A stretch of DNA of 64,000 nt from Octopus vulgaris (lineage: Eukaryota). A program made the position numbers and the translations under genes. The notes below the pieces were generated by a model. The model had not been told where the DNA came from and did no database searches. It was given only the letters and a program-made list of their open reading frames with translations. This document shows positions 1 to 64,000 of the stretch, piece by piece; the stretch's first letter is position 1; the number at the start of each line of letters is the position of its first letter. Location of the stretch: positions 6,634,001-6,698,000 of the forward strand of contig OX597824.1 in NCBI GenBank assembly GCA_951406725.2, written 5' to 3'.

Positions 1-425
1 GGCTGTGTGGTAAGTAGCTTGCTTACCAACCACATGGTTTCAGTTCCACTGCGTAGCACCTTGGGAAAGTGTCTTCTACTATAGCCCCGGGCCGACCAAA
101 ACTTTGTGAGTGGATTTGATAAACAGAAACTGAAAGAAGCCCGTCGTATATATATGCATATATATATATATATATACACACATGTATATGTATTTATGTA
201 TGTATGTATGTATGTATATTATTGTGTGTCAGTGTTTCTCCCCACCCCCACCATTGCTTGACAACCGATGTTGGTGTGTTTACGTCCCCGTAACTTAGCA
301 AAAGAGACCGATAGAATAAGTGCTAGGCAAACAAAGAATAAGTCCTGGGTGCTCCAGAACTAAAAGGCGGTGCTCCAGCATGGCCGCAGACAAAATGACT
401 GAAACAAATAAAGGAGTAAAAGAGT
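1..425 (+). mobile_element. tRNA-derived SINE with CORE-like domain (family A)
   Basis: ggctgtgtggtaag head, accttgggcaagtgtctt-type motif, internal (TA/TG)n, tail gctccagcatggcc. Other copies near 2225-2610(-), 13685-14270(-), 14845-15215(-), 20265-20410(-), 24740-25280(+), 38720-39112(-), 51343-51550(-) and 59985-60135(+). Confidence 0.85.
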
Positions 426-2224
426 GATCAACTCCGTCGATGTCACTGGTCTGGAAGAACCCACGAAGATCTACATCCCTTTCTTCCAGACCAATAACGA
501 ACAATTGTCTTTCATGAATTTTCTGCTCTGATTGAGGTTGGCACATTTCTTCAGCCACTTCTCAGGTCAATATCCTTTCAAAAATTGTGTAGCACCTTCT
601 TGAGTGTTTCAACTGTACGTTGTGCCCACTATAAAGATGATGGTTATCTATATACCCGACACGATTGATGATAACTCCGTTGTAGCACTCTGTCTCGTGT
701 AGCATTTTAAGCAAGATGCAAGTATGCATGTGTAGTTAAGAAACACAATACGCAATCTCGATCCAGCTTCGGTTCCACCGCACGCCATCTTGGCTGACTT
801 TATTTAGAGACATAGGTTCAAGCAGATTGTTATTTCTAGCAGGTCATCATCTCGTGACAGCTCTGTCGACGTCGGGAGCCGTATGAACTTTACGCAACAC
901 CATTTCTGTTTTCAAAAAGAAATATGTTAATAGTCTTTTTTTCTTGGTGATTTATAATTCTTACATAGAATGACTGACACACTTTGCAAACAGACACGCT
1001 TTTGACCTCGAGTTCCTAAAAGTTGGGTATCTCTCCTGATTCAGGACTCAGTATCGATTTTCCTTCAGTTGCCTATAAAACGCTACATATTACGATTTTA
1101 TAGCGTTTTTCTCTCAGCAACCTAACATGCCATATTTCTCGTTTAGAATTAATTTGTCAATATTTTAACAAGAAGTGTGAAACGCTTTCTATTCCGCTCA
1201 TATTTTCATTGCAGCAACTTAGTTACTTCCTGGATTTATACGTAGAATTTTCTCCTGATTTTATCCAATTCTTAGTTATTAATAATACAGTTTTATTCTA
1301 TCGTGTTTCGTTTTTTTTTATTTTACATGTCACGCATAGAAGCTTTATCGTCGCTGTTTAATACCAACCAATTCGGCCCTAATGGAGCAAATATAGGATC
1401 AAAAGCTTTTAAGCTGTTATAGCTTTTCCGCCCTCCCTCCTACCAGCATGTCGTAGTTGTTGCTCATAATTAATTTGTTAATATTTGAGTCAGATGTTTG
1501 GAATTTTATATATTCCAGCCGAAAATGCATGGCAACAGCCTGGTTACTTCTTGGATTAAGGCGGTAAAATCTCTTAAGAGCGTCGTGTAAAATGCCATGT
1601 GATATTCGTTTTGGCACTCTGGGATTTCAGTTCAAATCCAGCCGAGTCGAGGTCAACCTCTTTCATTCTTCCAGATTCGATAAATAAAGTACCAGCCTAA
1701 TACTAAGACCATTCTCTCTCTCTCCCTCTCTCTGTGTTCCTTTGGTTTTTTTCTCTCTGAATTTTACATACAATTCTAAAGTCCAGCACTTTGTGTCATA
1801 CCAATTCAGCGTAAGACTTATGTGAAAGATACACAGGTGTCTGAAGAACAACCAGACACGTATACAGTAATATCCCATGTACGATTTCGGTTCGTCAAAC
1901 AAATGAACGCTCGACGACGAAATTTTAAAATTAGCTATCACTGCCCCATGAGAAAGGAAAACGACAAGGATTTCGATGGTTTTTCTCCCTTTTATTATGA
2001 GTATTCCTGTGTTTCATACAAGAATTGCGATTCTGTAAGTTTTTTTTTCTCTAAAATTTCGGATTTTTCACACTCCACCCTCTCTCGCGCGCGCAATGCC
2101 TTAAATGCCGTCCTCTTCCTTCCTTATGAGGTGGTTATAGCCATATTCACAAACTTCGTTTTCTTACCATCGAAATCGACGGAGACTCCACCACTTACTA
2201 CATAGTCATTATTTCTACTCTCTT

Positions 2225-2610
2225 TACTCTCTTTTACTTGTTTCAGTCAATTGAATGTGGCCATGCTGGAGCACCGCCTTTAGTCGAACAAATCGACCCC
2301 AGGACTTATTATTTATAAGTCTCTTTTGTATCGTTCTATTTTGCCGAATCGCTAAGTTACGGGGACGTAAACACACCAGTATCGGTTGTCAAGCGATGTT
2401 GGGGAGACAAACACAGACACGCAGACATATACACACACATACATACATACACAATATATATATACATATATACGACGGGCTTCTTCCACTCAGAAGGCTT
2501 TGGTCGGCCTGAGACTATAGTAGAAGACACTTGCCCAAGGTGCCATACAGTGGGACTGAACCCCAAACCATGTGGTTCGTAAGCAAGCTACTTACCACAC
2601 AGCCACTCCT
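2225..2610 (-). mobile_element. SINE family A copy
   Basis: Reverse complement of 1-425. Confidence 0.85.
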
Positions 2611-3387
2611 ACGTCTAGCTACTTACCACACAGCCACTCCTACTCTAGTCACAAGGCCTGAACTTTATCGACCTCGAAAGGATGAAAGACAAAGTCGATC
2701 TCAGTGACATTTGAACTTAGAACATTAAGTCGGAAGAAATGTCGTTAAGCACTTTATCCGGCGTGCAAACGATTCTCTTAGCTTATCGCTTTTAAGTCTG
2801 TCCGTTTAAGTTTCATGTTTCTAGCTTCTGCACCGTTTCCTTTCATATAACAATAAAACCTCCCAGAAGTCCTGTTTTCCTTTGTCGCTGCTGTCTGGTT
2901 TCCACTTTATTTATATTCATTAATCTAGGGAATTAGTTTTTAACACAACTCTTGTAAAATTTAGTCTACCAAATTCTTCATAGTTATACAAAATTCGTTT
3001 GATTTTCTTTCTTTAACCAATTTTTCTTTAGTAATATTATATTTTGCACTAACAATAATTCTTTTACGCCACGCAGGAGGTTTGTTGTTGTTGTTGTCGT
3101 TTTCGTCGTCGTCGTCGTCGTCATCATCATCATCATCAAGTAAAGCACCGATGAAATAAGTTTATACTCAAGTTATAGCCATCACTATCTTCCTTTTTTC
3201 TTTTTCCGAAATAATAAATCCCGAAGACTAAAGGAAATAGTTTGGGTAGATTTGGTTACTATCTTTAGCAAAGTAAGCAGCCACATTGAGGTGCCAAAGT
3301 TGGTTTAGCATAATCTCTCTAATTAACACAGGCTGGCTATTTTCTCGTACAAGCATTTACACACAATCTATGTTGTGTATGCACGAG

Positions 3388-3435
<48 letters not shown>

Positions 3436-3444
3436 TCAGTTTAA

Positions 3445-3851
3445 AATATACGAAGCCCAGTATACCCATCATGACTACCCGTCTGATAAGAGTACACTAG
3501 GCACATGCATCACAACCATATGTGCACGACATGGTGATCTCATATAAAGATAAACAGCACATAACCTTGCAGGTGGAGCCCAGTTAGAATTTTCTTCTGG
3601 TCGAGTAGCCCATCCTGCTCAAAAGGTCCCTGAATAAGGGTTGTTTAAGGATGTTGAACGAAACACCCAGGTTTCCCCACTGCCAGGTGGTAATACTCGA
3701 CATTCTATCCCTGTTCTCTGCACTCTTCGATTAGTTTTTTCGTACCTCTTCTCCTTTCGTTTCTCTGCATTGCCGATGTTCTCTTCCCATGGCACTGTCA
3801 GTTCTAGCAAAATTCCTATTCTCCGTTCTCTGTTCCATAGGACTAAATCTG
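3445..3851 (-). mobile_element. HERO-like RLE-LINE 3' fragment
   Basis: DLVLWNRERRIGILLELTVPWEENIGNAEKRKEKRY fits the PD..ELTVPWEE..RK..KY endonuclease motif. Confidence 0.75.
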
Positions 3852-3852
3852 T

Positions 3853-3908
<56 letters not shown>

Positions 3909-4361
3909 AGATATTCTATCAGTAATTAAAAGAGAACCAGGTGATTTGTTTTTTTCCAAGGTCGCCTCACCCATTGATCACTGTGGTAGTAAACACATAT
4001 TTAACATCTGCTGTAAAGATTACCCGCTCCTTTTGTGTAAGCCAGATCCGTTGCTGATCTTGTCACCATCTGTTGAACCTGTTCACAGACTGGTGGTATT
4101 AGGCTGTGTTTTTTAATTTTACCAAGCTACTTATCTTCCGCCTGCTGTTCCTCTATCCCCCGCGTATTAATGATTATCTCAAGTACAATATAAACGTCGA
4201 AACTATAAACCTTTAATAATAATACTCAGTAATAGGAGCAAAGATGGCAGACTTAACTGGATTCTGCAGCAGCTCATAACAACCATGATAATCGCTACCC
4301 TGTTGCCATGGCTATAAAGGCTGACCGCAATGATACCAGGCCATGGTGGTATTGGTGCTAC

Positions 4362-4589
4362 AGCGAGCTGGCAGAATCGTTAGCACGCCGGGCGAAATGC
4401 TTAACAGTATTTCGTCTGCCGCTATGTTCTGAGTTCAAATTCCGCCGAGGTCGACTTTGCCTTTCATCCTTTCGGGGTCGATTAAATAAGTACCAGTTAC
4501 GCACTGGGGTCGATATAATCGACTTAATCCATTTGTCTGTCCTTGTTTGTCCCCTCTGTGTGTAGCCCCTTGTGGGTAGTAAAGAAATA
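4362..4589 (+). mobile_element. tRNA-derived SINE with Meta/MESC-like central domain (family B)
   Basis: gagctggcagaa head, gagttcaaattcc B box, gtcgactttgcctttcatcctttcggggtcga core, 13-bp TSD ggtattggtgcta. Further copies near 6834, 9445(-), 10750, 16540(-), 30388, 41750(-), 46668, 54582, 60212 and 60887. Confidence 0.88.
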
Positions 4590-4959
4590 GGTATTGGTGC
4601 TAACTAACGATGGTCACTGCTGCTATAACAGTAAGCTAGAAGTACACGTAACAGTAATAATGGCGTAGTTGACAGTAGTAGCTGAGATTATAACCGTCTC
4701 TACGTCTGGGACACGGGGCTCAAATACTAATGATTTTAATGTAGCACAAAAATGTCTTACGAAACGGAAACAAAAATTACAACAGTACACCAAATCGCTT
4801 GTCCTATGGATAAGCTCGAAGCACATCCAGCCTGGGGTCAAAAAAATCATCCACTGACACAAGCTTTTCTCTGAATAGGAACCTGGATAATCACTTGAAC
4901 GGGAACTTCCTCAACTCGATCCCTCCAAGTTCACCAAACGAGCCACCACAGAATGAGAA

Positions 4960-5560
4960 CTGTAAGAGAATCAAAAGGACTCGAGAAATAATATACGTTT
5001 GTTACTGCGCTTATTAAGTAGCCCTTCAGAAGAGAAACACGCCGCACACTCGTATCAAATATGGAGAATACGAAATCAAGACAGCAGACGATATTTGGAC
5101 AAAAACAGGTGAGCAAATATTAGGAGGGATATCTTTAGAAATAATAAACTCACTGATAGTGGATTAACCGCGATCAGACACGCAGCGGAGAATGAGTTAG
5201 ATATAAAACAGGAAGGAAATAAAGAATCAGACGAAGAGAACAACCCTGCACGAGTCTCAACTGAAAGACCGCCATCTGACCAGAACCTGTAAATGTCTGA
5301 AGAAATAAACTGTAATGAACCTGATAACGATAGTGACGAAAGAGGTAAAGAAACAGTATTTGAAGACCATATATTTGGTGAAGAATACTAAAAGAAATGA
5401 AACAGAAAATCCTGGATAAGCTTGCAGTTGTAAGGCATGCCAATGTGCATGATGGAGAACCACATACACTCGTAAATGCAATAAAAATTTTAAAATAAAT
5501 TAAAATTAACAACTATGTAACAAAAGGAATCATGCAAGATCTAAAACCTCATCTCACTGA

Positions 5561-5562
<2 letters not shown>
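4960..5562 (+). mobile_element. Decayed N-terminal region of an R4/Dong-like element
   Basis: REIIYVCYCA...YQIWRIRNQDSRRYLDKNR*ANIRRDIFRNNKLTD resembles the R4/Dong N-terminal domain. Ends at (ATT)n. Confidence 0.6.
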
Positions 5563-5627
<65 letters not shown>

Positions 5628-5629
5628 GT

Positions 5630-5990
5630 AGTGTTATTTTTATCAGGTACTTTCACTTCACTACCGAGCGCAGCTGTGTGTGCCTTGAGTATGTGCTGTG
5701 GTTTGTTGTGATGCTCTTATTTTTACTGTATTGAAAGTGTTTTACGTCGGATGTGTGCGGTGCCTAGTAGTGCTAGTTTTGTATGTTATATTACTTGTTA
5801 GTCCTGATGTTTTTGTTATGCATTTATCTGAATATTTTTATCATATCTAACGCACGTACTATGATAGGAATTGTTTCTGTTTTTAGACTCCACATTCGAG
5901 TAACCTCTATTTCCAGGTCTTTGTATTTTGAAAGTTTCTCCATTTCTTTTTAGAGAAACGTTGTCATCTGTTGGCATTGATACATCGATT
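5630..5990 (-). mobile_element. R4/Dong-like 3' fragment, third subfamily
   Basis: VSLKEM.KLSKYKDLEIEVTRMWSLKTETIPIIV...LLGTAHILRKTLSIQ, frameshifted, between (TAA)n tracts. Confidence 0.82.
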
Positions 5991-6025
5991 TATTATTATA
6001 TTAATATTATTATTATTATTATTAT

Positions 6026-6069
<44 letters not shown>

Positions 6070-6597
6070 TTGAGTGAGAGAGCAGTGCATGCCATCAAAG
6101 TGACACTATGGTAAAATATACGAGGCCCAGTATACCCATCTGATAAGGGTACACCAGGCATATGCATCACAACCATATGCGCAGGACATGGTGATCTCAT
6201 ATCAAGATAAACAGCGCATGACCTTGCAGGTGGAGGCCAGTTCGTAATTTCTTCGGGTTAAGTAGCCCATCCCGCTCAAATTATCCCTGAATAAGGGTCG
6301 TTTAAGGATGTTGAACGAAACACCTATGTTTCCAGAGGTGAATTATTCAAACCCCAAAGAATTCCTCTCAACACATGGCTATGATGCTCCCCCACTACTT
6401 CTGCTCATGATCAGAATTGCAGATATCGTCAACCACTAAGGGACATTGCTCAACTGGTTAAGGTCAAACAACTGACAAGCAAATCTATAGTACTGAGCAG
6501 AATATTTGCTGTAGCCCATCTTTTATACCAAGACAAAACAATGTACATGATAACACCTCCAATCAGTTACGATCAGAAACCCTGTGAGCCACTGCCT
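6070..6597 (-). mobile_element. Non-coding ~530-bp retroposon in (TAA/TAG)n
   Basis: Near-identical to 40115-40657, and its 3' part is shared with 3445-3676. Confidence 0.8.
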
Positions 6598-6615
6598 TAT
6601 TGTTATTATTATTAT

Positions 6616-6653
<38 letters not shown>

Positions 6654-6695
6654 TCATTATTATTATTATTTTTACTATTATTATTATTATTATTG

Positions 6696-6739
<44 letters not shown>

Positions 6740-6749
6740 GTCATTATTA

Positions 6750-6834
<85 letters not shown>

Positions 6835-7046
6835 AGGCGGTGAGCTGGCAGAATCATTAACACGTTAGACAAAATGCTTTGCGGTATTCCGTCTACAGTT
6901 ACGTTCTGAGTTCAAAATCCGCCGAGGTCGACTTTGCCTTTCATTCTTTCGGGGTCAATAAATTAAGTACCATTGGAGTACAGGGGTCGATATAATTGAC
7001 TGAACCCCTCTCCCAAATTTCAGGCCTTGTGCTTATAGTTGAAAGA

Positions 7047-7109
<63 letters not shown>

Positions 7110-7110
<1 letters not shown>

Positions 7111-8125
7111 CTTCAAATGTTGTTCCGTTTCTCGCCGAGTGATTTTCGTACACCTAGGGCAGAGAAGCTCATTTTATGCATTCCCAAATTATACACGCAA
7201 ATTCGCAGGTAAAATATGTATTTAAAAAATTAATAAATAAATAAATTCATGGATGGATGTTGTTTTCACAGTGATAATGCTCTTCTCAGTACATGAGTCC
7301 GTTCCAATTAACACGATTTTTTGCTCTTCCTGTAGGGATGGTAAGCCTGGTATCTTTTTCAAATAGGTTTCAGTACCTTTTTTTATCATTCCTAGAGATC
7401 CTACAATCACTGGTACTGTAGTCGCCTTGAGATACCACATTTTTTCAATTTCTATTAGCAAGTCTTTATATTTACTAATCTTGTCAAATTCTTTCGCCAC
7501 TGTTATATTGTGATCGCAAGGAATACTCATATCAATTAATAAACACACCTTTTTTGTCTGATCTTTTATAATAATGTCCGGTTTTTTAGCTTTTATAGTC
7601 CTGTCGGTCTGCACGGTGTAGTCCCATAGAATCGACACATTTTCTCCCTCAGTCACAGCTTCAGGATGTTGTTTATACCATTTGTTAGCGGTTTTGATTT
7701 TATAATACCGACATATTGTTCAATGTAAATACTGGCCGACTCTGTCATGTCTTGCTTTATATTCTGCAGGTGCTAAGACTCTACACCCGGAGATGAGGTG
7801 GTCTATTGTTTCAATCTCATCGTTACAGAATCGGTATTTTGTGTCAGCACCATTTTTTATCATATTGGCTTGGTAGTTCCGGGTTAATAAGCTTTGGTCT
7901 TGAGCAGCTAATATGAAACCTTCACTCTCTGCTTTTAGCCCTGAGCTTCGTAAACATTGATGCATGTGTTTCTGGTCGACATCAGCTTGTTTGCTATGGG
8001 CCACATACTTGCCATGCAGAGGATTCTGTTCCCATCTGCTAGCTAATTTTTCATGTGCTTTTGTCTATGCAATTAATTTTCTTCTCTTTGCAGCAGCAGT
8101 TGGCGTATTTTCTTCAACCTGGTTA
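7110..8125 (-). mobile_element. R4/Dong-like non-LTR retrotransposon 3' fragment (CCHC region plus restriction-like endonuclease)
   Basis: ESEGFILAAQDQSLLTRNY..(Y)RFC..ETIDHLISGC..YKARHD and KPDIIIKD..LLIDMSIP..KEFDKISKY. Both ends lie in (TAA)n and the ORF is broken. Confidence 0.9.
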
Positions 8126-8180
<55 letters not shown>

Positions 8181-8760
8181 GATTTTTCCTTCTTTCTTCA
8201 AATTTTCTTCCGTTTCTCGCCGAGTGTTTTCCATACACCAAGAGCAGAGAAGCTCATTGTATGCATTCCCAGATTACACGCGCAAATTCACAGATAAAAT
8301 ATGTATTTAAAAATTAATAAATAAATAAATTCATGGATGGATGTTGTTTTCACAGTGATAATGCTCTTCTCAGTACATGAGCCATTCCAGGTAACACGAT
8401 TTTTGCACTTCCTGTAGGGATGGTAAGCCTGGAATCACTTTCAAATAGGTTTCAGTACCTTTTTTTTATCATTGCTAGAGATCCTACAATCACTGGTACT
8501 GTAGTCGCCTTGAGATGCCACATTTTTTCAATTTCTATTAGCAAGTCTTTATATTTACTAATCTTGTCAAATTCTTTCGCCATTATATTGTGATCGCAAG
8601 GAATACTCATGTCAATTAATAAACACACCTTTTTTGTCTGATCTTTTATAATAATATCCAGTTTATTAGCTTTTATAGTTTTGTCGGTATGTACGGGGTA
8701 GTCCCATAGAATCGACACATTTTCTCCCTCAGGCACAGCTTCAGGATGGTGTTTATTCCA
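8181..8760 (-). mobile_element. Second, shorter copy of the same R4/Dong-like family
   Basis: Near-identical to about 7110-7680, including the 3' UTR. Bounded by (TAA)n. Confidence 0.9.
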
Positions 8761-8789
8761 TTATTATTATTATGATTATGATTATTATT

Positions 8790-9267
8790 ATTCTATGTTT
8801 GACTTTTGCTTTACATTTGTACAAGTTGACTCCAAGTCTCACCCAGAGACCTCAAGAGACAACAAGTTGGAAGTTCGTGTTGGTGTTATGCCTAGGGTGC
8901 CATATATTTGGTTTTGTACTTAGTGTTGTACTAGTGAAAGCCTAAAAAAAAACCATACGAAAATTATGTTTGTTTTAAAACTTGGGATTACATAGAAAGT
9001 ATTTTGCGTAGGATATGAGCAGTTCCCATGAGCACTATCTTTTGAATTTCTGCCATTTTGGGGTTTTCAGGTATCTGTGCTAGGTAGCAATCAGCCCATT
9101 TTGCTATCATTCCCAGGGCACCTATGACAACAGGTATTGTTTTAGTCTTCAGGTTCCACATTCTGCTGATTTCTATTCCAAGATCTTTATATTGGTAGGT
9201 CTTGACAGATACGTTTATATCGATTGGGACAGTCATATCAATGAGGAGGCATGTTCTTTGTCTGAAG

Positions 9268-9270
<3 letters not shown>
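8790..9270 (-). mobile_element. R4/Dong-like 3' fragment, different subfamily
   Basis: TCLLIDMTVPIDINVSVK..YKDLGIEISRMW..IPVVIGALG..IQKIVLMGTAHILRKILS. Bounded by (TAA)n. Confidence 0.88.
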
Positions 9271-9320
<50 letters not shown>

Positions 9321-9778
9321 CCTTTCTTTATTAGCCACAAGGGCTGAACACAAAAACAAAAACGGACAATACAAAAACAAGGGACAGAGGGGTTTGACAT
9401 AAAAACTTAAGTAAACACTAACAAAAAACAAGAAAATTTTCTTCTGTTGGCACAAGGCCAGTAATTTCAGGGATGGGAGTCAGTGGATTGCATCATCCCC
9501 AATGTTCCACGAATACTTTTTTTATTATCGACCCAAAAGGATGAAATGCAAAGTCGACCTCAAATTCGGCGGAATTTGAACTCAGAACGTAAAAAGCCAG
9601 ACGAAACGCTGCTAAGCATTTTGCTCGGCATACTAACGAATCTACCAGTTCATCGTCTCAATGTTAATTATTGATTTCCAAGTTTGGCACAAGGTCTGCA
9701 ATTCCGGAGGAAGAGTAAGTCGATTGCATCGACCCTAGGGCTCAACTACTGCTTATGTTATCGATCACCAAAAGGATG

Positions 9779-10212
9779 TGTAGTGACGCCATCTTGGAAA
9801 TCTCCAGCACGCATACGCAGGGTTGGAATCTTCCGGAAGGCCTGCCGAAAGTTCCCTCATGCGCATGCGCAGAAAACTAGCAGTAACGAAATTCTCTGGT
9901 ATCTCTCTCTTTTGGTCGCTAGCAGCTGAACGATACAGATGTGTCCCCAGCAGCTCCTTCGAGCTGCTACCTCGTGACGCATCCCCGCTATGCTTGAACC
10001 GGCAGGATTGACTCACTCCTCTTGACTACTGCCAATAAGCTCCTAGGTTGCCGATTCGCCCAGAGGAAGGAAATGTTTATATTGCGAATCAAAGAATAAA
10101 ATATTTATACTGTTGAAGTTAACGGAAAATCTTGACTCTTTCTTCAATTAATATTTAATGTAAAGGATGCGAGCAGCACCCATCCAGTGCGGGAATCTCT
10201 CATCTTGTTACA
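9779..10212 (+). mobile_element. Solo LTR (434 bp) inserted in a SINE
   Basis: TGTA...TACA termini, 4-bp TSD GATG (9775-78 and 10213-16), AATAAA near 10096. It interrupts the SINE motif aaaggatg|aaaggcaaagtcga. Confidence 0.85.
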
Positions 10213-11715
10213 GATGAAAGGCAAAGTCGACTTTAGTGGAATTTGAACACGGACCGTAGCGACGGGCGAAATGCCGCTAAGCCATTTCGCCCGGCGTACT
10301 ACAGATTCTGCCAGTTCATTGCCTTAGGAATGTTAATTATTAAAAGGACCACTATTATGTCTGTGCATTATACTTCTTGTGTCTCCGTAGGAGGATATTT
10401 AGATTCTCCAGTCTCTTTTATTAATAATATTTCTGCCCACTTGACATGACAAGCCAATTAAAGTATATTTATTTTTACCAACTTTCATAACTTAATTCAA
10501 TAACATTTCCAGACTGCTTTCTCTCCAGTTATTTGCGAAACTTTTCAGACAAACTTAGTCTCCATTATATAAAACATGACCGTCTAACAGAAGTGTCCGG
10601 TTGCATGACTATGCTCTGGCTAATAATTGTGGTTAATAGCTACATCGACAACACTGTAGGACGTAACATATATTCGTTTATTTGTTGCCGTCGTTGCATT
10701 GCGGTCGTTTCCATCGTGGTTGCGAAGTGAACGTCTTATCCACACAACCACGTTTTCATTCTTTCGGGGTCGATAAATTAAGTACCATTTGAGTACAGGG
10801 ATCGATATAATCTACTTAACCCCTCCCCAAATTTCAGGCCTTGTGCTTATAGTAGAAAGGATTGTTATTATTCGAGCGAGGTCACTGCCAGCACCACCCG
10901 ACCGGTCCCCGTGCCGGTGGCACGCAAAAAGCACCCACCACACTCTCGGAGTGGCCGGCGCCAGGAAGGGCACCCAACTGCAGAAACTCCGCCAGACCAA
11001 GACTGGAGCCCGGCGCAGCCATCCGGCTCGCCAGCCCCCAGTCAGGAAGTCAACGATCTTTAAACTGCAGTTGAAAAACCTTCAGGTTCAGTTCTCAGCT
11101 TCGGGGTTTTATCCGGGGCTCATAGGTTTTTTTTTCTTTAATCAAGTGCAAGTGACAGTAGTCAGGACCCTTTAAAGGGCTTATGAGACTGCTGAGAGGA
11201 AGGGAGGGAGGGCAACAGGTATTCTCAACCCGGAGACCTAGCCCGAATGATCGCAACAGAATTATGAGGACACGGGTTCCAACTGATCTGACCAACGGAA
11301 CAGTCTACTTGTCAAATTAACGTGCAAGTGGCTGAGCACTCCACAGACACGTGTACATTTAATATAGTTCTCAAGGAGATTCAGAATGACACACTTTGTG
11401 GAAAGACTGGCCTTTGAAACACAGGTACGACTTTCTTTTGCTTCTGTTTAAGAGAAGATTTTATTGAGCTGTTAACATGTGTGTCTATGCGTCATAAATA
11501 TGTCAACACCTCAATAAAATCTTCTCTTAAACATTCTATTCGGTTGTGTCTCTGCTTTTACTTCTGGCACTTGTACTCATTCATACTTTTCGTATTTATT
11601 GTAATCGACCGTGTGGTGTACTAGGGGAGCCATTCTCGTCACCCCTCCTTCAAAAGGTCGTTCTACAAATGGTGACCCCAACGTGATGATGCGTCTCCAT
11701 GTGGCTGCTGTTGTG

Positions 11716-12218
11716 ACCAAAAATTTTGACCAAAATTTAAAAAAAAAATTTCCAAAAATTTTGACCAAAAATTTTCAAAAAATTTTGACCCAAAATTTTC
11801 AAAAAAATTTTTCAAAAAATTTTGACCAAAAATTCTCAAAAAATTTTGACCATAATTTCCAAAAAAATTTTTCAAAAAATTTTGACTAAAAATTTTGACT
11901 AGAAATTTTCGAAAAATTTTTCAAAGAATTTTGACTAAAAATTTTCAAAAAATTTTTCGAAAAATTTTTATTAAAAATTTTCAAAAAAATTTTCAAAAAA
12001 ATTTTTCGAAAATTTTATTAAAAATTTTGAAAAAATAAAAATTTTCGAAAAATTTTGACCAAAAATTTTCGAAAAATTTTGACTAAAAATGTTCAAAAAA
12101 TTTTTACCAAAATTTTTCCAAAAATTTTGACCAAAAATATTCAAAAAAATTTTTCGAAAAATTTTGACCAAAAATTTTCAAAAAATTTTCAAAAAAATTT
12201 TTCAAAAAATATAATTTT
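11716..12218. repeat. AAAATTTT-core satellite
   Basis: About 500 bp of ~12-13-bp units such as aaaattttgacc, aaaattttcaa and aaaattttcga. Confidence 0.9.
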
Positions 12219-12321
12219 CTTAATCAGATTCTTGGGCTCAGCTGGCATCATTATTTAAATGGTAATACCTCTCTTTCTATCCCTCCAAAACACTCACCTT
12301 CTCCTTATATATGCGTGTATA

Positions 12322-12356
<35 letters not shown>

Positions 12357-13793
12357 GTGTGTGTGTGTGTAAATTGTCTCAGTACTTCACTAATATCACA
12401 TTTTATCGACGTCGGGAGGAGGACAAGCAGTCCACGCTCGCCCAGAGAACATCTCGAAAGTTAATAGGCAATTAAAAACATATATTGTGTATGTCAAATA
12501 TTTTATATTATGAGTTGTGAGACTTTATTTATTCTCAATGCACTTAAAAGAGTCATCACCAATAATTAGTTCTTTTTTTTTCCATGTCGTCCCCTTTGTC
12601 AACAAGCAATCCAAAAGTCGTATTGCAAATTAGAAAACGATTTTGTCTGCGTAATTTTGTGAGTTGTTTGGGAATTGTGGATTCATCTCGCGAACCATCT
12701 TAATAATGCCAAACCTGTTGTGGATGATCTCATACGCATAAACACGTCTAATATGACAACAATTTATTCTTTATCAATAGCCAATCATCGGTTCGACACG
12801 GAAATGCCGGATGTTGGCATCAGCAAAGATGTTCGAGATTCCGATTTCTTGGGAGGTGACATTTGTGCATCAATTATCAAAATAATTTTTTCAGTCCATT
12901 CGTTGATACTCGGTACTTGACAAAACACTGTTCCAATACTGTTTTGAATGCTTTAGAAGGCTTTCAACTTCTGGCTTACCTTCAAACTTAAAGTAAACGA
13001 ATCTCGAGATGTTACTCTATTTTGAAGGAAACAGAAAGTAGAGCGGCCGTAAACAGCGCAATAACAACGACAACTTCTTTGAGATTCCAGGTTCCAAACT
13101 GCTCTGTAATGAATAGCGTTTCTTAATATCCGTAGCGGCACAAGCAGCCAGAGCCATATTGGATGAGATCTTGCGGCAGCCATTGTCATCTCCAAGACTG
13201 GAGCGAGACCTCACCTGCATCCATTTGCCATGCGCGAGATCACAACGCGGCTCGTTGTGGAGGAAAACCCTCTTCAAATTTCTCTTCTTCGGCGCCACAA
13301 CACACCAGCACTGGCTGAACAACACCACTGGCTGTGGTTTTCTGCCTGTCTATCTCCAGAGGCAATGCGCCCACACTATCGGAGCTTAAGATGGTAGCTG
13401 AGAGCAGCACACTTCACCTTTCCTGTAAATAAACCAGTTGTAAATAGTAGTTGTACTTGAAGACTTTTCTTTTCGCCTGCCGAAAGCCCGAACTACATAA
13501 AGAACAAGAATGATGGAAGGAGATGATATTCCTCCGACATCATAAACCTTGCCTTCCATTATTAGATATCTATATCCCACGTCCTTCAAAAATTGTTGTA
13601 TTTAATGTATGAAAATTTGTCCTGAAATAATTGGACAAACTCAATGAGAATAGTTGTTTTATTAATTAGTTAAGAAAGATCGTTAGTCTTTTACTCGTTT
13701 CAGTCTCTGTACTGCGGCCATGCTGGAACACTGCCTTGTAAGGTTAGTCGAACAACTCAATCACAGATACTCCATCGGTCTCTATGCCGAACG

Positions 13794-14020
13794 TCGTGCT
13801 GGCAGAAACGTTAGCACGCCGGGCGAAATGCGTAACCGTATTTTGTCTGCCGTTACGTTCTGAGTTCAAATTCCGCCGAGGTCGACTTTACCTTTCGTCC
13901 TTTCGGGATCGATTAAATAAGTACCAGTTACGCACTGGGGTCGATGTAATCGACTTAATCTGTTTGCCTGTCCTTGTTTGTCCCCTCTGTATTTAGCCCC
14001 TTGTGGGTAATAAAGAAATA
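13794..14020 (+). mobile_element. SINE family B nested in a family A copy
   Basis: Perfect 17-bp TSD ggtctctatgccgaacg (13777-93 and 14021-37). Confidence 0.9.
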
Positions 14021-17000
14021 GGTCTCTATGCCGAACGGCTAAATTACAACAACGGAAACAAACCAACAGCAGTTGTCAAGCAGAGCAGGAACAGTGCACA
14101 AAGACACACACAGGCTTCCACATAGTTTCCGCCAAACATACTCACTCCCAAAGAATTGGTCAGCCCAGTTATTTAGTAGACAACACTTGCTCGAGTTGCC
14201 TCGCAGTAGGACTAAACTTGAAACCCTGTGTTTACGAACCAAACAGCATAACCACGCAGCTATCCATACGCATATTCAAATAATTTAATTTGTATTTGTA
14301 ATTTTCTTTTCGCATTTGAGATAGCTTCGGGGGTCATAATTAATACTTTTTAGCAGCCAATTTTCACTTTGAAGATTTCCTTTATTCACATCTAAACATT
14401 TTCTATAGATTAATCCCATTTGACATTGTATACTCCATAGATGTTTGCAATATTAACAAAACATTATCTTACGCTACTGGCATTTTATTAAAACTGTTTT
14501 TAACGGTTTCGATCAATTCGTGCAAATTCCACATCGACATCTGACGCTGTAAAAACTGAATAGAGTCAAAGAAATCCAATACAAAATGGAATTTAGGTTA
14601 AGACTATTTAAAGGGTGACATCATTTTAACTATAGATTCCATCTTCCTTTGACATTGCCTTCGATTTCATTTAGTTCTGTATTCATCATACGAGGCTAGA
14701 CATTATCTGTATAAAAAATGGATAATGCCAAACCTCAGATGATGGACTATCTTCCTTTTAATTTACTGGGAACTGTTCGCCTATAACCGGCGCATATTGT
14801 CCAATAAATTAATTCTTTCAATGACCTTAGTTATATTTCGCTGGTTTCAGTCATTGGACTGCGGTCATTCTGGGGCACCACTTTTAGTATAGTCGAACAA
14901 ATCGATCCAAGTAGGTTCTTTTTTTGCTTTTTTTTAAAGTCTGGTACTTATTTTATTGACATTCTTTTGACGAACTGCAATGTTATGGGGATGTAAATAA
15001 ACCAACAGCAGTTGTCAACCGATGGCGAGGAACACACGCACACATACACATATATATACACACATATACGCGACGTGTTTCTTTCATGTTCCGTACATCA
15101 AATCCACTTACGAGGCTTTGGGAAGATACAGGAAGATATTTGCTAAAGGTGCAGGTCAGTGACTTGAACCCAAGACCACACGATTGGGCAGTAAGCGTCT
15201 TGACCACACAGCCACGCTTACGCCCGCCTAGAACATCCTCCGGATGATATTCTGAATCCCCTTTCTCAGGTCCTCTCTATGTAAAGGTCGTATTCCTATT
15301 TTTCCGTTTAAGTATTTTGCGTGTAAATCCCTTCTGGCCCTTGCTACTGACGCCATAAATAACTATTATTATAAATCGATTAATTTTACAAACTCTATCG
15401 GGGTTCTGGCTCAACCAAAATCAACAAAGAATTGGTGGGGAGTTTTTATTGTGCAAACCATTATTCATTTATATGGAGCCGATTTATCATGACACGGAGA
15501 ATGACTATCAGGAACTAAATAATGGAAACAAAACTGCGATGTCACAACAGCTTTTATTAAAGAAGAAATGCGTAGGAATGTTTTCTCTTCTGTAAAGATT
15601 CTATATTTTGGTGTACATCAAGTACACCACACGATAAGCTTGTAATCCTACCTCTTTGATTTAATGGAATATATTTCAATTTTTCAGTAACCTGTGAACG
15701 AGCTTGCCTTTTTCTCTTAAAATTACCAGCTTTTTCAGCTCTAGCGTTTAGAAGTAGACCATCAAATGTTCTTCCTACAACGTGTTCGACTCTGTCATTG
15801 GGAATCTATGATACGAGCGGTGCTACGTACTTGAAATCCTTTGGAAGTAGAAAATATTAAGCTATGCATCAATTTTCCGAACTTAAAAAAAAAGCTATAA
15901 CATTGTTTTGAAGATCATTTGTAATTTCGGGTTTTGCTTTACACGTTCGAATAATTCGACTTAGCCAACCTCACCTTATTTTAAAACCAAAAACCAGAAG
16001 AAAAAAAAAAGGGAAAACGACGTATCTGTGAAGCTTAATTAAAAGTGGCAGGATGATGTCGCTAAAACGTATAAACATAAAATAAAAACGAGTTGCCAAT
16101 AATCAAACGAGAGATAAGCAAATGTAACAGGTCGAATGGAATCACCTTTATGGTATTGTAGAGATTATTCAGAAACCTTGTGGCATTATCTGTTCCAATG
16201 CAAAAATTATCAGCGAAAGAGTGAGAGAGGACATTTTAAAACCTGTCTTAATATGGCAGTCGAGGTTGGAGGTGCAATCTATTTTCAAAGATCCGTCAAC
16301 CATAAATATGATCTTCCAATTCACAGAGGCAGCAAAAAGACTTAGCAGAAACCATTTGTTATTTATCAGTTTTAGTTTCACCTTTCTACTTGGTTATTAT
16401 ATACAGTAGGCTGAAAGGTTAAGAAGTTGGTGGGCCCATGTTCAAACCTATTCCAAGACCTCTTGAACAAATATCGTTTTTTTTTTTTTGGGGGGGGGGG
16501 TTACAGCTATCAGTCGACCGATACCTTGCGAGTGAAAATTCTTTTCTACTCTAGGCACAAGGCCCGGAATTTTGGGTGAGGAGGCCAGTCGATTAGATCG
16601 ACCCCAATACGCAACTGGTACTTAATCTATCGACCCCGAAAGGATGAAAGGCAAAGTCGACCTCGGCGGAATTTGAACTCAGAACGTAACGGCAGACGAA
16701 ATACCTGTTTCTTTACTACCCACAAGGGGATAAACACAGAGAGGACAAACAAGGACAGACAAACGGATTAAATCGATTATATCGACTCCAGTGCGTAACT
16801 GGTACTTATTTAATCGACCACGAAAGGCAAAGTCGACCTCGGCGGAATTTGAACTCAGAACGTAACGGCAGACGAAATACGGTTACGCATTTCTTGTATT
16901 TAATACTTCTTAAATATGAAGCTATATCAGGGACGGATCCAAGTGGAGTGCTGAGGGGCAAATGTCTCCTTCAAGAAAAGAAATGCGCCCTTCTACATAA

Positions 17001-18054
17001 TGTTAGTACGTCCTTTTCTCCTAGAATTGTATTCCCTTCTTACCTTGTGTCCTCCTTTTGTAAAGTTCCTGGGACCGTGCCTGAATTTCATGGCTTACCA
17101 GTTTTACACGAACGTTTATAGTAATTAAAGAAATAAAATTAAATAACTATTCTCGGACAATTAGTATAATCGTCAACTAACACAGTTAATTCAAGTTCTT
17201 AGAAGGGCCAAAACCATACGAGAGGAGCTGCCAATGTAGTCCTACCAAAGGAAGAAAAAGGGAAACAAAAAAAAAAACAATTTGATTCAATGGACCAACG
17301 ATGGCGCACCGCGTGGCCACAGGACATGCAAGAAATAGCAATCAAATCTCCCTTAAGCTACACTATTGTCTTAAAAACATTTGGTAAACTTTGTTTAACG
17401 TAGTCTTATATAAACTGTGTTTGAAAATGATAATACGGGATGGCCATGATCAGAATGCTTTAGATCATAAAGTGTTGCTTAATCAGAGTAGACTTGGGGT
17501 TAAACACAGAGCAAAAAAATATGCCTGAATCAAATATTTTGAATATCCATTATTTTCTTCCTTTAATACCGCCTTTTTACGACCGACATGTTGATGTACA
17601 ACATCTGGCATTGAACATAAGAATACTTCTTCCTTAAACGTGGATGTTATAGAATCAATACGCTGTCAATAGAAATTCCGATTAGCCAAAATAGAAAGAT
17701 TATGGTATCGCATAGGTTCTATGTTTACATTTGCATTCATATACAATGAATAAACATGTGAGATTCTGTGTTTAATACACGAAGGAATCATGCTATAAGG
17801 CTCTCACACGTACGAAGCAAAACCAAACCTGTCTTTTTCTTTCTTTCTTTCCTTCTTTCTTAGTTTCTTTCCTTCTTCCCATAAACCACTGAACACACAT
17901 ACACACGTATGTATGTATGTATGTATTATGTATGTATGTATGTATTCACACATACATATATACATATATGTACACATATGTGTGTGTGAGTGTATATATA
18001 TATATATATATATAGATATATATGAATATATACGTATAAGTGTGTATATATATA

Positions 18055-18096
<42 letters not shown>

Positions 18097-18193
18097 TACC
18101 TATATATAGGTATGCAAAAATATACGCATACATCATATGTACATATGTATTCATATATACATATATAAATATACACAATCACGCACACGCATA

Positions 18194-18255
<62 letters not shown>

Positions 18256-18266
18256 TACGATGTGTG

Positions 18267-18395
18267 AAGGCACGCGTGGTATTGTGGTTAAGAGTGTTGC
18301 ACTCTAACGATTGTGAGATCGTGGGTTCGATTCCCGGACCGGTTGGGTGTTGTGTTCTTGGTCCAGTCCACTCAGCTGCAAATGGGTCACTCGTT
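18267..18395 (+). mobile_element. tRNA-derived SINE head fragment
   Basis: gtggtattgtggttaagagtgtt...gtgggttcgattcccggacc followed by gtccagtccactcagctgcaaatggg. Confidence 0.65.
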
Positions 18396-18399
18396 AGCA

Positions 18400-19290
18400 G
18401 TTTGAATATTTTGCTGAGTAACACCATAGGAAAAAGTGTCACTTTTGTGTTTCAAAATATTTTCATCTCTCTCTCAGGCTAAGTCCTGATATTTCCAAAC
18501 TTTTTTACATTTTTATATCCATTCATATGGTATTGTATCGTGTGTTATTACACTTATTTTTATTGTTGCTCTCTACACCATTGCTCCAATAGAAGGCCTG
18601 TCTTCGGAGAAAGCCAATAAAATCCTGTAATAATTATTCACCTCCAAAACCTCTGATTTGTGTTCTTATCCCTTTGAATCCACAATCTTGGTTAATATTC
18701 CAATATATCCTTTTACCGACACCCGCATGCCTGCGCTTACATACTTTTTGCGTTATTTTATTGCAATCACTTAAGAAACGGTTAATACTTTCGTCTCCTT
18801 TTCTACAGATTCTGTATTTGCTCTCTGGCTAAGTTTTATCAATCTCATCAAATTCGTTTTTAACTGCTTATTCCTGGGTGGCCATAATTAATGATTTAGT
18901 TTCTTGTTTTCGTCTTTCATCCAGAACCAGCATTTTTTAAAATTCGGTTTGTTACATGAATTGACCATATAATTCCTTCTCTGCTCAACTATTTGCCCGG
19001 TGACGTTTGGATATTTCTGGCCGCAGACAATATCCTTCCTTCATTATGTACAACATGGTATTTCAAACCCAATATCGCAGTACTGATGGTGTTTTCTGTA
19101 TTTAACAAATGCTTGCTTGCTTCCTTTCTTGTTAAGGTAGAACCTGTTGAACAAACCTTTGCAGAGACGTGCATTGTGCATTCTAAGCAGCTTCTTAATT
19201 CTAAATCCTATCGCCCTGTCTTTATCATTACTGTTGTTATTGTTGTTATGCTATTTCAATAAGATGCATCCTATTTGCATTAATTCTTCG
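18400..19290 (-). mobile_element. Old, heavily decayed R4/Dong-like fragment
   Basis: Broken frames give ELYGQF, KQETKSLIMATQE, YRICRKGDESINRFLSDC..KRRHAGVGKRIYW and GKYQDLA. Confidence 0.7.
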
Positions 19291-19922
19291 CATGTTTAAC
19301 CTTCTGATGCTCTCTATAGATTCACCTCTTCCAACACCACCACTACAACTATTACCACCACTACTACCACCTCTACCAGTCCCTACCACTACACACGACA
19401 CTTCTACATACACATACTTTTATCTATGCAAATGTATACACAAATACTTTCATTCTTGCAATAAAACATACAGTAAAACAGGCACAAACATGCACATGTA
19501 TAAATAAACATAAGTACAAACATATATATATATATGCATGTATGCATGTATATAGAAATTCACGCATAAATCTGAAGGCATTCATACAAAATACAAAAAC
19601 CACTCAGAGTCTATTCTCTCCTCTGATGCTGTTGCGAACATTGTATCACGAGAACAATATGGAAACAATATGGAAAATATACCATTAGAATTACTGAAAT
19701 GCTATTAACATCAAGTTTTAAAAATCAATGTAAACTTGAATACTGCACCAGATGCTCCCTATTAAAATACATCTCTTAACACAGTTACATAACACAGATT
19801 GTTTTTTTCTTCTTACTCAGGGTCGTAATGTATACATCATTCTGAGATAAATCAATGAAGAGAAGACCGTATAACCTTCAATGGTATTTGGAGAAATGGC
19901 TCCAAGAAATACCAAGCCATTT

Positions 19923-20006
19923 GCGCCAGGATATGTTTCAGCCAGTAACAACAGGGTAGTTTCTGGGGTTTAAAAGTATGACTTAAAAGACTTCATCAGA
20001 CGGTGC
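19923..20006 (-). ncRNA. Degenerate type-I hammerhead-like motif with long stem II insert
   Basis: gcaccgt-CTGATGA-agtc..(~45 nt)..ggct-GAAA-cata-TC-ctggcgc. Stem II closes with agtc/ggct and helix I pairs at about 5 of 7 positions. Confidence 0.45.
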
Positions 20007-21006
20007 TATTTAGTTAGATATCCCCTGGGCCGATACTGACTGAAACTTGTATAAGTTTATACATACACATGTATACATATAAATATGCATACATTTATAC
20101 ATAGATACATATACATCCACACATGGGCAATACCAACACAAACAAATCCTAAATAGCCCCTGAGGGGCTATTTTGGCTTAAGCAAAAGAACTTGGCCAGT
20201 TTGTGACTAGTTTAAATTCTACAAAAGAAACAGATTTAAAATATTTCAAAGAAATTTCACACATAAGTTTCCATCTACCAAATCCACTCACAAGGCTTTG
20301 GTTGGCCTGAAGGTATAGTTGAAGACACTTGCCCAAGGTGCCATGCAGTGGGACTGAACCCAGAACCATGTGGCTGGTAAGCAAGCTACTTACCACACAG
20401 CCACTCCTATGAATATGTATGTGCATGGTGGTGTCTTTGTGTCTGAGTCTGCCCCCACCACCATCACCACCACATAACAATCAATGCTGGAGTGCTTATG
20501 TTACCATAACATAGTGGTTCTGCAAAAGCAACCGATAAAATAAGTAGCAGGGGTCAATTAGTTCGACAAAAACTCCTTCAAGGCGGTGCCCCAGCATGGC
20601 CACAGTCAAGTGACTGCAACAAGATTAAAAATGAAAGATAACAGACACACACATATACATATTCATGAAATGCAGTTCAAATGAAACACAGCCTGATAGA
20701 GAAGCTGAAATTTTTTGAAAGCCAGTAAAATACAAATTTGAAAGAAAGGAACAGAAAACAGGACAAAACAAGAGTTTACACTTTACCTTACAATAAGAAG
20801 ACACAACAACGGTGAAAGCTTTACTTTACGTTTTGATATTTCAGAGATAAGACTCCTTTGTCTTTTGACATCGTGAACTATTGTTTTGTGAACCATTCTT
20901 CGGGTTTTCCACTCTTGTATTTCAAATTTGCATTGTACTGGTTTTCAAACAATTTTCTATATGTTTTCACATTTATACTTATACACACGCATTCACAAAT
21001 TTGTAT

Positions 21007-21045
<39 letters not shown>

Positions 21046-21415
21046 CATGTTATGCATAGAGCCTAATGAAAATACAAGGGTGATGGAGTAAATTCTTATT
21101 AAAATCAACATTTCCATATCGACAGGAAATACAAGAATTGTGATATCTTTCAGCTTGTGTTCCGAGAATTTGAAATGAAAAATACATCTCTATGTCAAAT
21201 CTGATTAATTACAAAACATGTGTTTGCCATGTACTTGTATATCTACCAACACAGACATGCACACACATACACATCTATACCTATCTCTCTCTATATATAT
21301 ATCTGCATGTCTATTTATATCTATCTATCCATCTCTTTCTCTCTAATATATATATATATATGTATATATATATAAGGTAGCAGGTTCTTGGCGAAGCTGT
21401 ATATGATTATTTAAA

Positions 21416-21457
<42 letters not shown>

Positions 21458-21564
21458 TATCAAGACAGACATGCACACACACATACACAATCTGTCTATC
21501 TATCTATCTATCTATATATATATATATCTGCCTGTCTATCTATATGTATCTATACATCTTTCTC

Positions 21565-21604
<40 letters not shown>

Positions 21605-21647
21605 GTCTGTCTGTCTATCCATAACTATCTATTCATCTCTCTCTCTC

Positions 21648-21689
<42 letters not shown>

Positions 21690-21877
21690 GATTCGTAAAT
21701 GGTACTTTTAGAATGAAATATCTCAATGTCGCAATATTAAAATATTCTTTTCTTTCATGGAAGTGAAAAAAAAACCAAATATTTTGCATTTCATTTTTTC
21801 ACACTGAAATATAATAAAATATTTCTGAGCATCGTTATTAAAGACGACAATGGTACATTTGAGTCTCAAGTTTTGCT

Positions 21878-22080
21878 TCACACACACACACACACACACG
21901 CACACACACACACACACACAGACACACACACACAAACATACAGACACACACACACACATACTCACACACACACACACAGACACACACTCACACATACACA
22001 GACACACACTCACACACACACAGACACACACACACACAAACATACAGACACACACACACATACTCACACACACACACATA

Positions 22081-22116
<36 letters not shown>

Positions 22117-22476
22117 CACACACACACACAGACACACACACACACTCACACATACACAGACACACACTCACACACACACACACACACAGACACACACTCA
22201 CACATACACAGACACACACTCACACACACACACACACAGACACACACTCACACATACACAGACACACACTCACACACACACACACACACACAGACACACA
22301 CACACACACACACATACAGACACACACACACATACTCACACACACACACATACTCACACACACACACATGCACACACACACAGACACACACTCACACATA
22401 CACAGACACACACGCACACAAACACAGCCACACACAGACACACACACACACAAACATACAGACACACACACACATA

Positions 22477-22513
<37 letters not shown>

Positions 22514-22528
22514 ACACACACACACATG

Positions 22529-22559
<31 letters not shown>

Positions 22560-22681
22560 ATACACAGACACACACGCACACAAACACACACACACACACA
22601 CACACATGCACACACACACACAGAAACACACACACACAGAGACACACACACACTCACACACACATACACTCACACACACAC
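21878..22681. repeat. Compound (CA)n microsatellite, ~800 bp
   Basis: Continuous CA repeats with recurring cactcacacatacacaga interruptions. Confidence 0.97.
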
Positions 22682-23004
22682 TCCTACCTACCTCTTCTAC
22701 CAAAGGAAATCAAAACAAACTGCAAAGAACGGAACATGGCCTACTTCACATTATTACAAGCTGAAAAACAGACAAAGAAGAAAAAACTACTATAAGTGTG
22801 TATATAAGAGGGAATTTTTGTAATTGCAATGAGCATCAATCGTCTTGTCTCCCCCACTCTGTCCACAGCCACACCCCCAAACAAATCCAGACTTCTGCAA
22901 CACTTCAGAAGGTTATATTAACATCTTAAAAGTACTATTTTTTGTCTCCAGTTAATGTAGTTAAGATACAAAAATATCAAAAAATATCAAAAAATATCAA
23001 AAAA

Positions 23005-23400
23005 TATCAAGCACATGACCAGCGGTGCTTGAGGAGACCTGTTGAGTCAAGTACTTTAACATCAAAATATAAATCAAATGGAAATTGTAGTTGTGATACC
23101 TGTGCCGGCATCCAAACGAGGCCAATGCCAGCACCGCCTTGACTGGCTTCTGTGCCGGTAGCACGTGAAAAGCACCAACCGATCGTGGCTGCTGCCAGCC
23201 TCCCCTGACACCTGTGCCAGAGGCACGTAAAAAGCACCCCCTACACTCTCAGAGTGGTTGGCGTTAGGAAGGGCATCCAGCTGTAGAAACACTGCCAGAT
23301 CGGACTGGAGCCTGATGAAGCCTTCTGGCTTCCCAGATCCCCGGTCGAACCGTCCAACCCATGCTAGCATGGAAAACGGACGTTAAACAATGATGATGAC
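23005..23400 (+). mobile_element. SINE family C (tggttggcgttaggaagggcatccag core, (GAT)n tail)
   Basis: Recurs near 10880-11050, 25290-25715, 33735-33925, 42740-42955(-), 45325-45600(-), 46040-46350(-) and 49335-49480(-). Confidence 0.8.
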
Positions 23401-23728
23401 AGAAATAGTTGCAGCATCAACAGGTTTGTTAACCTCACCTGATAAGTGCAGCAGATTGGCAATGGCTAAATTCTGATTGACTGAAGCTTGCCTCACACTG
23501 CTATGACCAGCATCAAAGCCTGCTGGTGTCTTAAGATGAGATGTATCCAGTATACTCTGCAAAAGGTTTGGTGCTGTTAGGAAGGGCATCCATCCATAAA
23601 AACTGAGCCAAAATTGAACTTTCAAGTACAATGTAGTCTTCTGAGTTGTTCAGAGGAACAGTAACAACTTGTTCAATCATGAAAAGCAGTTGTGAAACAA
23701 AATAGATAATGGTTATGATGATGGTTAT

Positions 23729-24304
23729 AAGGCGGCGAGCTGGCAGAAATGTTAGCACGCCGGGCGAAATGCTTAGCGGTATTTCGTCTGCCATTACGTT
23801 CTGAGTTCAAATTCCACTGAGGTCGACTTTGCCTTTCATCCTTTCGGGGTCGATTAAATAAGTACCAGTTACGCACTGGGGTCGATATAATCGACTTAAT
23901 CTGTTCATCTGTCCTCTCTGTGTTTAGCCCCTTGTGGGTAGTAAAGAAATAGGTATTTCGTCTGTCTTTACGTTCTGAGTTCAAATTGTGACGAGGTCGA
24001 CTTTGCCTTTCATCCTTTCGGGGTCGATTAAACAAGTACCAGTTACACACAGGGGTCAATAAAATCGACTTAATCCGTTTGTCTGTTCTTGTTTGTCCCC
24101 TTGTGGGTAGTAAAGAAATAGGTATTTCGTCTGTCTTTACGTTCTGAGTTCAAATTGTGACGAGGTCGACTTTGCCCTTCATCCTTTCAGGGTCGATTAA
24201 ATAAGTACCAGTTACGCACTGGGGTTAATGTAACAGACTTAATCTGTTTGTCTGTCCTTGTTTGTCCTCTCTGTGTTTAGCCCCTTGTGGGTAGTAAAGA
24301 AATA
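23729..24304 (+). mobile_element. Triple tandem array of SINE family B
   Basis: One full unit plus two units starting at ggtatttcgtctg. Flanking direct repeat ggttatgatgatg. Confidence 0.88.
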
Positions 24305-24739
24305 GGTTATGATGATGATACAGAAAAATGCTGGGGAATATGGTGAGAATGAAACACGCCCGGATTAAGACACCACACTCTTATGATTCATTATTAAATG
24401 TTAGGAAATAAAACATGTTGTTCAGATAGCTTGTACATACTTGTTTGATCAACAATTTGTATGCTGTAATACTGTTTGACCAGAGATGGCTTGGAGGTGA
24501 GGACACAATATAGTAATAACAGTTTTGCTAATGAAAGAGACCATTCGATTTTCTGTGCAGCATTCTCAGCATAAAAGAACAAATTCAATATATTCACTAA
24601 AAATTACTAACCACACTTGCATTTGAAAATGACAATTTTCTTTTAAAACAAAAACAACATTCTTATTAAAAACAATTTATATGACGCAATTTTTTGCAAA
24701 CATTTTTTTTTTTGCTTTTTGGATCTTGATCAATAAATA

Positions 24740-25280
24740 GGTGCAGGAGTAGCTTGCTTACCAACCACATGGTTCTGGGTTCAGTCCCACTGCGTAGCAC
24801 CTTGGGCAAGTGTCTTCTACTTGGGCCGACCAAATCCTTGGGCCGACCAAAGCCTTGGGCCGACCAAATCCTTGTGAGTGGATTTGGTAGACAGAAACTG
24901 AAAGAAGCCCATCATTATATATATATATTATATATATGTGTGTGTGTGCAGGAGTGGCTGTGTGGTAAGTAGCTTGCTTACCAACCACATGGTTCTGGGT
25001 TCAGTCCCACTGCGTGGCACCTTGGGCAAGTGTCTTCTACTATAGCCTCGGGCCAACCAAAGCCTTGTGAATGGATTTGGCAAACGGAAACTGAAAGAAG
25101 CCCATCGTATATATGTATATATGTGTGTGTATATGTTTGTGTATCTGTTTGTTTCCCCAACATCACTTGACAACCGATGGTGTGTTTATGTCCCCGTAAC
25201 TTAGCGGTTCGGCAAAAGAGACTGATAGAATAAGTACTAGGCTTACGAAGAGTAAGTCCTGGGTTCAATTTCCTCAACTA
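24740..25280 (+). mobile_element. SINE family A with duplicated head
   Basis: Two consecutive heads (24740-24915 and 24946 onward). The first contains a triplicated ttgggccgaccaaa. Confidence 0.85.
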
Positions 25281-26600
25281 CAGGTTGTGCTCCAGCTGTA
25301 GAAAACCCATGCCAAATCAGACTGGAGTCTGGTGCAGCCTCCCAGCTTGTCAGCCCTGGTCAAACCGTCCAACCCATGCCAGCTTGGACAACGGGTATTA
25401 AATGATGCTGATGAGTAGGGTAGGGAGTATTTGAGCAGAGGTGACTGGTTCCTGTGCCGATAGCACATAAAAAGCACCATCCAAGTGTGGTCGATGCCAG
25501 TGCTGCCTGACTGGCCCTTGTGCTGGTGGCACGTAAAAAGCACCCACTATACTCTTGGAATGGTTGGCGTTAGGAAGGGCATCCAGCTGTAGAAACATTA
25601 CCAGCACGGATTGGAGCCTGGTGCAGCCTACTGGCTCTCCAGACATCAGTCAAACTGTCCAACCCATGCCAGCATCGAAAGCAGGTGTTAATCAACGATG
25701 ATGATGATGATGATGAAAGGTCCTCATTGATAGTACAACCTAACATTTGGTGTAATGACAAGGGCTCTTGTTGAAGAAGGATGCAGGGAAGTTTACTTGG
25801 TATTGCCTACTGGAGCCTCCAGCAGGTATTTAGAGGGAAAAATTTGACAAGTCAGTCAGTCATCAGCTGACACTTGTAGATGCCACACAGAAGAGGCCAG
25901 GGAACAGAAGAAAAAAGAAGAAAGAAGACATGCACCCAACACCAGAGCTGAAGACACCTCCAAAGGGAGGGGGGCCCCACCACGTCAAAATGGTAGAGGA
26001 GTAGGGGCCGAAACCGGACGTGGTTCCTCCTGATGATGTCTTGAGCTAACTGGATCCTATGAAGGAGCTGTAGTGGTAGCAGACCATGAAACACGGTTGT
26101 AATTCCTGTGCTTGTGATTTCATATTTTCTGGTTTTATAAGAAACAAGAGGGGTATGGTCCCACTGAGAAACATACGTTTAAGATCCCTGTTTATGAAAT
26201 TTAAAATATGAAACTTCAATAATCAATATCAAAAATGAAAAAAAAAAAAAAAATTTAAATGAAAATTTAAAAAATTCAGTGCAGGAGATTTTTTAAAGAT
26301 TTTTTTCCTTTTTACCAGTTATTTATTTTTCAATAACAATTACAAATTCTAATTCTGAAGTTACAAAGAAAAACAAGAGAATTTAAGGAAGAATACACAC
26401 AATGGCAAGATAATCAACGATAAGAAACGAGAAGAGATTTATTTGCCATATTCTCCTATGTTTGACAATTCTCTCTTGGAAAACCACAATTCTGAGATGC
26501 GTAAAGGATACAATACATATATATCTATATATATATATATATGTGTATATATATATATATATTTATACAGATGCACAAACATACAATCACACACACAAAC

Positions 26601-26642
<42 letters not shown>

Positions 26643-27029
26643 TACACATATATGCACACATGCATACACACATATACACACACATATATGTATATATACT
26701 CATCATATAGGACTGATAAAAAAATATTGAATGCTTTCTGCTATTCACTTAATTCAGTGAAAATTATATGTGAATCAACATCTGTTAAAAATCCCTATTT
26801 CAAGACAAAATACAAGAAAAAAAAAGAACAAAATAATAATAATAAAGTATTTTTTAAATGATTTAGGCTATTTGCAACATAAAAAAATAGAAATTAGAAA
26901 AAAAAAATTTTTTTTTGAATATTTTCATATATTTAATCTTACTTTCCTTGATATTAAAAATATCAAACTATTAAATCAACAACAATAACAACAGAAATTA
27001 GAATTTGCCCCCCAGTTTTATCATTGTTA

Positions 27030-27409
27030 TATGCATGTGTGTGTGTGTGTGCATATATTTATATATATGTATATATGTGTGTATGTATATATATATGTGT
27101 GTATATGTATATATGTGTGTATGTATATATATATGTGTGTGTATGTATATATATATGTGTGTGTATATACATATATATGTGCATATGTATATATATATGT
27201 GTGTGTCTATATATATATATATGTGCATATATATATATATTTGTGTGTGCATATATATATGTATATATATGTGCATATATGTATGTGTGTGTATATATAT
27301 GTGTATATATATATATGTATGTATATATATGTGTATATATATATATATATACATACATATATACATACACATATATATATGTATATACATACATATATAT
27401 ATGTGTATG

Positions 27410-27462
<53 letters not shown>

Positions 27463-27819
27463 GTATATATATATGTATATATATAACAGATTTAAATAAA
27501 TAAACAAAATATAACAGGTTAGTAGAATAGGTTTATTTCTATGTGGCATAGAAATAAAAGAGCAATGAATTTGGAACATTTATAGAGAATGAAGCCAGGA
27601 GACGTATCTACACAGTCATTAGATTTATGCAGAAATACACACACACTCACACACGCGTGTGTGAGTGTGTGTGTGTGTGTCTACATATTCGAGAATTAAT
27701 CTAAACATATGCATACATAAGCACATATGCATGTAATGGCCTTTCCGATATGCATACAGATATACACGTCTATGTGAACATACAAATATATATACACACA
27801 CATTTACATATATATATAC

Positions 27820-27873
<54 letters not shown>

Positions 27874-27920
27874 GTATATGTATATATATATGTATATATA
27901 TATATGTATATATATATATG

Positions 27921-27989
<69 letters not shown>

Positions 27990-28084
27990 GTATATGTATA
28001 TATATATATGTATATGTATATATGTATATGTATATATGTATATGTATATATACATATGTATATGTATATATACATATATATATG

Positions 28085-28141
<57 letters not shown>

Positions 28142-28276
28142 GTATATATATATATGTATATATATATATGTATATATATATATGTATATATATATGTATA
28201 TCTATATATGTATATATATATATGTATATATATATATATGTATATCTATATATGTATATATATATATGTATATCTA

Positions 28277-28333
<57 letters not shown>

Positions 28334-28340
28334 GTATATA
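27030..28340. repeat. (TA)n/(TATG)n microsatellite blocks
   Basis: Seen directly at 27030-27485 and 27780-28340. Confidence 0.97.
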
Positions 28341-29137
28341 CAAGCGCAAACGTACTAATGGAGATCCGTAATCTCCTATTCACATATATATACACACAAA
28401 AACGAATTCATGTGTGTATACTGGTGTATAATTGAAGTTTGTGTAGAAATATTACATGTATTCAGCATTTTGTAATAATATCTAGAGGTTTTGTTGTGAA
28501 TATACACATAAGGATAGTTATATGTAGGTACTGTTATACGTAAGTATACAGTTATACAGCAATGTAGAGCTTTACAGTTATACATAAAAACAAATATAAT
28601 TACTTTGACACAAATTTATACATTAAAAATGTCAGAGATAACCATTTCTTTATACACATTCTACGATGTGTACACCATTAAGTAAATGTGCATGTGTATA
28701 TATATATATATTTATATATATATATACATACAACATACACACACACACACACAAAGAAATATATTCATATACATACATATATTTTATATGTGTAAGACAC
28801 ACATACACACACACATATATATATATATATGAAACCATAAATATATACATGTATATATATGTAAAGATTTTTAGTAGATACATATGCATAAGTATACTTC
28901 AGAAAATGTATTCATATATATGTGCAAATATATACATAAATATATACATATGTATATATATACATAAATATATACACACATACATATAAAATATGTATCT
29001 ACATAAGCATATAGATATATGATATATATGTTCCCTGTTTCTCTTTCTGTCTGTCTGTCTGTCTGTGTCTCTCTCTCTCTGTATATATACACATACATAC
29101 AAATGTATACATATATATACATAACTATATATACATA

Positions 29138-29189
<52 letters not shown>

Positions 29190-29295
29190 TGAAACAGTTC
29201 TAGTCCTGTAGAAGCTCCTTCTATATAATAAATTAATTTACTCTGCTATGTATTGAGTACCTTATTTACTGTGGTTAACCCCGACTCAACCTGGG

Positions 29296-29341
<46 letters not shown>

Positions 29342-29464
29342 ATATGTAGAATTAATATAGATCTGTATGTGTGAATAATCATAGATAACGGACATCTTAA
29401 TACCTCAGAGTAAGAAGTTCTTTCCTATGTAGACTAACACAAAGAATCCGAATAAACAATGCAA

Positions 29465-29532
<68 letters not shown>

Positions 29533-30041
29533 CATATATATATACATATATATATCAAAATAGAATATTTCCATTGCAGGGACAGTAACCGCGTTGCTGG
29601 AGGCTATTTGTGGTCATAGAGGAAGAACTAGTGAACTTGTCAGACAAAAGGAGATAAATAAGGGGTCACATTTACTCAGATCAGGAACAAACACAATTAA
29701 AATGCCGTAAGTCATGAATTGTCAAAAGCCAGTTGTTATATGTGTGAATGTGTGTGGGTGGGGAGGTTTATGTGCATACAGATATATTATATATATATAT
29801 ATACATACACACACAAACACATATCTATATATATATATAGCTATATAGATTTATCTATCTATCTACCTATATATGCATACATATACTTTTTATCTATATA
29901 TACATATACATATATCTATATAACTATCCATCTATCTATATATATATATATGTATATCAATATATAATTATAAATACATATATATATATGTGTGTATATA
30001 TATATATGTATATATGTGTGTATATAAATATATCTACACAT

Positions 30042-30094
<53 letters not shown>

Positions 30095-30615
30095 TATATA
30101 AACACTACATATACATACACTAGATATACCTACTTATGCTGTTTTCAAATTTAGGGACCAGGGCAGTAATTTCAAGGGAGGGAATAAGCCAATTACATCT
30201 ACCCCAACTGGTACCTATGTTATCAACCCTGAAGGGATGAAAGGCATGGTTCACCTTGGTGTAATTTGAACTCAGAGTGTAAAGACAGAGAGAATGCTGC
30301 TAAGTATCTTGCCTAACGATACTGTAATAATTGGGCCAACTCATCGCCTTCTCATACACCCACACTATATATATATAGGCGAGATAGAAGGCGATGAGCT
30401 AGGAAAAACGTTAGCATGTCAGGCGAAATGCTTAGCCATATTTCGTCTGCCGTTTCATTCTGAGCTCAAATTTTGCCGAGGTCGACTTTGCCTTTCATCC
30501 TTTCAACATTGATGAATTAAGTACCAGTTACGCACTGGGGTCGATGTATTTGAGTTAACCCCTTTGTCTGTACTAGTTTGTCCCCTCTATGTTTAGCCCC
30601 TTGTGGGCAATAAGA

Positions 30616-30661
<46 letters not shown>

Positions 30662-30793
30662 GTGTGTGTGTGTTTGTATGTATATATATGTATATACATA
30701 ATCATACACACAGATGTATATATATATATATATATATATACATATTACTGGCAGTGCCCCAGCTACAAAGCTGAAACATAAAACAATAAAAGA

Positions 30794-30854
<61 letters not shown>

Positions 30855-31182
30855 TATATAAATATATGTATATGTATGCATATATGTAAACATAATAATA
30901 GACCTATATTCGTAAGTTATAACTATAAGATAAGTAATTAATAAATGTGAATGCAGCTGAAATTGTACTTCCTGGTGGCTCAGTTGCAATAATTCATATC
31001 GAAACAGGAATTTTGCCAACTCATGTTTCACGACAAGTTTTATGGTGGATGGACACTGCACAAGTAAATCAAAACTTCTCTTATTTATTCCTGGCTGACG
31101 AGGGTTCGGCTTGTACCTTTGTGAATGAAAATAGTTTCCAGAAACACAAATTGTTTCAAAGCAGAAGATACATACATACATA

Positions 31183-31237
<55 letters not shown>

Positions 31238-31422
31238 TTTATTTTCGCATGTAAGCCACAAAATGTATTTTGGTATAATTAATCTATACGTTAAATTACG
31301 TTGCACCCACTACAGTTTATAGAGTATGGTTGTGGAAAGTTGCTTTAAGATGTTTACCTATCACATTTATGGAAAAATTACATACACACATACATGTATC
31401 ACCATATATTTTTCCATAACCG

Positions 31423-31465
<43 letters not shown>

Positions 31466-31506
31466 CATGCATACATACGCATATATATATACACACATAT
31501 GCATGG

Positions 31507-31544
<38 letters not shown>

Positions 31545-31577
31545 ATATATATATATTTCTATTTTTAGATTAGTGAC

Positions 31578-31608
<31 letters not shown>

Positions 31609-31677
31609 ATAAATATATATATGTATATATATATTCATGGGGATGTCTGTGTGTGTATATATATATATGGATAAGAG

Positions 31678-31719
<42 letters not shown>

Positions 31720-31756
31720 GGATATATATATATATATCCATAGAGATATATGCGTA

Positions 31757-31789
<33 letters not shown>

Positions 31790-32410
31790 TTCAGAAATAG
31801 ATGTGTTTCTGTATCACAGAAGTGCTAAGCACCAGCCAAAGAACCAATGACATTTTCAGTAAAAGACTTATCCGAATGTCTGTGTTCAATGCACTCATAC
31901 AGAAATATTTAGACATTACCATGAAATACAGAGATGTCAACACAAACAGCCAACTGCTTCAGTTGAAATTTAAAATATATATCACCCAGAATATCAGGAA
32001 CAGCGGTCAAACAGAATGACCTTTGACCAAAGAGAAACAAAATATATGAATAACGGTAGTTTACAAAGTGATACACAGCATCACTGTTTCCATAGAGAGC
32101 AAAAAATAAAAATAGCTTTTGAATACATGTGTATGTGTATATATAATATACATATGTATATGTAATATATATTTACACAGACAGATTGATAGATGTTTAT
32201 CTATATGCATACATATGTCTATATATGTACATGTATGTGCATATATGATATGTATTTTATATACATATATAACATACACACACACATAAACACACACTTT
32301 TTAAACAAACCTCAAGAGGTTAAACTAATGTCAACCCTTAACGCAAGAACTGGCATAAGATGCTCTTTCTGTCTTGTACATACATGAACACATATATGTA
32401 TGTATGTATG

Positions 32411-32441
<31 letters not shown>

Positions 32442-32449
32442 GCAAGTAC

Positions 32450-32487
<38 letters not shown>

Positions 32488-33214
32488 GCAAGTAAATACA
32501 TACATACATATATATATGCAATGTATGTATATATATGGGTATATATATGTATATTAATGAAATATCTACCTATATATCTATCTGCCGATATATGTGTGTA
32601 TATATATATATATACATACATGTACTCACACATATGTGCATATTCATTTGCTTGTATAGGAATATAATCACGTGCATATATATATATATATATGTAAACA
32701 TATATATATATATACACACACACACATATATGTATATGTATAAATCTTTAGGTAAATATATATATGTATGTATGTTTGTATATATATATATATATATGTG
32801 CATGTATGTGTGTGTATATGTAGGATGAGAAGGAAAAGACACTGGAGAAGAAAGAATATGGAATGAGCAAAATAAAGACGTGATGAAATGAGGATTAATA
32901 ACAACACATATCTCTTATATAGCTGTATGCAAATCCCATGCAATCAATACAGTTAATCCCTTTATTTCCCTGATGTATTCCCACATCAGTTTTTGTCTAC
33001 TCTTAACAATCAACAGGCTTTTTTTGTTCATTAATCATTGATTCAACTATGTTTACAATATACCATTCATAGTACCAGATTTTATTTTAATTTTTATTCT
33101 AGTTTATTTTTTTTTAGTTTATTTCCATAACTGAAGCAGACTGAGAAGTACTGCTTGCTTGTTAGTTTCTTAGTTTGTTTGCTTACTTCAGCAATGTACA
33201 CACACAATAGCATA

Positions 33215-33372
33215 TCAACAGGGTACGTTTTGATGGCCTGGTGATGATAATAGATCTTTGTATTCATGAAGGGCTTCTTTGAGGGCTTTGCACACTTGTG
33301 GTGAAGAAGAGGTGGTGCATTCCACAAGGGAAGGATAAAGCTGTATCACCTGCTGCCAGACACTGGGTTCCA
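33215..33372 (-). CDS. MON2: MON2 terminal coding exon
   Basis: VEPSVWQQVIQLYPSLVECTTSSSPQVCKALKEALHEYKDLLSSPGHQNVPC* matches human '[35 protein letters not shown]'. Stop TGA at 33215-33217. Confidence 0.96.
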
Positions 33373-35135
33373 CTGTGGATGAAATAATAAAGACAAAGGT
33401 GAGATAAAACAGAAATTAAATTGGTCAAGCTGGAATCCCAACAATGTCAGTGTATCGTGAAAACAAAAAACAAAAATGAAAAACAAAATACGATGAGCTT
33501 TAATAAAGTTCAATAAAAATTCAATTTATAAAAAACCAATCTATAAAACAAACAATATGTTAATTAATAAAACACGCTAATTCTAAATCATTATGGTTTA
33601 TTTTTTGCATGAAATAAATTCTTTCTCTAAAATGATTTTTCCTTCGTTAAATATCCTACTAGAGCTGTGATGGGAAAGGAGTTTGTCGAAAAGTTCATTT
33701 CCTAACCACATGCTTAGAGAAAATCCTGTCGTGTGTTGTGCCGGTGGCACATAAAAGTGCCCACTACACTCTTGGAGTGGTTGGCGTTAAGAAGGGGATC
33801 CAGCTGTAGAAACTCTGCCAGATCAGACTGGAGCCTGGTGCAGCCATCTGGTTCGCCAGCCCTCAGTCAAATCGTCCAACCCATGCTAGCATGGAAAGCG
33901 GACATTAAACAATGATGATGATGATTATATATATATATATACATATATATATACATGTATGTATGTATATATATACATGTATGTATGTATGTATGTATGT
34001 ATGTATATATGTATGTATGTACATGTGTATGTGTATGTATGTATGTATGTATGTATATATGTATGTATGTATATGTGTGTGTGTGTATGTGTGTGTATGT
34101 ATGTATGTATATGTATAAGTTTGTCCCCCTCACCATCACTTGACAACTACTGTTGGTGTGTTTACCACCCCATAACTTAGCGGTTCGGCAAAAGAGACCG
34201 ATAGAATAAGTACTGGGCTTACAAAGAATAAATCCTGGGGTCCATTTCTTCAACTAAAGCTGGTGCTCCAGCATGGCCACAGTCAAATGACTGAAACAAG
34301 TAAGAGAGTATGGTTGTGTGGTGAAAAGGTTCACTTCACAACTATGTGCTTTCAGTTTCAATCCCACTGTGTGGCACCCTAAGCAAGTCTCTTCTACTAC
34401 AATCCCAGGCCAACTCAAGCCTCGGGAGTCAATCTTCACGCCCCTGTTGCTCATCAACCAGAGAGGGTTCGCTTATGTCCTCATGACTTAGAAGTTCATC
34501 AAAAGAGACTGACAGAACAAGTATCAGACTTTGAAACAGACAAGAACAGAGGGCGATCCAACTGACTACACTTGTCAAGGTGGTGCTCCAGCATGGCCAC
34601 TGTCCAAGGACAAAAAATGTAAATGTCTCTACTTAAGTTCTTTTTATTTCATTTTGTTTAATTTTTATTTCATTTTATTCTTTGACCAGGTTATTGAGAT
34701 TCGAATTAAGTGATTATAAATTTAATTAAATGATTATAAATTTATATGGTATGACTGTTAATTGAAATAAATGAATCTTTAATGAAATTAACTAAAATTT
34801 TGTTAATGATATACTCTACAAATCAATAAAGGTAAATTATGAAGAGCTGTTGCTACCAAAATTATGTATACGCTACTATCAAATTGGTAAGATTATAAAT
34901 TCTATAACTAGACATTACCAGGTTATAAAAGATAATGGTGTCATCAAGACCCAAAGGTGTTAGGTAATGCTGAATAAGTGCTATAGACAGACCATAGTTA
35001 AGTTCCAGGTTCGGTGATTTTGCGAATAAGGGGTTCAACATTGGTCATATGTCAGCATGTGTATATAAGATTATTTTGCGTAATGAAATAAAAAAACCAA
35101 GGCTGTGTAGATATTAGAGCATTTATAGATAGAAG

Positions 35136-35187
35136 GTCTTACATCTGTTTCCAGGATATTAATTAATAATATCCCTTCATCGGAGAC
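35136..35187 (-). ncRNA. Type-I hammerhead-like motif with CCGAUGA core variant
   Basis: gtct-CCGATGA-a-gggatatta/ttaat/taatatcct-g-GAAA-cagatg-TA-agac. Perfect 4-bp helix I, 9-bp stem II, GUA triplet. Confidence 0.6.
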
Positions 35188-36944
35188 AGTGTGAGAGGAT
35201 GGTTAAGTCATAGTTAGTTTAGATGTAATACAAAATAGAGAGTAAGGTGGAGGAAAGAAAATAGATGCGAGATATGTATGGGTATTGAAGTTGTAGATCC
35301 GTTTTTTAGGTAGAATGGTATCCTCTCACACCGTCTCCGATGAAGGGATATATATATATGTGTGTGTGTGTGTGTGTTTTATGTATGTATGTGTGTGTAT
35401 GTATGCTTGTGTGTGTTTTACATATGTATGTTTTATGTATGTATGTATGTATGTGTGTGTGTTTTATGTATGTATGTGTGTGTGTGTATGTTTTATGCAT
35501 GTATGTATGTATGTGTGTATTTATGAATGTATGTATGTATATGTGTGTGTGTATGCATGTGTGTATGTATGTATGTGTGTGTATGTATGTGTGTGTATGT
35601 ATGTGTGTGTGTATGTGTGTGTGTGTGTATGTCCAATTTGTGTACGAGTGTAAACTGAAGAACTGGTTACTATAAAATCATTTTCTAACACTTATTAGAA
35701 TTATTTGGAGCCTAAGTCTGCAAAAATGGTAAATTCTAAGATTTATAAACCATTTCTAATGGTGGAACCCAAAGTAGATAAAGCTATAAATAACAGAATG
35801 AAGATTATTGGATAAAAATAATCCTTGGACGGAAAAAGCTGAAGACCCTCCATGTGACTCGAACTCACATCTTCTGTAAACATATAAACATGACAGACTT
35901 TCTACCATTATACCAAAGCAACAGTTTGAAATTTCTCCATCTGTTTTAAAACAGTTATATGTTTTTTCCCCCAAAGTTATTAATTATATAATTTAACCAA
36001 AATATGATTTTTCATCTCTTGGAATCAAAATGTGAATCAAGTTTTGTTTCAGATAGAACTTAACAAACACACTACCACCATATATTATTGTCTGTCTTTA
36101 TCAACTGAAGTGCTGCTTTTTGTATCAGTGTATATATTCTCTATTCTCTGTTTGTTTTAGTTTCTGTCTTTCCAAATCTTCTTTGACTTAATTCCTCACA
36201 GCATAAACATTTATTCCATTGTGCAAACTATTTTTCTTTTTTTTTTTTTGTGTATATGAAACATTAATGTGTCTTTTAAACTTGCAACATCAGTTCATTG
36301 TAAACATAAATTTATGGCAGACACAAACTTTAGAAAACATAAGTTCATTGTAGACAGGAGAAGTAAATCATAATCATATTTTGTTTTGTAGTAAAAAAAA
36401 AAAAAAAAAAAAAAAAAATTACTTCTAGATAAGCAGAAAATAAACAATGACAATGTTAAAAAAATAATAATAAATTAAATAAAAATATAATTCAGAACAA
36501 TGAAAACTGTTAAATCTGAAGACATGTCTGGAAACAGCTTTCTACTGCTTAGCAAATACACTCACTCTCTCTTCCTCGGTAACCCTCTCTTTGTAGTCCT
36601 CACAACAGCAGTTTCAATATTGTGTTTATATGGAAGAGAGAATGCTATATAATTCTATTTCACACTCTGATTTGATGTTTATCATGAATGCTTATAACCA
36701 AAACTAGTATGATAGGAGAATTTGATTAAATTGGAATTTACAAGTTGGAGAAGATCTAGAATGAAAGAAGCTAAAACAATGAATGAGAATAAAAGAATGG
36801 AGAAAACAGAGATAAGGGATGTAAACCAGTGCAAAAAATTATATTGTTGTGTGTTTTGTTAAGTTCTTACTGAAACAAAAACTTCATTTTAGTTTTATAT
36901 TTGTAGATGAAATCCTATATCAAGTGACCTCTTGAACCTTGTAA

Positions 36945-37755
36945 AAGAGATAGATTCGTTAATACAAACTGTAAGATTCTCCAGCAGGGATACACAAGCA
37001 TAAAATTTGGTATAGATAAGTGTGCAATATTAGTCACGAGAAGGGGACAGGTAGTCAACAGCGAAGGCGGCGAGCTGGCAGAAACGTTAGCACGCCAGGC
37101 GAAATGCTTAGCAGTATTTCGTTTGCCGTTACGTTCTGAGTTCAAATTCCACCGAGGTCGACTTTGCAATTCATCCTTTCGGGGTCGATTAGATAAGTAC
37201 CAGTTACACACTGGGGTCGATGTAATCGACTTAATACCTATGTCTGTCCTTGTTTGTCCTCTCTGTGTTTAGCCCCTTGTGGGTAGTAAAGAAATAGGTA
37301 TTTTGTCTGCCATTATGTTCTGAGTTCAAATTCCGCAGAGGTCGACTTTGCCTTTCATCCTTTCAGTGTTGATTAAATAAGTACCAGTTACACACTGGGG
37401 TTGATGTAATCGACTTAATCCGGTTGTCTGCACTTGTTTGTCCCCTCTATGTTTAGCCCCTTGCGGGTAGTAAAGAAATAGGTATTTCGTCTGCCTTTAC
37501 GTTCTGAGTTCAAATTGTGTCGAGGTCGACTTTGCCTTTCATCCTTTCGGGGTCGATAAATTAAGTACCAGTTTCACACTGGTGTCGATGTAATCGACTT
37601 AATACGGTTGTCTGTACTTGTTTGTCCCCTCTGTGTTTAGCCCCTTGTGGGCAATAAAGAAATAGGTAGTTGACAGTGAAGGCATCCAATTACCAGATGG
37701 CCAGACATTAAAATAATTGAAAGGAGGAGAGCGCTATAAGTATCTAGGAGTACAA
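36945..37755 (+). mobile_element. R4/Dong-like RT fragment split by a SINE array
   Basis: KEIDSLIQTVRF..IKFGIDKCAILVTRRGQVVNSEG, then the SINE array, then GIQLPDGQTLK*LKGGERYKYLGV. Confidence 0.8.
37069..37664 (+). mobile_element. Triple tandem array of SINE family B
   Basis: Same organisation, with a ~19-bp imperfect TSD ggtagtYRacagYgaaggc (37050-68 and 37665-83). Confidence 0.88.
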
Positions 37756-37884
37756 TATTCCTACACACATATCACCAAATAAACTCAAAACATATTCTGT
37801 ATAAAGTTTTGTTTTACATAACCCCTAATGGCTTTTCCTGTCTTTTATGCATCTAATTTTCTACTCATTTGGTCATCTCTTATT

Positions 37885-38099
37885 TAACCGTTTCAATGCC
37901 AGCTCATCTGAAACTGACCCCGGTTTGATATAAACTTCATCTTTCAAAGTAATTTAAATGGAAACCTTTCATCAAAATTCCATGCTAATTTTGTGTTCCA
38001 AACACCAGCTTCATAATGATAAAGTAATTTTACAAAATTGTTCATTACTTTCAAAATTAATTAAAACAAAGGCAAAGTATTTTGACAGAAATACGTTAA
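37885..38099. mobile_element. Possible TTAA-bounded MITE
   Basis: Begins ttaaccgtttc and ends gaaatacgttaa. AT-rich and non-coding, with short decayed terminal repeats. Confidence 0.35.
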
Positions 38100-38719
38100 T
38101 AAACAAGTTAAAATATTCAGGAATCCTTGACAGTCAGTGTTAACCTTAGGGCCAATACAGTTTGGCACTAGTGTTATCACTGGTTTTGCTATCGGGATGG
38201 AAAAGGCCACAACAGATGCAACAAGGCATCTCATCAGAATTCCACCAATTCGCTGCCTTTGATTGGTAAATTTCTGTTGACCCCAAAAGGATAAAAGCAA
38301 ATTTGACCTCAGAAAGATTAGGGCCACATAGAGTCAGAATAAATACTACAGGACATTCATCTGGTTTTTTTTTGGTGATTAAAAAAAATAATTTAAAAAA
38401 AAATTTTTTAATAATTTATATTCAGAATTTAAGCAAAGTAAAAACAGAATTTAAAATTTTCAAAACTTACAGAAAAAAATGAAACAGAAAGAAAAGAGTT
38501 TTTTAACTTCACCATCAAATATTTTGTATGAAATTTTTAAAACATAAAATCATGTGAATTTAAATTTTTAAGAATACAAAAATAAATGAGTAGCATTTGA
38601 TAGTTTGGTATGTATGCATATATATATATATATATATATACACACGCACACACACATATATATATATATATACACACACACATATATATATACACATATA
38701 CATATATATATATATATAT

Positions 38720-39112
38720 ACTCTTTTACTTGTTTCAGTCATTTGACTATGGCCATGCTGGAGCACCGCCTTTAATCGAGCAATTCGCCCCAGGACTTAT
38801 TCTTTTGTAAGCCCAGTACTTATTCTATCGGTCTCTTTTGCCGAACTGCTAAGTAACGGGGACGTAAACACATCAGCATTGGTTGTCAAGCAATGCTAGG
38901 GGGACAAACACAGACACACAAACACACATATATATATATATACATATATACGACAGGTTTCTTTCAGTTTCCATCTACCAAATCCACTCACAAGGCTTTG
39001 ATCAGCCCAAGGCTATAGTAGAAGACACTTGCCCAAGGTGCCACGCAGTGGGACTGAACCCGGAACCATGTGGTTGGTAAACAAGCTACTTACTACACAG
39101 CCAATCCTGCGC
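38720..39112 (-). mobile_element. SINE family A copy
   Basis: Full-length reverse complement of the family A consensus. Confidence 0.85.
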
Positions 39113-39183
39113 CTATAATATATACATGTATGTATGTATGTATGTATATATACATATATATATACATATATATACACATATAT

Positions 39184-39233
<50 letters not shown>

Positions 39234-39389
39234 ATACCTGTTGTTATTCTTGTTATTTGTATTTGTAATTGAGTAACATTTTCTCTGTCTTCTTGTTTTT
39301 CTCATTAAACACACACACACCTACATGCATATACAAATACATAAACGTACAGATATCAGGTTGTTATCAAAATAGAGTGTAGTTCTTAC

Positions 39390-39472
39390 CATTGTTTGGG
39401 GAAGCTTTCTTTAGACTTAATAGCAAAGTCGTTATGGCCTTCAGAACAGAAGCAATTTCAGCTAAACGTGGT
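39390..39472 (-). CDS. MON2: MON2 penultimate exon
   Basis: PRLAEIASVLKAITTLLLSLKKASPNN matches human '[27 protein letters not shown]'. CAG acceptor, GTAAG donor, phases fit both neighbours. Confidence 0.95.
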
Positions 39473-40114
39473 CTGAGAAAAAGAGAAATAAAATCATTTA
39501 GAAAATGGAATCTTTGAATGTTCCTCACATAATTAAACTTGAATCTGAAAACTGAGAAATTTTAAAGATCTGTGATAAACAGGATTAATTAATTCTTTGT
39601 CACCAAATTTCTGTAGAAATACACAGTTCTTGGATAGGATGAATGTTTGTAATTTAGCCCCGGGAGACATCATCTCCAGCTGGCTATACGACACGATCTG
39701 TGTCCTTATATTTTCAAACAAGGGAATCTAGCACCCCCACAGATATTGTTTTGAGCTAAGTGGGGGTGCTAGTCAACTTTGTCTTTCATCCTTTCGGGGT
39801 CGATAAATTAAATACCAGTACTGGGGTCAATGTGATTAATTGTCCACTCCCCACCACTCTCCACAAAAAATCCAGTCCTTGTGCCTATAGTGGAAAGGAT
39901 TATTATTATTGTTGTTGTTGTTATCATTATTTAGGAGGAAAGTTGCATTTCAACTGTTGCTACATTCTGAGTTCAAATTCCAGCAAAGTCTACTTTGCCT
40001 TTCATTCTTTTGGGGTTGATAAAATAAGCACCAATTGAAAACTGGGACTAATGTACTAGACTGACTCCCTGCCACAAAATTTAGGTCTATATTATTATTA
40101 GTATTATTGTTGTT

Positions 40115-40657
40115 GTTGAGTGAGAGAGCAGTGCATGTCATCAAAGTGACACTGGGGTACAAATATACGAAGCCCAGTATACCCATCATAACTACCCGTC
40201 TGATAAAGGTACACCAGGCACATGCATCACAACCATATGTGCATGACATGGTGATCTCATATCAAGATAAACAGCACATGAACTTGCAGGTGGGGCCCAG
40301 TTAGAATTTTCTTCTGGTCGAGTAACCCATCCCGCTCTAAAGGTCCCTGAATAAGGGTTGTTTAAGGATGCTTCCAGAAATGAATTATCCAAACTCCAAA
40401 GAATCCCTCTCAACACATGGCTATGATGCTCCCCCACTACATCTGCTCATGGTCAGAGATGCACATATTGTCAGCCACTAAGGGACATGCTCAACTTGTT
40501 AAGGTCAAACAACTGACAAGCAAATCTGTGGTATTGAGCAGAATATTTGCTGCCGTCCATCTTTTATACCAAAACAAAACAATGTACATGATAACACTTC
40601 CAATCAGTTAAGATCAGAAGCCATAAGAGCCACTACCTAGTACCGCATCAGGGCATT
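40115..40657 (-). mobile_element. Second copy of the ~530-bp (TAA)n-embedded retroposon
   Basis: Colinear with 6070-6597 and flanked by (TAA)n. Confidence 0.8.
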
Positions 40658-41329
40658 TATTATAATTATTATTATTATCATTATTACTATTTATTATTTA
40701 TTATCATTATCATTATTATTATTTATTGTCATTATCATTATTTATTATTATTATTATTATTTTTTTTTTATCATTATTTTTTTTTAATCATTATTATTTA
40801 TTATCATTATTATTATTATTTATTATTTATTATCATTATCATTATTTATTACTATTATTATTATTATTATTATTTATTTTCATTATTTTTATTATTATTA
40901 TTGTTGTTGTTGTTATTATCATTTTCTTAATTTTCCAAAAGATATCCTTATATCAGTTTTCAAAGGTCGCATGCATTTGTATATATTATTTGCATAATTG
41001 TGTATTAACAAGAATTCTTAGAGCTGGCATGTTACAGCTTAATGTCTTTAATAAACAGCAACCATTAAACCGAGACTTGAGTCAAGAAATGAGAACATTA
41101 ACCGAATAATCTATGGGGCATCACAAACCCCACTGCCAAATGTAATCTTATTTCAGATATTTCTGACAAACTTTCCATAATATGTTCTTATATAATTTGT
41201 CTTGAGGGAAATCAGTATCAAAGACAGCCATAATATGGTTCCAACCAGGAATTGTAAACCAGTGAACAAGCTTTGTCAACTGCTACATTTAGAAAAATGG
41301 CTTCACCACTGAGCAAATACATATGTATG

Positions 41330-41367
<38 letters not shown>

Positions 41368-41526
41368 AGTAGTTGAATGAATTATCTTATTAAGGATAAT
41401 TCAAAAGATAACCGATACCTGGGTAGCAAATTCACATCAGAAAGAACATGGTTGAAGCTATGTCCCTAGGGCATAGACTATGTGTCTTCGTGCGGAAATT
41501 TGTATGTTTATGTTAAAATTATATGT

Positions 41527-41716
41527 ATATGAGAGAATGGAGTTGAACGACTAGTTAACAAATATCCTTTATTCTCGACATATGTTTCGAAGGCTGCATA
41601 TTCCTAATTCCCAAGGAGGTACTCCTTATTCCTTCGGAATTAGGAATATGCAGCCTTCGAAACATATGTCAAAAATAAAGGATATTTGTTAACTAGTCGT
41701 TCAACTCCATTCTTTC

Positions 41717-41720
<4 letters not shown>
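41527..41720. repeat. Near-perfect inverted repeat (~85-bp arms) in (AT)n, like a PLE terminus
   Basis: 41527-41611 versus 41636-41720 with about 3 mismatches. Each arm carries CCTTC-GAAACATATGTC. Confidence 0.85.
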
Positions 41721-41748
<28 letters not shown>

Positions 41749-42020
41749 AGACCTATTTCTATACTACCCACAAGGAGCTAAACACAGAGAAGACAAACAA
41801 GGACAGATACACGGATTAAGTCGATTATATCGCCCCCCCCCAGTGCATAACTGGTACATATTTAATCAACCCCGAAAGGATGAAAGGCAAAGTTGACCTC
41901 GGCGAAATTTGAACTTAGAATGTAGCGACAGACGAAATACCGCTAAGCATTTCACCCGGTGTGCTAATGTTTCTGCCAGCTCAGACCAAAGGTGAACATA
42001 TGCCGCTATGTGTATATATA

Positions 42021-42307
42021 AAAAACAAAACAAAATAAAACAATGGAACAAGAACGTAACAGATGACAACCATACATCCAGACAGTTAGATGATGTGAAG
42101 AAGAACAGGAAAAAACAAGAACGGGTCATTCGGAGCCTTCTATCATCAGTCTAGTTCCAGATTATTCCTGCAGTTTCAGCCTCAACTGACAATAGAAGGC
42201 TTCAAATAAACCGTCCTTGTTTTTTTCCTGCCCTTCTTTGTATTGTCTAACTGTCCAGATGTTTTGTTGTATCTTGTTACATTCTTATTCCATTTTTTAT
42301 TTTGTTC
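42021..42307. repeat. Diverged inverted repeat (~130-bp arms) flanked by (AT)n
   Basis: ...ggaaaaaacaagaacgggtcattcggagccttctatcatcagt versus actgacaatagaaggcttcaaataaaccgtccttgtttttttcc... Confidence 0.8.
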
Positions 42308-42329
42308 ATATATATATATATATATATAA

Positions 42330-42370
<41 letters not shown>

Positions 42371-43355
42371 CATATATATATATATATATAAAATTCATAT
42401 AAATATATATATATATATATATAAAATTCCAAGAGATTTGGAGGTTGTGAATCCAACCAACTAAGGGATAATATCTACCCAATATACTGCTGGTAAAATA
42501 CCCAATTATTAATACACAAGTGTAAGAAACTATTCTACTTTCTATGTTCTACTTTATATATTTTAATAATTACTGGTATTTTTTATATCTGTAAAGCATA
42601 ATCTGTTATACATATATGTATATTATTATAAATAATATTTTTAAAATAAATAAATAGACATAATATAATGTCTAAAAGTTGATGAATACCACCTTTGATC
42701 CCCTCCATTTTCTTATTGCTGTGTATATATATATATCATCATCATCGTTTAACATCCACTTTCCATGCTAGCATGGGTTGGACGATTTGACTGAGGTCTG
42801 GCGAACCAGATGGCTGCACCAGACTCCAGTCTGGTCTGGCAGAGTTTCTACAGCTGGATACCCTTCCTAACACCAACCACTCTAAAAGTGTAGTGGGTGC
42901 TTTTATGTGCTACCGGCACAAGGGCTAGTCAGGCGGTACTGGCAATGGCCACGATACATACATTGTGTTTGTGTGAAGGGCTGATAATATTTGAGTAAGA
43001 GAGCACCAGAAAGCGTTAATTTACATGAAACCATTCTTGAGCATTTGGAAAATCTTTGACAAATTTCAGAAAATTTATGAAGAATTTTGAAATATAACTT
43101 TGTCGTTTGGAATATAACTTGATTTGATATTTCGATGAAAGGTTGTAATTTAGATTTCTTTCAAACAGGAATTGGTATCATAGAATCAATGGTTGTTTCA
43201 AATGGACTGAGTGTGTGTGTGTGTGTGTGTATAATTGTTGCAAATGTTGGTGCAAAGCAAGTAATTTTAGGGGAAGGAAGTTTGTTAATTACAATGGGCC
43301 CCAGTAGTTGGCTTATACTTTATTTATCAACCAGAGGCAAAGTCAACCTTGATGG

Positions 43356-43924
43356 AGGAGATCTCCTCAGTGACCAAAGGGCAAATCTACCAGGCCGTCG
43401 TCCGTGCTATCCTCCTCCATGGTTGTGAAACATGGCCTATGAGGGTAGTCGATCAGCGAAGGCTGGAGGTGTTCAAGAATGACTGTCTCCACCGCATTCT
43501 TCCCTGCCGACCCATTGATCAGGTTCCTACAGCTGGTCTTCGTCATTGCCTGAATTTCCGGCCCCTCCCTTCGGTGCTTCTACAACAGCACTTAAGGTGG
43601 TTTGGTCATGTGGCCCAGCATCCAGAGGGTGAGCTGATTCGCGATGTCCTCCTCCTACCTCCACTTCCCAACCGGTGCAAACTCACGGGTGGGCAGCTGA
43701 AGACCTGGGCAACAACGATAAAGGAGGACCTCTCTGAACTCTCAGGTCCACAGGTGGTCGGTCTGCGCAGAAGGAACCACGAATGACTTGCTATCTCCAG
43801 TGACATCGCATGGGACTGTCAAGCGTGGGCCGCCACGGTTCGAGAAGCCGTTAGGACCAGAGAAGAAGCTGGTTCAACCCGCTCTGGGTGAATGCCATCA
43901 CATGTACAAGTATAAGTACAAGTA
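43356..43924 (+). mobile_element. RTE-clade LINE 3' fragment
   Basis: TKGQIYQAVVRAILLHGCETW..RRLEVF..CLHRIL..LRWFGHV..GGQLKTW. Tail of (CAAGTA)n and a ~12-bp imperfect TSD (43344-55 and 43925-36) inside a SINE. Confidence 0.9.
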
Positions 43925-45792
43925 CAACCCTGACGGGATTTGAACCTGGAGTGTAAAGAGCTGGAAGAAATATTGTTAGATATTTTGAGTGATGGTGCAA
44001 CAATTCTTCGAGTCCATAGCCATAATAATGATGATGTCAACAATGACGATGAAAATAATAATAATAATAATAGCAACAACAACAGAAATAACAGGTTCAA
44101 GAATGGCTTGATATACATAAGGATATTTCACAAGGAGAAAGATTTATATTTCTATCTTGTCTGCAATCATTGGTATGGCTATGAAGTTGGATGTATACAT
44201 GCATAAGTGATCATCGTCAGCAGCCGTGCATTGTATATAAAGTGTTAAGAAATTCGCCTTTGAAGCAAAACAGACAATAATAAGATTCTGTAATTTGATC
44301 TCAAGTCGGAACTAGTATTGGACATTCACACGTGAATTTGCAGCAGTGTAAATTCGAGGAATGGGTCATACATACTTCGACAGTATTTAATGGATGACGA
44401 AGAATATTTTATCTGAATCTGAATTCCGACACCAGTAAAACATTCATAAATTTAAGCTCTGCCAACATCAAAAACAGATTTCTTCGGCTCACATCTACCG
44501 AAGCTATCCCACCAAGTGTGATAAACTTCAAATACAATATTAGAAGATGAAAAGAGAAAAATGCAAGGAATAAGGAAAAATCTCTTGACAGTTTTGTTGT
44601 CAAGGGACATTTACAAAATCTAAGATAAGTTCAATGGAAAGTTTTGGAAGGTATTCTGAAATGAAAAGAAAACCAATTTTTGTCTTGTACATGCAAGCAA
44701 AAATAAAACATCACAATGTCAATAGAAAATATCTATTATTTATGATGAATGTGTTGTTTTCTTGTTAAGGATTACAAATGGCTGACATATTTTTCTTTGG
44801 TAGAGAGATAAGAAAAACAAAAGATAAGAATTTAATTCTTTTTTTGGGGGTTTCTTTTATCTATTGTTTTTTTAGATGATGTTTATGGACAAGAAGACCA
44901 TTCAAATGCTGCTAATCATATTTTCTGATATTTTAGAATTGTCTGTTGAAGCCACATCTTAAGTCATCAAATAAAGAACATCCTTCTTCAGTTTATAATT
45001 GAACTGGCATTTACAATTAATATTTTAAGACAGCCAAAAAAAAAAAGAGAAGGGAAAAAATGTACAGATAGAATCATTTGTTTAATATCTGTTCTACCAT
45101 ACTGGCTTGGATGGGAATTGATCTTGAGACAGAATTTTATGGCTGGATGCTTTACCTGTCAGCATCCCTCACCCATTTCAAATTAAGTATTTTCTTTTTT
45201 TCTGTTATACTCCACAGATTTTCAAAAGCACCAAACAACTGGTCATAAAGTCAATGAGTGATGTCATCATTAACACTGCTTCACTCAAATGGGGACAAAT
45301 GAAATATCAACATTCATACACACATCATCATCATCATCATCATTTAACGTCCGTCTTCCATGTTGGCATGGGTTAGAGGGGTTGGCAGGAGCTGGCCAGG
45401 TAGAAGACTACACAAGGCTGCTGTGTCTGTTTTGGCATGGTTTTTATGGCTGGATACCCTTCCTAACACCAACCACCCTGTAGAGTGAACTGAGCACATT
45501 CTACATGGCACCAGCACAGGTGAGGTCAGTTTTAGCATGGTTTTTACAGATGGATGCCCTTCCAAATTCCAACTAATTCAGTGTGGACTGGATGCTAGGC
45601 TCACCAAGTAACTTACAAGACAATCACACACAAATGTAAATGCTACTAACATTACTTCTACCACCATCTTTAAAAAAAATACTGGGATTTCTCATTGGAT
45701 AATGTAGTCCTTGGTACACTGGGGCTGAAATATGGCATGCTGTTAAACGAAGGTTTGTCCGTTCAGGGCCTTCTACTCCTACAACTACTCAC

Positions 45793-45994
45793 CTTGGTAA
45801 AGGACACTTTCCACTGAGACGTTCATCTTCAACATAGTTTTTCACGACTTCCTGACATCGTTGCAACAGGGACTGTACGGCCATCTTCGTTAGTGAGCCT
45901 TCGTTAGCAGTGCGAGTAATGAAAGAAAACTGCAGCAGAGTTTCAAAGCAAGCCTTCGCAAACTCCTCCCTGAGTTTGCGACTGGATTCGGTGT
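45793..45994 (-). CDS. MON2: MON2 exon
   Basis: [25 protein letters not shown]...[15 protein letters not shown], a highly conserved Mon2 C-terminal motif. TTTTTTCAG acceptor, GTGAG donor. Confidence 0.97.
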
Positions 45995-46578
45995 CTGAAA
46001 AAATACAAAATGTGGAAAATAGAATTATATAAATCATCACTGTCATCATCGTTTAATGTCCATCTTCCATGCATCCATGCATGGGTAGGACGGTTCACAG
46101 GAGCTGGTCAGGTAGAAAAACTACCTCGTGCTAATCTGTCTGTTTTGGCAAGAATTTTACGGCTGGATGCCCTTCCTAAAACCAACCATTCTGCAGAGTG
46201 GACTCAGTGCTTTTTACATGGCACTAACACAGGCGAGGTGAGTATTGGCATGATTTTCACAGGTGGATGCCCTTCCAAATGCCAACCACTTTACAGAGTG
46301 GACTTGATGCTTTTAATGTGGCACCAGCACTGGCTGGGTCACCGAGTAACTCGCAGGACAAGGAATTATGAGAAGAGAGGAACTCATATCAGAGGATGAA
46401 AGGTCAGAAGGTGACGAAGAGACAGAGAGGCAGAAACAGGTGTTTGCTATAACAGAGAGGGCATTGGAGGAGGTGATCCAGTATCAGATGATGAAAGGTT
46501 AGAGTGTGACAGAGAAATAGGGAGGCAGAAATAGGTGTCTTGCTATAGAAGAGGTACATGATTACTCAGTGAGGGAGG

Positions 46579-46616
<38 letters not shown>

Positions 46617-47944
46617 AGTAAGAATGAGGGCAGAAATAGATGCAAAGAAGGGGATTGGAAGATAATGAAGGCAGCAAGCTGGCAGAAACATTAGTATGTC
46701 AAGCGAAATGCCAAGTGGTGTTTCGTCTGCCGTTACATTCTAAGTTCAAATTCCGCTGAGGTCGACTTTGCCTTTCATCCTTTCGGGGTCAAAAAATTAA
46801 GTACCAATTACACACTGGGGTGGATGTGATCGACTTAATCCCTTTATCCGTCCTTGTTTGTCCCCTCTATGTTTAGCCCCTTGTGGCCAATAAAGAAATA
46901 AGAAATAGATGTACTGCTGTAGAGGAGATACCTGGCTACCCAGTCAAAAGGAAGAGCAATTAAGAGAGGAAGAGAGAGTAGAAAAGTGTAAAAGTGTAAG
47001 AGAGAGCAAAAGAGATGAAGGTTGTAAAATGCGTGGTCAGCTGTGGCCATGGAAGCGCAAGTAGAGAATGGGGATTGCAGTGACTGGCGAAAACCTGGGT
47101 TGAGGGCAGTGAGGGCAAGGAAGGGGATTGGAAGACAATGATAGTTTATGAAGAGGAAATGTGAGAAAGAGAAAGATGTTGTTTAGAAGAGGAGATGAAG
47201 TTGGGTCTCTTGAAGTTTCACTGATGGGGGTGGATCAAAAGTGCAAAAGATTGTTTTAACTGGCATGTCACACTTCTTGAGAAATGTATTGTTGTTGAGA
47301 GAATGATTACCCTCACCCAACCCCCATATAAATAATTTTTAGTTAGTTAGTTAGCTAGTTATTTTTTTTGGCTCAAAAAGCAAAAAGCAAGGCCATGTAG
47401 GGGGACATGGAGTTATGTACAGGGTGGTGTTCATGTAAAGAGTTCAGGCCACTTGAGGTCAAGGGTTTTATTTCTACATAACTTCATTTGATTTCGTAAA
47501 TAAACAATCTGGTGTGTTTATTTTAATGGCCTGTCAACGTTTACAGTCAGTTTCTTTGCCCTAGATGTCAAGAAGACACCCAGCAAGAAATGGAAACAAA
47601 ACTGAAAGAAAACTTAAAGAAAAAGAAAAACTTAATAATGATAATAATAATAATGATAATTTTTAATGTAAACTTTTCGTTGTCAAAGAAATAGATGAAT
47701 TATTTCTTGAAAAATATAGCATCTGATTAATTTTTGCTGTAGCTTAATTATTTTGTATAACATTTAATTATGTTATTATTATGTTTATTGATTGTCTATA
47801 CAAATCTATAATTATTGACTTTTGGAGAGATCCATAATTTAAACATTTTAACAAAAGATGGAAATCAATCAAGTGCCGAAGAATTTCTTTCCTTATCATA
47901 CTAATACAGAGAAGTTCAGGTTGAAGTGATCAATACACTGATTT

Positions 47945-48660
47945 TGATGATGGTGGTGGTGGTGGGGGTTGTGGCATGGGTGATGGTAGTTTGTAATGAT
48001 AGTGTCTGCGATGGAGTGATGATGATGGTGGTGGTGGTGGTGGGGTGATGGTAGTTTGTGATGAAGTGATGATGGTGGTGGTGGTGGTGGTGGTAGTTTG
48101 TAATGATAGTGTTTGTGATGAAGTAATGATGATGATGGTGGTGGTGATGTAATAGTTTGAAGTTTTGATGATAATGATGAGGTAGCGGAGGGGGAAGGGA
48201 GAAAGGGGTAGGAAGAGGAAGAACTCGATAATGGTGTCCGGGTTAGTAATAGACTTTGTAGCTATGATGATGATGATGATTGTGATGATGTGGTTGTTAA
48301 AGGCAATGATGATGATGGTGATGCGGTTGTTAAAGACGATTATGATGATGATGATGATGATGGTGATTATGATGATGGTGATGATGATGATGATTGTGAT
48401 GATGGTGATGTGGTTGTTAAAGACAATAATGATGGTGATGATGGTGGTGATGATGATGATGATGGTGATGCGGTTGTTAAAGACGATTATGATGATGATG
48501 ATGATGGTGATTATGATGATGGTGATGATGATGATGATTGTGATGATGGTGATGTGCTTGTTAAAGATGATGATGATGATGATGATGGTGGTGACGATGA
48601 TGGTGATGATGATGATGATGATGTGGTTGTTAAAGACAATGATGATGATGGTGATGATAA
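47945..48660. repeat. (GAT/GGT)n array with higher-order repeats
   Basis: GAT triplets punctuated by a recurring gYggttgttaaagacRat. Confidence 0.92.
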
Positions 48661-50613
48661 AATCGTATTTCTCAGCTCCATGTAGATGAGTTTGACCGCC
48701 AGCAAGAAGTAGCAGATATGTTACGCGAATTCCTAACTTCTTTGCAACTAAAGTTGGATAATGAATGGAAGTTGCAAAGTTTAATAGAGGAAGGTGTCGA
48801 GAAGAACTACAAGCTACAAAACAACACAAACACACAATGAACATCTATAAAACAAGACTAAGCAACAACAACAACATTAACCATACCATATGTATTTCCC
48901 AATGGACACACAGACAGATGCTTAAACACCTACAACTAAGACACCTAATATTATTAATGGAAGCAGTAAACTTCATTGCAAAGTTGGAGCAGGTGATATG
49001 AAGAAAGTGAGAGGATAGAGAGATGAGATAAGGAGAGAGAGAGAGAGAGAAGAAGAAGAGAGAGAGAGTGAGAATGAGAGAGGGAGAGCTCTCTGGAATT
49101 TGCTTATTGTTTGAGGTGCAAACATTGTTAAATTGTCCAGAAATTTGCCTGGCATTCATGAGGTCTTAAACTTGGCTGACCTTTGTAAACAATGAGGAAT
49201 TTTGCTTATAACCCGAATTGCAAATGTGGTCAAACGGGTGGGCGGTTTGCTCGGCATTTACCGGGCCTTGAGTTCAATCTCACTGTACACCAACTTCAAC
49301 AAGTACCTTCTACTATGGCCGTAAATCAACTCAAATCATCATCATCATCATCGTTTAACGTCCGTTTTCCATGCTGGCATGGGTTGGATGATTTGACCGG
49401 GGTCTGGGAAGCCAGGAAGCTGCACCAGGCTGCAGTCTGATCTGGCAGTGTTTCTACAACTGGATGCCCTTCCTAACGCCGAGAGTAAAATTAGGCAGAT
49501 GCAGAAATGTGCAAGGTTTAAATTCTGACAATGAAGCAACAGGATTAAATTCTACAAGGCCCTTCATCCGGTGCTCTACTAATTCTGCCTTCCATTAATC
49601 TAATAATAATTTATGATAATCTTTTAACTTTCTCATTATTACATTTGTGCTGACATGCACTACCTTTGTTTCAAATAATGTAGAGCTTAGAGTAAAGATT
49701 GTTTGCCAACATAACCTGGCAGTCCTGGTTTAGGACGGATGTTGCTGTAATTTAGCCCCAGCAACAGGACTTAGGAGTAAAGATTATTTGCTAACATAAC
49801 ATGGCAGTCCTGGTTTAGGACGAATGTTGCTGCAATTTAGCCCCAAGAGACATCGTCTCCAGCTGGCTATATGACACGATCTGTGTCCTTATATTTTCGA
49901 ACAAGGGAGACGATGTCTCCTGCGGCTAAATTACAGTAACATTTGTCCTAAACCAGGACTGCCATGTTATGCTGGCAAACAATCTTTACTACAACAATAA
50001 TACAGTTTCTAATTTTGGTGCAAGGCCAGCAATTCTATCAGCCTCCCTCACCCTCCCCAGGATGAAAGGCAAAGTCAACCCTGGCAGCATTTGAACTCGG
50101 AATGTAAAGTCTGAAGAAATGCTGCTAAGCATTTTGTCTGGTGCAATAATAATTCTGCCAAGCTCACCATTTCGCTACTGTTACAAGGAGAAGGAAGAGG
50201 AAGAGGGGGGAAGAAGAGGAGGAGGAAGATGATGATGATGAGGAGGAGGAGGAGGAAAATGATGATGATGAGGAAGATGAGGTGGAGGAGGAGAAAGAAG
50301 AAAAGGAAGAGGAAGTCGATGATGAGGAGGAGGTGGAAGATGAGGATGAGGAGGAGGAGGGGTTATTTGCATGTTATTTCCTAAGTTACAAAGTAATTCA
50401 ATGTCAAACCGTCAAGCAATAACCAAATGCCATAAAAGTCCTGCAGTGTTTGAGGAGTTCCATATGCACTTTATGCAAAATGAAAATATATTTACAACAA
50501 AAAAAAAAAAAATACACAAAAAGGAAAACAAAATAAAAATATTCTCTACTTGAAGCATTTTGAGAAAAAAACGAATTCTTCCTTATTTTGGTGTATATTT
50601 AGAAATGCCTTAC

Positions 50614-50740
50614 CGATAAAGGAATCAGAAGTAGCTGAGTGGATGGAACCTTTATTAAGAATATCCATGATCTTCATGACAAAATCTTTGGGCATTGTTC
50701 CAGCGAATGGAAGAACGTCATCTCTAATGACTTGAACAAC
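50614..50740 (-). CDS. MON2: MON2 exon
   Basis: [42 protein letters not shown] matches human '[35 protein letters not shown]'. TAG acceptor, GTAAG donor, 127 nt ending in phase 1. Confidence 0.95.
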
Positions 50741-51559
50741 CTAAAGCAAGAAAAAAACAAACAAACAAAAAGAAATTTGACAACCATTTAAAACAAAATC
50801 ATGAACACACACACACACAAAAAAAAAGGTTTTTTTCTTTTTTTTTTTTTTGCAGGCTCTTTTCATCAGCCGTTTTGTATTTATTTCTGCAAAATTCTTG
50901 ATATGAAACCAAGTGTTGAAACAGATGTTCCTCATCTTTGATTGGGTTATTTTACCAAAAAAAAAAAAAAAAAAAAAAAACCCCACATGCATTGGTCTTA
51001 TTTTAAATTTTTTTATTACAACTGTTATTATTATTATTCAAGTAGTTAGTTAATTAACAAATTAACTAAACGAGCGCTTGATTTAATGATTTGATCAATC
51101 GATTGAGCGATCAATTGGTTTGTCAGACTTCTTTCATCATCATTTACAATTTCATTCATGTTTTCATTTTTCCAAGATGTTTGAAAAACAATTAAATTGA
51201 TTACATAATTAAAAACAATATTTCTCAAGCACAATGTAATTATAATATTCAATGTTTCCCTACTGCCCTCGTCTATCTCCTAAAAGCCTCCATCATTGCC
51301 CTGAAACATAGATAATAAAAAGATAAGATCAAATAATTTTTATTCTTTTACTTGTTTCAGTCATTTGGCAACAGCCATGCTGGAGCACCACCTTTAGTCG
51401 AGCAAATCGACCCCAGGACTTATTCTTTGTAAGCCTAGTAATGTACTTATTCTATTGGTCTATTTTGCCGAACCGCTAAATTACAGGGACGTAAACACAC
51501 CAGCATCGGTTGTCAACCAATGTTTTGGAGACAAACACAGACACACAAACACACATATA

Positions 51560-51920
51560 CATACATACATATGTATATACATATATGTGTGTGTGTATAT
51601 GTATGTATATATGTATGTACATATGTGTATGTAAATGCATATATACATACATACATATGCATATACATATGTGTGTGTGTGTATATGTATGTATATATGT
51701 ATGTACATATGTGTATGTAAATGCATATATACATACATACATATGTATATACATATATGTGTGTGTGTATATGTATGTATATATGTATGTACATATGTGT
51801 ATGTAAATGCATATATACATACATACATATGTATATACATATATGTGTGTGTGTATATGTATGTATATATGTATGTACATATGTGTATGTAAATGCATAT
51901 ATACATACATACATATGTAT
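51560..51920. repeat. 86-bp minisatellite built from microsatellite-like sequence
   Basis: tgtgtatgtaaatgcatatatac recurs every 86 bp (ORF starts at 51635, 51721, 51807 and 51893). Confidence 0.9.
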
Positions 51921-53290
51921 GTGAGTCCCTTGGTCTTAACTTCAATAGTTGCAATGAACAACACCAGCTCACAGGTGGTATTGTTTGTTTCCAATCACCT
52001 GTGAAAATATGCCCAGCCATGCAGAACTATTTACCTTGCTTGGAAATTGGTGAGGAAAAGAAAGCAGGTGAAGGTAATCTAATCTCCCTCAATAAATTTT
52101 GTCCGACCCATGCAGGCAGGGAAAAGAGAGTTAAGTCCAGAAGTGGATGTCTTGCAAACAACTTGCACATGCAAGTGCTACCAGTCAAAAACTCCGCATA
52201 TCGGAAGCCAGCAAGAGAATGCGCACCGTTTCGGGGCCTATGTCTTGACGGCATCAACACGCACCGGACCCCCTCACTGATATGAGGCCTCGCTTGCTAG
52301 ATCAGCTGGTTATCAAATAAAGCTCAATATTCTCCTAGCCATCACTCATCGTCTCTTTTTAACCAAATCCAATGGCTAGCCTTCCCCACTGTAGTTTGGA
52401 TATTGGTCATGGTATATCCGACCCATGCAGGCATGGGAAAGAGAGTTAAGTCCAGAAGTAGACTAGTATTGTATTTATCAACTTTAAAAAGGTGAATAGT
52501 AAATCAATGAGATTCAAACTCACACATACACAAACACATATATACATACACTCACATACACATACATACAAATACACACATGCATATGACGGCTGTCAAT
52601 GAGATTTCAAGCATAAACATTTTCCTTTTATTGCAATCATACGCCTCAATGGTTGAAGTATGTTAGATTCTCAACTGCTGCAGACCCTTGGAATGGCTAC
52701 GTATACCTGATGTTAAATAGTGTAGAATTTGGTCAAGGACTTCACCTGCAGCGACTCTGCACTTGCGCATTTGTCTAAAATTAATCGGTCAGATGAACAC
52801 ACCTTTGAACACAAAGGACAGAAGCCCTCAGGTGGAAATAAATGGAATTCCTTAATCAACCAATCGCATATATGCAATTATGTAATATAAATGCATATAT
52901 TTATATATACACACACACACACACATGTACATACAAGTATACATATATATATTCACATATATATATCTACATGACTATATACATATACATGTGTATAAAT
53001 ATATATATAAATATATTTATATAAATACATATATATATATATATACATACATATATGTATGTATATATATATGCATATACATACACATATGTACATACAT
53101 ATATACATACATATATACACACACATATATATACATGAATATATACATATATATATATATATAAATATATACATATATATACATACATATACACACACAC
53201 TCACTCACACATGAAAGAATACATATCAAAACCGCTTTCTAGAATTTATTGCATTTTTCTTTACTTTTTGGTAGCAATACGAATACCAAC

Positions 53291-53351
53291 CTTGCAATCC
53301 ACCGTTTCATCTCTTTGGAAATCTTCTATTGACAGAGTAGGAAGAGAGGGG
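53291..53351 (-). CDS. MON2: MON2 internal exon (most 5' exon found in the window)
   Basis: Reads (x)PSLPTLSIEDFQRDETVDCK, matching recalled human MON2 'PPDNLSIQEFQRNENIDVE'. Polypyrimidine tract and CAG acceptor, GT donor, phase 0 into the next exon. Confidence 0.88.
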
Positions 53352-55919
53352 CTGAAAAATAAAAGAACAACAAAAACATAAGTAATAATGCACAAATGAT
53401 TTACACACACACACACACACATCATCATCATCATATATATATATATGTGTCATGATGATGATGATGACACACACACATATATATATATATATATAAATGA
53501 AATACAGTCTAGTAACTCATAATTTTACCCTTTTATTTTTCGTGTCCCTAAAACATATTCAGTTATCAAATATACAAACGTGTAACCTGCATAGTTTGTG
53601 TCAACAGATGCACGTTATGAGCCGTTTGCTATAAACATGAAGACATAACTGTTCCAAAACAAAATTGAAAAGTTTGTTCTGAAAACTCCTCGTGGCCTGC
53701 CTTATCTAAATGTGGTTTCCAAATGGAAATATTCTGGATTTTAGTGAGTTTATTTGTCTGTTTGAAAAGCAGGTTTCATTCTTGCATCAAAAGAATTTTA
53801 TGTTTGGTTTAAGTCTTAGTGAAGCTGGTTGTTTCTGGTCAAAATATTTTACCTGTTTTGCATTCAAACTGGCCAGATCGGGCCTCACACCAACCTCATA
53901 GCATTAAAGGAAAGAAAATAAAAACCACATCATCAAGATCTGAAACTGGTGGTGTTATGGAGACTAAAGCCAGTTCTGAGGATCAGAGACCAAGCAGTAG
54001 TTAGCACATCAGTGGGCTACAGGCTGGAACACTTTACATCAACCAGTCAGGTGGTTCTTTGCTGGATGGGGTCTCAGATGTCTGTGTATGCAAGTAGAAG
54101 CAGCATCTTTGTAGATAACATCCAGAAAGCAGATGTGGGGATATTCCTCTGCCGTGGGCCTCACCTAAGCTTTGTAAAGAGTGAATAACTGCAGGGGCTG
54201 AAATATCTTCTGGCCTTGAAAAAAAAAGGGTCAGTCATTGGGATGTAGTCCTATGTTAAGGATTTCATGGTTCTGCACATTTTAATAATTTATTTGTGAT
54301 ATTAATACATGGATCTTACAGTTGGGTGCCTTTTCTAAGCCTAATTATTAAACATATAATTCTCTTTGAGATTTTAGAATAATGGGCACATTTTTAACAC
54401 TTAATCTACTGATGAAGCCTGCACATAACCCTTTGACCTGATAGAAATAGCAACCAAGTGTCCCACAAATAACATCTTATTGTCATTAGATAATGGGTAT
54501 CATGTTCTCTGAACCCAGGAAAAAAATAGGATGGGTGGCTGGAAAGTCTTTCATTACAAAAACAAGATATATATTAAGAAGAAGGCGGTGAGCTGGCAGA
54601 AACATTAGCACACCGGGCAAAATGCTTAGTGGTATTTCGTTTCTCTTTATGTTCTGAGTTCAAATTCCACCGAGGTCGACTTTGCCTTTTATCCTTTTGG
54701 GGTCAATAAATTAAGTATCAGTTGTGTACTGGGGTCGATCTAATCGACTGGCCCCCTCCCCAAAAATTTCGGGCCTTGTGCCTAGAGTAGAACAGAATTT
54801 ATATTAAGCAGGGCTGAGTTGGGGCTGAACAATAACAACAACAACAACAACAACTGTTTCTTATTTAAGCACAAGGCTATCAATTTTGTATGGAGAGAAT
54901 CTTTGTTGTTACTACTGACCCCAGTATGTAACTGGTACTATATTTTATGGAGCTTGAAAACGATGAAAGGCAATAGTAACCTTGGCAGGATTTGAACTCT
55001 CATACTGTAAAGAGCTGGAACAAACACTGCAAGGCATTTTTTTGCTAATGCTTTAATGATTCTGCTAGTAGTAGTAGTAGTAGCAGTAGAAGAAGAAGAA
55101 GAAGACGATGACGACAACCACCACCACCACCACTATTATTATTATTATTATCACCACCCTTAACACTAAAAACTCATTATAAAAAATTTATATGCAAATA
55201 ACACACACAAATCCAGAGGTGGGGGAAGCAGAGTAGGGGGGAAAATGGGAGGAATTAGGAACTTAGCAATTTATAATTTGGTTTACATTAATCCCAGTGG
55301 TGCCGCCTTTCTTCATCAGGTGTACAACGATGTATGAATCGCTAAACAATATCATATATTGAATTGAAATATCCAGAAAAATTAGACGCTAATGAAAGAA
55401 AATCTTGGTGCAAATTACAGCGACAGAACATGTCACCAAAGTTTGTAAAGAAGCTTAGAATAATTTTGTCACATATAAATATAAAACTAGAGAAGTAATG
55501 ACAAAAGGTTTTTCCTTCGTATATTAATTTATCTATTTAGTTATTTGCTTACGTATTCGTGTATTTATATACGTGTTTGTATATAAATTTACGTATGAAT
55601 TTATGAGTGTGCATTTGTCTCTGGTGAAAAAGATCAACAGCGATATATTATTCATCAGTTTAAAAGAGAGGAGAAAGAAAGAAAAAAAATATACAATCGA
55701 ATGAAATACGATAAGATAAGCTAAAATAAATAACTTTTTAAAATGTGACAGAGAAACTTCTTACATCGGTAAGAACTTGTTTTAAATTCTGTCCTTACGT
55801 ACGTGTAGTAGTGGCACATATTGCAATATATAACACGTATAATGATATTTTCCATTATACAATAAGACAAATACACATAAATACAGGAGCAAAGAAATAT
55901 ATATATTATAAATGTATGA

Positions 55920-55952
<33 letters not shown>

Positions 55953-55953
55953 C

Positions 55954-56004
<51 letters not shown>

Positions 56005-56075
56005 TCTATACATTTATATATATACATGCAAATAAGTACATAGGTATGTGTGTGTATATATATATCTATATGTAT

Positions 56076-56121
<46 letters not shown>

Positions 56122-56199
56122 GCATATACGTACATTATAAGTATATATATATACATGCATATACGTACATTATAAGTATATATAACGTATATATATAAC

Positions 56200-56230
<31 letters not shown>

Positions 56231-57138
56231 TACATTATATATACATATATTTCTATACATATATACATACATACATATCTATCAATATATATATATATAT
56301 ATATATATATTTACACATACACACATACATAAACATATATATATATATATATATATACTCATACATATACACATACATATATACATATATGTATATGTGT
56401 GTGCACACAAATATATACATATACACACACATGTACCACCTGCCCACACAGACACATATAACCACGCATTACTCTCATGAAGCTTCGAACAACTTCAGGA
56501 TTATTGAAGATGGTGAGAGAGAAAAAAAAGGGGGGGGGACCTGGTGGTGATAATAGATTTTAAAATTCCCATCATGCAGTTCATGCTAAATATTTTATAT
56601 CTCATAATTAGGACTAAAAGAAAACAAAGCAAAAACAAAAGCAAAAACAAAACACTTATAAAATATCTATATACACAGAAACACCTAAAATTCCCACCAC
56701 CTCCTCTATGCATACTCATATAGGGGCATACATAGATGTGAGTGTACACTACGTGTGGAAAAAAGTATGTAAGCAAGGGGGGGGGGTGAGAAAGGAAAAA
56801 AGGAAAAATAAAACTGAACACAGTGGAAGGCTATTTAGCTGAAGAAAATTATACTCTATTTAAATTAGGAAATATTTGACAGAGACTTGACTTTGGTTTA
56901 TCCTAAATTGCAAACACCAAATCATGTTTAAAATCTGGAATAAAGTTTTTATCGAGATAATTGAAATAATCACACTGACACACACGTATATGCATATATA
57001 CAAGCATAATATATATTTTTATATATATATATATATATACATACATATATACATACATATATATATATGTGTGTGTGTGTATGTAAATCCACATATACTT
57101 ATATATATATAAAATCTGTATTGGCACTTATATATTAT

Positions 57139-57235
<97 letters not shown>

Positions 57236-57388
57236 CACACACATACATATATATATATTATATATATACATATATATACATATATATATATACATATATA
57301 TATACACACACACATATATATATATGTATATATATATACATACATATACATATATCAAAGCATACTCACATATATAAAGAAGCATGTG

Positions 57389-57432
<44 letters not shown>

Positions 57433-57492
57433 TATGTCTACATGTGAGTATATGTATATGTACTCACATATACACATACACATATGTATGTC

Positions 57493-57535
<43 letters not shown>

Positions 57536-57959
57536 GTAAGATCAGTAACCTGGACACTCACACACAAACACACGCATGCATATATATTCACCTAAGAGAG
57601 AAGCACGTACATTAGACCACACCACGACAACAACCACCACTACCACCTCAACCACCACCACCACCACCACCGCACTCTGCCGGTTTCTAATACACACTGC
57701 CTTAATTATAAGGCAATGTGCATTACCAAGTGTTGAGAAAAGTTTTTCTGAGCCAAGATTACCCGCATGCATATATCTCCCAGAGTTTAATGTGTGGTGA
57801 GACACGTTTCACGACTCGGCTCCATCATTACGACTCCGCTGTTTACACATAATGTCCACCTCAAAGTCAGGACATAACACAAAATATTCACAACGACAAA
57901 CAATCACTTGTTTTGTTTTTACTTTTTGTGTTTTCCCCTTTTTTATTTTTAACATAACA

Positions 57960-58016
57960 ACGATAATGATGATATCATCATTATCGTTGTTGTTGTGGTT
58001 GCTAGTATCATTATTA

Positions 58017-58060
<44 letters not shown>

Positions 58061-58559
58061 TTGGTTTGGCTCAGGTTCGGTCTTATTCCTAGAAGGAATT
58101 GTTATCATTATTATTATTATTATTATCATCATTATCATTATCATCATCATCATTATCATTATCGTTATTATTATTGTTACTATTATTATTAGATTTCTTT
58201 CATTTCTCTTCTTTCAAACGAATTATCATGCTCATCATCATAATCCACAACAACAAAGAATAAAAGTATCATCATCATCATCATAACTACGATCATCATT
58301 TTCCTCTTCCTCCTCATCGCCACCATCACTATCATCAAAATCATCACCACCATCACCACCACCACCATCACCATCATCATCATCTCATCATCATCATAAC
58401 CACGATCATCATTTTCCTCTTCTTCCTCATCGCCATCATCACTATCACTATCATCATCATCATCATCATTGTCACCGTCATCATCATCATCATCATCGTC
58501 ACCATCGTCATCATTGTCACCATCACTATCATCAAAATCACCACGACCATCACCACCAC

Positions 58560-58622
<63 letters not shown>

Positions 58623-58680
58623 TGTCGTCACCGTCATCATCATCACCATCGTCAGCCTTGCCCTTATGGTCGTCAGCATC
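57960..58680. repeat. (ATT)n/(CAT)n/(CAC)n triplet array
   Basis: Seen directly, with an internal duplication of about 80-130 bp (cataacYacgatcatcattttcctctt). Confidence 0.9.
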
Positions 58681-59235
58681 GGCACCAGTGCCAGTGCTTT
58701 GCATTCCAATTACTGTTATTATTTACACGGAGAGTTGATGCATAAAATAGGGTTCATCAAAATGGTTGGCGAGAGTCAAAGTATTATCTTCTCATCAGAG
58801 AAGACAAAATATCAACATTACTATTCATCTGCAGCAGCAAAAACAGACAGAAAACAAAAAAAAACAAAACAAAACAAATCCGATACATACAAACATATAC
58901 GCGTGTGTGTGTTTGTGTGTATATATATGTATATATGCATATACATTTATATATGTGTGTGTATAAATATATTTATATATATGTATGCATATATTTATAT
59001 ATGTATGTTTGTGTATAAATATATGTGTGTATATAATGTATGTATGTGTATGTATATATATATACATATATATGTATATATATATGTGTGTGTGTATATG
59101 ATGTATGTGTATATACATACATATATACACATATATATATATATACATATATATGTACAAATACATATATGCATATATATGTACAAATACATATATATAC
59201 ACACACATATATATATATATGTGTATATATATATA

Positions 59236-59275
<40 letters not shown>

Positions 59276-59717
59276 CACACACACATAGATAGAGGTACGG
59301 TAGGAGGGACAGGAGACAATGGATGAGGGGAAGAAATAAGCTTGCAAAAAATAGATTCAGCATCAGAGAAGAATGTATTGTTGTCACCGTGAAGCAAGAT
59401 TGACGTGTATTGACACACACAGAGATACAGGAATCGCATTTTTATTTTTCTCTTTTTACTTATTCAAGAATGCTGGAGAGAGACACCAGGAGAGAGAGGG
59501 GGAGGAGGGAGTGGAGGGAAAAGGTAGAGAGAGAGAGACATTACAACTTATAAAAACAAATAAACAAACAAAAAAACAGAGAAAAACCCTAGTGAAATGT
59601 AGTGCTTATCTGCAACAGTGGGTTCTTCATCAAAAGGGTCAGAAGAGAAGGACAGGTTCGGGTCATGCATACAATGGATGTTTCGGTTATACATGGAGTG
59701 CATAGGGGCTACTTGAA

Positions 59718-59750
<33 letters not shown>

Positions 59751-59789
59751 GTGTGCGAGAGTGTGTGTGTGTGTATGTGTGTGTGTGCG

Positions 59790-59825
<36 letters not shown>

Positions 59826-61774
59826 AATGCAAGCATGTATGGATATATGTGTGTGCGTATTTGTGAGTGTGTATATAAATGCAAGCATGTATGAATAAAT
59901 ATATGTGTGTGTGTATATACATGCAAGTATGTATGGATGTGTGTGTGTGTGTGTGTGTGTCAGTGCACATATATAGGTACTGGTGTAGCTGTGTGATAAG
60001 AAGCTTGCTTCCCAACCATATGGTTGGTGGTTCAGTCCCACTAGGTGATACATTGGGCGGGTGTCTTTTACTGTAGCTCCATGCCCACCAAAGCCTTGTG
60101 AGTGGATTGGGATGACAGAAACTGAAAGAAGCCAGTTGCTATTATGTTAAACTGTTGTATGTCCAAATTTGGTCAAACACGGGTTTTTTTTTTCAATATT
60201 TATTTTTTCTAGGTGGCGAGCTGGCAGAATTGTTAACATGCTGGGCGAAATGCGTAGCTGTATTTCGTCTGCCGTTACATTCTGAGTTCAAATTCCGCCG
60301 AGGTCGACTTTGCCTTTCATCCTTTCGGAGTTGATAAATTAAGTACCAGTTACGCACTGGGGATCGATGTAATTGACTTAATCTGTTTATCTGTCCTTGT
60401 TTGTCCTCTGTGTGTTTAGCCGCTTGTGGGTAGTAAAGAAATAGGTATTTCGTTTGTCATTATGTTCTGAGTTCAAATTCCACAAGGGTCTATTTTGCCT
60501 TTCATCCTTTCGGGATCAATAAATTAAGTATCAGTTGCATACTGGGGTCGATCTAATCAACTGCCCCTGCCCCCAACAAAAAATTTGGACCTTGAGCCTA
60601 GAGTAGAAAAGAATATTTATTTTTGCTTGGAAAAGCCAGTTCTTTTGGTCAAACTATCGTATCTCCAGCTGCTTCAGATGCTGAGATATCAAAAGTTGTC
60701 AAAGTGTAGTACAATGGTCTGGCTATGGAATGGTGAAACTATTTTTTCGTTTTCTGAAAATATGTTTTGGACTTACGATACACGTTTGTGTGCGTGTGTG
60801 TGTGTGTGTGTTTTCTATCGGTGCTGCTTGACAAATGGTCTCAGTTTGGTTATGTCCCTGTAACCAAGGACTTCAGCAAAAAGAATCTGGCAGAAACGTT
60901 AGCACGCCAGGCGAAATGCTTAGCGGTATTTCGTCTGCTGCTACATTCTGAGTTCAAATTCCGCCGAGGTCAACTTTGCCTTTCATCCTTTTGGGGTTGA
61001 TAAATTAAGTACCAGTTATGCACTGAGGTCGATAAAATCTACTTAATCCGTTTGTCTGTCCTTGTTTGTCCTCTCTGTGTGTAGCCCCTTGTGGGTAGTA
61101 AAGAAATAAGAATAAGTACTAGACTTGGTAAAAAAACAAAAAACTGTGTCCCAGCATGGCCGTTGCTTAATGATTGAAACGAGTAAAAGATAAAAGATAT
61201 ATATGTGTATGTAAAGTTGTCTGTCTGCCAGTATGTCTATAGCTGTGCATGTATGCATTTTTCTCATGTCTATTTCAGTAAGAGAAATAAAATAGAAAAA
61301 GAGAAGTAAAAAAAAACAAAAAGACTTCCATATTCCGTATGCTGTTTGCGTTACACAAACGTCTACAAAGAAATGTCTTGTATACATATACTTAAATAAG
61401 TATTTCATAAAATGCTGCACCTGCATCGCAATGAGAAAGAAATGCACACAGATGCACACACAGATGTTATGTCAAAGAATCAAAAACAAAAAAAAGCAAC
61501 CACAGAGAGAGACTGTATTGTTTATACAACTGGAAGAATAAGGACATATGAAAACAATTCCAGTTTGTTAAATGCAAGTCTCCACCAAAATATACAGCAG
61601 ATTCTGAAGAATTCTTGAAACAATCATGGACAGAGTAACCGAAGTAGAGACAGGAAACTTGTATAAAAAGGAAAATGGATATCCGGAAATTATGTGTACT
61701 TTAGATGTATTTCTCTTGTTTGTGGATAAACCTTGTATTTCAGGATAATGTGGTATTAGTTGCTGTTGCTGGTT

Positions 61775-62135
61775 TGTTTGTTTGTTGAGCGAAGCGGTCT
61801 TCGTCCCATTTGTCTGTAGTGGGAGAAGTCCGAAACGTGGTGCTTTGCTATTCGTAAGACCCGCAGAAGAGAAAGCAGGTCAACCCACGACGGATGGATG
61901 AATGTGCATCCAGGCTCAGTGGTTGCGTAGGAAGTCGGGGACAAGAAACAGGAAGAAAGAGTGAGAGAAAGTTGGAACGAAAGAGTACAACAGGAGTCGC
62001 CACCACCCCCTGCCAGAGCCTCATGGAGCTTTAGGTGTTTTCGCTCAATAAACACACACAATGCCCAGAGAATCGAAACCGCAATCCTCCGACCACAAGT
62101 CTGCTGCTCTAACCACTGGGCCATTGCGCCTCCGC
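61775..62135 (-). mobile_element. tRNA-derived SINE (family D)
   Basis: Head ggaggcgcaatggcccagtggttagagcagcagac...ggtttcgattc (A and B boxes), unique body, (AAAC)n tail. Confidence 0.75.
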
Positions 62136-62292
62136 TGTTGCTAGTTAACAACTGCTTTGTTCCTGATTGAAAAGACTTATGACCAATGGTGTTCCTCTTA
62201 TACTAGTGATAGAGCATCTAGGACTACATTATTTGAACTCAATATTTACATTATTTACATTGGAAGGCTATGTGTCCTCATCTTGTTTGTTG

Positions 62293-62340
62293 TTACCACA
62301 ATGTTTCAGCTGATTTACTCTCCAGCCTTCATCAGGTGTC
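62293..62340 (-). ncRNA. Inverted, slightly decayed copy of the same hammerhead motif
   Basis: Minus strand reads gacac CTGATGA aggctggagagtaaatcagct GAAA cattgtggt. CpG decay (CGTT to CATT) breaks the helix III palindrome. Confidence 0.6.
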
Positions 62341-62833
62341 TTGGTAGAATTTTGGACCCAACCCTGGGTTCTCATTCCTAAGATATTTTTTTGCTGATGT
62401 TATTATTATTATCATTTATTCAAGGCTCTGGAATCTTGGGGTTAGTAGCCCACGCTCTTAACCATTACGCTATATGCCCATGGGCAATTATAGAGTGAAT
62501 TTTAGGGCTTATAAACCCAACATTTTCCTATCCTTCCTTAATAGCGGTTCCCGTATTCAATTCATATTTGCACCAGGTCTGCTTAGGGGGTTATTGTGTC
62601 TAGTGCAGATATGAATAGTATACAGGAACCAGTATTAAGGAAGGATGCAAAAATATTAGGTTTATAAATTCACTCTATAATTGCTCACGGGCATGATGGT
62701 TAAGAGCATGAGCTATTAACCCCAAGAGTGCAACTTCAATTCTGGGTAGTGCCTTGAATAAATAATAATAATAACATCATCAAAAAAATACCTTAGAAAT
62801 GAGAGCCCAGGGTTAGATTCAGAATTCTACCAG

Positions 62834-62879
62834 GACACCTGATGAAGGCTGGAGAGTATATCAGCCGAAACGTTGTGGT
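62834..62879 (+). ncRNA. Minimal type-I hammerhead ribozyme motif (Penelope-like-element type)
   Basis: gacac-CTGATGA(62839-45)-a-ggctgg/agagtata/tcagcc-GAAA(62867-70)-CG-TT-gtggt. Core is intact, stem II is 6 bp, palindromic AACGTT replaces helix III, GUU triplet, short helix I. Confidence 0.75.
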
Positions 62880-63289
62880 GACAACAAACAAGATGAGGAC
62901 ATGCATCCATCCATTGTAAATTCCTCATCTCCAAAATATAGAACATTATTTTTAAAGGAAGTTTTAGCTTGTGGATTAGTCAGAAGAGGAAAGGCAGCCT
63001 GTGCCCCATTCTTTATCTTTGGGCAGAGACCTAGCAACTTGAAGGAAAGGTAAGACCATAATCTTTCTTATGAGACCAGAGCTCAAGAATTGGAAGATAA
63101 GAAGAGCTTGTAAACTATTTTTTCAGAAGACTTTAAGACTGGAGAAAGCAACTTATGCATGACAGCTACAAGTACCTTATTGCATGCAATACCACAGTCA
63201 TGGTATCGATCAGACTGTCAGACTTTGTTCTAAGTATAACACCATCAATGGTTGCAATGCATTTCATGTTGTTTTAGCTTTTGAATGAT

Positions 63290-64000
63290 GCCACCCTGCT
63301 GGCTAGTCCAGTGGGCCCACATACCATGTGCTGGCTAGGCATGCAGGCCCACATAACCCCTGGTTAGTAGGCAAGCAGGCCCACATATCCCCTGCTGGGT
63401 AGGCAAGCAGGCCCACACACACCCTGCTGGGTAGGTGAGAAGGCCTACATGCCTGCATACCCCCTGCTGGCTAGGCAAGCAAGATACATATCCCCTGCTG
63501 GCTAGGCAAGCAGACCCATATACCCCCTGCTGGATATGTGAGCAGAGCCACATACCCCCCTGCTAGCTAGGCAAGCAGACCCACATACCCCCTGCTGGAT
63601 AGGTGAGCAGGGTCACATGCCCCACTGCTGAGTAGGCAAGCAGGCCCATATACCTCCTGCTGGGTAGGTGAGCAGGGCCACACACCCCCTGTTGAATAGG
63701 TGAGCAAGGCCACATACTCCCTGCTGGTTAGGTGAGCAGGCCCATGCACCCCCCTGCTGGCTAGGAAAGCAGACCCACATACCCCCTGCTGGGTAGGTGA
63801 GCAGGCCTACATGCCTGCATACTCCCCTGCCGGCTAGGCAAGCAAGATACATAACCCTTGCTGGCTAGGCAAGTAGGCTCACATACCCCCTGCTGGTTAG
63901 GTGAGCAGGCCCATACACCCTCCCTGATGGCTAAGCAAGCAGACCCACATACCCTCTGCTGGATAGGTGAGCAGAGCCACATACCCCACTGCTGGGTAGG
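63290..64000. repeat. GC-rich 32-bp minisatellite running off the window end
   Basis: Unit ccacatacccCCTGCTggStaggYRAGCAGGc, about 20 copies with no spacers. Confidence 0.92.

What the first reader, a model, noticed from the sequence alone, without database searches (positions are those of the whole stretch)
62253..62921. Palindromic element coupling a tRNA-like Pol III head to a hammerhead ribozyme in each arm
Seen: two ~320-bp arms diverge from a short spacer. Reading outward, each arm has a TATA-like stretch, a tRNA-like segment, (AAT)n, then gacac-CTGATGA-stem II-GAAA-CGTT/CATT-gtggt about 150 nt further on. The left arm keeps an A box (TAGCGTAATGG) and an anticodon-like arm (ggg-CTACTAA-ccc). 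The right arm keeps a decayed B box (aacttcaattct). The right arm has no TTTT between head and ribozyme; the first T-run is just past the element near 62948. Known: minimal type-I hammerheads with a palindromic helix III that act as dimers occur in Penelope-like elements, and Schistosoma SM-alpha is a Pol III SINE-like repeat with a hammerhead. Inference: this is a cephalopod non-autonomous SINE-ribozyme or retrozyme-like family mobilised by PLE machinery. I know of no description of it but cannot check the literature.
Basis: partly seen in the sequence, partly recalled or inferred. Interest (0 to 1): 0.85.

Follow-up and report, generated by a model that had tools for sequence, protein, structure and literature searches.

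The report
Penelope retrotransposon carrying a tRNA-derived promoter

Summary
The inverted repeat, tRNA-like segments, (AAT)n and minimal hammerheads are real. The palindrome is not a stand-alone SINE-ribozyme. Both arms start inside the last codons of an RT + GIY-YIG ORF and are 5'-truncated 3' ends (pLTRs) of an autonomous Penelope/Poseidon-type element, roughly 20,000 copies, joined at a CTAG microhomology. Inversion, hammerhead inside the ORF start and one-sided tail are published PLE traits. The new part is family-wide: 26 of 30 endonuclease-selected copies carry, just after the stop codon, a tRNA-derived head with textbook A and B boxes; none of 51 related PLE loci from other organisms does. 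Copies' 5' ends hit a wall 6-7 nt upstream of the head (33 of 42 loci), 13 nt before the A box, where polymerase III would start. The likely mechanism is a Pol III promoter inside the pLTR making ~290-nt SINE-like RNAs that the PLE enzyme copies. The 2.6-kb element also lacks TTTT terminators (suggestive only), so Pol III might transcribe the ORF too. Polymerase identity and cleavage are untested; both arms here are decayed. No earlier scan finding matched.

The parts
62247..62603 (-). Left arm: 5'-truncated 3' end of the Penelope-like element (ORF tail + pLTR, no tail extension)
   Evidence: alignment to natural copy L038; family loci
62600..62944 (+). Right arm: second 5'-truncated copy in opposite orientation, with tail
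62600..62603 (.). CTAG microhomology joining the two arms (no spacer)
62509..62602 (-). Last codons of the RT/GIY-YIG ORF, left arm; stop codon at 62511-62509 inside TTTATAA
   Evidence: translation; same peptide ends the ORF of longer copies
62602..62667 (+). Last codons of the ORF, right arm; stop inside TTTATAA 62661-62667
62480..62485 (-). Six-base leader; 62485 corresponds to the family's inferred RNA 5' end (-6)
   Evidence: 5'-end wall in other copies; inference for the start site
62422..62479 (-). tRNA-derived head, left arm: A box 62472-62462 intact, anticodon-like arm 62451-62439, B box deleted
62689..62755 (+). tRNA-derived head, right arm: A box partly deleted, decayed B box 62732-62742
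62400..62420 (-). (AAT)n tract, left arm
62757..62774 (+). (AAT)n tract, right arm
62799..62801 (+). ATG that in full-length copies opens the frame running through the hammerhead into the body (left-arm equivalent 62375-62373)
   Evidence: same layout as PAc in PMC11167929; use as start codon is inferred
62834..62879 (+). Minimal type I hammerhead, right arm: core from 62839, palindromic ACGT, predicted cut after 62874
62295..62340 (-). Minimal hammerhead, left arm, helix III palindrome lost (ACAT)
62920..62944 (+). One-sided PLE tail extension
   Evidence: described in PMC8557442 and PMC11167929

Best explanation
The feature is a head-to-head pair of decayed, 5'-truncated ends of an autonomous Penelope/Poseidon-type retrotransposon whose terminal repeat (pLTR) contains a tRNA-derived head that likely acts as an internal RNA polymerase III promoter. 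Shown: element identity, the head with A and B boxes in nearly all ORF-bearing copies, and a wall of 5' ends at -6/-7. Inferred: transcription starts at G(-6); Pol III runs through (AAT)n, the hammerhead and the tail to the first T run in the flank; the element's RT starts inside the RNA at one of two sites around the tail (as shown for PAc), copies to the RNA's 5' end, and there snaps back on the GCCC-AC-GGGC palindrome or joins a second cDNA, which yields thousands of ~290-nt SINE-like and inverted copies. Inferred origin: a PLE inserted into the (AAT)n tail of a tRNA-derived SINE or tRNA retrocopy and kept it as its promoter. The window's pair came from the longer, ORF-containing RNA and is probably dead.
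For: Upstream of the arm, other copies encode RT (PF00078, E 2.7e-6, below the curated cut-off) and a C-terminal endonuclease-type region; homologues carry PF01541 GIY-YIG. Full-length layout pLTR-body-ORF-pLTR. Head present after the stop in 26 of 30 loci chosen by a foreign endonuclease peptide; the other 4 break off at or before it. Head versus host tRNAs: best tRNA-Arg(TCG) score 47.5, 500 dinucleotide shuffles mean 10.3, max 27.5; only peak along a full-length copy. Majority A box TGGCGTAGTGG and B box GAGTTCGATTCC fit the type 2 consensus (consensus recalled). No such head in 51 related PLE loci from other organisms (best score 27.5). 5' ends: of 60 hammerhead-anchored loci with a head, 42 reach +4; 33 stop between +4 and -20 (calls at -11 to -19 are fold-backs), 9 continue to -42 or beyond. 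Junctions exactly at -5/-6 without fold-back occur in L130, L243, L285, L211/L221, L421, L437. Fold-back junctions never keep the 2-nt bulge that a cDNA passing -8 would carry (62 reads versus 0). Genome-wide exact fold-back motif 223 hits versus 109 for the ORF-linked motif. Hairpins of equal or greater predicted strength at about -84, -320, -350 and +28 show no pile-up. 64 of 91 hammerhead-anchored arms have an opposite-strand family piece within 1.1 kb upstream.
Against: No direct RNA evidence: three RNA runs gave equal strands and no place where many molecules begin or end. A TATA-like TTTATAA lies 24-30 nt upstream of the inferred start, which also fits Pol II; known PLE pLTR promoters are described with a start site and intron in the pLTR (PMC8557442). 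A real hairpin (-8.7 kcal/mol in L307) overlaps the wall. 5' ends are smeared from +8 to -8, not a single base. Two more ORF-through arms (L140, L244) were missed, so the ratio is nearer 33:11. Rfam tRNA and hammerhead models did not hit. No short-copy-specific subfamily shows that TATA-less copies are themselves sources. Only 11 tRNA types were compared, so the parent isotype is tentative.
Confidence: 0.65

Rival explanations
1. The start site at -6 is real but is used by RNA polymerase II, directed by the TTTATAA 24-30 nt upstream (or an internal Pol II element); the tRNA head is a passenger from an old SINE insertion.
For: TATA-like motif at the canonical distance; the ORF must be translated, which normally needs a cap (established); PLE start sites lie in the pLTR.
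Against: Copies starting at -6 lose the TATA. Among forward 5' pLTRs joined to the body in 60 partly overlapping loci, three reach the head start: L229 (-7) and L433 (about -3) stop there and only L206 goes further, so full-length progeny would need an internal promoter. The A and B boxes match host tRNA-Arg(TCG) far better than the stems do.
Confidence: 0.18
2. There is no start site; reverse transcription of long RNAs stalls or snaps back at the hairpin spanning -14 to +10, and hairpin opening adds the palindromic bases seen at -6.
For: The hairpin is among the strongest in the region on both RNA and cDNA for L307; fold-backs are abundant; -13/+9 pairs as C-G in 20, T-A in 4 and T-G in 3 of 29 ORF-linked copies.
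Against: 0 of 62 fold-back reads keep the bulge expected from the longer hairpin; equally strong hairpins elsewhere are read through; many ends at -7 to +4 have no fold-back.
Confidence: 0.09
3. The tRNA-like head is a processing signal: RNase P or a similar enzyme cuts long transcripts at its 5' side and frees the short RNA.
For: Some ends fall at +1/+2 (L124, L236, L125, L126, L143).
Against: Most ends include leader bases -2 to -7; the head does not fold as a cloverleaf; ARAGORN found no tRNA in 30 copies at default or 90% threshold.
Confidence: 0.05
4. One reading: an independent non-autonomous palindromic SINE-ribozyme or retrozyme family.
For: Most copies are short, start at the head and lack the ORF; 276-bp tandem derivatives with the hammerhead exist.
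Against: The arms here begin in ORF sequence; junctions vary between loci; short and ORF-linked heads are not distinguishable; the tandem derivatives lack the tRNA head.
Confidence: 0.03

Closest known systems
Penelope/Poseidon-clade PLEs, e.g. PAc of Anolis (Frangieh et al. 2024, PMC11167929; parts 1-2 of 4 read)
   Same: RT then C-terminal GIY-YIG; ORF starts in the pLTR at the hammerhead; optional tail; both strands extended; partial tandems.
   Different: No tRNA-derived A/B-box head is mentioned in the parts read; here it precedes the hammerhead and marks the copies' 5' wall.
[quoted passage not shown]
   Same: Extra base before helix II, G10.1-C11.1, palindromic helix III, pairs on opposite strands 100-700 bp apart from truncated PLEs.
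   Different: Word counts in that text were tRNA 0, octopus 0, polymerase III 0.
TRIMp3: Cassandra, Helenus, Ajax (Kojima 2024, PMC10886601; passages read)
   Same: A small-RNA-derived Pol III promoter sits inside a terminal repeat of a retroelement.
   Different: Those are non-autonomous LTR elements with PBS/PPT and TSDs; the paper argues their autonomous partners must use Pol II. Here the head is in an autonomous PLE.
Schistosoma SM-alpha / Sj-alpha hammerhead SINE-like repeats (via review PMC6765202; passages read)
   Same: Apparent Pol III promoter plus type I hammerhead in a short repeat.
   Different: Tandem, non-autonomous, no ORF; here the unit is the pLTR of an autonomous element.
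Non-LTR retrozymes as PLE derivatives (bioRxiv 10.64898/2026.07.22.740005; part 1 of 5 read)
   Same: Hammerhead-bearing pLTR derivatives; this family has 276-bp tandem derivatives of that kind.
   Different: The window feature is inverted, not tandem.
tRNA-derived octopus SINEs OK, OR1, OR2 (Ohshima and Okada 1994; seen only as a reference entry, content recalled)
   Same: tRNA-derived heads, recalled as Arg-derived for OR1/OR2.
   Different: Not compared by sequence; all 30 head-anchored loci continued into the PLE-type (AAT) tract, so no free SINE with this exact head was seen.

Membership tests
Penelope/Poseidon PLE | Single ORF with RT followed by C-terminal GIY-YIG-type endonuclease | tested here: met
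   569-aa natural open frame with RVT_1 (27.7 bits, under the 29.6 cut-off); no GIY-YIG Pfam hit on it, but full-length homology to proteins that carry PF01541
Penelope/Poseidon PLE | pLTRs from partial tandems, frequent 5' truncation, inverted 5' copy | tested here: met
   64 of 91 arms with an inverted partner
Penelope/Poseidon PLE | Minimal hammerhead in the pLTR and one-sided tail | tested here: met
Penelope/Poseidon PLE | Placement in the Penelope/Poseidon clade rather than Neptune/Nematis on an RT tree | not tested
   No named reference sequences were in hand; clade name rests on domain order and likeness to the PAc layout
Type I minimal hammerhead ribozyme | CUGANGA / GAAA core, helices I and II, NUH site | tested here: met
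   Family majority has 5-bp helices I and II and a GUU site; 29 of 120 copies keep the full descriptor; relatives keep it with different paired stems, 20 distinct hits, 16 palindromic; Rfam models did not hit
Type I minimal hammerhead ribozyme | Self-cleavage | not testable with these tools
   PAc's ribozyme needed protein; the copy used for laying reads has a deleted ribozyme
tRNA-derived SINE (SINE2) | 5' head from tRNA with A and B boxes | tested here: met
tRNA-derived SINE (SINE2) | Non-autonomous family with its own lineage, mobilised by a LINE, with TSDs | tested here: not met
   Head is fixed in ORF-bearing copies; no diagnostic bases separate short from long copies; TSDs not surveyed
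tRNA-derived SINE (SINE2) | Transcription by Pol III | tested here: inconclusive
   Indirect support from the 5'-end wall; RNA reads uninformative
Non-LTR retrozyme | Head-to-tail tandem units each with a hammerhead | tested here: not met
   Window pair is inverted; separate tandem derivatives exist elsewhere
TRIMp3 | Non-autonomous LTR element with direct LTRs, PBS and PPT | tested here: not met
   Autonomous PLE ORF and variable pLTR ends

The most novel reading that the evidence does not exclude
An autonomous, protein-coding retrotransposon transcribed end to end by RNA polymerase III: the captured tRNA promoter drives the whole 2.6-kb RNA, which has been purged of TTTT terminators (0 in 2643 majority columns; copies 28 observed versus 81 expected, against 405 versus 334 in relatives), and the uncapped RNA is translated with help from the hammerhead that overlaps the start of the ORF, while the same promoter in the 3' repeat spawns tens of thousands of SINE-like copies moved by a Penelope enzyme.
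Probability: 0.25. Interest if true: 0.9.

Novelty: new variant of a known kind. Interest (0 to 1): 0.6.

Why it matters
It would be a PLE counterpart of Cassandra/Helenus, but in an autonomous element, and a route by which SINE-like repeats arise directly from the terminal repeat of their own mobiliser instead of parasitising a LINE. The sharp 5' wall maps a PLE template's 5' end from genome data alone and shows where the inverted arms typical of PLEs are made, a step still unexplained in the papers read. If the ORF is also Pol III-made, it is a natural protein-coding Pol III transcript and a test case for ribozyme-assisted, cap-independent translation. The locus itself is a dead pair of fragments.

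Tried and rejected
Rfam scans for tRNA and hammerhead: no hit; ARAGORN: none in the window, none in 30 copies at default threshold, 6 calls at 80%, none in 46 relative loci. Sequencing-run search: no RNA holder listed. Reads of three raw RNA runs and one contig set laid on L118: both strands equal, no piled ends, many opposite-strand joints, so probably copies embedded in other transcripts; the threefold depth step at the head mirrors copy number and is not evidence of a start site. Search for a headless sister family in the own genome with a foreign endonuclease peptide returned only this family among the 30 loci inspected of 150 scored. First metagenome scan and viral scan found no relatives. 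Test for a short-copy subfamily: negative. TTTT absence as proof of Pol III: rejected as proof; Markov nulls give P 0.022, 0.062, 0.188, GGGG is also absent, codon shuffles give 12 observed versus 27 expected over non-independent copies, and 5 of 40 related families are equally low. Covariation within the family was not usable because copies decay neutrally. tRNA-Asn as parent scored below Arg (41.0 versus 47.5). Earlier scan findings: three look-ups, nothing relevant.

Full report
Observation. The window holds an inverted repeat whose arms align at about 78%. Three things differ from the first description: there is no spacer, because the arms overlap at CTAG 62600-62603; the right arm continues to 62944 with a tail; and both promoter-like heads are damaged, the left lacking the B box and the right most of the A box.

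What it is. The own genome (2.8 Gb) has at least 2479 candidates for the hammerhead part and 2648 for the upstream part. An exact 34-base hammerhead pattern occurs 1956 times and an exact 29-base head pattern 1469 times, controls 0. Only 10 of 120 copies chosen by other means match the 34-mer, which suggests roughly 20,000 copies (a rough figure). In other copies the sequence upstream of the arm continues as an ORF with RT motifs and a C-terminal endonuclease-type region. One natural copy has a 569-residue open frame with a weak RVT_1 hit; 2923 database proteins match it, some annotated with GIY-YIG. Both window arms begin in the last codons of that ORF, and the TATA-like stretch contains its stop codon. 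Full-length copies have a variably truncated copy of the 3' end followed directly by the body, and the reading frame opens at an ATG inside that repeat and runs through the hammerhead. 64 of 91 hammerhead-anchored arms have an opposite-strand family piece within 1.1 kb upstream. All this matches published PLE anatomy: pLTRs, inverted 5' copies and a one-sided tail (PMC8557442, passages); minimal hammerheads, also as opposite-strand pairs (PMC4209133, passages and first part); ORF start at the hammerhead, internal RT initiation defining the tail, extension of both strands, protein-assisted cleavage (PMC11167929, parts 1-2 of 4). The palindrome and ribozyme are therefore ordinary for this class. 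That the host is an octopus is my inference from recalled repeat content, not a tool result.

The hammerhead. The family majority has a 5-bp helix I, intact core, extra A, 5-bp helix II, palindromic ACGT and a GUU site; 29 of 120 copies keep the descriptor. Among 95 related PLE loci from other organisms, 27 of the 51 with enough downstream sequence have a core motif, and 20 distinct descriptor hits show different but paired stems, 16 with a palindromic helix III (the descriptor demands pairing, so this is partly by construction). Rfam models did not hit. Cleavage is untested.

The tRNA-derived head. It follows the stop codon in 26 of 30 loci picked with a foreign endonuclease peptide; the other four break off at or before it (counted by eye). 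Its column majority scores 47.5 against host tRNA-Arg(TCG), against a shuffle maximum of 27.5, and is the only peak along a full-length copy (11 tRNA types compared). A and B boxes are kept; the cloverleaf is not. None of 51 relative loci has a comparable segment after the ORF (best 27.5). All 30 head-anchored loci continue into the (AAT) tract, so no free SINE with this exact head was seen.

The 5'-end wall. In 90 loci taken in genome order from the hammerhead pattern list (30, 60), 60 had a detectable head. 42 reach +4; 33 stop between +4 and -20 and 9 continue to -42 or further. Calls at -11 to -19 are fold-backs at the GCCC-AC-GGGC palindrome, so the true limit is -6/-7, 13-14 nt before the A box. 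Two further read-through arms seen were missed. The arm-level binomial P of 1.6e-20 counts some junctions twice and is indicative only. Several junctions sit at -5/-6 with no fold-back, including independent internal-deletion derivatives. Fold-back junctions lack the 2-base bulge of the ORF-linked form in 62 of 62 reads (some counted from both strands); genome-wide the fold-back motif has 223 exact hits and the ORF-linked motif 109 (patterns of 30 and 32 bases, palindromes partly double-counted). Predicted hairpins of similar strength elsewhere are read through. The simplest reading is a template RNA that ends at -6/-7.

Mechanism. Shown: identity, head, wall. Inferred: a type 2 Pol III promoter starts at G(-6); start-to-A-box spacing and box consensus are recalled knowledge. 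In the 3' pLTR it would give a ~290-nt RNA plus flank, which the PLE protein can copy because it initiates internally. Copies keep the internal boxes but lose the upstream TTTATAA, which favours Pol III over a TATA-dependent Pol II start, though the latter is not excluded. Short and ORF-linked heads are indistinguishable (82 versus 74 copies), so short copies look like products of the autonomous family, not a separate SINE lineage. PAc's endonuclease prefers ATT, which suggests the ancestor inserted into the (AAT)n tail of a tRNA-derived repeat and kept it. The window pair starts ~100-125 nt upstream of the head and so came from the long RNA.

Whole-element Pol III? The column majority has no TTTT in 2643 columns; natural copies have 28 against 81 expected from base content, relatives 405 against 334; codon shuffles give 12 against 27. 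Against: Markov nulls give P 0.02-0.19, GGGG is absent too, and 5 of 40 related families are as low. Ribozyme-assisted cap-independent translation has precedent in RNA viruses (PMC13725137, passages), but here the predicted cut lies downstream of the first ATG, so cleavage itself would remove that start. I give this reading 0.25.

RNA data were uninformative.

Novelty. Ten literature searches listed no paper describing a tRNA-derived promoter in a PLE pLTR; I saw listings for most and passages for the papers cited. Two cephalopod repeat papers (PMC13282606, passages and its one supplement; PMC8967140, passages) give only class-level counts. The nearest concepts are TRIMp3 (PMC10886601, passages) and SM-alpha (PMC6765202, passages). 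Repbase, Dfam, SINEBase, subscription papers and bioRxiv supplements could not be seen, so the family itself may well be catalogued as a Penelope or SINE entry. Verdict: new variant of a known kind, interest 0.6.

Noticed in passing
L207, L208, L212, L213, L224, L226 (G000): A 276-bp derivative made of the first ~120 bases of the body plus the hammerhead part of the pLTR, tandem in L208/L213: retrozyme-like, without the tRNA head, and keeping the reading frame across the junction in L212 and L226.
   Followed up: partly
L211, L221, L421, L437/L438: Internally deleted copies in which a body fragment of 42, 168 or 238 bases is joined to the head at -5/-6; L211 and L221 share one junction, so a small non-autonomous subfamily exists.
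   Followed up: partly
family, positions -14 to +10 of the head: The ORF-linked sequence upstream of the head is an imperfect mirror of the head's first ten bases, with C-G / T-A exchange at -13/+9 between subfamilies; possibly a relic of the fold-back that first joined head and ORF.
   Followed up: partly
P0003 N-terminus: A 55%-identical relative encodes the hammerhead in its N-terminal peptide in the same frame as this family; 1 of 31 long homologues showed the motif.
   Followed up: partly
window 62247-62944 versus family: Two subfamilies are visible; the window belongs to the rarer one, whose head shares a longer stretch with host tRNA-Arg(TCG) and whose hammerhead helix I has a mismatch.
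   Followed up: partly
window 63256-64000: A 32-33-base minisatellite array runs to the window end.
   Followed up: no
window about 61775-62135: Another short inverted pair with a different tRNA-like head on the minus strand near 62040-62135.
   Followed up: no
L096, L099-L101, L104, L116, L296: The (AAT)n tract of the pLTR is often interrupted by other repeats, so it seems to be a target for further insertions.
   Followed up: no
G000:C20:52876629-52927511: A cluster of about 35 matches to a tRNA-Asn motif within 51 kb.
   Followed up: no
L405-L419: Animal-type PLEs with hammerheads lie in contigs of several prokaryote-labelled genome assemblies, probably host contamination.
   Followed up: no
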